From the IMG/VR virus record IMGVR_UViG_2711768007_000014: 6,669 nucleotides of DNA; one strand, written 5' to 3'. Numbering within the stretch: position 1 is the first letter of the stretch; each line of letters opens with the position of its first letter. The translations under genes and the position numbers were made by a program. The notes under the pieces are model-generated. The model did not search any database. It saw only the letters and a program-made list of their open reading frames with translations, and was not told the DNA's origin. This DNA is from a virus. Lineage: Duplodnaviria; Heunggongvirae; Uroviricota; Caudoviricetes. This document shows positions 1 to 6,669 of the stretch, piece after piece.

Positions 1-152
1 AATACGGGAATACATTGAGATTTTCTACAATCGTCAGCGTCGTCACTCTCGTCTGGGGAATATCTCCCCGGCAGCCTTCAGGGAAAAATATCATCAGATG
101 GCTGCTTAAAAAAAGAACAAATGGTAGTGTCCGCTATTGCCAGTACACCTCA
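1..152 (+). mobile_element. Right-end fragment of an IS3-family insertion sequence (3' end of transposase gene plus terminal sequence ending ...CA at 152); cut by the window edge
   Basis: Positions 1-152 are a perfect reverse complement of 6518-6669 (verified base by base; identity breaks at 153/6515). The region encodes a transposase C-terminus with the IS3-family signature. The element terminus reads ...CCTCA, i.e. the complementary end would begin TGAGG..., consistent with IS3-family TG...CA termini. Exact IS name not recognised. Confidence 0.75.
2..109 (+). CDS. IS3-family transposase (OrfB/integrase-core) C-terminal 35 codons, 5'-truncated by window edge
   Basis: Frame 2 translates to IREYIEIFYNRQRRHSRLGNISPAAFREKYHQMAA followed by TAA at 107-109. 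The FYNxxRxHSxLGxxSPxxF motif is the conserved C-terminal tail of IS3-family DDE transposases. Confidence 0.75.
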   Translation: MREYIEIFYNRQRRHSRLGNISPAAFREKYHQMAA

Positions 153-334
153 GGATAGCGGTCATGTGATGCCGGTTTCCCGGTAACTCAGCACCGGTAT
201 CTGAGTCAACGTTTTCTCTACTGGGTCATTTCCGATACGCCCTGCCTGCTGACAGGCTTTCATCACATCTGAAAATATAGCACCCTGACTGATACTGTAG
301 TACCTAAGGTTCCAGAAACTGTGATGTATCCGGC

Positions 335-360
335 ACAGAAAAGCCCCTCCGGAGAGGGCT
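335..360 (-). terminator. Weak terminator-like hairpin (imperfect palindrome AGCCCCTCCGGAGAGGGCT) followed on the minus strand by UUUUCU
   Basis: Imperfect inverted repeat at 342-360 with a short A-run at 339-342 on the plus strand (a U-run on the minus-strand transcript). Only a 5-bp clean stem and 4 U residues, so weak. Confidence 0.3.
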
Positions 361-556
361 GGAGAGTGGCGCTATGTGCCATTGCATGATGCCGGGTGCC
401 TCCCGGTGAATTCAGTACCAGCACCTGAATCCGCGATTATCCCATATACCTACTCGCTGATTGCCCCTCCGCACAGGGGGATTCACCATGCCAGTTTCTT
501 TTAACAAACTCCCCGCAAAACAGACAACTGTCAACCGTCTGAATTGTGAGACATTT

Positions 557-582
557 AAAAAAAAGGCCCGCAAAAGCGAGCC
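557..582 (-). terminator. Rho-independent terminator immediately downstream of the tRNA cluster
   Basis: On the minus strand: 7-bp GC-rich stem (GGCUCGC/GCGGGCC with one G-U pair), 4-nt loop, then 8 consecutive U (plus-strand A-run 557-564). Sits 15 nt after the 3' CCA of the last tRNA. Confidence 0.6.
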
Positions 583-596
583 AGGGAAAATAAGTG

Positions 597-673
597 TGGC
601 GCGTTGTACTGGATTCGAACCAGTGACCGATTGCTTAGAAGGCAATTGCTCTGTCCGGCTGAGCTAACAACGC
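597..673 (-). tRNA. tRNA-Arg, anticodon UCU (reads AGA/AGG); argO-like phage tRNA
   Basis: Minus-strand sequence GCGTTGTTAGCTCAGCCGGACAGAGCAATTGCCTTCTAAGCAATCGGTCACTGGTTCGAATCCAGTACAACGCGCCA folds as a cloverleaf: 7-bp acceptor stem, GCTC/GAGC D-stem, anticodon stem ATTGC/GCAAT, loop CUUCUAA (anticodon UCU), T-arm ACTGG-TTCGAAT-CCAGT, encoded CCA. Confidence 0.85.
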
Positions 674-686
674 ATGATGCAGATAA

Positions 687-763
687 TGGACCGCCATCGG
701 GGACTTGAACCCCGCGCAGCCAGCTTCGAAGGCTGGCGCTCTTTCCTGATGAGCTAATGGCGG
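687..763 (-). tRNA. tRNA-Arg, anticodon read as UCG (reads CGA/CGG); argN-like phage tRNA
   Basis: Minus-strand sequence CCGCCATTAGCTCATCAGGAAAGAGCGCCAGCCTTCGAAGCTGGCTGCGCGGGGTTCAAGTCCCCGATGGCGGTCCA. Acceptor stem CCGCCAT/ATGGCGG, anticodon stem CCAGC/GCTGG, loop CUUCGAA (anticodon UCG), T-arm CGGGG-TTCAAGT-CCCCG, encoded CCA. D-loop is atypical (ATCAGGAAA). Confidence 0.75.
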
Positions 764-770
764 TATGTGA

Positions 771-846
771 TGGTGGCCCTTGCTGGATTTGAACCAGCGA
801 CCTGGCGATTATGAGTCGCTCGCTCTCACCACTGAGCTAAAGGGCC
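771..846 (-). tRNA. tRNA-Ile2 type (anticodon CAU, probably lysidine-modified to read AUA); ileZ/ileX-like
   Basis: Minus-strand sequence GGCCCTTTAGCTCAGTGGTGAGAGCGAGCGACTCATAATCGCCAGGTCGCTGGTTCAAATCCAGCAAGGGCCACCA. Near-identical in architecture to E. coli ileX as I recall it; anticodon loop CUCAUAA; encoded CCA. Could formally be an elongator tRNA-Met. Confidence 0.85.
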
Positions 847-886
847 GGGAGCCGCATAATAACGACGCGTAATTAATTCTTCAATA

Positions 887-1945
887 TCATCCGTTCTGGC
901 TGACTAAATCCTGTACTTCCCGAACCGTCTGCTCAAAACGTTCAGTCTCCAGCTCAACGCCAATTGCACGACGCCCGAGCGCCAGTGCCGCTTTCACTGT
1001 CGAACCCAACCCCATGAAAAAATCTGCAATCAGGTCACCCGGACGACTGCTAGCGCTGATTATCTGCTGCAGCATTTCTGCCGGTTTTTCGCACGGATGT
1101 TTCCCGGGATAGAACTGCACCGGTTTATGCGTCCACACATCGGTATACGGCACCTGCACCGTCACGCCAAAATACCGCCGCAGATGTTTATATTCACTCA
1201 GCAGCTCCGCATACTGCCGGTTCAGTGAGGTATACGTATCCACCAGCTGGTGGTGGAGCTTTTCCAGTTCACCACGCCGATGCTTCTCTTCTGCCACCCG
1301 GGCAAACAGCGCCTGTAATTTCAGATAATCGCTTTCATTCGGCAACTGCCACTGACCGGCACTGAACCAGTGCGACACCATGTTTTTCTTTCCTGTGGCA
1401 TCTGCAATCTGTTTTGCCGTTATCCCCAGGGCAGCTCGCGCATCACGAAAGTAAGAAATCAGCGGGGCCATCACATGCTGTTTCAGTGCACTGCCCTTCG
1501 CCGCATACCCGGCATCTTTCGGACGATACGGCCCCTGATAATGTTCCGCGAACAGAATGCGCTCTGTGGCGGGGAAATACGCCCGCAGGCTTTCCTTGTT
1601 GCATCCGTTCCAGCGTCCGGACGGCTTCGCCCAGATAATATGGTTCAGCACACTGAAGCGTTCACGCATCATGATTTCGATATCAGATGCCAGGCGATGA
1701 CCACAGAACAGGTAAAGACTTCCGGCAGGTTTCAGCACCCGCCAGAACTGCGCCAGACACTGGTCCAGCCACTTCAGGTAATCATCGTCGCCCTTCCACT
1801 GGTTATCCCAGCCCTCAGGCTTCACTTTAAAGTACGGCGGGTCCGTGACTATCAGGTCAACAGAATTTTCGGGTAACGACCGGATAAATTCCAGGCAGTC
1901 GGCGTTGATTAACTCACAACTGGATATTTTTACAGTATTAAGCAT
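887..1945 (-). CDS. DNA methyltransferase, N6-adenine/N4-cytosine beta-class (DPPY catalytic motif N-terminal, FxGxG AdoMet motif C-terminal); orphan
   Basis: 352-aa ORF. Motif IV DLIVTDPPYF near the N-terminus and motif I DFFMGLGST near the C-terminus give the circular-permuted beta-class order. No restriction endonuclease candidate in the window. Confidence 0.9.
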   Translation of the reverse strand: MLNTVKISSCELINADCLEFIRSLPENSVDLIVTDPPYFKVKPEGWDNQWKGDDDYLKWLDQCLAQFWRVLKPAGSLYLFCGHRLASDIEIMMRERFSVLNHIIWAKPSGRWNGCNKESLRAYFPATERILFAEHYQGPYRPKDAGYAAKGSALKQHVMAPLISYFRDARAALGITAKQIADATGKKNMVSHWFSAGQWQLPNESDYLKLQALFARVAEEKHRRGELEKLHHQLVDTYTSLNRQYAELLSEYKHLRRYFGVTVQVPYTDVWTHKPVQFYPGKHPCEKPAEMLQQIISASSRPGDLIADFFMGLGSTVKAALALGRRAIGVELETERFEQTVREVQDLVSQNG

Positions 1946-2037
1946 GGATCATTAAGCCTGTCTCTGATAGGCTCATTCTGCTTTTGCGCAAAGCAGTGGG
2001 CCTGAGGTTTGCTTGTGAACCCAACGCATGAGCAGAT

Positions 2038-2068
2038 GGCTGGTGGGTGCCCCTAACACCCACCAGCC
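2038..2068. repeat. Perfect 12-bp inverted repeat (GGCTGGTGGGTG ... CACCCACCAGCC) with a 7-nt loop, in the 5' leader of the methyltransferase gene
   Basis: Arms at 2038-2049 and 2057-2068 are exact reverse complements. No adjacent U-run on either strand, so it is not a canonical intrinsic terminator. A second palindrome (CTGCTTT-TGCGC-AAAGCAG) lies at 1978-1996, about 35 nt upstream of the methylase start. Confidence 0.5.
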
Positions 2069-2080
2069 GCCCATTTACCA

Positions 2081-2109
2081 CAAATAAAAAAGCCTTCACT
2101 GCGGAAGGC
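2081..2109 (-). terminator. Rho-independent terminator overlapping the stop codon of the small HTH ORF
   Basis: On the minus strand: stem GCCUUC/GAAGGC with loop CGCAGU, followed by UUUUUUAUUU (plus-strand A-run 2083-2090). Confidence 0.5.
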
Positions 2110-2293
2110 GTCTGTAACAACCGAACTGATAGTCTGCCAGACCCGCCATAACCAGCTGGGTCAGTATTAACTGGCAGCGTTCGCGTGAAAGGTAAGTATT
2201 CTGCGCTATCTCCCCGACTGTCGCCGGTTCGGTAACGCTTAATTCATTAAACACCACTCTGGCGGTTTCTGTCATATCCTGCTGTTTTAGCAT
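2096..2293 (-). CDS. Small hypothetical protein (65 aa) with helix-turn-helix-like segment
   Basis: ORF with AGGA-type ribosome binding site upstream. The segment ATVGEIAQNTYLSRERCQLILTQLVMAGL resembles a winged-helix/HTH recognition region. Not hydrophobic, so not a holin. No family recognised. Confidence 0.45.
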   Translation of the reverse strand: MLKQQDMTETARVVFNELSVTEPATVGEIAQNTYLSRERCQLILTQLVMAGLADYQFGCYRRLPQ

Positions 2294-2410
2294 GTCTTTT
2301 CCTTTTCCGGTTAACGTGACACACCAATAACTCTTGTCGAAAAAGCCAGCAAGCTGAAAGACAGGTATTCACCGCCACCAGCGCGTTTACTGTACTGACG
2401 CGATTTCAGT

Positions 2411-2437
2411 CATAAAAAACCCGCTCGGCGGCGGGTT
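2411..2437 (-). terminator. tR'-like intrinsic terminator about 80 nt downstream of the Q stop codon
   Basis: On the minus strand: stem ACCCGC/GCGGGU with a 6-nt loop, followed by UUUUUUAU (plus-strand A-run 2414-2419). Position relative to Q and the promoter below matches the lambdoid pR'-qut-tR' layout. Confidence 0.6.
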
Positions 2438-2484
2438 GTAGAAACTCTTCTAACGTCAGGCATAAAACGCCCATCGTTATAACG

Positions 2485-2512
2485 AATTTACCACAGATTC
2501 CGGAAAAATCAA
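2485..2512 (-). promoter_or_regulatory. pR'-like late promoter (-35 TTGATT, 16-bp spacer, -10 TAAATT preceded by TGG) starting 6 nt after the Q stop codon
   Basis: Sequence match to sigma-70 consensus on the minus strand (-35 at 2507-2512, -10 at 2485-2490). A short leader of roughly 65 nt would run to the terminator at 2411-2437, as expected for a Q-modified late promoter. Not experimentally verifiable from sequence. Confidence 0.5.
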
Positions 2513-2517
2513 CCTTG

Positions 2518-3339
2518 TTACCTAGTTACCTTTTTTAACTGCCGCTCAGCCCATGCTTCTTCAATATCAAACCGGGTCACCAGCGCATCATAAAATTTCT
2601 TAACTGTTTTTTCCCATGACGCGCGTGTTATCTGGTTTGTCACCTCGCATATAGCATTAAATGCCTCCGTTGATGGTAGTCTTTCATAGCCACGACCACC
2701 ACAACGCTGGCAGTCTCTGATAACAGGCATACCACGTTTTACCGACTCTTCACGATGAATGGCGACACCACGCCCACGGCAATCCTTACAGGCGGTGGAA
2801 ACCTCACCCTTTCCGCCACACTCCGGACAGGCAACTTTTACCACCTCCCTGACTTTTTTCCATTCTTCCCAGTAAGACGGATACACACCTTTCGTACACT
2901 TTGCCCATACCGGCGGCTTACCATCCGGATACTGGATCTTGTTTGTAAAAACCTCGCTTTCAATAAATTTTTTTCCGTGACAGCAGGGGCACTGTTTTTT
3001 GCTCGCCGCGCTACGGGCATAATCTTCAAACGCATACGAAGCCATAATACGCATCACTGCCGGTTTTATTTCTGCCGGGAGTTTTCTTAACGCCGCCACG
3101 CGATCACACCGACTGAGTGCATATTCTGTCAGCAATTCTGTTGCCCGCTCTCTGTCATTCATACTAATGCCCATTTTCCCAAGGAACGCAGAAACCCCCA
3201 TCTCAGCCCGATTCTGTGTCATGCCCTGCGCGGCCATCACATCAGTGATACTCAGCGCATCTTTCGACGTTGAGGCCGATGCATCAGTCAGGCCGGGGGA
3301 TTTTGGGGAGTAGTATTTCGGTAAATCTTCCAGTTTCAT
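2518..3339 (-). CDS. Q-like late-gene antitermination protein with four CxxCxGxG zinc-finger repeats
   Basis: 273-aa ORF immediately downstream of rusA (ATGA overlap) and immediately upstream of the pR'/tR'-like signals. N-terminus MKLEDLPKYYSPKSP resembles the Qin-prophage Q homologue (QuuQ) as I recall it. Contains CPCCHGKK, CPECGGKG, CKDCRGRG and CQRCGGRG repeats. Confidence 0.7.
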   Translation of the reverse strand: MKLEDLPKYYSPKSPGLTDASASTSKDALSITDVMAAQGMTQNRAEMGVSAFLGKMGISMNDRERATELLTEYALSRCDRVAALRKLPAEIKPAVMRIMASYAFEDYARSAASKKQCPCCHGKKFIESEVFTNKIQYPDGKPPVWAKCTKGVYPSYWEEWKKVREVVKVACPECGGKGEVSTACKDCRGRGVAIHREESVKRGMPVIRDCQRCGGRGYERLPSTEAFNAICEVTNQITRASWEKTVKKFYDALVTRFDIEEAWAERQLKKVTR

Positions 3340-3716
3340 TTTTTGACCTGCCCTTCAAGCATTATGGGATAAATCTTCACCCCCAGACGTCCACCAGATA
3401 CTGGCTGAGCACGAACGATATTGATTTCATCAAACTGCTCATCGTCCATTAGCAACCCCGCATGCGTCAGCGCATCCAGCGGCGCTTTCAGAATATTGTC
3501 CAGGTCACGGCGGCGCTTATCCGGTGGTTCTGCAATAATTTTTATTGCCAACCTTCCGGACAGGCTTAATTTCAGCCGCTGCTGGCGAACAATAAGCGCC
3601 ACTGCCCGGCGATAACGCTCCCCGGCTTTTGATACAAAATATGTGCTGCCACGACGACGCCAGTAAGTGTTCACCGTCGGCGGGTAAGGTAAAACAAATT
3701 CTATGCGCTCGGTCAT
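3336..3716 (-). CDS. rusA: Crossover junction endodeoxyribonuclease RusA (Holliday junction resolvase)
   Basis: 126-aa ORF. Strong recognisable similarity to E. coli RusA along the whole length (LPYPPTVNTYWRRRG..., ...DKRRRDLDNILKAPLDALTHAGLLMDDEQ..., GGRLGVKIYP). Stop overlaps the Q start. Confidence 0.85.
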   Translation of the reverse strand: MTERIEFVLPYPPTVNTYWRRRGSTYFVSKAGERYRRAVALIVRQQRLKLSLSGRLAIKIIAEPPDKRRRDLDNILKAPLDALTHAGLLMDDEQFDEINIVRAQPVSGGRLGVKIYPIMLEGQVKK

Positions 3717-4775
3717 TTATGCTTTCCACTTCAGAACACCCGAATTTCTCGCGTGCATTAAAAAACGAATCAGCAACAACAGCTGACTGCCGTGTTTCTC
3801 TTCAAAATCTTTTACTCCGGCATGTAGTTCGTTACGGCATTTACGGCATAACGGAATAACAAACAAATCATCAGCCTTTGTTCCCATCCCTCCCAGTCCA
3901 TGACCAATGATGTGATGCGGATCATCTGCCTGATTGCCACACGTCATGCATTTCTGCGTTTTTACCCAGCGCGTGTATACAGGCATCTCTTCCCGTTGTG
4001 ATTTCTGGCGCTGGAGATACTGAGCCGGTGACTCCGGATCAACGGCAATGCTGACCACCGTCTTTTCCTGTGGTGGGTTCTGTTGCTGGTGGACGTGAGG
4101 CAGTAACGCAATATTTTTTGTGCGCTGCTTCAGTATGCTGGTGGCTGTCTGCTCTCCCGGTATGATGTCGCTTTCACTGTACACAGAGCGAATTTTTTCC
4201 GCACGCAACCCCAGCGAACGACGTAATACCGCTTCCGGTAGCGCGTCCGCCACCTGATTGCGGACCGCCCACCAGGATAATTCAGCCAGAGATAATTCAC
4301 GCTCCTGCGTACCGCTTATTGCGTGACCGATGACGTCAATCATCCATGCTGACAGGTTTTGATGAGCAAGTTGCTCGAGTGATTCGGATGTCTGGTCACG
4401 CAGCTGGTTGTCGCAGTGCCAGCACAACACCATTGCGCCGGTACCATAACGGTGAATGACGGTTTCGCTGTGATGATAATCGCCGTGTGGCCACTGGCAG
4501 GATTTAATATGGCGCAACAGCCAGTCAGACAATGCACCAGCACCACCAGCAGCACGAATCACCCGTGCGTTACTGAAAAACGGCAGCAATGTTTTGTCTT
4601 CCACCAGCGGCTGGCGAGCGGCAGGAACGACCCCGGACGGCAGATTACGCATGCTTTTTGGTTCCGGCTCCACCAGTATTCTGCCGTTATGGAATGCTGA
4701 CATTGATTCACGGCCTGGCTTAACGATAACCAGACCGAGTTCCGGTACCAGAACAGGTCGAAGTAATACCCGCAC
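3717..4775 (-). CDS. DUF968-type prophage protein (YdfU-like) with C-terminal HNH-like Cys/His motif; putative nuclease
   Basis: 352-aa ORF starting at GTG 4775 (an internal ATG at the MSAFHNGRIL residue is an alternative start). C-terminus has C-x2-C ... HH ... C-x2-C ... H spacing (CMTCGN...DPHHIIGH...CRKCRNELH). Position between the nin small genes and rusA matches ydfU in the Qin prophage. Stop abuts the rusA ATG. Confidence 0.6.
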   Translation of the reverse strand: MRVLLRPVLVPELGLVIVKPGRESMSAFHNGRILVEPEPKSMRNLPSGVVPAARQPLVEDKTLLPFFSNARVIRAAGGAGALSDWLLRHIKSCQWPHGDYHHSETVIHRYGTGAMVLCWHCDNQLRDQTSESLEQLAHQNLSAWMIDVIGHAISGTQERELSLAELSWWAVRNQVADALPEAVLRRSLGLRAEKIRSVYSESDIIPGEQTATSILKQRTKNIALLPHVHQQQNPPQEKTVVSIAVDPESPAQYLQRQKSQREEMPVYTRWVKTQKCMTCGNQADDPHHIIGHGLGGMGTKADDLFVIPLCRKCRNELHAGVKDFEEKHGSQLLLLIRFLMHARNSGVLKWKA

Positions 4776-4776
4776 A

Positions 4777-5132
4777 TTACCTCCAGATCCGTTGCTGGAA
4801 TGTGCGGGACGGACGCGTTGGCCGTTCGGAGTAAGGGAGCCTGACGGAGATTATCCAGTGACGGTAGTCGAGGCTAAGGGCTTTTTTAACCTCGCATCCG
4901 CGCCTGCGGTAACACTGAATGAGCCATTCGGCCTGTTCTTCAGTGCATGGGGGATGCTGGTACCAATCAGATTTAAATGCGTGAGAGCGCCGCCCGTGCC
5001 TGCTGGCAAAGACGGCTGAATTATCAGAATTGTGTAGTCTGGAAGGCAGTGGCTGACAATAGCGCCATTCTCAACGCGCACAGTATAGAGGCCATCTTCA
5101 CTAAAAATTTCACGTAATTCTTCGATTTTCAT
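4777..5132 (-). pseudogene. Hypothetical gene apparently disrupted by a 1-nt frameshift (N-terminal part in one frame, protein-like C-terminal part in the -1 frame with no start codon)
   Basis: ATG at 5130-5132 with a good GGAAGGA ribosome binding site gives MKIEELREIFSEDGLYTVRVENGAIVSHCLPDYTILIIQ..., then decays into low-complexity sequence. The overlapping frame encodes ...HGRRSHAFKSDWYQHPPCTEEQAEWLIQCYRRRGCEVKKALSLDYRHWIISVRLPYSERP..., ending at a TAA (4777-4779) that overlaps the downstream start region. That frame has no ATG/GTG/TTG back to its upstream TGA. Confidence 0.45.
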
Positions 5133-5214
5133 CAACAGAATCCTTCCAGATAAATAGCACTCCCCTGTTCGGGGTCCATCCCTCTTCTCCCTGCGCGCTA
5201 CTTAAGTATTTTTG

Positions 5215-5244
5215 ATTCTATTCCGGCACCATCTAAAACTTCAA
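5215..5244 (-). promoter_or_regulatory. Candidate sigma-70 promoter (-35 TTGAAG, 18-bp spacer, -10 TAGAAT) upstream of the frameshifted gene/DUF968/rusA/Q operon
   Basis: Consensus-like hexamers on the minus strand between the hok terminator and the next ribosome binding site. Sequence match only. Confidence 0.25.
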
Positions 5245-5249
5245 ACGCG

Positions 5250-5283
5250 TTGAAAATAAAAACAAAAACCCGCCGAAGCGGGT
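5250..5283 (-). terminator. Rho-independent terminator of the hok mRNA
   Basis: On the minus strand: stem ACCCGC/GCGGGU closed by a UUCG tetraloop, followed by UUUUGUUUUUAUUUU. Confidence 0.65.
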
Positions 5284-5352
5284 TAAGTGTGGGTGCATTG
5301 AGGATGCCTGCCCCATCAGAGGTGGCGAGGGATTTCTCCCCCGCCTGGTCTC

Positions 5353-5508
5353 TTACTCCTCAGGTTCGTAAGCTGTGAAGACAGCGACCTCCGTCTGGCC
5401 GGTTCGAATTCGTACCTCGCAGAGGTCTTTCCTCGTTACCAGTGCCGTCACTATGACGGTTAAACAGATGACGATCAGGGCGATTAACATCGCCTTTTGC
5501 TGCTTCAT
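5353..5508 (-). CDS. hokD: Hok-family type I toxin (51 aa), HokD/RelF-like
   Basis: Translation MKQQKAMLIALIVICLTVIVTALVTRKDLCEVRIRTGQTEVAVFTAYEPEE matches the Hok family (single transmembrane helix, conserved C...C and TAYE tail) and, from memory, HokD/RelF. An upstream ATG at 5565 with a GAGG ribosome binding site (mok-equivalent) is in frame with hok here, so the ORF track shows a 70-aa extended ORF 5353-5565. Confidence 0.9.
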   Translation of the reverse strand: MKQQKAMLIALIVICLTVIVTALVTRKDLCEVRIRTGQTEVAVFTAYEPEE

Positions 5509-5584
5509 AGCCTGCTTCTCCTTGCCTTTCGGCACGTAAGAGGCTAACCTAGATTTGCCGTTCATAGATTGAGCCTCAGATTAA

Positions 5585-5660
5585 TGTTAAGCGTCTTGCC
5601 GGACGCGTAATGTTAACTGGGGCTTTTCTCTATCTGCCTTTTGGTGTTCATGCCTGAGAC
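5585..5660 (+). ncRNA. Putative Sok-like antisense RNA complementary to the hok mRNA leader (boundaries approximate)
   Basis: Inferred from the hok/sok paradigm. The hok leader here (minus strand, ...GGGTGCTTGAGGCTATCTGTCTCAGGCATGAAC...) resembles the plasmid R1 hok 5' end. I could not confidently map the sok promoter or terminator; a possible promoter is TTGCCG-N19-ATTAAT near 5555-5585. Confidence 0.3.
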
Positions 5661-5683
5661 AGATAGCCTCAAGCACCCGCTGC

Positions 5684-5711
5684 AATTCTACTTAACTCTC
5701 CTTTTCCCGCA
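5684..5711 (-). promoter_or_regulatory. Candidate hok promoter (-35 TTGCGG, 16-bp spacer, -10 TAGAAT); predicted start near 5676
   Basis: Consensus-like hexamers placed so that the transcript would begin at GGGTGCTTGAGGC, which parallels the R1 hok mRNA 5' end (GGCGCUUGAGGC). Transcript to the terminator would be about 420 nt. Confidence 0.4.
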
Positions 5712-5719
5712 AACCGTTT

Positions 5720-5803
5720 TTATCCCCAGCGGCAAATCGAATACACCACCAGCGCCACCGCCATCGCAATTCCTACCGTTGTTAATGCTTCAGGCCAGGT
5801 CAT
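5720..5803 (-). CDS. 27-codon hydrophobic small ORF ([27 protein letters not shown]), start overlapping the stop of the upstream ORF (ATGA)
   Basis: ATG overlaps the TGA of the 114-aa ORF. Hydrophobic core [16 protein letters not shown] is compatible with a membrane-inserted peptide. Its 3' end overlaps the candidate hok promoter. Below the ORF-track size cutoff; could be fortuitous. Confidence 0.3.
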
Positions 5804-6144
5804 CGTAAAATATCCTCCACGCTTATCAGTCCGTTCCGCTCCAGATAACTCATCGCCTTATCCGGTAATTTGCAGTCTGGCTTCGCTTTCCTCAGTTGCC
5901 AGGTTAACTGCTTTACCAGCATGGTTAACTCATCGACCAGACGCTGATATCCCACTGGTTTGTATTCATGCAATTTACCGGCTGGCTCTGCTGCCAGCGA
6001 TACCAGTGCGATTTCCAGAACAGCAATATCCATCTTATATGTGCGGATGATGTCATGGTCGATTGTGCCCGGTATGCACAGTCTCTGTGCTTCAATAGTC
6101 TCCTCTGCGTGAGCTATTAACTGCTCTCTGGTAAAAGTCGTCAT
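5800..6144 (-). CDS. Hypothetical protein (114 aa), paralogous in its N-terminal half to the upstream 55-aa ORF
   Basis: ORF with start overlapping the upstream ORF stop (ATGA). Shares MTT(F/I)T(R/K)E and (E/D)(L/I)A...IAL(V/A)SL(A/E)AEP with the 55-aa ORF. No family recognised. Confidence 0.55.
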
Positions 6145-6308
6145 GCCGTAGCCCCTTCTTGATATTTTTCAAACCAGAACACAACCGGCTCTGCTTCCAG
6201 CGATGCCAGCGCAATCCGTGCCAGTTCCATTTGTTCACCACGGGTAAGCCCGTTTTCAAGCGGGTTTTTAATGAACAATTCAATACGTTCTTTGGTAATA
6301 GTGGTCAT
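6141..6308 (-). CDS. Hypothetical small protein (55 aa; [55 protein letters not shown])
   Basis: Not in the ORF track (below size cutoff); found by manual translation. Perfect Shine-Dalgarno AAGGAG 5 nt upstream of the ATG at 6308; stop overlaps the next ORF start. Paralogous to the first half of the 114-aa ORF. Confidence 0.5.
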
Positions 6309-6318
6309 GTGTTACTCC

Positions 6319-6517
6319 TTAACCCGCAGTGCTTTCAACTGATGAGGGGAACAAAATCTTTTCATCAAACCCTGCATTCATATCATGAACAGCAACACAC
6401 CAATCCATCGACGAACGATTATCAAGAGCCTCCATGATTTCATCCATGCGGCGTAGGTCATACAGGTAAATGCTTTTATCGCCAATGGTGTAAAAGCCAA
6501 TTTTTTTCGGTGATGGA
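6319..6517 (-). CDS. Hypothetical ORF whose reading frame stays open up to the IS junction; possibly the 3' portion of a gene interrupted by the IS
   Basis: The track ORF 6319-6549 begins inside IS-derived sequence. The prophage-derived part encodes ...PSPKKIGFYTIGDKSIYLYDLRRMDEIMEALDNRSSMDWCVAVHDMNAGFDEKILFPSSVESTAG. Internal Met codons could instead be the true start. No family recognised. Confidence 0.35.
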
Positions 6518-6669
6518 TGAGGTGTACTGGCAATAGCGGACACTACCATTTGTTCTTTTTTTAAGCAGCCATCTGATGATATTTTTCCCTGAAGGCTGCC
6601 GGGGAGATATTCCCCAGACGAGAGTGACGACGCTGACGATTGTAGAAAATCTCAATGTATTCCCGTATT
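6518..6669 (-). mobile_element. Second copy of the same IS3-family right end, in inverted orientation; cut by the window edge
   Basis: Exact reverse complement of 1-152. Confidence 0.75.
6561..6668 (-). CDS. IS3-family transposase C-terminal 35 codons (second, inverted copy), truncated by window edge
   Basis: Mirror image of the 2-109 partial CDS; identical translation ...IEIFYNRQRRHSRLGNISPAAFREKYHQMAA. Confidence 0.75.
   Translation of the reverse strand: MREYIEIFYNRQRRHSRLGNISPAAFREKYHQMAA

What the first reader, a model, noticed from the sequence alone, without database searches (positions are those of the whole stretch)
1..6669. Prophage segment bracketed by two inverted, identical IS3-family right ends (composite-transposon-like or invertible module)
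Positions 1-152 and 6518-6669 are perfect reverse complements; I checked base by base and the identity ends exactly at the predicted IS terminus (...CA). Both copies point their transposase 3' ends inward. The whole 6.36-kb cassette could therefore be inverted or deleted by homologous recombination between the copies, or mobilised as a composite element. Perfect identity suggests recent transposition or gene conversion.
Basis: seen in the sequence. Interest (0 to 1): 0.65.

Follow-up and report, generated by a model that had tools for sequence, protein, structure and literature searches.

The report
IS600 copies flanking Shigella prophage remnant
The window is a piece of a decayed lambda-like prophage of Shigella sonnei that lies between two separately inserted, oppositely oriented copies of the common insertion sequence IS600; this is an ordinary product of the well-known IS expansion in Shigella, not a composite transposon or a dedicated invertible switch.

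Summary
Window 1-152 and 6518-6669 are perfect reverse complements. They are the last 152 nt (orfB 3' end plus right inverted repeat) of IS600, an IS3-family element. The window is 99.97% identical to complete Shigella sonnei chromosomes. There, both copies are full length (1264 bp), inverted, with right ends inward. So 152 nt is only where the window stops.

The copy on the tRNA side is a simple insertion. It has a 3-bp target duplication, and an empty-site allele survives in other S. sonnei strains, including 53G (lineage II). The other copy is present in every contig examined and has no target duplication. It truncates an 87-aa phage ORF and abuts an inverted, truncated DUF977 gene, so it is an old rearrangement joint.

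The outer flanks (TTT and TCC) do not form a composite-transposon duplication. All 13 two-copy contigs show the same orientation of the segment. In the five genomes where the two copies were compared base by base, they differ at one to three sites in four and are identical in one.

The cargo is the hok/sok, DUF968, RusA, Q, methylase and tRNA block of a prophage next to ompW. Recombination between the copies could invert the segment but not delete it; no inversion was seen. This is ordinary and already known in kind.

The parts
1..152 (+). 3' end of IS600 copy B, the tRNA-side copy: last 35 codons of orfB (stop at 107-109) and the right inverted repeat ending ...CACCTCA. In the genome it is full length (1264 bp).
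   Evidence: RefSeq calls the 100% matches 'IS3-like element IS600 family transposase'. Full-length copy at L003 16398-17661. The translation matches the IS600 orfB C-terminus.
153..155 (.). 3-bp target-site duplication of copy B (GGA on the window strand, TCC in locus orientation).
   Evidence: L003 has ...GCTATCC|IS|TCCTTCCAGG, whereas the empty site in L004 reads ...GCTATCCTTCCAGG. The same flanks occur in all two-copy loci.
331..520 (-). STnc100-family sRNA-like element downstream of the tRNA cluster.
   Evidence: Rfam RF02076, 123.6 bits against a gathering score of 47.
597..846 (-). Phage tRNA cluster: tRNA-Arg(UCU) at 597-673, tRNA-Arg(UCG) at 687-763, and a CAU-anticodon tRNA at 771-846. 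ARAGORN calls the last one Met; RefSeq annotates the homologue as tRNA-Ile.
   Evidence: ARAGORN; Rfam tRNA; RefSeq annotation of the E. coli homologues.
887..1945 (-). N6/N4 DNA methyltransferase (352 aa).
   Evidence: Pfam PF01555, E = 7.9e-42.
2096..2293 (-). 65-aa hypothetical phage protein. The only family match is a weak, sub-threshold TrmB-like helix-turn-helix hit.
   Evidence: The homologue is annotated as hypothetical in E. coli.
2518..3339 (-). Late-gene antiterminator Q (273 aa, with zinc-finger CXXC repeats).
   Evidence: Pfam PF03589 Antiterm, E = 1.6e-53.
3336..3716 (-). RusA Holliday-junction resolvase.
   Evidence: Pfam PF05866, E = 1.5e-16.
3717..4775 (-). DUF968 / YdfU-like protein with an HNH-like motif.
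   Evidence: Pfam PF06147, E = 2.6e-62. Annotated ydfU in PPompW phages.
4851..5135 (-). 94-aa ORF spanning a lineage-specific 250-bp deletion (joint at 5044/5045) that removed most of the rem-like gene.
   Evidence: L004 and L009 carry 250 extra bases here. A Rem ORF is called in the one-copy loci. Joint sequences are shown.
5353..5678 (-). hok/sok-type type I toxin-antitoxin locus: Hok/Gef ORF at 5353-5565 and the Rfam sok match at 5503-5678.
   Evidence: Pfam PF01848, E = 3e-23. Rfam RF01794, 112.4 bits. Annotated hokD in E. coli.
5800..6308 (-). Two small phage ORFs of unknown function: 114 aa (5800-6144) and 55 aa (6141-6308).
   Evidence: ORF list. No Pfam hit. Conserved as hypothetical proteins in E. 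coli prophages.
6319..6517 (-). 3' part of an 87-aa phage ORF truncated by IS600 copy A after about codon 21. Gene callers extend it into the IS (to 6549) as a chimeric 76-aa ORF.
   Evidence: Alignment with the intact E. coli TUM10008 protein. The 76-aa product is on record in 795 collection blocks.
6518..6669 (-). 3' end of IS600 copy A, present in every contig examined. It is full length in all but one of them and has no target-site duplication (outer TTT, inner TCC).
   Evidence: L003 8769-10032 and the flanks in all loci. L020 carries an internally deleted version of 449 bp.

Best explanation
The window is a contig-sized piece of a degraded lambdoid prophage next to ompW in Shigella sonnei. 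It is the nin/Q/tRNA block lying between two separate full-length copies of IS600 in inverted orientation. Copy B (window left) is a lineage-specific copy-out/paste-in insertion between the phage tRNA cluster and the nanS-like esterase and lysis genes, with the 3-bp duplication typical of the IS3 family. Copy A (window right) is present in every S. sonnei contig examined. It sits in an 87-aa nin-region ORF and is a recombinant joint: its outer side is an inverted, 5'-truncated DUF977 gene. The pattern is exactly what recombination between an IS600 in DUF977 and an IS600 in the 87-aa ORF would leave. The repressor/replication region and the reciprocal joint would then have been lost beside an IS1. 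This last history is inferred, not shown. The pair is a by-product of the IS expansion in Shigella. It forms 1.26-kb inverted repeats on which RecA-dependent recombination could invert the 6.36-kb segment and so uncouple Q and the late promoter from the lysis genes. There is no sign that this has happened or that the unit moves as one piece.
For: Repeat confirmed. The IS is identified as IS600. Its anatomy fits the IS3 family: 1264 bp, imperfect terminal repeats TGAGGT...ACGGACAC, an A7G slippery site at position 316, and orfA/orfB with HTH and rve domains.

The window is 99.97% identical over its full length to complete chromosomes. Three of these are named in papers as S. sonnei: 2015C-3566, UKMCC1015 and 53G.

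Both copies are full length and inverted in 13 contigs, all in the same orientation. Copy B has the TCC duplication, and the empty site occurs in 7 contigs, including 53G of lineage II. Copy A has no duplication. It truncates an ORF that is intact in E. coli, and its outer flank is an inverted DUF977. In L011 homology ends exactly at the copy A terminus, which shows that this copy serves as a recombination breakpoint.

The two copies differ at IS positions 126 and 980 in L005, L006 and L008 (L008 also at 1148) and only at 126 in L011, so they are two real loci. Neither junction is found in 5,426 complete E. coli genomes.

Literature: IS600 is one of five IS expanded in all Shigella (PMC7373316). 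IS-flanked inversions are reported in S. sonnei lineages (PMC12795559).
Against: The exact source genome of the window was not found; every locus differs from it by at least two bases. The inversion-plus-deletion history of copy A is inferred from the two junction sequences alone. The predicted reciprocal junction was not found in any E. coli complete genome and could not be searched for across whole Shigella genomes. Orientation was read in only 13 displayed contigs. The look-up tool hides places with the same neighbouring genes, so a rare inverted assembly could have been collapsed out of view. Minority orientations within a culture cannot be seen in consensus assemblies. In L003 the two copies are identical, which may reflect gene conversion or assembly polishing.
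Confidence: 0.9

Rival explanations
1. Composite transposon: the two IS600 copies and the 6.36-kb cargo were mobilised, or are mobilisable, as one unit.
For: Two full-length, potentially active IS600 copies bracket the segment.
Against: The two copies arrived at different times: 7 contigs have copy A with an empty site at the position of copy B. Copy B has its own 3-bp duplication. The outer flanks of the unit are TTT and TCC, which is not a duplication. The cargo is collinear with the adjacent late genes exactly as in uninterrupted E. coli prophages. The unit was never seen in another context on its tRNA side. The outer ends would both be left ends, whereas IS3-family transposition normally pairs a left end with a right end (own knowledge of the IS911/IS3 mechanism; not tested here).
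Confidence: 0.02
2. Actively flipping invertible module: homologous recombination between the two copies keeps both orientations in the population and switches the coupling of Q and the late promoter to the lysis genes.
For: The 1264-bp inverted repeats, 99.8-100% identical and 6.4 kb apart, are a good RecA substrate. The junctions of copy A look like the product of an earlier IS600 x IS600 inversion in this same prophage. IS-flanked inversions are documented in S. sonnei.
Against: All 13 two-copy contigs have the same orientation, which is the ancestral one relative to the late genes, and copy B still has its intact duplication. An odd number of inversions would have split that duplication. 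No invertase or specific recombination site is present in the window. The prophage lacks its repressor and replication modules, so a lysis switch would have little to control.
Confidence: 0.06
3. Assembly artefact: a single IS600 copy collapsed or duplicated at both contig ends, or an artificially closed or palindromic contig.
For: The repeat sits exactly at both window edges, and the window has the size of a typical short-read contig bounded by repeats (contig-size distribution).
Against: Many independent complete chromosomes show two copies with different outer flanks: DUF977 on one side and the SASA esterase and holin on the other. Sequence differences between the copies were seen in four of the five genomes compared. 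Only the length of 152 nt is an artefact of where the contig stops.
Confidence: 0.02

Closest known systems
IS600 (IS3 family) insertions in Shigella chromosomes, part of the IS1/IS2/IS4/IS600/IS911 expansion (Hawkey et al. 2020, PMC7373316)
   Same: The same element at 100% identity over the 152 nt. It is 1264 bp long with a 3-bp target duplication, a programmed-frameshift orfAB, lineage-specific presence or absence, gene truncation, and use as a recombination breakpoint.
   Different: Nothing essential. This particular pair and its history were not found described in the papers read here, but both copies are present in public complete genomes.
IS-flanked chromosomal inversions in S. sonnei and S. 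dysenteriae (PMC12795559; PMC7819885)
   Same: Inverted copies of one IS bracket a segment. Homologous recombination between IS copies is the accepted cause of inversions in these genomes. The junctions of copy A fit such a past event.
   Different: For the present pair no inversion is observed. The segment is only 6.4 kb, below the 7-kb threshold used in the survey read.
Defective IS-riddled Stx prophage of Shigella dysenteriae type 1 (IS600 next to stx; PMC7819885)
   Same: A lambdoid prophage remnant in Shigella, immobilised and cut up by IS elements, with an IS600 close to the Q-tRNA-(stx)-lysis region.
   Different: There is no stx here. The slot between the tRNAs and the esterase/lysis genes, where Stx phages carry stx (H61), holds the STnc100-like element and the IS600 insertion. 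The host species and integration site (next to ompW) also differ.
PPompW-type and related lambdoid prophages of E. coli (LC567822.1; prophages of TUM10008 and ATCC 11775)
   Same: The gene order hok/gef, rem, ydfU (DUF968), rusA, Q, tRNAs, and the location beside ompW. Identity is 90-97% over most of the cargo.
   Different: The E. coli relatives have no IS600 at these positions and keep the immunity and replication genes. PPompW has a different Q and no methylase.

Membership tests
IS600 (IS3 family, IS3 group) | Near-identical nucleotide sequence to IS600 and a length of about 1.26 kb. | tested here: met
   The 152 nt are 100% identical to elements RefSeq labels IS600. The copies are 1264 bp, delimited by comparison with the empty site.
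IS600 (IS3 family, IS3 group) | Imperfect terminal inverted repeats beginning TG and ending CA. | tested here: met
   Left end TGAGGTAGCCTG...ACGGACAC; the right end reads TGAGGTGTACTG...GCGGACAC in reverse complement.
IS600 (IS3 family, IS3 group) | Two overlapping ORFs (orfA with an HTH, orfB with a DDE rve domain) joined by a -1 frameshift at an A-rich slippery site. | tested here: met
   A7G at position 316, with orfA in frame 2 and orfB in frame 1. Gene calls of 100 + 272 aa, or a fused 385 aa, carry HTH_Tnp_1, HTH_21 and rve. RefSeq notes a programmed frameshift for IS3-family transposases.
IS600 (IS3 family, IS3 group) | 3-bp target-site duplication on insertion. | tested here: met
   Copy B: TCC on both sides, a single TCC in the empty site. 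Copy A: not met (TTT and TCC), explained as a recombinant joint.
Composite (compound) transposon | Two copies of one IS bracket a cargo segment. | tested here: met
Composite (compound) transposon | The whole unit is flanked by one target-site duplication, showing that it moved as a unit. | tested here: not met
   The outer flanks are ...AATTTT|IS and IS|TCCTTCC. TTT and TCC do not match.
Composite (compound) transposon | The unit is found in unrelated genomic contexts, or the cargo is foreign to its surroundings. | tested here: not met
   The cargo is collinear with the adjacent late genes as in E. coli prophages. An empty-site allele exists for copy B. The tRNA-side context is identical in all 20 contigs.
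Programmed invertible DNA segment (Hin/Gin/Fim-type switch) | A dedicated site-specific recombinase with short specific inverted sites. | tested here: not met
   No recombinase ORF or domain lies in the segment. The repeats are whole IS copies.
Programmed invertible DNA segment (Hin/Gin/Fim-type switch) | Both orientations are present among isolates or within a culture. | tested here: not met
   13 of 13 two-copy contigs have one orientation. Heterogeneity within a culture cannot be tested with these tools.
Lambdoid prophage late-regulatory (nin-Q-tRNA) region | The order hok/nin ORFs, RusA, Q antiterminator, tRNAs, followed by lysis genes. | tested here: met
   Pfam and tRNA calls. The esterase, holin and DUF1327 genes follow beyond copy B. 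The block is 90-97% identical to E. coli prophages and phages.

The most novel reading that the evidence does not exclude
The IS600 pair works as a recombination-driven flip-flop in S. sonnei lineage III populations. Inversion of the 6.36-kb Q-methylase-tRNA block would disconnect the Q-dependent late promoter from the esterase and lysis genes and point it at the inverted DUF977/IS1 side. The result would be heterogeneous expression of cryptic-prophage lysis or tRNA genes.
Probability: 0.04. Interest if true: 0.35.

Novelty: already known. Interest (0 to 1): 0.08.

Why it matters
It matters little beyond bookkeeping. It illustrates how the IS expansion in Shigella cuts up and immobilises prophages. 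It also shows that a short-read contig ending in inverted IS fragments is a signature of repeat-bounded assembly, not of a special mobile module. The presence or absence of the tRNA-side IS600 copy, together with the linked 250-bp deletion, may separate S. sonnei sublineages and could serve as a minor typing marker. The one empty-site strain whose lineage was checked is 53G, of lineage II. The junctions of the other copy preserve a plausible record of an old IS600-mediated inversion inside this prophage.

Tried and rejected
1. Exact containment of the window in any fetched locus: none. The best loci differ at window positions 2481 and 5311, so the precise source strain remains unidentified.

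2. Search of 5,426 complete E. coli genomes for the left junction, the right junction and the predicted reciprocal junction of the inferred old inversion: no record covers any of them. The junctions are specific to S. sonnei in the data available, and the inversion model stays unconfirmed.

3. Explaining why the repeat stops at 152 nt. The variable positions seen among the IS600 copies held (126, 551, 629, 980, 1148) give no reason for a break at IS position 1112. A 9.8-kb short-read contig of the one-copy allele (L024) carries no IS sequence at its ends. The figure is probably assembler-specific and was not resolved.

4. Outward hybrid promoter from the IS600 right end into the cargo. The consensus scan lists no promoter-like site at either junction, so this was not pursued.

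5. Scans of genome contigs and metagenome contigs, and the large protein searches, were not run. The species-representative collection is unlikely to hold S. sonnei as a separate genome, and the exact-protein look-ups already gave complete chromosomes.

6. The phage collection: no record covers 80% or more of the cargo. There is no closer free-phage relative than the E. coli prophages.
Full report
**Observation.** The window begins and ends with a perfect 152-nt inverted repeat, 1-152 against 6518-6669 (I1). The inner ends stop at ...CACCTCA. The outer ends are the window edges, so the repeat length is a lower bound. The window is the entire source sequence.

**Identity of the repeat.** The 152 nt match at 100% elements that RefSeq annotates as 'IS3-like element IS600 family transposase'; 3151 E. 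coli records match at >=99%. Bases 2-109 encode the C-terminus of orfB (...IREYIEIFYNRQRRHSRLGNISPAAFREKYHQMAA*), and the remainder is the right inverted repeat.

**Source and full context.**
- No complete E. coli genome carries the window with its IS ends. The best hits cover 339-6517 at 94-97%.
- A chimeric 76-aa ORF crosses the right junction (6319-6549, starting inside the IS). An exact-sequence look-up of it found 795 collection blocks, 83 of them with contigs longer than 1 Mb.
- The complete chromosomes returned match the whole window at 99.97%, with mismatches at positions 2481 and 5311.
- Three of these accessions are named in papers as Shigella sonnei: CP022457 is strain 2015C-3566, CP060117 is UKMCC1015, and HE616528 is 53G of lineage II.
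- The modal contig size for the junction ORF is 5-10 kb (325 of 795 blocks; for the methylase, 1806 of 4314). This is what short-read assemblies give for a 6.4-kb unique segment between repeats. The window is most likely such a contig.

**Both copies are real and full length.** In L003 the copies lie at 8769-10032 (+) and 16398-17661 (-). Each is 1264 bp, with right ends inward. The element has the IS3-family anatomy: imperfect terminal repeats, an A7G slippery site at position 316, and orfA/orfB with HTH and rve domains. Thirteen contigs carry both copies. The two copies were compared base by base in five genomes. They differ at IS positions 126 and 980 in L005 and L006, at those two plus 1148 in L008, and only at 126 in L011. 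They are identical in L003. They are therefore two loci and not a collapsed repeat, and the identity of the last 152 nt says little about their age.

**Copy B (window left, tRNA side) is a simple and fairly recent insertion.** L003 reads ...GCTA TCC|IS600|TCC TTCCAGG..., whereas L004 reads ...GCTA TCC TTCCAGG.... This gives a 3-bp duplication (window 153-155, GGA) and an empty site. The empty-site allele occurs in 7 contigs: L004, L009 (UKMCC1015), L018 (53G, lineage II), L020, L021, L023 and L024. The six of these whose sequence reaches that junction already carry copy A. L024 starts a few bases inside the inner flank, which fits a contig that broke at copy A. The empty-site contigs also keep 250 bp (a rem-like gene) that the window lacks at 5044/5045. 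Beyond copy B come the nanS-like SASA esterase, the holin and DUF1327, in the order seen in uninterrupted E. coli prophages. The cargo is thus in its ancestral orientation relative to the late genes.

**Copy A (window right) is a rearrangement joint present in every contig.**
- Its flanks are ...CCCTTTAATTTT|IS600|TCCATCACC..., so there is no duplication.
- The inner flank is an 87-aa phage ORF cut after about codon 21. The intact gene in E. coli TUM10008 reads ...GATCGCTG TCC ATCACC....
- The outer flank is a DUF977 gene lacking its first 11 codons and inverted relative to the cargo. In E. coli, DUF977 lies about 1.7 kb upstream in the same orientation.
- These two joints are exactly what recombination would leave between an IS600(-) inserted in the A-run of DUF977 and an IS600(+) inserted at TCC in the 87-aa ORF. 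An IS1 lies to the left of DUF977, followed by early-left genes, an int fragment, attL and ompW. The repressor, replication genes and the reciprocal joint are therefore gone.
- This history is inference. The predicted reciprocal joint was not found in E. coli genomes.
- In L011 homology to the other genomes starts exactly at the copy A terminus, and in L008 at the IS1. These IS copies are evidently live recombination breakpoints in S. sonnei.

**Cargo.** On the minus strand, in phage order: the truncated 87-aa ORF, ORFs of 55 and 114 aa, hok/sok (Pfam HOK_GEF, Rfam sok), a 94-aa ORF across the 250-bp deletion, DUF968/YdfU, RusA, Q antiterminator, a 65-aa ORF, an N6/N4 DNA methylase, three tRNAs (CAU, Arg-UCG, Arg-UCU) and an STnc100-like sRNA. 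This is the ordinary nin-Q-tRNA block of lambdoid and Stx-type prophages, and Stx2 phages carry stx after the same tRNAs. The prophage lies beside ompW like the PPompW phages.

**Testing the interpretations.**
- Composite transposon: rejected. The copies were acquired separately, copy B has its own duplication, there is no duplication around the unit, and the cargo is native to its context.
- Deletion by recombination between the copies: not expected, because the repeats are inverted. A third IS600 about 3.5 kb beyond copy B is in direct orientation with it and could delete the esterase-holin block.
- Inversion: mechanistically possible on 1.26-kb repeats, but all 13 two-copy contigs share one orientation and copy B keeps its duplication intact. 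Heterogeneity within a culture cannot be assessed here.
- Assembly artefact: rejected, apart from the 152-nt cut-off.

**Comparison with what is known.** IS600 is one of five IS expanded in all Shigella species, and S. sonnei shows the highest recent IS activity (PMC7373316). IS-flanked inversions and lineage-specific structural variants are documented in S. sonnei (PMC12795559) and in S. dysenteriae, whose defective Stx prophage also carries IS600 beside stx (PMC7819885). The feature is an ordinary instance of this and is already present in many public complete genomes.

**Verdict.** Novelty is 'already known' and interest is low.

Noticed in passing
window 5044/5045; L004 11506-11755: The window lineage has a clean 250-bp deletion that removes most of a rem-like gene. 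The stretch is kept in every contig that lacks IS600 copy B, so the two events look linked to the same S. sonnei sublineage. No obvious direct repeat lies at the deletion joint.
   Followed up: partly
window 331-520 (-): A strong match to the Rfam sRNA family STnc100 (123.6 bits) lies between the phage tRNA cluster and the IS600 insertion site. This is the slot where Stx phages carry stx. Its function here is unknown.
   Followed up: no
window 5353-5678 (-): An apparently intact hok/sok type I toxin-antitoxin locus (Hok/Gef ORF plus the Rfam sok match) sits inside the IS-bracketed segment. It may help to stabilise this prophage remnant.
   Followed up: no
L004 20108-20231; L016 and L017 12564-13059: A third IS600 copy lies about 3.5 kb beyond copy B, after the esterase, holin and DUF1327 genes, in direct orientation with copy B. 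That pair could delete the lysis block. In L020 and L023 this position holds something different: an IS remnant plus tail genes in L020, and an IS21 in L023.
   Followed up: partly
L020 730-1178: In one chromosome (CP029794.1) copy A is an internally deleted IS600 of 449 bp (positions 1-233 joined to 1049-1264) with the same flanks. This is either a real deletion derivative or an assembly error.
   Followed up: partly
L003, L005, L008 and L011, left of position 8769: The sequence to the left of copy A differs between S. sonnei genomes. It is ompW/yciABC in most, phage tail genes in L005, a Mu-like Mom/Gin region in L008 and a different prophage in L011. The homology breaks fall at IS600, at IS1 or at the attL region, so this locus is a hot spot of large rearrangements.
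   Followed up: partly
window 771-846 (-): ARAGORN calls the CAU-anticodon tRNA tRNA-Met, but RefSeq annotates the E. coli homologues as tRNA-Ile (the lysidine type, ileZ-like of Stx phages). The identity was not checked further.
   Followed up: no
E. coli hits H78-H85: Several IS600 copies in STEC prophages (in ninB, erf and tail-fibre genes) have left-flank sequences that match the last 10-15 nt of the synthetic junction query. This hints at a target-sequence preference of IS600 within lambdoid prophage DNA.
   Followed up: no

Follow-up and report, generated by a model that had tools for sequence, protein, structure and literature searches.

Does an insertion sequence (IS) lying a short way past a phage tRNA cluster mark the place where a toxin operon or lysis genes were lost? 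The question is raised by a stretch of 6,669 nucleotides from a tailed-phage record (IMG/VR record IMGVR_UViG_2711768007_000014), called the window below, in which three minus-strand tRNA genes are followed by non-coding DNA and an IS end. A first-pass annotation, made from the letters alone, had read this arrangement as IS-mediated loss or displacement of the downstream cargo and late genes, leaving a prophage remnant with an intact late regulatory front end. Comparison with related chromosomes bears out the remnant and the front end, but places the damage at other IS copies.

Source and relatives of the window

Seven Shigella sonnei chromosomes align to the window from end to end with 99.95-99.97% identity (BLAST; 2-3 mismatches), and an exact-string search for the whole window in the fetched S. 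sonnei chromosomes gave no match. Compared with ten S. sonnei chromosomes the window has two private SNPs, A at 2481 (G in the others) and C at 5311 (A in the others); its own isolate is therefore not among the chromosomes compared. Judged from these alignments, the window represents 6.4 kb of a defective lambdoid prophage carried in the S. sonnei chromosome. It consists of a 6365-bp segment between two inverted IS600 right ends (1-152 and 6518-6669), mutually 100% complementary over 152 nt, and its bounds are probably those of a short-read contig that breaks at the IS600 repeat.

Among the loci compared, L007 is S. sonnei 53G (HE616528), a lineage II strain (PMC5447701), L013 is the Stx2a phage Stx2a_F723, L014 is Escherichia coli TUM10008 and L011 is CP029794.1; the IS-bearing S. 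sonnei loci among the matches listed are L003-L006 and L008-L010 (n = 7). A search of complete E. coli genomes retrieved no copy of the IS-flanked segment with its IS ends, the best match covering 339-6517 at 96.8% identity. Positions 153-900 are nevertheless found, over at least 80% of their length, in 617 of 5426 E. coli genomes. In the prophages of E. coli O121 and UTI89, which carry no stx, the order is Q, a hypothetical gene, methylase, three tRNAs, about 975 bp of non-coding DNA, an esterase gene (or its remnant), holin, ydfR, lysozyme, Rz and terminase. From Q through ydfR, the prophages of S. sonnei 53G and E. coli O121 are collinear over 5402 bp with 98.4% identity.

Several side observations concern these relatives. 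In E. coli TUM10008, whose prophage is 96.8% identical with homology beginning only at 339, the tRNA-to-esterase interval is filled by the anti-adapter gene iraM (L014 3634-3969). Relative to S. sonnei 53G and L012 the window has a 250-bp deletion at 5044/5045, in the region of a Rem-like ORF; the deletion is present in every chromosome that carries the IS600 copy of window 1-152, and the two may mark one lineage. At positions where other strains have a complete IS1 or IS600, the L011 chromosome (4.54 Mb, about 0.3 Mb shorter) retains no more than pieces of IS genes; its assembly may have collapsed the IS copies. L011 lacks the IS at the site under study, but its IS genes are fragmentary, and it was therefore left out as evidence for an empty site.

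The late-operon front end

On the minus strand the window has the order Q, tR'-like hairpin, 65-aa ORF, N6/N4 methylase and tRNAs, the lambdoid late arrangement that the first-pass annotation had recognised. The elements ahead of the tRNAs are the following.

2518-3339, minus strand: late antiterminator Q, 273 aa (PF03589; annotated as 'antitermination protein' in loci L001 and L002)
2485-2512, minus strand: candidate pR'-like promoter, TTGATT-N16-TAAATT, beginning 6 nt past the Q stop codon (read by eye)
2418-2437, minus strand: tR'-like intrinsic terminator, about 80 nt 3' of Q (terminator scan)
2096-2293, minus strand: conserved hypothetical ORF, 65 aa (198-nt homologue annotated in L001 and L002)
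887-1945, minus strand: DNA methyltransferase, 352 aa (PF01555, N6_N4_Mtase; homologue annotated as DNA-methyltransferase in L001)

The pR'-like site did not reach the scan threshold and is therefore putative. The private SNP at 2481 sits 4 nt past its -10 element. Terminator-like sites are abundant in this part of the window, with 10 in positions 1-3400 compared with 3.1 ± 1.7 in shuffled sequence. In lambdoid phages, Q acts at pR', after which RNA polymerase reads through tR' and later terminators. By analogy with this biology, the methylase, tRNAs, sRNAs, esterase and lysis genes would be transcribed as one Q-dependent late unit.

RusA, a DUF968 protein and a hok/sok module are encoded upstream on the same strand. 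The sok antisense RNA gene (5503-5678, minus strand; 112.4 bits) overlaps the start of the hok-family toxin ORF (5353-5565, minus strand; PF01848), and the pair is a type I toxin-antitoxin module of the hokD type, as in related E. coli prophages. A methylase protein identical to that of the window is encoded on S. sonnei chromosomes; in the sequence index it is found mostly on contigs of 2-10 kb.

The ileZ-argN-argO cluster

The three tRNA genes and the signals around them are listed in the direction of late transcription.

856-884, minus strand: promoter-like sequence TTGAAG-N17-TATTAT, its -10 element ending 10 nt before ileZ (consensus match only)
771-846, minus strand: tRNA with anticodon CAU, ileZ homologue (ARAGORN; Rfam; 76/76 positions identical to Stx2a_F723 ileZ)
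687-763, minus strand: tRNA-Arg (UCG), argN homologue (ARAGORN, tcg; Rfam; 73/77 identical to Stx2a_F723 argN)
597-673, minus strand: tRNA-Arg (UCU), argO homologue (ARAGORN, tct; Rfam; 76/77 identical to Stx2a_F723 argO)
565-582, minus strand: intrinsic terminator past the cluster, GGCTCGC-tttt-GCGGGCC followed by T8, with a 7-bp stem of which 6 pairs are G-C (scan; the hairpin is conserved in the Stx2a phage)

Rfam scores for the genes at 597-673, 687-763 and 771-846 are 70.1, 58 and 72.5 bits, respectively, against a gathering score of 29. The CAU tRNA is called Met by ARAGORN and tRNA-Ile in RefSeq and phage records (homologues in L001 and L002). The cluster of Ile(CAU), Arg and Arg genes, their homology to ileZ-argN-argO and the terminator behind them were thus correctly named by the first-pass annotation. 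The tRNA names themselves come from phage record annotations, and a literature search found no paper linking ileZ, argN or argO with stx. The cluster lies in the late region, with Q upstream and, in S. sonnei, the holin gene 3.8 kb downstream (2.5 kb once the IS is subtracted).

The sequence at 856-884 is possibly the tRNA operon's own promoter, as its match to the consensus suggests. If so, the tRNAs would additionally be made from this site (884-856), with transcripts ending at the 565-582 terminator. From what is known of lambdoid phages, these tRNAs are predicted to decode the rare codons AUA, CGA and AGA/AGG; for the CAU tRNA, a reading as Ile would presuppose lysidine modification.

STnc100 units between the tRNAs and the esterase

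The first-pass annotation had about 400 bp of non-coding DNA between the tRNAs and the IS. The length holds, the interval 153-596 being 444 bp; the interval is, however, not featureless, containing as it does an sRNA gene of the STnc100 family.

331-520, minus strand: STnc100-family sRNA gene (RF02076; Rfam 123.6 bits against a gathering score of 47; 206/206 model positions matched)
342-360, minus strand: the terminator hairpin of this STnc100 unit (terminator scan)
153-292, minus strand: 5' part of a degenerate, weak STnc100-like unit, separated by IS600 from its terminator hairpin

STnc100 has been reported to be a PasD-related sRNA of prophages that is linked to esterase genes (bioRxiv 10.64898/2026.05.13.724894); it overlaps the Hfq-binding sRNA EcOnc27 (PMC12711010) and, in Stx2 phages, is found 75 nt past the stx2B gene (PMC12370729). 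The unit of Stx2a_F723 scores 207.7 bits, and the AsxR sRNA gene adjoins it on the opposite strand.

In S. sonnei 53G, where the stretch is uninterrupted, the tRNA terminator is followed by unit A (window 331-520), a weak segment of about 180 nt with a terminator, unit C and the esterase. Unit C, which lies just upstream of the esterase and beyond the IS in IS-bearing strains, scores 152-161 bits (L003 13159-13370; L007 11893-12102; 161 in 53G). With this second, better-scoring STnc100 beyond the IS, prophages of this type therefore carry the sRNA gene in tandem copies. The segment in the middle (L007 11654-11827) reaches 30.1 bits with an E value of 1.9e-4, under the gathering score of 47, and aligns loosely to the other units; its terminator, with a 9-bp stem, is at L007 11798-11821 and starts 5 bp past the insertion point. 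A third STnc100 unit at 153-292 was accordingly considered and kept as weak, its score of about 30 bits being below the curated threshold and its alignment loose.

Taken with the other prophages, the tRNA-to-esterase interval appears to be a variable cargo slot. To the more specific reading that the slot is modular, holding a 1.33-kb stx2AB cassette in the Stx2a phage, iraM in TUM10008 and two to three STnc100-type units here, one of them cut from its terminator by IS600, we give only a slim chance; on that reading, if the predicted sRNA array is regulatory in S. sonnei, a lineage-specific IS insertion could alter that regulation.

IS600 at 1-152 is a clean insertion

The IS3-family end that the first-pass annotation had noticed belongs to IS600.

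1-152, plus strand: right (3') end of IS600 ('IS-B'), with the last codons of the transposase orfB (stop codon at about 106-108) and the terminal inverted repeat ...CCTCA (100% identical to an IS600-family element in L001)
153-155: one copy, GGA (TCC on the phage sense strand), of a 3-bp target-site duplication, the other copy flanking the IS at its opposite end, beyond the window

The end of a gene annotated as 'IS3-like element IS600 family transposase' is 100% identical to 1-152. In S. sonnei chromosomes the full copy is 1264 bp long, has the termini TGAGGT...ACCTCA and is 100% identical to an annotated IS600 on the 53G plasmid. The IS transposase runs antisense to phage late transcription, and the insertion point falls 5 bp short of a terminator hairpin, with one high-scoring STnc100 unit on either side.

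Strains without this copy preserve the site as it was. The filled site reads GGAAGGA-[IS600]-GGATAGCGG, with a single GGA in the empty site of L007 and L012. On the phage sense strand, the empty site of S. sonnei 53G (L007) and L012 is ...GCTATCC/TTCCAGG..., that is ...GACCGCTATCC/TTCCAGGCCC..., and the filled chromosomes have ...ATCC-[IS600]-TCC-TTCCAGG...; the 1264-bp IS600 and the 3-bp repeat are the whole difference. Since 53G, of lineage II, lacks this copy, the insertion is polymorphic in S. sonnei, a species in which IS600 is actively expanding (PMC7373316).

Had the IS taken cargo or lysis genes with it, these should be missing on its far side. Instead, an intact 617-aa DUF1737/SASA esterase of the nanS-p type (PF08410/PF03629) follows in 7/7 IS-bearing chromosomes among the matches listed, as do a 71-aa class II holin (PF04971) and ydfR (PF07041), again in 7/7 among those listed; no stx is found there in these relatives. 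Once the IS is subtracted, the spacing of the esterase, holin and ydfR equals that in 53G and E. coli O121. The 1-152 copy thus lacks the marks of an IS-mediated adjacent deletion, its duplication being present and no sequence missing in comparison with IS-free relatives. An insertion into intergenic DNA without deletion was what the first-pass annotation itself had said would speak against its proposal, and this is what the comparison with 53G and L012 shows.

The empty site, the 3-bp duplication and the collinear downstream genes together mean that nothing was deleted at the 1-152 junction: IS600 inserted in non-coding DNA between the tRNAs and the nanS-p esterase. For the window's own isolate, the DNA past the IS is deduced from the closest relatives, because the window stops inside the IS and that isolate is not among the chromosomes compared.

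In strains with the insertion, late transcription from pR' would have 1.26 kb of antisense IS to traverse before it arrived at the esterase and holin genes. Such a crossing would probably be without consequence for phage production, because the prophage seems unable to complete lysis or assembly in any case.

We also considered a composite transposon, in which the inverted IS600 pair would have moved the 6.4-kb segment between them. This candidate was rejected: the 1-152 copy inserted independently, with a duplication to itself and an unoccupied site in 53G, and the sequences outside the pair, TTT and TCC, do not form a duplication.

Position of stx2AB in a related Stx2a phage

Alignment with Stx2a_F723 locates where a toxin operon would stand. 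Window 556-997 aligns to L013 4998-5438 (92%) and window 463-553 to L013 3575-3665 (81%); the intervening 1332-bp block consists of stx2AB and its promoter, with stx2A and stx2B at L013 3707-4947.

553-556: point matching the stx2AB block of Stx2a_F723, seamless in the window (TTTTTTTTAAATGTCTCACAATTCAG, minus strand)

In Stx2a_F723, stx2AB thus lies between the tRNA terminator and the STnc100 unit; the matching point in the window is about 400 bp from the IS. The tRNA cluster does lie upstream of stx2AB in Stx2a_F723, as the first-pass annotation had it for Stx phages, but the toxin genes map to about 553-556 and not to the IS junction at 152/153. At 553-556 the alignment with Stx2a_F723 reveals no remnant of stx or of its promoter, and the window is collinear there with the non-Stx prophages of O121 and UTI89. 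No stxA or stxB ORF is present in the window or among the called genes of ten 21-kb S. sonnei loci, and no stx-type domain occurs within 21 kb around the locus in the loci listed. A toxin operon was never demonstrably present here.

Losses at the other IS600 copies

The prophage is a remnant, as the first-pass annotation had proposed; its losses lie at two other IS600 copies, and the copy at 1-152 is harmless to genes. One of the two forms the other end of the window.

6518-6669, minus strand: second, inverted IS600 right end ('IS-A'), 100% complementary to 1-152 and without a target duplication

IS-A, flanked by AATTTT and TCCATC, has the marks of an IS-mediated adjacent deletion: on one side of it is a DUF977 gene and on the other an 87-aa gene that has lost its 5' end, and small early-region genes of E. 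coli TUM10008, amounting to about 1.7 kb, are absent beside it. The 87-aa phage gene is intact in TUM10008. A 76-aa ORF at 6319-6549 (minus strand) is a fusion, its first ~10 codons coming from the IS600 end and the rest from the 3' two-thirds of that gene.

Next to the lysozyme gene, 3.5 kb past the tRNAs, is the third copy; it too is without a target duplication and has the marks of an adjacent deletion. Only about 18 recognisable codons of lysozyme are left (MSAKIKYGLSAAVLALIA...) before the sequences diverge (L007 14919-15254; L003 16187-16357). Beyond this copy there are IS21 and tail genes in 53G and tail-fibre assembly genes in other strains. As read from these alignments, the lysis and head genes are lost at the third IS600 copy.

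Weighing the explanations

We hold with high confidence that the locus is the late front end of a defective S. sonnei prophage with a clean 1264-bp IS600 insertion between the tRNAs and the esterase, with esterase, holin and ydfR beyond it and no toxin operon demonstrable. That the IS removed or displaced cargo, whether stx or other, and the lysis genes, leaving the regulatory front end behind, might be suggested by the mere 444 bp that separate the tRNAs from the IS end within the window and by the degraded state of the prophage elsewhere, where the third IS600 cuts the lysozyme after ~18 codons and head genes are absent. This is made extremely improbable by the exact empty site that 53G and L012 retain and the duplication at the filled site, by the intact esterase, holin and ydfR past the IS (7/7 among the matches listed), and by O121 spacing that is equal without the IS, with the stx2AB block mapping ~400 bp away. 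A toxin operon lost at an earlier time and at another point, that is, an stx that once stood between the tRNA terminator and STnc100 and was excised precisely, could draw on the tRNA module, whose identity to its Stx2-phage counterpart reaches 100%, and on the stx2AB that the Stx2a phage has at this very boundary. Given a seamless junction collinear with the stx-negative O121 and UTI89 prophages, the presence of at least 80% of 153-900 in 617 E. coli genomes, and the absence of an stx or promoter remnant at the boundary and of stx-type domains in the 21 kb around the locus, we regard it as scarcely credible.

A different alternative accepts the clean insertion and has recombination between IS600 copies rearrange the locus afterwards in the window's own isolate, so that the IS end may there join different DNA. 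The partners could be the inverted copies at the two window ends or the third copy 3.5 kb downstream. The window does end in identical 152-nt IS ends and matches none of the chromosomes compared exactly, and the upstream context at other IS600 and IS1 copies varies (L006 and L010 against L003). The order across this particular IS is nonetheless constant in all IS-bearing chromosomes inspected, the window itself bears no sign of rearrangement, and a contig ending in repeats is the usual product of short-read assembly; such a rearrangement is quite unlikely. The prophage type is common in E. coli; where the Stx2a phage compared has stx2AB, one STnc100 and the esterase, it has sRNA genes plus the esterase.

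In a short contig, an IS end close to phage tRNA genes is thus no evidence that cargo was lost. All components of the locus are already known and annotated in public records, and its importance beyond correct annotation is small. S. sonnei has many polymorphic IS600 sites, of which this is one, and the insertion could be used to mark a lineage. One modest gain is that the stx2AB block of a single Stx2a phage is placed exactly with respect to the tRNA terminator and STnc100.

Comparison with known systems

The Stx2-converting and other lambdoid phages (Stx2a_F723, PA28 and phage 86 among them) share with the window the three tRNAs, their order and strand, 95-100% identity, the matching terminator hairpin and the location of the cluster downstream of Q and upstream of the lysis genes. 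Unlike in the Stx2 phages, the terminator here runs directly into an STnc100 unit, without stx2AB, and whereas the annotated Q of Stx2a_F723 has 144 aa, the Q here is of the 273-aa PF03589 type. With the STnc100 family (RF02076) and PasD-type sRNAs, the unit in the window has in common a full-length covariance match, a terminator and a location between Q and the esterase; the difference lies in number, two full units and one degenerate unit in tandem here, where the Stx2a phage has just one, behind stx2B. IS600, an IS3-family element, is matched in all features without any difference: the 1264-bp length, the TG...CA ends, the 3-bp target duplication and a transposase encoded in two overlapping frames, of 100 aa and 272 aa or fused into 385 aa. 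The stx-negative prophages of E. coli O121 201805972 and UTI89 are 97-98% collinear from Q to ydfR, including the ~975-bp non-coding stretch with its STnc100 units. In comparison with these prophages, which keep the rrrQ lysozyme, the S. sonnei copy has, in some lineages only, an IS600 in the non-coding stretch, and its lysozyme and head genes, along with part of the early region, are gone at the other IS600 copies.

Follow-up and report, generated by a model that had tools for sequence, protein, structure and literature searches.

Why is the coding sequence between hok and the DUF968 gene of this prophage fragment divided over two reading frames, and is the second frame still translated? The question arises in a stretch of 6,669 nt (IMG/VR record IMGVR_UViG_2711768007_000014), hereafter the window, in which the list of open reading frames and their translations place all genes of this part on the minus strand. 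Frame A starts behind GGAAGGA, the strong ribosome binding site that an earlier reading of the bare letters (hereafter the sequence-only reading) had noticed, 5 to 8 nt 5′ of the start. Frame B is –1 relative to frame A and is open on the minus strand from 5070 to the TAA at 4779–4777; it contains the peptide ...SDWYQHPPCTEEQAEWLIQCYRRRGCEVKKALSLDYRHWIISVRLPYSE... quoted in that reading and, between 4975 and 4780, the peptide ...SDWYQHPPCTEEQAEWLIQCYR. As had been stated, it has no start of its own: ATG, GTG and TTG are absent between 5070 and 4777, where the frame has only a CTG at 5049 and a few ATT, ATA and ATC codons. Its TAA was said to overlap the start region of the next gene, and it lies one base before the GTG at 4775. 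Since both the frame-A ORF and the startless frame-B stretch were found, the two-frame split between hok and the DUF968 gene is real. We consider it highly probable (about 0.93) that the locus consists of two prophage genes, rem and a gene for a 92-aa protein, joined out of frame by a 250-bp deletion, and thus represents ordinary gene decay. The features on which this reading is built, and those that bear on its alternatives, are collected in Table 1.

Table 1. Features at and around the two-frame locus (positions in the window; strand left empty where none applies).
Feature	Position	Strand	Details
IS600 end	1–152		152-nt perfect inverted repeat with 6518–6669
DUF968 (YdfU-like) gene	3717–4775	minus	GTG start, 352 aa; ORF list, annotated relatives, Pfam DUF968
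Orphaned body of 92-aa phrog_1212-family gene	4777–5044	minus	codons 6–92 and TAA 4779–4777; phrog_1212 match, alignment
Out-of-frame tail of chimeric ORF	4851–5044	minus	about 63–64 codons, +1 frame of the 92-aa gene; translation
Frame-A ORF	TTG 5135 or ATG 5132 to TAA 4853–4851	minus	94 or 93 aa
A_AAA_AAG heptamer	4887–4881	minus	in phase for a –1 slip out of frame A; reads Lys-Lys in frame B
T_TTA_AAT heptamer	4977–4971	minus	in phase for a –1 slip out of frame A; reads Phe-Lys in frame B
Deletion junction ...AGCCACTGCC / TTCCAGACTAC...	5044–5045	minus	alignments to L001, L002 and L010
5′ remnant of rem	5045–5135	minus	codons 1–30 with start TTG 5135 / ATG 5132; alignment, phrog_340
Sigma-70-like promoter candidate TTGAAG-18-TAGAAT	5215–5244	minus	5′ of rem remnant; consensus scan
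Terminator-like hairpin and T-run	5267–5284	minus	end of hok transcript; consensus scan, pattern match only
mok/hok reading frame	5353–5565	minus	hok toxin CDS 5508–5353 (51 aa); ORF list, upstream neighbour
End of second, inverted IS600 copy	6518–6669		perfect inverted repeat with 1–152

Residues 1–30 of frame A match phrog_340 (Rem) at profile positions 12–41 of 85 (E = 1.3e-7); for comparison, the intact Rem protein of the related locus L001 matches the same profile at E = 4.4e-22. The match of the window ORF to the ~85-position profile is limited to these 30 residues, so that the N-terminal stretch called protein-like in the sequence-only reading does contain a genuine gene part, of 30 codons and not of ~40. 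In common with rem of the E. coli K-12 Qin prophage and its homologues in lambdoid prophages (phrog_340; PF27490), the remnant lies directly 3′ of hokD, where relatives annotate the same 156-nt CDS under this name and Pfam HOK_GEF is recorded on homologous genes; its ribosome binding site and start are those of the relatives, and its first 30 residues are near-identical to theirs. Unlike intact rem, the window keeps only 30 of about 85 residues, the rest being out-of-frame sequence of the next gene. At the DNA level, the remnant and the sequence 5′ of it back to the end of hok are 96.5–98.4% identical to relatives with intact rem. Promoter-like sites are weak evidence here, with 1 found by the consensus scan against 0.8 expected. 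The assembly collection lists Pfam PF27490:Rem for the 93-aa product in its precomputed table, and in local copies of Pfam and NCBIfam neither the two halves nor the intact parent proteins had a match. A literature search on rem, ydfU and hokD turned up nothing informative on function.

The second-frame segment, for which a protein-like character had been claimed, covers the whole phrog_1212 profile (positions 1–66 of 66, E = 6.5e-35); when 5.8 billion proteins were searched with it, 156 homologous clusters emerged, the closest of them 86% identical. Almost all these clusters are stand-alone “hypothetical proteins” of 90–92 aa from Escherichia and Shigella with a Met-Ala start. With the 92-aa family encoded 5′ of DUF968/ydfU in Escherichia prophages (phrog_1212; WP_032156506.1, WP_032340036.1) the window shares the whole conserved core and the stop one base ahead of the DUF968 start, a layout that is the same in L001–L003. 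In contrast to that family, the window copy has lost its first five codons, start ATG included, together with the ribosome binding site (a Met-Ala start with GGAGA upstream, here deleted), and it carries P81T. In the alignment A1 all nearly invariant residues are retained in the window except this one, a proline conserved in at least 90% of the sequences. Compared with L001, frame B has four synonymous and three non-synonymous differences, among which only P81T is a window-specific change at a conserved site. Such few differences are consistent with a coding sequence orphaned recently, by a deletion that would be young relative to the divergence of the prophage alleles; the retention of essentially all conserved residues would fit continued selection and, equally well, a recent deletion in a clonal species.

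The 92-aa family is variable over its N-terminal ~30 residues. Three of the homologues of frame B (P0100, P0104 and P0112) keep the conserved C-terminal ~55–66 residues behind unrelated N-terminal segments, and the N-terminus of the family has probably been exchanged repeatedly. As for the structure, AlphaFold places a confidently predicted core, a small strand-helix-strand-strand unit, at residues 31–75 of the frame-B segment, within a model that is weak overall (mean pLDDT 66.6, pTM 0.44). Foldseek searches of the PDB with this model gave nothing significant (best E 0.2–3); several of the best among these nonsignificant matches are R3H/KH-like small nucleic-acid-binding folds, which may be taken as a lead only. 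In BFVD the sole match, at a borderline E of 6e-4, was Orf QD1 of phage N15.

How the two halves came together was seen by alignment with intact homologues, the check that the sequence-only reading had proposed. Of 5,426 complete E. coli genomes, 4,544 matched window positions 4700–5360 by megablast, and 1,782 matched both flanks; in the genomes listed, the intact layout appears as two pieces spanning about 900–910 bp, as against 661 in the window, and in intact E. coli relatives the flanks are 97–98% identical to it. The order in the intact relatives is hokD, a gene of 83–87 aa named either rem or hypothetical protein in the annotation, ~66–69 nt of spacer, the gene for the 92-aa hypothetical protein and the DUF968 gene. 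Base-level alignment shows that exactly 250 bp of this arrangement are missing from the window, with the gap between 5045 and 5044, that is, 5 nt outside the interval 5020–5040 in which the break had been sought. The missing DNA comprises codons 31 to the end of rem, the spacer with the ribosome binding site GGAGAAAGCCG ahead of the ATG of the 92-aa gene, and the first five codons of that gene (MAQNS). Since 250 = 3 × 83 + 1, the fusion is out of frame: past the junction, the rem frame reads the second gene in its +1 frame. Comparison with L001 and with L010 revealed no microhomology at either end of the deletion.

On these grounds, the hok–DUF968 interval of the ancestor would have held two independent small genes, rem and a gene of the phrog_1212 family, the latter set apart by the ~66–69 nt spacer and equipped with a ribosome binding site and an ATG of its own. 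One blunt-ended 250-bp deletion, without microhomology, would then have joined codon 30 of rem to codon 6 of the second gene. Ribosomes initiating at the rem start would synthesize 30 authentic Rem residues followed by about 63 meaningless ones, and would stop at 4851. The body of the 92-aa gene is intact as DNA and most likely untranslated and silent, because its start codon and ribosome binding site are gone, and we infer that both small genes have lost their function. The DUF968 gene, which keeps its own GGAGG (4784–4780) and GTG, is probably still translatable, and any coupling of its translation to the upstream gene would have been lost.

One alternative is that frame B is still reached by programmed –1 frameshifting. 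In this case the deletion would have made, by accident, a working –1 cassette, in which a fraction of the ribosomes coming from the rem ATG slips at T_TTA_AAT or at A_AAA_AAG, produces a Rem′-phrog_1212 fusion and reaches the TAA beside the DUF968 start. The sequence-only reading had seen no slippery heptamer; there are in fact two in the overlap, both in the correct phase for a –1 slip (Table 1), and a slip at T_TTA_AAT would resume with F-K-S-D-W, the exact beginning of the phrog_1212 profile. A_AAA_AAG is a classic efficient bacterial slippery site, used in dnaX and in IS3-family elements. The number of heptamers is nevertheless within chance, since 48 of them occur per 6,669 nt of the minus strand, which gives 0.67 expected in the 93 in-phase positions and a probability of about 0.15 for two or more. 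Folding of the sequence following the heptamers (secondary structure without pseudoknots) revealed no stimulatory hairpin by comparison with shuffled sequences, the z values being –1.62 over 91 nt and +1.34 over 51 nt behind the first heptamer and +0.53 behind the second. Moreover, both heptamers are accounted for by plain codons of frame B, the native one (Phe-Lys and Lys-Lys): A_AAA_AAG also occurs in intact relatives, in which frame A goes untranslated, and at the position of T_TTA_AAT six intact copies in the loci of five relatives read TTC AAA or TTT AAG, so that TTTAAAT differs from the relatives by a synonymous change only (TTC to TTT). The GAGG 5′ of the A-run would be too close to it to stimulate a –1 shift. 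Thus, while the locus shares with the dnaX and IS3-family orfAB frameshift sites in-phase X_XXY_YYZ heptamers, including A_AAA_AAG, it differs from them in that it has no stimulatory structure, its heptamers are explained by native-frame codons and its two-frame layout is not conserved: the diverged homologues are two separate genes, and the split is found only in near-identical loci of the S. sonnei type, i.e., in the deletion allele. The earlier opinion that programmed frameshifting is the less likely explanation therefore holds, in spite of the overlooked heptamers, and we regard such a cassette as very improbable. If it did operate, a Rem′-core fusion would be made, termination beside the DUF968 start would be restored and Shigella sonnei would retain some low-level expression of the orphaned gene; formally, the two in-phase heptamers do offer a route to low-level translation of frame B.

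One variant of the chimeric ORF, of 118 aa (P0131) and encoded on a single 1.6-kb Logan contig, changes frame, from A to B, precisely at the A6 run (…ARLKK/ALSLDYRHWII…) and equals the product expected from a –1 slip at A_AAA_AAG. It is probably due to a homopolymer length error or to a rare variant.

Frame A could also be viewed as the functional product of the event, the 93/94-aa chimeric ORF being a new gene born from the fusion and kept by selection. In its favour are an uninterrupted reading frame, a promoter-like site and a ribosome binding site, besides its S. sonnei annotation as a hypothetical protein; yet it is limited to one clonal lineage, and its conservation carries no information because it is confined to one clone. 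Furthermore, its 63-residue tail has no family match in Pfam, NCBIfam and PHROG profile scans, its cluster includes truncated and shifted variants, and the corresponding frame is interrupted by an extra stop in the relatives L003 and L010, all of which makes this possibility even more remote than frameshifting. The same extra stop led us to reject frame A as a conserved overlapping gene. The sequence-only reading had named two findings that would undo it, a 94-aa ORF conserved as such and a second frame without homologues, and neither was encountered.

The deletion allele was traced through several collections. The same junction is present in 14 fetched loci (L004–L009 and L012–L019), and the junction 26-mer in six IMG/VR contigs; as one piece, this 26-mer is absent from all 5,426 complete E. 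coli genomes. An exact junction search of the one-genome-per-species GTDB contigs gave 0 matches, a result to be expected if Shigella is represented there by an E. coli genome. The exact 93-aa product with ATG start occurs in 965 index blocks of the assembly collection and on 679 contigs with Shigella sonnei names (“Uncharacterised protein [Shigella sonnei]”, A0A8B4CJ38_SHISO, FORC11_1990); the 94-aa product with TTG start is not recorded there. Over 4700–5360 the 14 loci are identical except for one SNP at 5311, and three long-read assemblies (L015, L016 and L019) have register shifts at the 5′ (hok) end of this region, resembling upstream indels. Taken together with the alignments and family matches above, these comparisons demonstrate where exactly the deletion begins and ends, which two parent genes it joined, and that the allele is fixed in many assemblies; it is a fixed allele of a clonal lineage and no sequencing artefact. 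The original proposal, one gene broken by a single-nucleotide indel near 5020–5040 in a pseudogene or by a sequencing error, is as improbable as a new gene; the frames are indeed offset by one base with a switch point close to the guessed interval, but the alignment gap is of 250 bp and not of 1 bp (nor is there any 1–2 bp indel inside one gene), the halves are two annotated genes of two PHROG families, and an error in reads or assembly is excluded by the identical junction in 14 loci and the ORF on 679 contigs, so that what remains from it is the broken, pseudogene-like nature of the locus and the second-frame segment as a real coding remnant.

Two of the fetched loci throw a side light on the annotation of the allele. 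In L012 and L013, two NCBI assemblies, the gene record for the 93-aa product has the range 6001–6356, which starts with the rem ATG, ends with the TAA of frame B and measures 356 nt; because 356 is not a multiple of three, an earlier annotation apparently treated both frames as one frameshifted gene. L012 (GCA_900160055.1, contig FUBX01000053.1) has, besides the deleted allele, an intact set of rem, 92-aa gene, DUF968 and rusA, the two lying at 1222–3253 (intact) and 6001–7797 (deleted), about 4.8 kb apart with the deleted allele downstream; the stretch around the Q-like antiterminator is duplicated, with two related prophage modules in tandem.

The surroundings of the locus are those of a prophage in decay. 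The window is a lambdoid prophage fragment between two inverted IS600 copies, as in Shigella sonnei, and its order on the minus strand is small ORFs, hok, the locus with the rem remnant, DUF968, rusA, a Q-like antiterminator, a methyltransferase and tRNAs. Chromosome-scale S. sonnei assemblies have a 6.4-kb segment between two inverted IS3-family copies, near ompW; the flanking elements encode proteins of 100 aa (HTH_Tnp_1) and 272 aa (rve) in L013–L019 and are 99.6–99.7% identical to an annotated “IS3-like element IS600 family transposase.” Contigs from short reads (L004, L005 and L007–L009) end at, or just inside, the 152-nt repeats. Inactivating deletions are expected at the locus because it lies inside a decaying prophage remnant. 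Deletion and IS-mediated gene decay are a general phenomenon of Shigella genomes, and the window resembles other such cases in being an IS600-bracketed prophage remnant with an internal deletion that inactivates small genes. It differs from IS-mediated decay in that the 250-bp deletion has neither an IS nor microhomology at its ends and, as far as can be seen from these ends, its mechanism would not be IS-mediated.

Three tRNA genes (Arg-TCT, Arg-TCG and one with a CAT anticodon) lie on the minus strand at window positions 597–846, and in L011 a tRNA-Ile/Arg/Arg cluster is annotated at the corresponding place, 3′ of the DNA methyltransferase gene (887–1945); they look like the usual tRNA cluster of lambdoid or Stx-type phages. 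At the opposite side, a 29-nt direct repeat (86% identical, at 5984–6012 and 6187–6215) links the adjacent small minus-strand ORFs 5800–6144 and 6141–6308, both of which start with MTT(F/I)T(R/K)E and may be partial paralogues. The DUF968, Q-like antiterminator or methyltransferase gene is split or shortened in some of the chromosome-scale S. sonnei assemblies L014, L016, L017 and L019, DUF968 being of 270 aa in L014 and L017, which could reflect long-read homopolymer errors or further decay.

A different rearrangement is found at almost the same spot in L011 (E. coli TUM10008; 1765–4056, equivalent to window ~5350–5040), where rem breaks off after codon 25 and is listed as an incomplete pseudogene, and where genes for a 216-aa hypothetical protein and a 367-aa HTH-domain protein lie between hokD and the rem remnant. 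In L003 rem is wholly missing. The hok–DUF968 interval of lambdoid prophages thus appears to be a mosaic and a hot spot of insertion and rearrangement, in which some strains have rem and some lack it, while in others it is truncated or has been displaced by inserted genes. Within this variable interval, the two-frame locus of the window is an ordinary pseudogene remnant; its importance is mainly for annotation, new biology not being implied. The 93-aa S. sonnei “hypothetical protein” (FORC11_1990, A0A8B4CJ38_SHISO) is a chimeric deletion product that should be flagged as a rem remnant, and the downstream 268 nt deserve a flag as the startless remnant of a second gene.

Follow-up and report, generated by a model that had tools for sequence, protein, structure and literature searches.

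A hok/sok locus in which the leader reading frame mok runs straight into the toxin gene hok raises the question of whether such a layout is a defect, a novelty or an ordinary state of the system, since in plasmid R1 mok overlaps hok in a different frame. The locus considered here lies in a 6,669-nt stretch of DNA from a virus of the class Caudoviricetes (IMG/VR record IMGVR_UViG_2711768007_000014), below called the window. An earlier note on this DNA suggested that the in-frame layout could be a lineage-specific arrangement, a 1-nt indel or a regulatory variant, or else the sign of a decayed pseudo-locus. We are highly confident that positions ~5712-5262 of the window hold an intact hok/mok/sok type I toxin–antitoxin module of the hokW/hokD type, situated in a lambdoid prophage, within its nin region. 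Its anatomy, its conservation and the census of mok frames come from the present analysis, and the statements about transcription, processing, coupling and function are taken from homologues and published papers.

Anatomy and setting of the module

The toxin gene hok (5353..5508, minus strand, with the ATG at 5508-5506), present in the ORF list, encodes a 51-aa membrane toxin of the HokD/HokW type, MKQQKAMLIALIVICLTVIVTALVTRKDLCEVRIRTGQTEVAVFTAYEPEE. This protein is 100% identical to HokD of K-12 and matches the Pfam family Hok/gef (PF01848) with 81.6 bits (cut-off 22), and its gene maps on hokW of phage 933W. The same strand carries mok (5353..5565), a 70-codon leader ORF that contains hok in frame and lies base for base on the annotated mokW of 933W. 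The mok ATG (5565-5563) is separated from the hok ATG by 57 nt (19 codons), both ORFs end at the common stop 5355-5353, and the 70-aa product consists of MNGKSRLASYVPKGKEKQA followed by the Hok sequence MKQQKAML…EPEE; exactly this protein recurs, named as a Hok-family member, on at least 1000 public contigs. The Shine-Dalgarno (SD) sequence of mok, GAGG (5574..5577, minus strand), located 8 nt before its ATG, is invariant among 65 homologues, stands at −66 to −71 from the hok ATG in all surveyed loci, and is base-paired with AGCCUC (5545-5540) in the predicted folds. The SD of hok itself is GGAG (5521-5518, minus strand).

An observation of a different kind concerns the codon for Tyr47 of Hok (TAC GAA; window 5365-5370, minus strand), where GCUUACGAACC holds UACG, the motif at which TadA edits A to I. 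It does not vary among the homologues, and a recent preprint (10.1101/2025.08.07.668861) describes the hokC, hokD and hokE mRNAs as being edited at the C-terminal Tyr codon to Cys.

The leader matches the Rfam covariance model 'sok' (RF01794) with 112.4 bits (gathering score 59), the full model (1-157) being aligned to window 5678-5503. The model matches the hok-sense strand, Sok itself being the complement. The start of this model and a predicted terminator-like hairpin with a T-run (5284-5258, minus strand; hairpin 5284-5267) delimit a putative full-length hok mRNA of about 417 nt (5262..5678, minus strand), which would begin with GGGUGCUUGAGG…. The predicted fold of this RNA (5678-5262) has an MFE of −169 kcal/mol and z = −7.05 against shuffles. 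In the MFE fold, the element tac at the 5′ end (GGGUGCUUGAGG; 5667..5678, minus strand), which is invariant in homologues, pairs with its complement fbi at the 3′ end (CCUCAAUGCACCC; 5291..5303, minus strand), with 12/13 positions paired and one bulge. Moreover, tac and fbi vary together across the family, being GGCGCUUGAGAC/…CUCUCAAGCGCC in Photorhabdus, and a compensatory pair, GGUGCCUGAGAC/…UCUCAUGGCACC, is seen in hokB. When the 3′-shortened mRNA (5678-5312) was folded, its MFE structure lacked the open tac/ucb conformation known from publications; single MFE structures are inadequate for the dynamic hok RNA, and hence ucb was not assigned. The 3′ UTR of the hok mRNA, together with fbi and the terminator, also overlaps a sub-threshold Rfam match to isrK, an Hfq-binding RNA of the Gifsy-1 prophage (window 5263-5344, minus strand; 25.8 bits with a gathering score of 50, E = 0.018), which could be due to chance or to a distant relationship of 3′ UTR hairpins.

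A strict σ70 consensus scan of 5200-5800 reported neither the hok nor the Sok promoter, and both were placed by homology and conservation instead. The putative hok promoter (5685..5712, minus strand) is composed of a −35-like TTGCGG (5712-5707), a 16-nt spacer and the −10 hexamer TAGAAT (5690-5685); its position relative to +1 was set by homology with the 5′ end of the R1 hok mRNA and by the start of the Rfam model. TAGAAT is invariant in the 65 unique homologues, and conservation falls off upstream of about 5715. The putative Sok promoter (5522..5550, plus strand) was read from the sequence as a −35 hexamer TTGCCT (5522-5527), a 17-nt spacer and a −10 hexamer TAACCT (5545-5550), the latter agreeing with the consensus at 3/6 positions only. 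It is identical to the corresponding 933W/Sp5 stretch and near-invariant in homologues, and in Sp5 mutation of the Sok −10 region (primers YO-421/422) abolished the antitoxin activity of sokW (PMC8621323). The predicted Sok antisense RNA itself is about 71 nt long (5557..5627, plus strand), its coordinates having been transferred from the annotated sokW of 933W. Its predicted fold has an unpaired 5′ leader of 8-11 nt, a long terminal hairpin and a U-rich tail (z = −4.9), and 60/71 nt are identical to SokW of 933W, the differences being confined to the first ~11 nt.

The window thus has the toxin of the Hok/Gef family (characterized by about 50 aa, an N-terminal transmembrane helix and a conserved C-terminal part), the RF01794 leader, mok with its own SD and the tac/fbi pairing that characterize a hok/sok locus, and an antisense Sok with a promoter inside the leader is predicted from the sequence. 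The geometry of mok is the one of mokW in 933W and mokC in K-12 (57 nt, common stop), and not the one of R1, with its different frame and separate mok stop. Accordingly, the description of the locus in the earlier note as hok/sok with a HokD-type toxin, and of a mok-equivalent ATG lying in frame 19 codons upstream, with a GAGG SD and a 70-codon ORF, is confirmed by the Rfam and Pfam matches, by the identity to K-12 HokD and by the ORF list.

Essentially invariant in the 65 homologues are the hok −10 hexamer, tac, both SDs, both ATGs, the Sok −35 and −10 hexamers, hok and fbi. This bears on the suspicion that the window holds a decayed or inactive pseudo-locus, whose in-frame ATG would be a by-product of an indel. 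K-12 offers precedents, as its hok loci are often inactivated (by IS150 in mokA, by IS186 beside hokC and hokE, and by relBE replacing the hokD leader), and chromosomal loci have been reported to lack post-segregational killing in work cited in the preprint mentioned above (10.1101/2025.08.07.668861). Still, decay is very improbable here: the window copy has all regulatory elements intact and matching those of the experimentally active Sp5/933W locus, it contains no IS element, frameshift or stop, its toxin is 100% conserved and its mok ATG invariant, while the truncated locus is K-12 hokD, the homology of which starts from window 5522 only.

The gene context of this intact module is the nin/late-control region of a lambdoid prophage, comprising DUF968, RusA, antiterminator Q (2518-3339), a DNA methylase (887-1945), three tRNAs and Rem. 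The three tRNA genes (597-846, minus strand), located downstream of Q and the methylase, were called as CAT (Met), Arg-TCG and Arg-TCT. The CAT tRNA is probably of the ileZ type, and the trio appears to resemble the ileZ-argN-argO set upstream of stx in Stx phages. Directly downstream of the tRNA cluster there is a full-length Rfam match to the STnc100 sRNA (331-520, minus strand, 123.6 bits), adjoined by a second, degenerate copy (104-292, minus strand) with a sub-threshold score of 21.8 bits. Going down the window, the match to Stx2 phages ends at about position 463, and the prophage therefore diverges from Stx phages where stx would sit. At the other side of the module, a hydrophobic ORF of 27 codons (5720-5803, minus strand), whose start overlaps the stop of an upstream 114-aa ORF (ATGA), stops about 8 nt short of the hok −35 hexamer. 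In 933W the DNA of this ORF is conserved (aligned from 5760), but the stretch of 933W that was retrieved has no annotation of such a gene.

The reading frame of mok

An upstream ATG that is in frame and followed by 19 open codons is within chance expectation (1/3 for the frame, multiplied by about 0.4 for the absence of a stop). The in-frame mok start is taken as real because its ATG is conserved, and not because chance is excluded. In particular, the mok ATG (5565-5563) has zero entropy in the 65 unique homologous sequences, while the bases flanking it are the most variable of the transcript. Alternatively, the upstream ATG could be unused and Hok translated independently from its own start, given that GGAG is a good SD. 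We lend this hardly any credence, as both the mok ATG and the mok SD are invariant amid hypervariable neighbours and, moreover, Sok is complementary to the mok start and not to the hok start, so that antisense control without mok would lack a target.

The frame of the conserved mok start was surveyed in two sets of loci, in which the mok start codon occupies a homologous alignment column in all geometry types. The first set consists of 80 IMG/VR phage loci encoding a HokD identical to that of the window. The 57-nt spacing with a 70-codon in-frame mok is found in 66 of them (the allele of the window itself, ATGAACGGCAAATCT, accounting for 6 of these 66), whereas 11 have a 56-nt spacing and a 19-codon mok with a TGA overlapping the hok ATG, and 3, including the relBE-type junction of K-12, have no mok. 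The second, mixed sample comprises the window, K-12 loci, R100, F, one IncFII plasmid and one-genome-per-species matches, and covers the genera Escherichia, Shigella, Kluyvera, Citrobacter, Pseudocitrobacter, Photorhabdus, Pantoea and Erwinia. Among its 49 scorable loci, the spacing is 57 nt in 36, 58 nt in 8 and 56 nt in 5. The regex-based Hok finder missed K-12 hokB, which was read by hand, as well as the Kluyvera loci L033-L036 and truncated contigs, which are absent from the census; for K-12 hokE and the IS150-cut hokA no mok was assignable in it. A HokD identical to that of the window also occurs with the 58-nt spacing, namely in one locus (L010) and in phage Rac (annotated mok of 207 nt, offset 58). 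The in-frame layout is thus the majority state in both sets, and the idea of a special lineage-specific arrangement is not supported.

The searches also yielded near-identical hokD-type loci on very short contigs attributed to Acinetobacter idrijaensis (275 nt) and Xanthomonas pisi (431 nt) (L022, L027), and a hokD-type locus with 96% identity in the record of Actinobacillus phage vB_Apl-pPE4 (PP818812.1). All three probably represent enterobacterial contamination or misattribution, and not the real host range.

Different geometries are found with one and the same plasmid toxin. R100 (L061, NC_002134.1) has ATGTCTAGTCCACATCAGG, with the spacing of 58 nt and mok out of frame, and pMTY1886_IncFII (L007, NZ_CP128973.1) has ATGTCTGACAACATCAGG, with the spacing of 57 nt and mok in frame; in both of these IncFII-type plasmids Hok is identical to that of R1. 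Therefore, the frame flips within the R1 lineage, via an indel in the Sok-leader region. According to mutagenesis of R1, translation of mok is needed only up to the hok start, and the Mok product is dispensable (PMC9841398). The mok frame therefore appears free to drift, and beyond the hok start it should be neutral, since all three geometries bring ribosomes there; this is consistent with the census. That the variable block lacks in-frame stops would say nothing about frame selection, because stops before hok are disfavoured in every frame type.

On the other hand, the in-frame state might itself be selected, the 70-aa Mok–Hok fusion being a functional, possibly toxic or differently targeted isoform that arises in part through alternative initiation. 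Indeed, several lineages have the 57-nt spacing in most of their loci, the 70-aa form is already handled as a toxin of the Hok family in annotations and databases, and the 16 Photorhabdus copies keep a constant ATG-to-ATG distance of 57 nt, although the spacer between SD and ATG ranges from 11 to 14 nt among them. However, constraints of RNA structure explain a fixed length equally well, and the exchange of frames described above, both under the identical HokD (56 nt in 11/80 loci; 58 nt in L010 and phage Rac) and under the R1-identical Hok (58 nt in R100, 57 nt in pMTY1886), argues against selection for the fusion, as do the dispensability of the Mok product in R1 (PMC9841398) and the toxicity of the 51-aa ORF by itself (PMC8621323). 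We consider selection of the in-frame state unlikely.

In-frame mok is the most common of three interchangeable geometries (57, 56 or 58 nt), and it is neither a defect nor a novelty; since all three occur, the frame does not define the family. An explicit published statement on in-frame mok was not found beyond database annotations, the older hok/sok literature being incompletely covered, and a large Hok survey of 2026 says explicitly that Mok was not analyzed (10.1101/2025.08.07.668861).

The Sok leader and the proposed control of hok

The invariant mok ATG is surrounded by a hypervariable block (5551..5572, minus strand) that comprises the SD–ATG spacer and mok codons 2-5. The entropy here is 0.9-1.7 bits per column, and about 0 elsewhere in the transcript; among loci with a 100% identical HokD, the block has at least 15 alleles. 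It is the complement of the Sok 5′ end, and its target. These observations were made on the loci L064-L143, L009-L018 and L037-L054. In R1, the single-stranded leader of Sok makes the first contact with the target, according to the title of a paper by Thisted et al. (1994) to which PMC1635323 refers.

As many as 11 matching places were found per E. coli genome. The co-resident copies differ at the hypervariable block in 9 of the 10 multi-copy genomes, a small sample taken with no phylogenetic control.

We tentatively propose, with somewhat less than even confidence, that the Sok-leader block is under diversifying selection, that co-resident copies with identical toxins are controlled by non-cross-reacting Soks, and that indels in the leader explain the drift between the 56-, 57- and 58-nt geometries. 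A weaker reading is that in-frame loci may also make a functional 70-aa Mok–Hok isoform. The hypervariability of the Sok leader is a testable pattern, one that the large Hok survey explicitly leaves aside (10.1101/2025.08.07.668861).

As for the control of hok in the window, a scheme can be proposed that follows the general hok/sok mechanism (PMC4147584, PMC1635323). A weak promoter would give rise to a stable hok mRNA of ~417 nt, in which the pairing of 5′ tac with 3′ fbi would keep the mok ribosome-binding site closed. Slow trimming of the 3′ end would open the hok RNA, and synthesis of Hok would then require ribosomes starting at the mok ATG (5565) to read at least to the hok start (5508). 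The unstable 71-nt Sok (5557-5627, plus strand) would bind the mok initiation region through its 5′ leader, which would block mok and therefore hok, and would make the duplex a target of RNase III. Once Sok is no longer transcribed, e.g. upon prophage induction, Hok would be produced and would damage the inner membrane. Activation by 3′ processing, Sok-dependent decay by RNase III and killing on loss of Sok have been established for R1 (PMC9841398, PMC1635323), and the same scheme is partly known for hokW-sokW (PMC8621323).

Comparison with known hok/sok systems

The mokW/hokW/sokW locus of phage 933W and of Sakai Sp5 (AF125520.1; Takada et al. 2021, PMC8621323) has 92% nucleotide identity to the window over the module. 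In the 933W annotation, mokW (58460-58672, 213 nt) and hokW (58460-58615, 156 nt) have a common stop and are described as 'similar to Gef+leader protein', and sokW (58664-58734, 71 nt) overlaps the first 9 nt of mok. The three genes map without offset to window 5565-5353, 5508-5353 and 5557-5627, respectively. The promoter hexamers, tac, fbi and the terminator are identical in the two loci, and both of them reside in lambdoid prophages, although in different parts of the prophage. The differences are found in mok codons 2-5 (MNGKS in the window versus MLNTC in 933W), in the 5′ alleles of Sok (GCCGUUCAU… in the window versus GUUCAGCAU… in 933W) and in the C-terminal tail of Hok (FTAYEPEE in the window versus FVDYESEK in 933W).

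[quoted passage not shown] The sokW RNA is seen on northern blots and is gone after mitomycin C; HokW, made on induction, is then seen in the inner membrane, which depends on RecA, and phage release is halved without the hokW-sokW locus (PMC8621323). The mok region is treated in that study as the 5′-UTR (PMC8621323). Because this homologue works and the context of the window is likewise a lambdoid prophage, the most likely role of the module would be prophage-linked killing and assistance of lysis, as for the Sp5/933W locus.

Among the K-12 loci, hokD (relF) of the Qin prophage encodes the identical 51-aa toxin and has the 3′ UTR, fbi and terminator in common with the window, as well as rem as the downstream neighbour. 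The alignment with hokD and other hok loci that had been suggested as a check showed in-frame mok to be widespread, and the homology with K-12 hokD to begin only at 5522, just before the hok SD. In K-12 the mok start, Sok, tac and the hok promoter are replaced by relBE, and thus the locus is complete in the window, whereas K-12 retains no more of it than the truncated hokD. The chromosomal, non-prophage paralogue hokC (gef), adjoined by IS186, has the geometry of the window: in RefSeq, mokC (16751-16960) and hokC (16751-16903) have a common stop and starts separated by 57 nt (19 codons), in frame; MokC (UniProt MOKC_ECOLI) has 69 aa, sokC starts 8 nt inside mokC, and the positions of the SD and the ATG are as in the window. 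The 16-nt extra hairpin of the Sok region of the window is absent from the hokC locus. Of the remaining loci, the mokA pseudogene shares the stop of hokA, and mokB and hokB are offset by 58 nt. As mokW/hokW/sokW of 933W and mokC/hokC of K-12 share the geometry of the window, the idea of a fresh 1-nt indel or a regulatory variant is not supported. The in-frame arrangement is already known and widely annotated, and the window has an ordinary prophage copy; as a discovery it has little weight, for its annotation goes back to the 933W genome (mokW/hokW/sokW), and K-12 has it annotated too (mokC/hokC).

With regard to plasmids, the mok–hok junction of R1, used as a query, matched R100 (100% identity) and over 2,600 further plasmids, with identities of 99-100%. 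The parB locus of R1/R100 has the same elements in the same order as the window, including a mok of 70 codons with the SD at −69, and the layout of tac/fbi and of the Sok promoter matches as well. It differs in its setting, which is plasmid maintenance, and in Hok, which is about 44% identical (PMC8621323). The frame of R1 mok was given correctly in the earlier note: in R100, as in flm of F, 58 nt separate the two ATGs, and mok therefore reads the +1 frame, with its stop 4 nt before the hok stop. The window, by contrast, has 57 nt and a common stop. As the in-frame form prevails across the loci surveyed, the expectation derived from R1, with mok in another frame than hok, needs correcting.

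What the first reader, a model, noticed from the sequence alone, without database searches (positions are those of the whole stretch)
5720..6517. Uncharacterised, translationally coupled small-ORF cluster (tandem paralogs plus a hydrophobic 27-codon ORF) directly upstream of hok/sok
Three or four minus-strand ORFs are chained by overlapping or abutting stop/start codons (stop-AAGGAG-ATG at 6308, ATGA at 6141-6144, ATGA at 5800-5803). The 55-aa and 114-aa products are clearly paralogous (shared MTT.T.E start and IAL.SL.AEP block), suggesting a duplicated module. The last ORF is a hydrophobic peptide overlapping the hok promoter. I recognise none as RelB/RelE (which flank hokD in E. coli K-12 Qin) or any other named nin-region protein. 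The slot is one where lambdoid prophages commonly carry accessory genes, so this is a candidate novel toxin-antitoxin, superinfection-exclusion or defence module. That function is hypothesis only.
Basis: partly seen in the sequence, partly recalled or inferred. Interest (0 to 1): 0.7.

Follow-up and report, generated by a model that had tools for sequence, protein, structure and literature searches.

The report
Mosaic prophage accessory genes plus micropeptide
This stretch is an ordinary, heavily shuffled set of lambdoid-prophage early accessory genes of unknown function, not a toxin-antitoxin or defence unit tied to hok. Its last member, however, is a conserved and almost never annotated 27-residue membrane-peptide gene found in about 30% of complete E. 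coli genomes.

Summary
The ORF chain is real. On the minus strand it runs 76-aa ORF, then 55 aa (6141-6308), 114 aa (5800-6144) and 27 aa (5720-5803), joined by TAAGGAG-N6-ATG and two ATGA overlaps. The 55- and 114-aa products share an N-terminal module. The TA/defence reading is not supported. There are no Pfam, NCBIfam or PADLOC hits, only PHROGs of unknown function. The genes are mosaic members of the lambdoid EaA/YfdT/DUF551 accessory pool and occur in many arrangements, with or without hok, in both the nin-side and exo-xis regions. The 55-aa ORF is a chimera of an Eaa N-module and the last 14 codons of an HNH endonuclease gene. The 76-aa ORF is an 87-aa family gene decapitated by IS600. 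hok/sok has its own inferred promoter, starting 7-8 nt after the 27-codon ORF's stop. The notable part is that 27-codon ORF (MxWPEAF..VG..AVA..YSICRWG). It keeps its length in 122 of 130 seeded instances and its variation peaks at third codon positions (pN/pS 0.44). A Shine-Dalgarno motif and a stop/start overlap link it to several unrelated upstream genes. It occurs in 1,634 of 5,426 E. coli genomes and in Stx phages, essentially unannotated. Its function is unknown; it is most likely a single-pass membrane peptide closing early accessory operons.

The parts
6518..6669 (-). End of an IS600 (IS3-family) copy: the 3' end of the transposase orfB plus the terminal repeat. On the coding strand it lies upstream of the cluster and cuts it off from the rest of the prophage early operon.
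   Evidence: 100% identity to sequence annotated 'IS3-like element IS600 family transposase'; homology to other prophages ends at 6517; the frame reads ...IEIFYNRQRRHSRLGNISPAAFREKYHQMAA*.
6319..6517 (-). The 3' 65 codons plus stop of an 87-aa phage gene (phrog_1714; WP_000224227-type). Its N-terminal 22 codons were replaced by IS600 sequence, giving the chimeric 76-aa ORF at 6319-6549.
6141..6308 (-). 55-aa ORF (WP_000207997-type), a chimera. Codons 1-41 are the EaA/YfdT-type N-terminal helical module. Codons 42-55 ([14 protein letters not shown]) equal the C-terminus of an HNH endonuclease gene.
   Evidence: ArgO145 homology runs from 5719 to 6185. ArgO145 gp11 ends ...[15 protein letters not shown]; the same N-module heads 59- to 199-aa proteins named Eaa, DUF551 or DUF550.
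5800..6144 (-). 114-aa ORF (WP_000206826-type; phrog_660). It has an N-terminal helical-hairpin module (aa 1-55), a disordered linker, and a C-terminal 'Z' module (aa ~66-114, ELTMLVKQL...[11 protein letters not shown]). The Z module also ends many 160-200-aa prophage proteins.
   Evidence: pLDDT ~90 for aa 11-50. No structural or sequence relative in PDB or BFVD.
5984..6012 (-). One copy of the 29-nt direct repeat (the other is at 6187-6215) encoding IAL(V/A)SL(A/E)AEP. It is a recombination hotspot between the tandem paralogs.
   Evidence: 86% identity, spacing 203. The natural 101-aa fusion P0031 equals the 55-aa N-part joined to the 114-aa C-part.
6187..6215 (-). Second copy of the 29-nt direct repeat, inside the 55-aa ORF.
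5720..5803 (-). 27-codon [30 protein letters not shown]. It is a conserved small hydrophobic (single-TM-type) peptide gene, coupled to the upstream gene by an ATGA overlap and preceded by GGAGGA inside the upstream gene's last codons.
5685..5712 (-). Inferred hok promoter: -35 TTGCGG at 5712-5707, 16-nt spacer, -10 TAGAAT at 5690-5685. This is the first element of the independent hok/sok module.
   Evidence: Read. The Rfam sok/hok-leader model starts at 5678. Homology with hok-less loci ends right after the 27-codon ORF's stop. Not flagged by the consensus scan, so this is an inference.
5353..5678 (-). hok/sok type I toxin-antitoxin locus: hok mRNA leader and sok region at 5503-5678, mok at 5353-5565, hokD at 5353-5508. 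It is a neighbour, not part of the cluster.
   Evidence: PF01848, E=3e-23; RF01794, 112 bits; annotated hokD.

Best explanation
Region 5720-6517 is the distal end of a lambdoid-prophage early accessory-gene array. It draws on the same gene pool as the exo-xis ('ea') region, whose members are annotated EaA/Eaa, DUF551 or DUF550 and include K-12 CPS-53 YfdT. Here the array sits between the replication genes and hok/nin-Q in a Qin/Rac-like prophage, probably of Shigella sonnei.

The genes are read as one operon from an upstream early promoter, with ribosomes passed from gene to gene (a stop-embedded SD and two ATGA overlaps). The proteins are modular. A ~40-55-residue N-terminal helical hairpin ends in the motif ALASLEAEP, and interchangeable C-terminal parts follow it. 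Homologous recombination within the conserved N-module DNA and at gene boundaries keeps reshuffling them. The 55-aa ORF is one such recombinant: an Eaa N-module fused to the last 14 codons of an HNH endonuclease gene. The 114-aa gene pairs an N-module with a widespread C-terminal 'Z' module.

The array is closed by a conserved 27-codon gene. Its product is most likely a single-pass inner-membrane peptide, with WPEAF at the N-terminus, a hydrophobic core of about 19 residues and a C-terminal RWG. By the positive-inside rule it would sit N-out/C-in. It is made in step with whichever accessory gene precedes it.

hok/sok is an adjacent, self-contained module with its own promoter. In this window IS600 has decapitated the array, so native expression is probably lost or altered.

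Shown: the anatomy, the mosaicism, the coding constraint on the 27-codon ORF, and independence from hok. Inferred: co-transcription, membrane insertion, and a host-modulating rather than TA/defence role. The last is by analogy with YfdT (one of the alternative components needed for multicopy inhibition of replication initiation) and with Ea22 and other exo-xis proteins that affect lysis-lysogeny.
For: **Family placement**
- PHROG hits, all of unknown function: 55 aa to phrog_3323 (1.3e-19) and phrog_60; 114 aa to phrog_660 (8e-43); 76 aa to phrog_1714 (5e-37).
- The N-module matches K-12 YfdT (BLASTP 8e-6 and 1e-3).
- The identical N-module heads proteins named Eaa, DUF551 and DUF550.

**Mosaicism**
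- The Z module ends 160-200-aa proteins with other N-terminal and middle parts.
- The tail of the 55-aa ORF equals the HNH gp11 C-terminus.
- A natural 55::114 fusion, P0031, exists, and the 29-nt repeat lies at the junction.

**Variable neighbourhood**
- Intact relatives place the genes downstream of replication genes and ead/Ea22-like genes (L001, L002, 689R5).
- Other phages place them next to xis/int (PhiR49_2, ArgO145).
- The gene upstream of the 114-aa gene is the 55-aa ORF in 54 of 76 loci, HNH in 19 and a 61-aa variant in 3.
- hok follows in 45 of 76 of those loci and in 56 of 126 ORF-seeded instances.

**The 27-codon ORF**
- 122 of 130 instances seeded only by the first 20 nt are exactly 27 codons, with 48 distinct DNA sequences.
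- Column entropy at codon positions 1/2/3 is 0.50/0.28/0.80. pN/pS is 0.44, against 0.71 and 1.83 in the other two frames.
- The stop stays in place while switching among TAA and TGA.
- It overlaps the upstream stop in 122 of 130 instances and has GGAG/GAGG upstream in 127 of 130.
- It follows at least four unrelated upstream C-termini and occurs in the virulent phage Av-05.
- Mosaic breakpoints coincide with its start and its stop.
- Mean Kyte-Doolittle hydropathy is 2.16 over 19 residues.
- It is present in 1,634 of 5,426 E. coli genomes.

**Independence of hok/sok**
- The Rfam sok model spans 5503-5678, and there is no terminator between the cluster and hok.

**Literature context**
- Either yfdT or yfdS is needed, together with yfdQR, for multicopy inhibition of replication initiation (PMC4776307).
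- Ea22 proteins are mosaic, with shared N-terminal parts and portable C-terminal domains including DUF551 (PMC10834534).
Against: - No function is demonstrated for any of the four products. The analogy to YfdT and Ea22 rests only on a shared N-module or on shared genomic habitat.
- Pfam Ead_Ea22 and DUF551 do not hit the window's proteins.
- Translation of the 27- and 55-codon ORFs is not shown. I found no mention in two EHEC Ribo-seq papers' supplements.
- About 9% of the copies following near-identical 114-aa genes carry a frameshift or nonsense change in the 27-codon ORF, so it is dispensable for prophage carriage.
- The pN/pS and entropy figures come from related sequences, so the same events are counted repeatedly.
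- hok lies directly downstream in 44-59% of instances. That is high, and a functional link cannot be excluded.
Confidence: 0.7

Rival explanations
1. The cluster is a dedicated toxin-antitoxin, abortive-infection or superinfection-exclusion system. The hydrophobic 27-aa peptide would be the toxin or effector, and the soluble paralogs its antidote or sensor.
For: The genes sit in a slot where prophages carry accessory genes. Coupling is tight. The peptide is small, hydrophobic and comparable in size to type I toxins. It is conserved and often lies next to another membrane toxin, hok.
Against: PADLOC, Pfam and NCBIfam find nothing. The partners are not fixed: the peptide follows DUF551, Z-module, L0139-type and other genes, and the 114-aa gene follows the 55-aa ORF, HNH or the 87-aa gene. 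No antisense promoter or separate promoter was found for the peptide. The 55-aa ORF is a recombination chimera. The peptide is disrupted in about 9% of otherwise near-identical loci without loss of the neighbours.
Confidence: 0.08
2. The 84 nt at 5720-5803 belong functionally to hok/sok, as an upstream leader, promoter-proximal element or co-toxin that travels with hok. They would not belong to the accessory array.
For: hok lies within 900 nt downstream in 56 of 126 ORF-seeded instances and in 45 of 76 instances seeded by the 114-aa gene. In 933W the 84 nt travel with hokW while the upstream gene differs. The stop codon lies only 7-8 nt from the inferred -35.
Against: More than 40% of instances lack hok, including ArgO145, PhiR49_2, BP-4795, VT1-Sakai and Av-05. 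In those loci homology ends immediately after the ORF's stop codon. The Rfam hok-leader/sok model begins at 5678, downstream of the ORF. The substitution pattern is that of a protein-coding frame, not an RNA or DNA element.
Confidence: 0.1
3. In this window the cluster is a decaying remnant. The 55-aa chimera, and possibly the whole IS600-decapitated array, no longer does anything, and the small ORFs persist only because the insertion and recombination events are recent.
For: IS600 removed the upstream part of the operon and the first 22 codons of the 87-aa gene. The 55-aa ORF is an N-module fused to 14 foreign codons. Frameshift fusions of 55+114 exist (P0001). Many N-module-only short ORFs of differing length exist. 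Relatives are more than 98% identical, so selection on the 55-aa ORF cannot be measured.
Against: The 55-aa form is found unchanged upstream of the 114-aa gene in 54 of 76 viral-contig loci, and the 27+114+55 block is in 409 complete E. coli genomes. The 114-aa and 27-codon ORFs are intact here and show conservation across divergent copies. An IS end can supply an outward promoter; this was not tested.
Confidence: 0.3
4. The 27-codon ORF is a chance open frame and not a gene.
For: It is not called by PGAP in RefSeq genomes. It has no Pfam or NCBIfam family and only weak PHROG similarity. It is very short.
Against: Length and frame are kept in 122 of 130 seeded instances across 48 distinct sequences, with third-position-biased variation. 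Full-length tblastn matches at 55-96% identity occur in 92 phage records. A conserved SD and stop/start overlap are present. Chance matches to the same 5' pattern in other bacteria give no such ORF. The antisense ORF at 5641-5808 would place the most variable positions at its second codon position (derived).
Confidence: 0.04

Closest known systems
E. coli K-12 cryptic prophage CPS-53 protein YfdT (with YfdS, DUF551)
   Same: YfdT starts MTTFTNKELI...EIALVSLEVEP, the same N-terminal module as the 114- and 55-aa products (BLASTP 8e-6 and 1e-3). It lies at the end of an accessory array just before the excisionase-type gene torI, and it ends ...QQEVK* with the same GAGGTGAAAT junction seen before the 27-codon ORF in BP-4795. 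Either yfdT or yfdS, together with yfdQR, gives multicopy inhibition of replication initiation (PMC4776307).
   Different: Similarity is confined to the ~42-54-residue N-module and the C-terminal parts are unrelated. K-12 has no 27-codon ORF after yfdT. No activity of YfdT alone is known.
Lambda and Stx-phage exo-xis region proteins, especially Ea22 (Ead_Ea22, IPR025153) and its DUF551-bearing variants
   Same: The genomic habitat is the same: the 114+27 pair lies between ead/Ea22-like genes and xis/int in ArgO145 and PhiR49_2, and the 27-codon ORF follows L0140 (Ea22-like) and L0139 in 933W. The architecture principle is also the same: shared N-terminal parts with portable, swapped C-terminal domains (PMC10834534).
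   Different: Pfam Ead_Ea22 and DUF551 do not hit the window's proteins. No significant sequence or fold similarity to the Ea22 CTD was found. The pro-lysogenic phenotype of Ea22 cannot be transferred.
Salmonella/E. coli 'Eaa protein' (P22 eaA-type) and DUF550/DUF551 prophage proteins
   Same: Residues 1-41 of the 55-aa ORF are nearly identical to the N-terminus of 197-199-aa proteins named Eaa (P0076, P0090) and of fragments named DUF551 or DUF550.
   Different: The 55-aa ORF lacks the whole body of those proteins and instead carries 14 residues from an HNH endonuclease C-terminus.
Hok/Sok type I toxin-antitoxin (hokD / hokW-sokW)
   Same: It is the immediate downstream neighbour in this window and in 44-59% of related loci. 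Both Hok and the 27-aa product are small hydrophobic peptides.
   Different: The cluster has no Hok/Gef domain, no sok-like RNA and no fold-back mRNA signature. hok/sok starts after the cluster (Rfam match at 5503-5678). The cluster occurs without hok and hok without the cluster.
Bacterial small membrane proteins and type I toxins of similar size (e.g. KdpF, AcrZ, MgtS; TisB, DinQ, ShoB). This comparison is from my own knowledge.
   Same: Similar in having about 27 residues, one hydrophobic helix, small-residue motifs (G11, A13/A15/A17) and a basic residue at the C-terminal end. The only library similarities are weak TM-helix-level hits: DUF883_C glycine zipper at E=0.029 and KdpF at E=0.12.
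   Different: There is no significant sequence similarity. Unlike type I toxins it has no own promoter or antisense RNA and is translationally coupled to an upstream gene. Unlike KdpF or AcrZ, no cognate membrane complex is encoded nearby.

Membership tests
PHROG families 660 / 3323 / 60 / 1714 (phage proteins of unknown function) | Significant profile match over most of the protein | tested here: met
   114 aa to phrog_660 at 8.2e-43; 55 aa to phrog_3323 at 1.3e-19 and phrog_60 at 4.3e-18; 76 aa to phrog_1714 at 5.3e-37.
YfdT/EaA-type N-terminal module | N-terminus M-T-T-x-T-[KR]-E ... helical hairpin ... [IV]AL[AV]SL[EA]AEP | tested here: met
   BLASTP 1e-5, 8e-6, 1e-3; alignment; helices 6-26 and 30-52, pLDDT ~90.
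Ead/Ea22-like (PF13935) and DUF551 (PF04448) | Pfam profile match at or above the gathering score | tested here: not met
   no Pfam family at E<=1 for the 55-, 114- or 76-aa products. DUF551 is present only in relatives that share the N-module (P0066, P0098).
Hok/Sok type I TA | Hok/Gef toxin domain plus the sok antisense RNA / hok leader structure within the element | tested here: not met
   PF01848 hits only the ORF at 5353-5565. RF01794 covers only 5503-5678. Nothing was found in 5720-6517.
Type II TA (RelBE and others) / known defence systems | Match to a toxin, antitoxin or defence-protein profile; a conserved two-gene unit | tested here: not met
   PADLOC, Pfam and NCBIfam give no hits. 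Gene partners vary between loci.
Type I toxin (for the 27-aa peptide) | Own promoter and a cis- or trans-encoded antisense RNA controlling translation | tested here: inconclusive
   The consensus scan finds no promoter on either strand within 5700-5810. The ORF is coupled to the upstream gene in 122 of 130 instances. RNA evidence cannot be obtained here.
Bona fide small protein-coding gene (for the 27-codon ORF) | Frame and length conserved across divergent copies, with excess synonymous or third-position change | tested here: met
   122 of 130 instances have 27 codons; entropy 0.50/0.28/0.80; pN/pS 0.44 against 0.71 and 1.83 out of frame; 92 phage records with full-length matches.
Bona fide small protein-coding gene (for the 27-codon ORF) | Ribosome-binding site and start context | tested here: met
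   GGAG/GAGG within -18..-4 in 127 of 130 instances. ATGA or TGATG overlap in 122 of 130.
Bona fide small protein-coding gene (for the 27-codon ORF) | Direct evidence of translation or of the peptide | not testable with these tools
   No occurrence of the peptide in the full-text library or in supplements of two EHEC translatome papers.
Single-pass membrane peptide | Hydrophobic segment long enough to span a bilayer | tested here: met
   mean Kyte-Doolittle 2.16 over 19 residues ([19 protein letters not shown]). The only charges are E5 and R25. Membrane insertion itself was not tested.

The most novel reading that the evidence does not exclude
The 27-residue WPEAF...RWG peptide would be an overlooked, functional phage membrane effector. 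It could be a modulator of a host inner-membrane protein, an exclusion factor, or a mild membrane toxin acting early after infection or induction. It would be produced in stoichiometric coupling with the last EaA/DUF551-type gene. Such a peptide is carried by Stx-converting phages, a virulent Vequintavirinae phage and about 30% of complete E. coli genomes while being absent from standard annotation.
Probability: 0.3. Interest if true: 0.6.

Novelty: new member of a known kind. Interest (0 to 1): 0.3.

Why it matters
The cluster as a whole matters little. It is one more permutation of the shuffled early accessory genes of lambdoid prophages. It illustrates how recombination at a shared N-terminal module creates and deletes small genes.

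What is worth keeping is the 27-codon ORF.
- It is a widespread conserved small gene that RefSeq annotation skips. It has up to 7 copies per genome and is present in 933W, VT1/VT2-Sakai, BP-4795 and ArgO145.
- It sits in the exo-xis / early accessory regions that are already implicated in Stx-prophage induction.
- Adding it to annotation, and to deletion or overexpression constructs of the exo-xis region, could change how published phenotypes of that region are assigned.

Tried and rejected
1. Pfam, NCBIfam and PADLOC scans of all four products found nothing beyond noise-level TM-helix hits.
2. A PDB sequence search with profiles of the 114-aa and 87-aa families returned only designed coiled coils or E~1 hits.
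3. The AF2 model of the 114-aa protein was searched with Foldseek against PDB and BFVD. It returned only generic helical hairpins, with the best E-value 0.09 (BFVD) and no hit at E<=0.001. The afdb50 library was unavailable.
I replaced it with tblastn, pattern scans and an exact-sequence look-up. The 90% clusters that join the peptide to 'DUF551' proteins are artefacts of partial, wrong-frame fragments and not real fusions.
6. Full-text and supplement searches for the peptide sequence found no occurrences. One preprint was not held.
7. A degenerate pattern scan of species-representative genomes found true copies only in Escherichia and Shigella. Two tiny contigs under other names are probable contaminants, and the remaining 21 hits are chance matches without the ORF.
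8. I considered an antisense-strand gene at 5641-5808. I rejected it because the variation pattern would fall on its second codon position.
9. I considered the 55- and 114-aa genes as a simple local tandem duplication. I rejected this in favour of independent mosaic assembly, because each N-module has closer relatives elsewhere.
Full report
**1. What is in the sequence**

On the minus strand the window carries a Qin/Rac-like lambdoid prophage segment. In order it holds:
- a DNA methyltransferase (887-1945);
- a Q-type antiterminator (2518-3339);
- RusA (3336-3716);
- a DUF968/YdfU protein (3717-4775);
- mok/hokD (5353-5565).

Upstream of hok lie the ORFs of the finding: 27 aa (5720-5803), 114 aa (5800-6144), 55 aa (6141-6308) and a 76-aa ORF (6319-6549). 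TAA at 6321-6319 is embedded in AAGGAG, and the ATG at 6308 follows 6 nt later. ATGA overlaps lie at 6144-6141 and 5803-5800.

The 55- and 114-aa products align over their N-terminal parts (BLASTP E=1e-5) and share several PHROG families. A 29-nt direct repeat, 86% identical, encodes the shared IAL.SL.AEP block in both genes (5984-6012 and 6187-6215).

**2. Two corrections to the observation**

First, homology of the window to other E. coli prophages stops at 6517. Positions 6518-6669 are 100% identical to the end of IS600. The native gene at this position encodes an 87-aa protein, MATLTKKERAWLNELQDVLDRCPSPKK... (L001). In the window its first 22 codons are replaced by IS sequence, giving the chimeric 76-aa ORF. 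This exact chimera (P0180) is on 832 contigs named Shigella sonnei, so the window is probably from Shigella. The IS lies upstream on the coding strand and separates the cluster from the rest of the early operon.

Second, the 27-codon ORF does not overlap the hok promoter. The Rfam sok/hok-leader model matches 5503-5678 end to end (112 bits). Reading the sequence, a -10 TAGAAT lies at 5690-5685 and a -35 TTGCGG at 5712-5707. The ORF's stop is at 5722-5720. The promoter assignment is my inference; the simple consensus scan did not list it.

**3. What the 55-, 114- and 87-aa genes are**

None has a Pfam, NCBIfam or PADLOC match. All fall into PHROG families of unknown function: phrog_660 at 8e-43 for the 114-aa protein, phrog_3323 and phrog_60 for the 55-aa protein, and phrog_1714 for the 87-aa family. 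RefSeq calls them hypothetical proteins (WP_000206826, WP_000207997, WP_000224227).

Searching 5.8 billion proteins shows that the 114-aa protein is built from two separable modules.
- The N-terminal module runs MTTFTREQ...[11 protein letters not shown].
- The C-terminal 'Z' module runs [43 protein letters not shown]. It also terminates many 160-200-aa enterobacterial prophage proteins whose N-terminal and middle parts differ, some of them with DUF551.

The N-module of the 55-aa ORF is nearly identical to the first 41 residues of 197-199-aa proteins named 'Eaa protein' (P0076, P0090). It also matches many fragments named DUF551 or DUF550, and it is fused to at least five different tails.

E. 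coli K-12 YfdT (CPS-53) begins with the same module (MTTFTNKELI...EIALVSLEVEP; BLASTP 8e-6 to the 114-aa protein and 1e-3 to the 55-aa protein).

AlphaFold2 predicts the following for the 114-aa protein (mean pLDDT 74):
- a helical hairpin at residues 6-52, with pLDDT about 90;
- a disordered linker at 53-64;
- three shorter helices.

**4. The 55-aa ORF is a recombination chimera**

In phage ArgO145 and several Stx2a phages, a 99.6% identical block covers window 5719-6185. That block holds the 27-codon ORF, the 114-aa gene and the last 14 codons of the 55-aa ORF. There, those 14 codons are the C-terminus of a 121-aa HNH endonuclease (gp11 ends ...[17 protein letters not shown]).

The 55-aa ORF is therefore an Eaa N-module (codons 1-41) joined to an HNH tail (codons 42-55). 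The junction is exactly the ...AEP motif where other mosaic joints fall. Natural derivatives show continuing exchange:
- P0031 (101 aa) is the N-part of the 55-aa ORF fused at the repeat to the C-part of the 114-aa gene.
- P0001 (167 aa) is a frameshift fusion.

**5. The cluster is not a fixed unit and is not tied to hok**

Intact relatives place these genes after the replication genes and ead/Ea22-like genes and before hokD (L001, L002, phage 689R5). In PhiR49_2 and ArgO145, however, the 114+27 pair lies in the leftward early region near xis/int, with no hok. There, homology with the window ends immediately after the stop codon of the 27-codon ORF.

In 933W the 27-codon ORF and hokW/sokW are present but follow a different gene (L0139), downstream of the Ea22-like L0140 and the TraR-like L0141.

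I examined 79 viral-contig loci found through the 114-aa gene.
- The upstream neighbour, scorable in 76 loci, is the 55-aa ORF in 54, the HNH gene in 19 and a 61-aa variant in 3.
- hok follows in 45 of 76.

The block 27+114+55 is present at 80% coverage or more in 409 of 5,426 complete E. coli genomes.

This is the behaviour of interchangeable accessory genes in a mosaic array, not of a co-adapted toxin/antidote or sensor/effector set.

**6. The 27-codon ORF is a real, conserved and overlooked gene**

*Phage records.* tblastn of the peptide finds full-length matches at 55-96% identity in 92 phage records. These include 933W, VT1- and VT2-Sakai, BP-4795, ArgO145 and the virulent Vequintavirinae phage Av-05. 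In the records I opened, the 84 nt lie in an unannotated gap directly after a DUF551, EaA or other gene.

*Frame and length.* Seeding only on the first 20 nt (ATGANNTGGCCTGAAGCATT) gave 130 instances, and 122 are exactly 27 codons, with 48 distinct DNA sequences. Variation is highest at third codon positions (entropy 0.50/0.28/0.80). pN/pS is 0.44 in frame, against 0.71 and 1.83 in the other two frames. The stop stays in place while alternating between TAA and TGA.

*Start context.* The upstream gene's stop overlaps the ATG in 122 of 130 instances (ATGA in 101, TGATG in 21). A GGAG/GAGG motif lies upstream in 127 of 130, encoded within the last codons of otherwise unrelated upstream proteins (...PEPPQEVNQ*...SVEDILR*...NIEQEVNR*...WRLEVR*).

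*Controls.* Chance matches to a degenerate version of the 5' pattern in other bacteria do not continue into such an ORF. True copies in species-representative genomes are confined to Escherichia and Shigella.

*Prevalence and annotation.* The 84 nt occur in 1,634 of 5,426 complete E. coli genomes, with up to 7 copies. The exact peptide has occasionally been deposited as 'prophage protein' or 'hypothetical protein', but no family or function exists.

*Sequence features.* The consensus is M-x-W-P-E-A-F-x-x-V-G-x-x-x-A-V-A-x-x-x-Y-S-I-C-R-W-G. The hydrophobic core spans about 19 residues (mean Kyte-Doolittle 2.16). E5 and R25 are the only charges, which by the positive-inside rule suggests N-out/C-in.

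*Caveats.*
- The sequences are related, so the counts are not independent.
- 7 of 79 copies following near-identical 114-aa genes are frameshifted, truncated or extended. POCJ13 has W3 changed to a stop.
- No translation data were found.

**7. How it most likely works**

*Shown:* a chain of genes with stop/start coupling and no internal promoter or terminator signal; modular proteins; a conserved terminal membrane-peptide gene; and an adjacent but self-contained hok/sok locus.

*Inferred:*
- The genes are early-operon passengers, transcribed from pR-side or pL-side promoters depending on the phage.
- The N-module is a common structural or oligomerisation handle, and at the DNA level a recombination hotspot.
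- The variable C-terminal parts act on host targets.
- The peptide is inserted in the inner membrane.

The nearest experimental anchors are weak. Either yfdT or yfdS, together with yfdQR, inhibits replication initiation when in multicopy (PMC4776307). Ea22 and other exo-xis proteins bias the lysis-lysogeny decision and are likewise mosaic (PMC10834534).

I put about 0.7 on the statement 'mosaic early accessory array plus a genuine terminal micropeptide, independent of hok, not a TA/defence system'. I put about 0.08 on a TA/defence system and about 0.1 on a functional link of the 84 nt to hok. I put about 0.3 on the view that the IS-decapitated copy in this window is functionally dead. That last view is compatible with the main reading.

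**8. Novelty and score**

The larger genes are members of known families of unknown function, and the mosaic principle is well known for lambdoid phages. The 27-codon ORF is a new, unnamed member of the known class of small phage and bacterial membrane proteins. Its breadth and its location in the Stx-phage exo-xis region make it worth annotating and testing.

My overall interest score is 0.3. If the peptide proves to be a functional membrane effector (probability about 0.3), the interest would be about 0.6.

Noticed in passing
window 6518-6669: This is the end of an IS600 copy, inserted into the 87-aa gene. The resulting chimeric 76-aa ORF is identical to a protein seen on 832 contigs named Shigella sonnei, so the window is probably from Shigella and the insertion is fixed in that lineage.
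   Followed up: partly
   Followed up: partly
window 331-520 and 600-846 (minus strand): Rfam finds the sRNA family STnc100 (123.6 bits) and three tRNA genes downstream of the methyltransferase gene. This is typical cargo of the late-regulatory region of such prophages.
   Followed up: no
L011 (Shigella phage POCJ13) 1501-1584; L004 (phage 689R5) about 4150-4240; three IMG/VR loci among L160-L239: Some copies of the 27-codon ORF are disrupted. POCJ13 has TGG changed to TAG at codon 3. Phage 689R5 and three viral contigs share a 1-nt deletion in codons 2-3, which makes annotators call a 36-aa out-of-frame ORF instead.
   Followed up: partly
L139 (431-bp contig named Xanthomonas pisi) and L149 (369-bp contig named Acinetobacter idrijaensis): These tiny contigs carry 27-codon ORFs identical to E. 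coli phage variants. They are most likely contamination of those assemblies rather than real occurrences outside the Enterobacteriaceae.
   Followed up: no
L132 (E. coli K-12 MG1655 2475873-2476240): yfdT ends with the same GAGGTGAAAT junction that precedes the 27-codon ORF in BP-4795. In K-12, however, the sequence diverges there (ypdJ region) and the small ORF is absent, which suggests loss or replacement in CPS-53.
   Followed up: partly
window 4851-5135 (minus strand) versus L001 4971-5809: The genes between hok and the DUF968 gene differ between the window and its closest relatives. The window has a 94-aa ORF. L001 has an HTH protein plus an ImmA/IrrE metallopeptidase pair. This is another mosaic replacement and was not examined.
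   Followed up: no
L003 (ArgO145) 2866-3377 and about 3440-3500: In ArgO145 the 114+27 pair converges on an annotated toxin-antitoxin pair (gp08/gp09). The two are separated by a hairpin followed by a T-run that starts just after the 27-codon ORF's stop, so there the small ORF is the last gene of the leftward operon.
   Followed up: no
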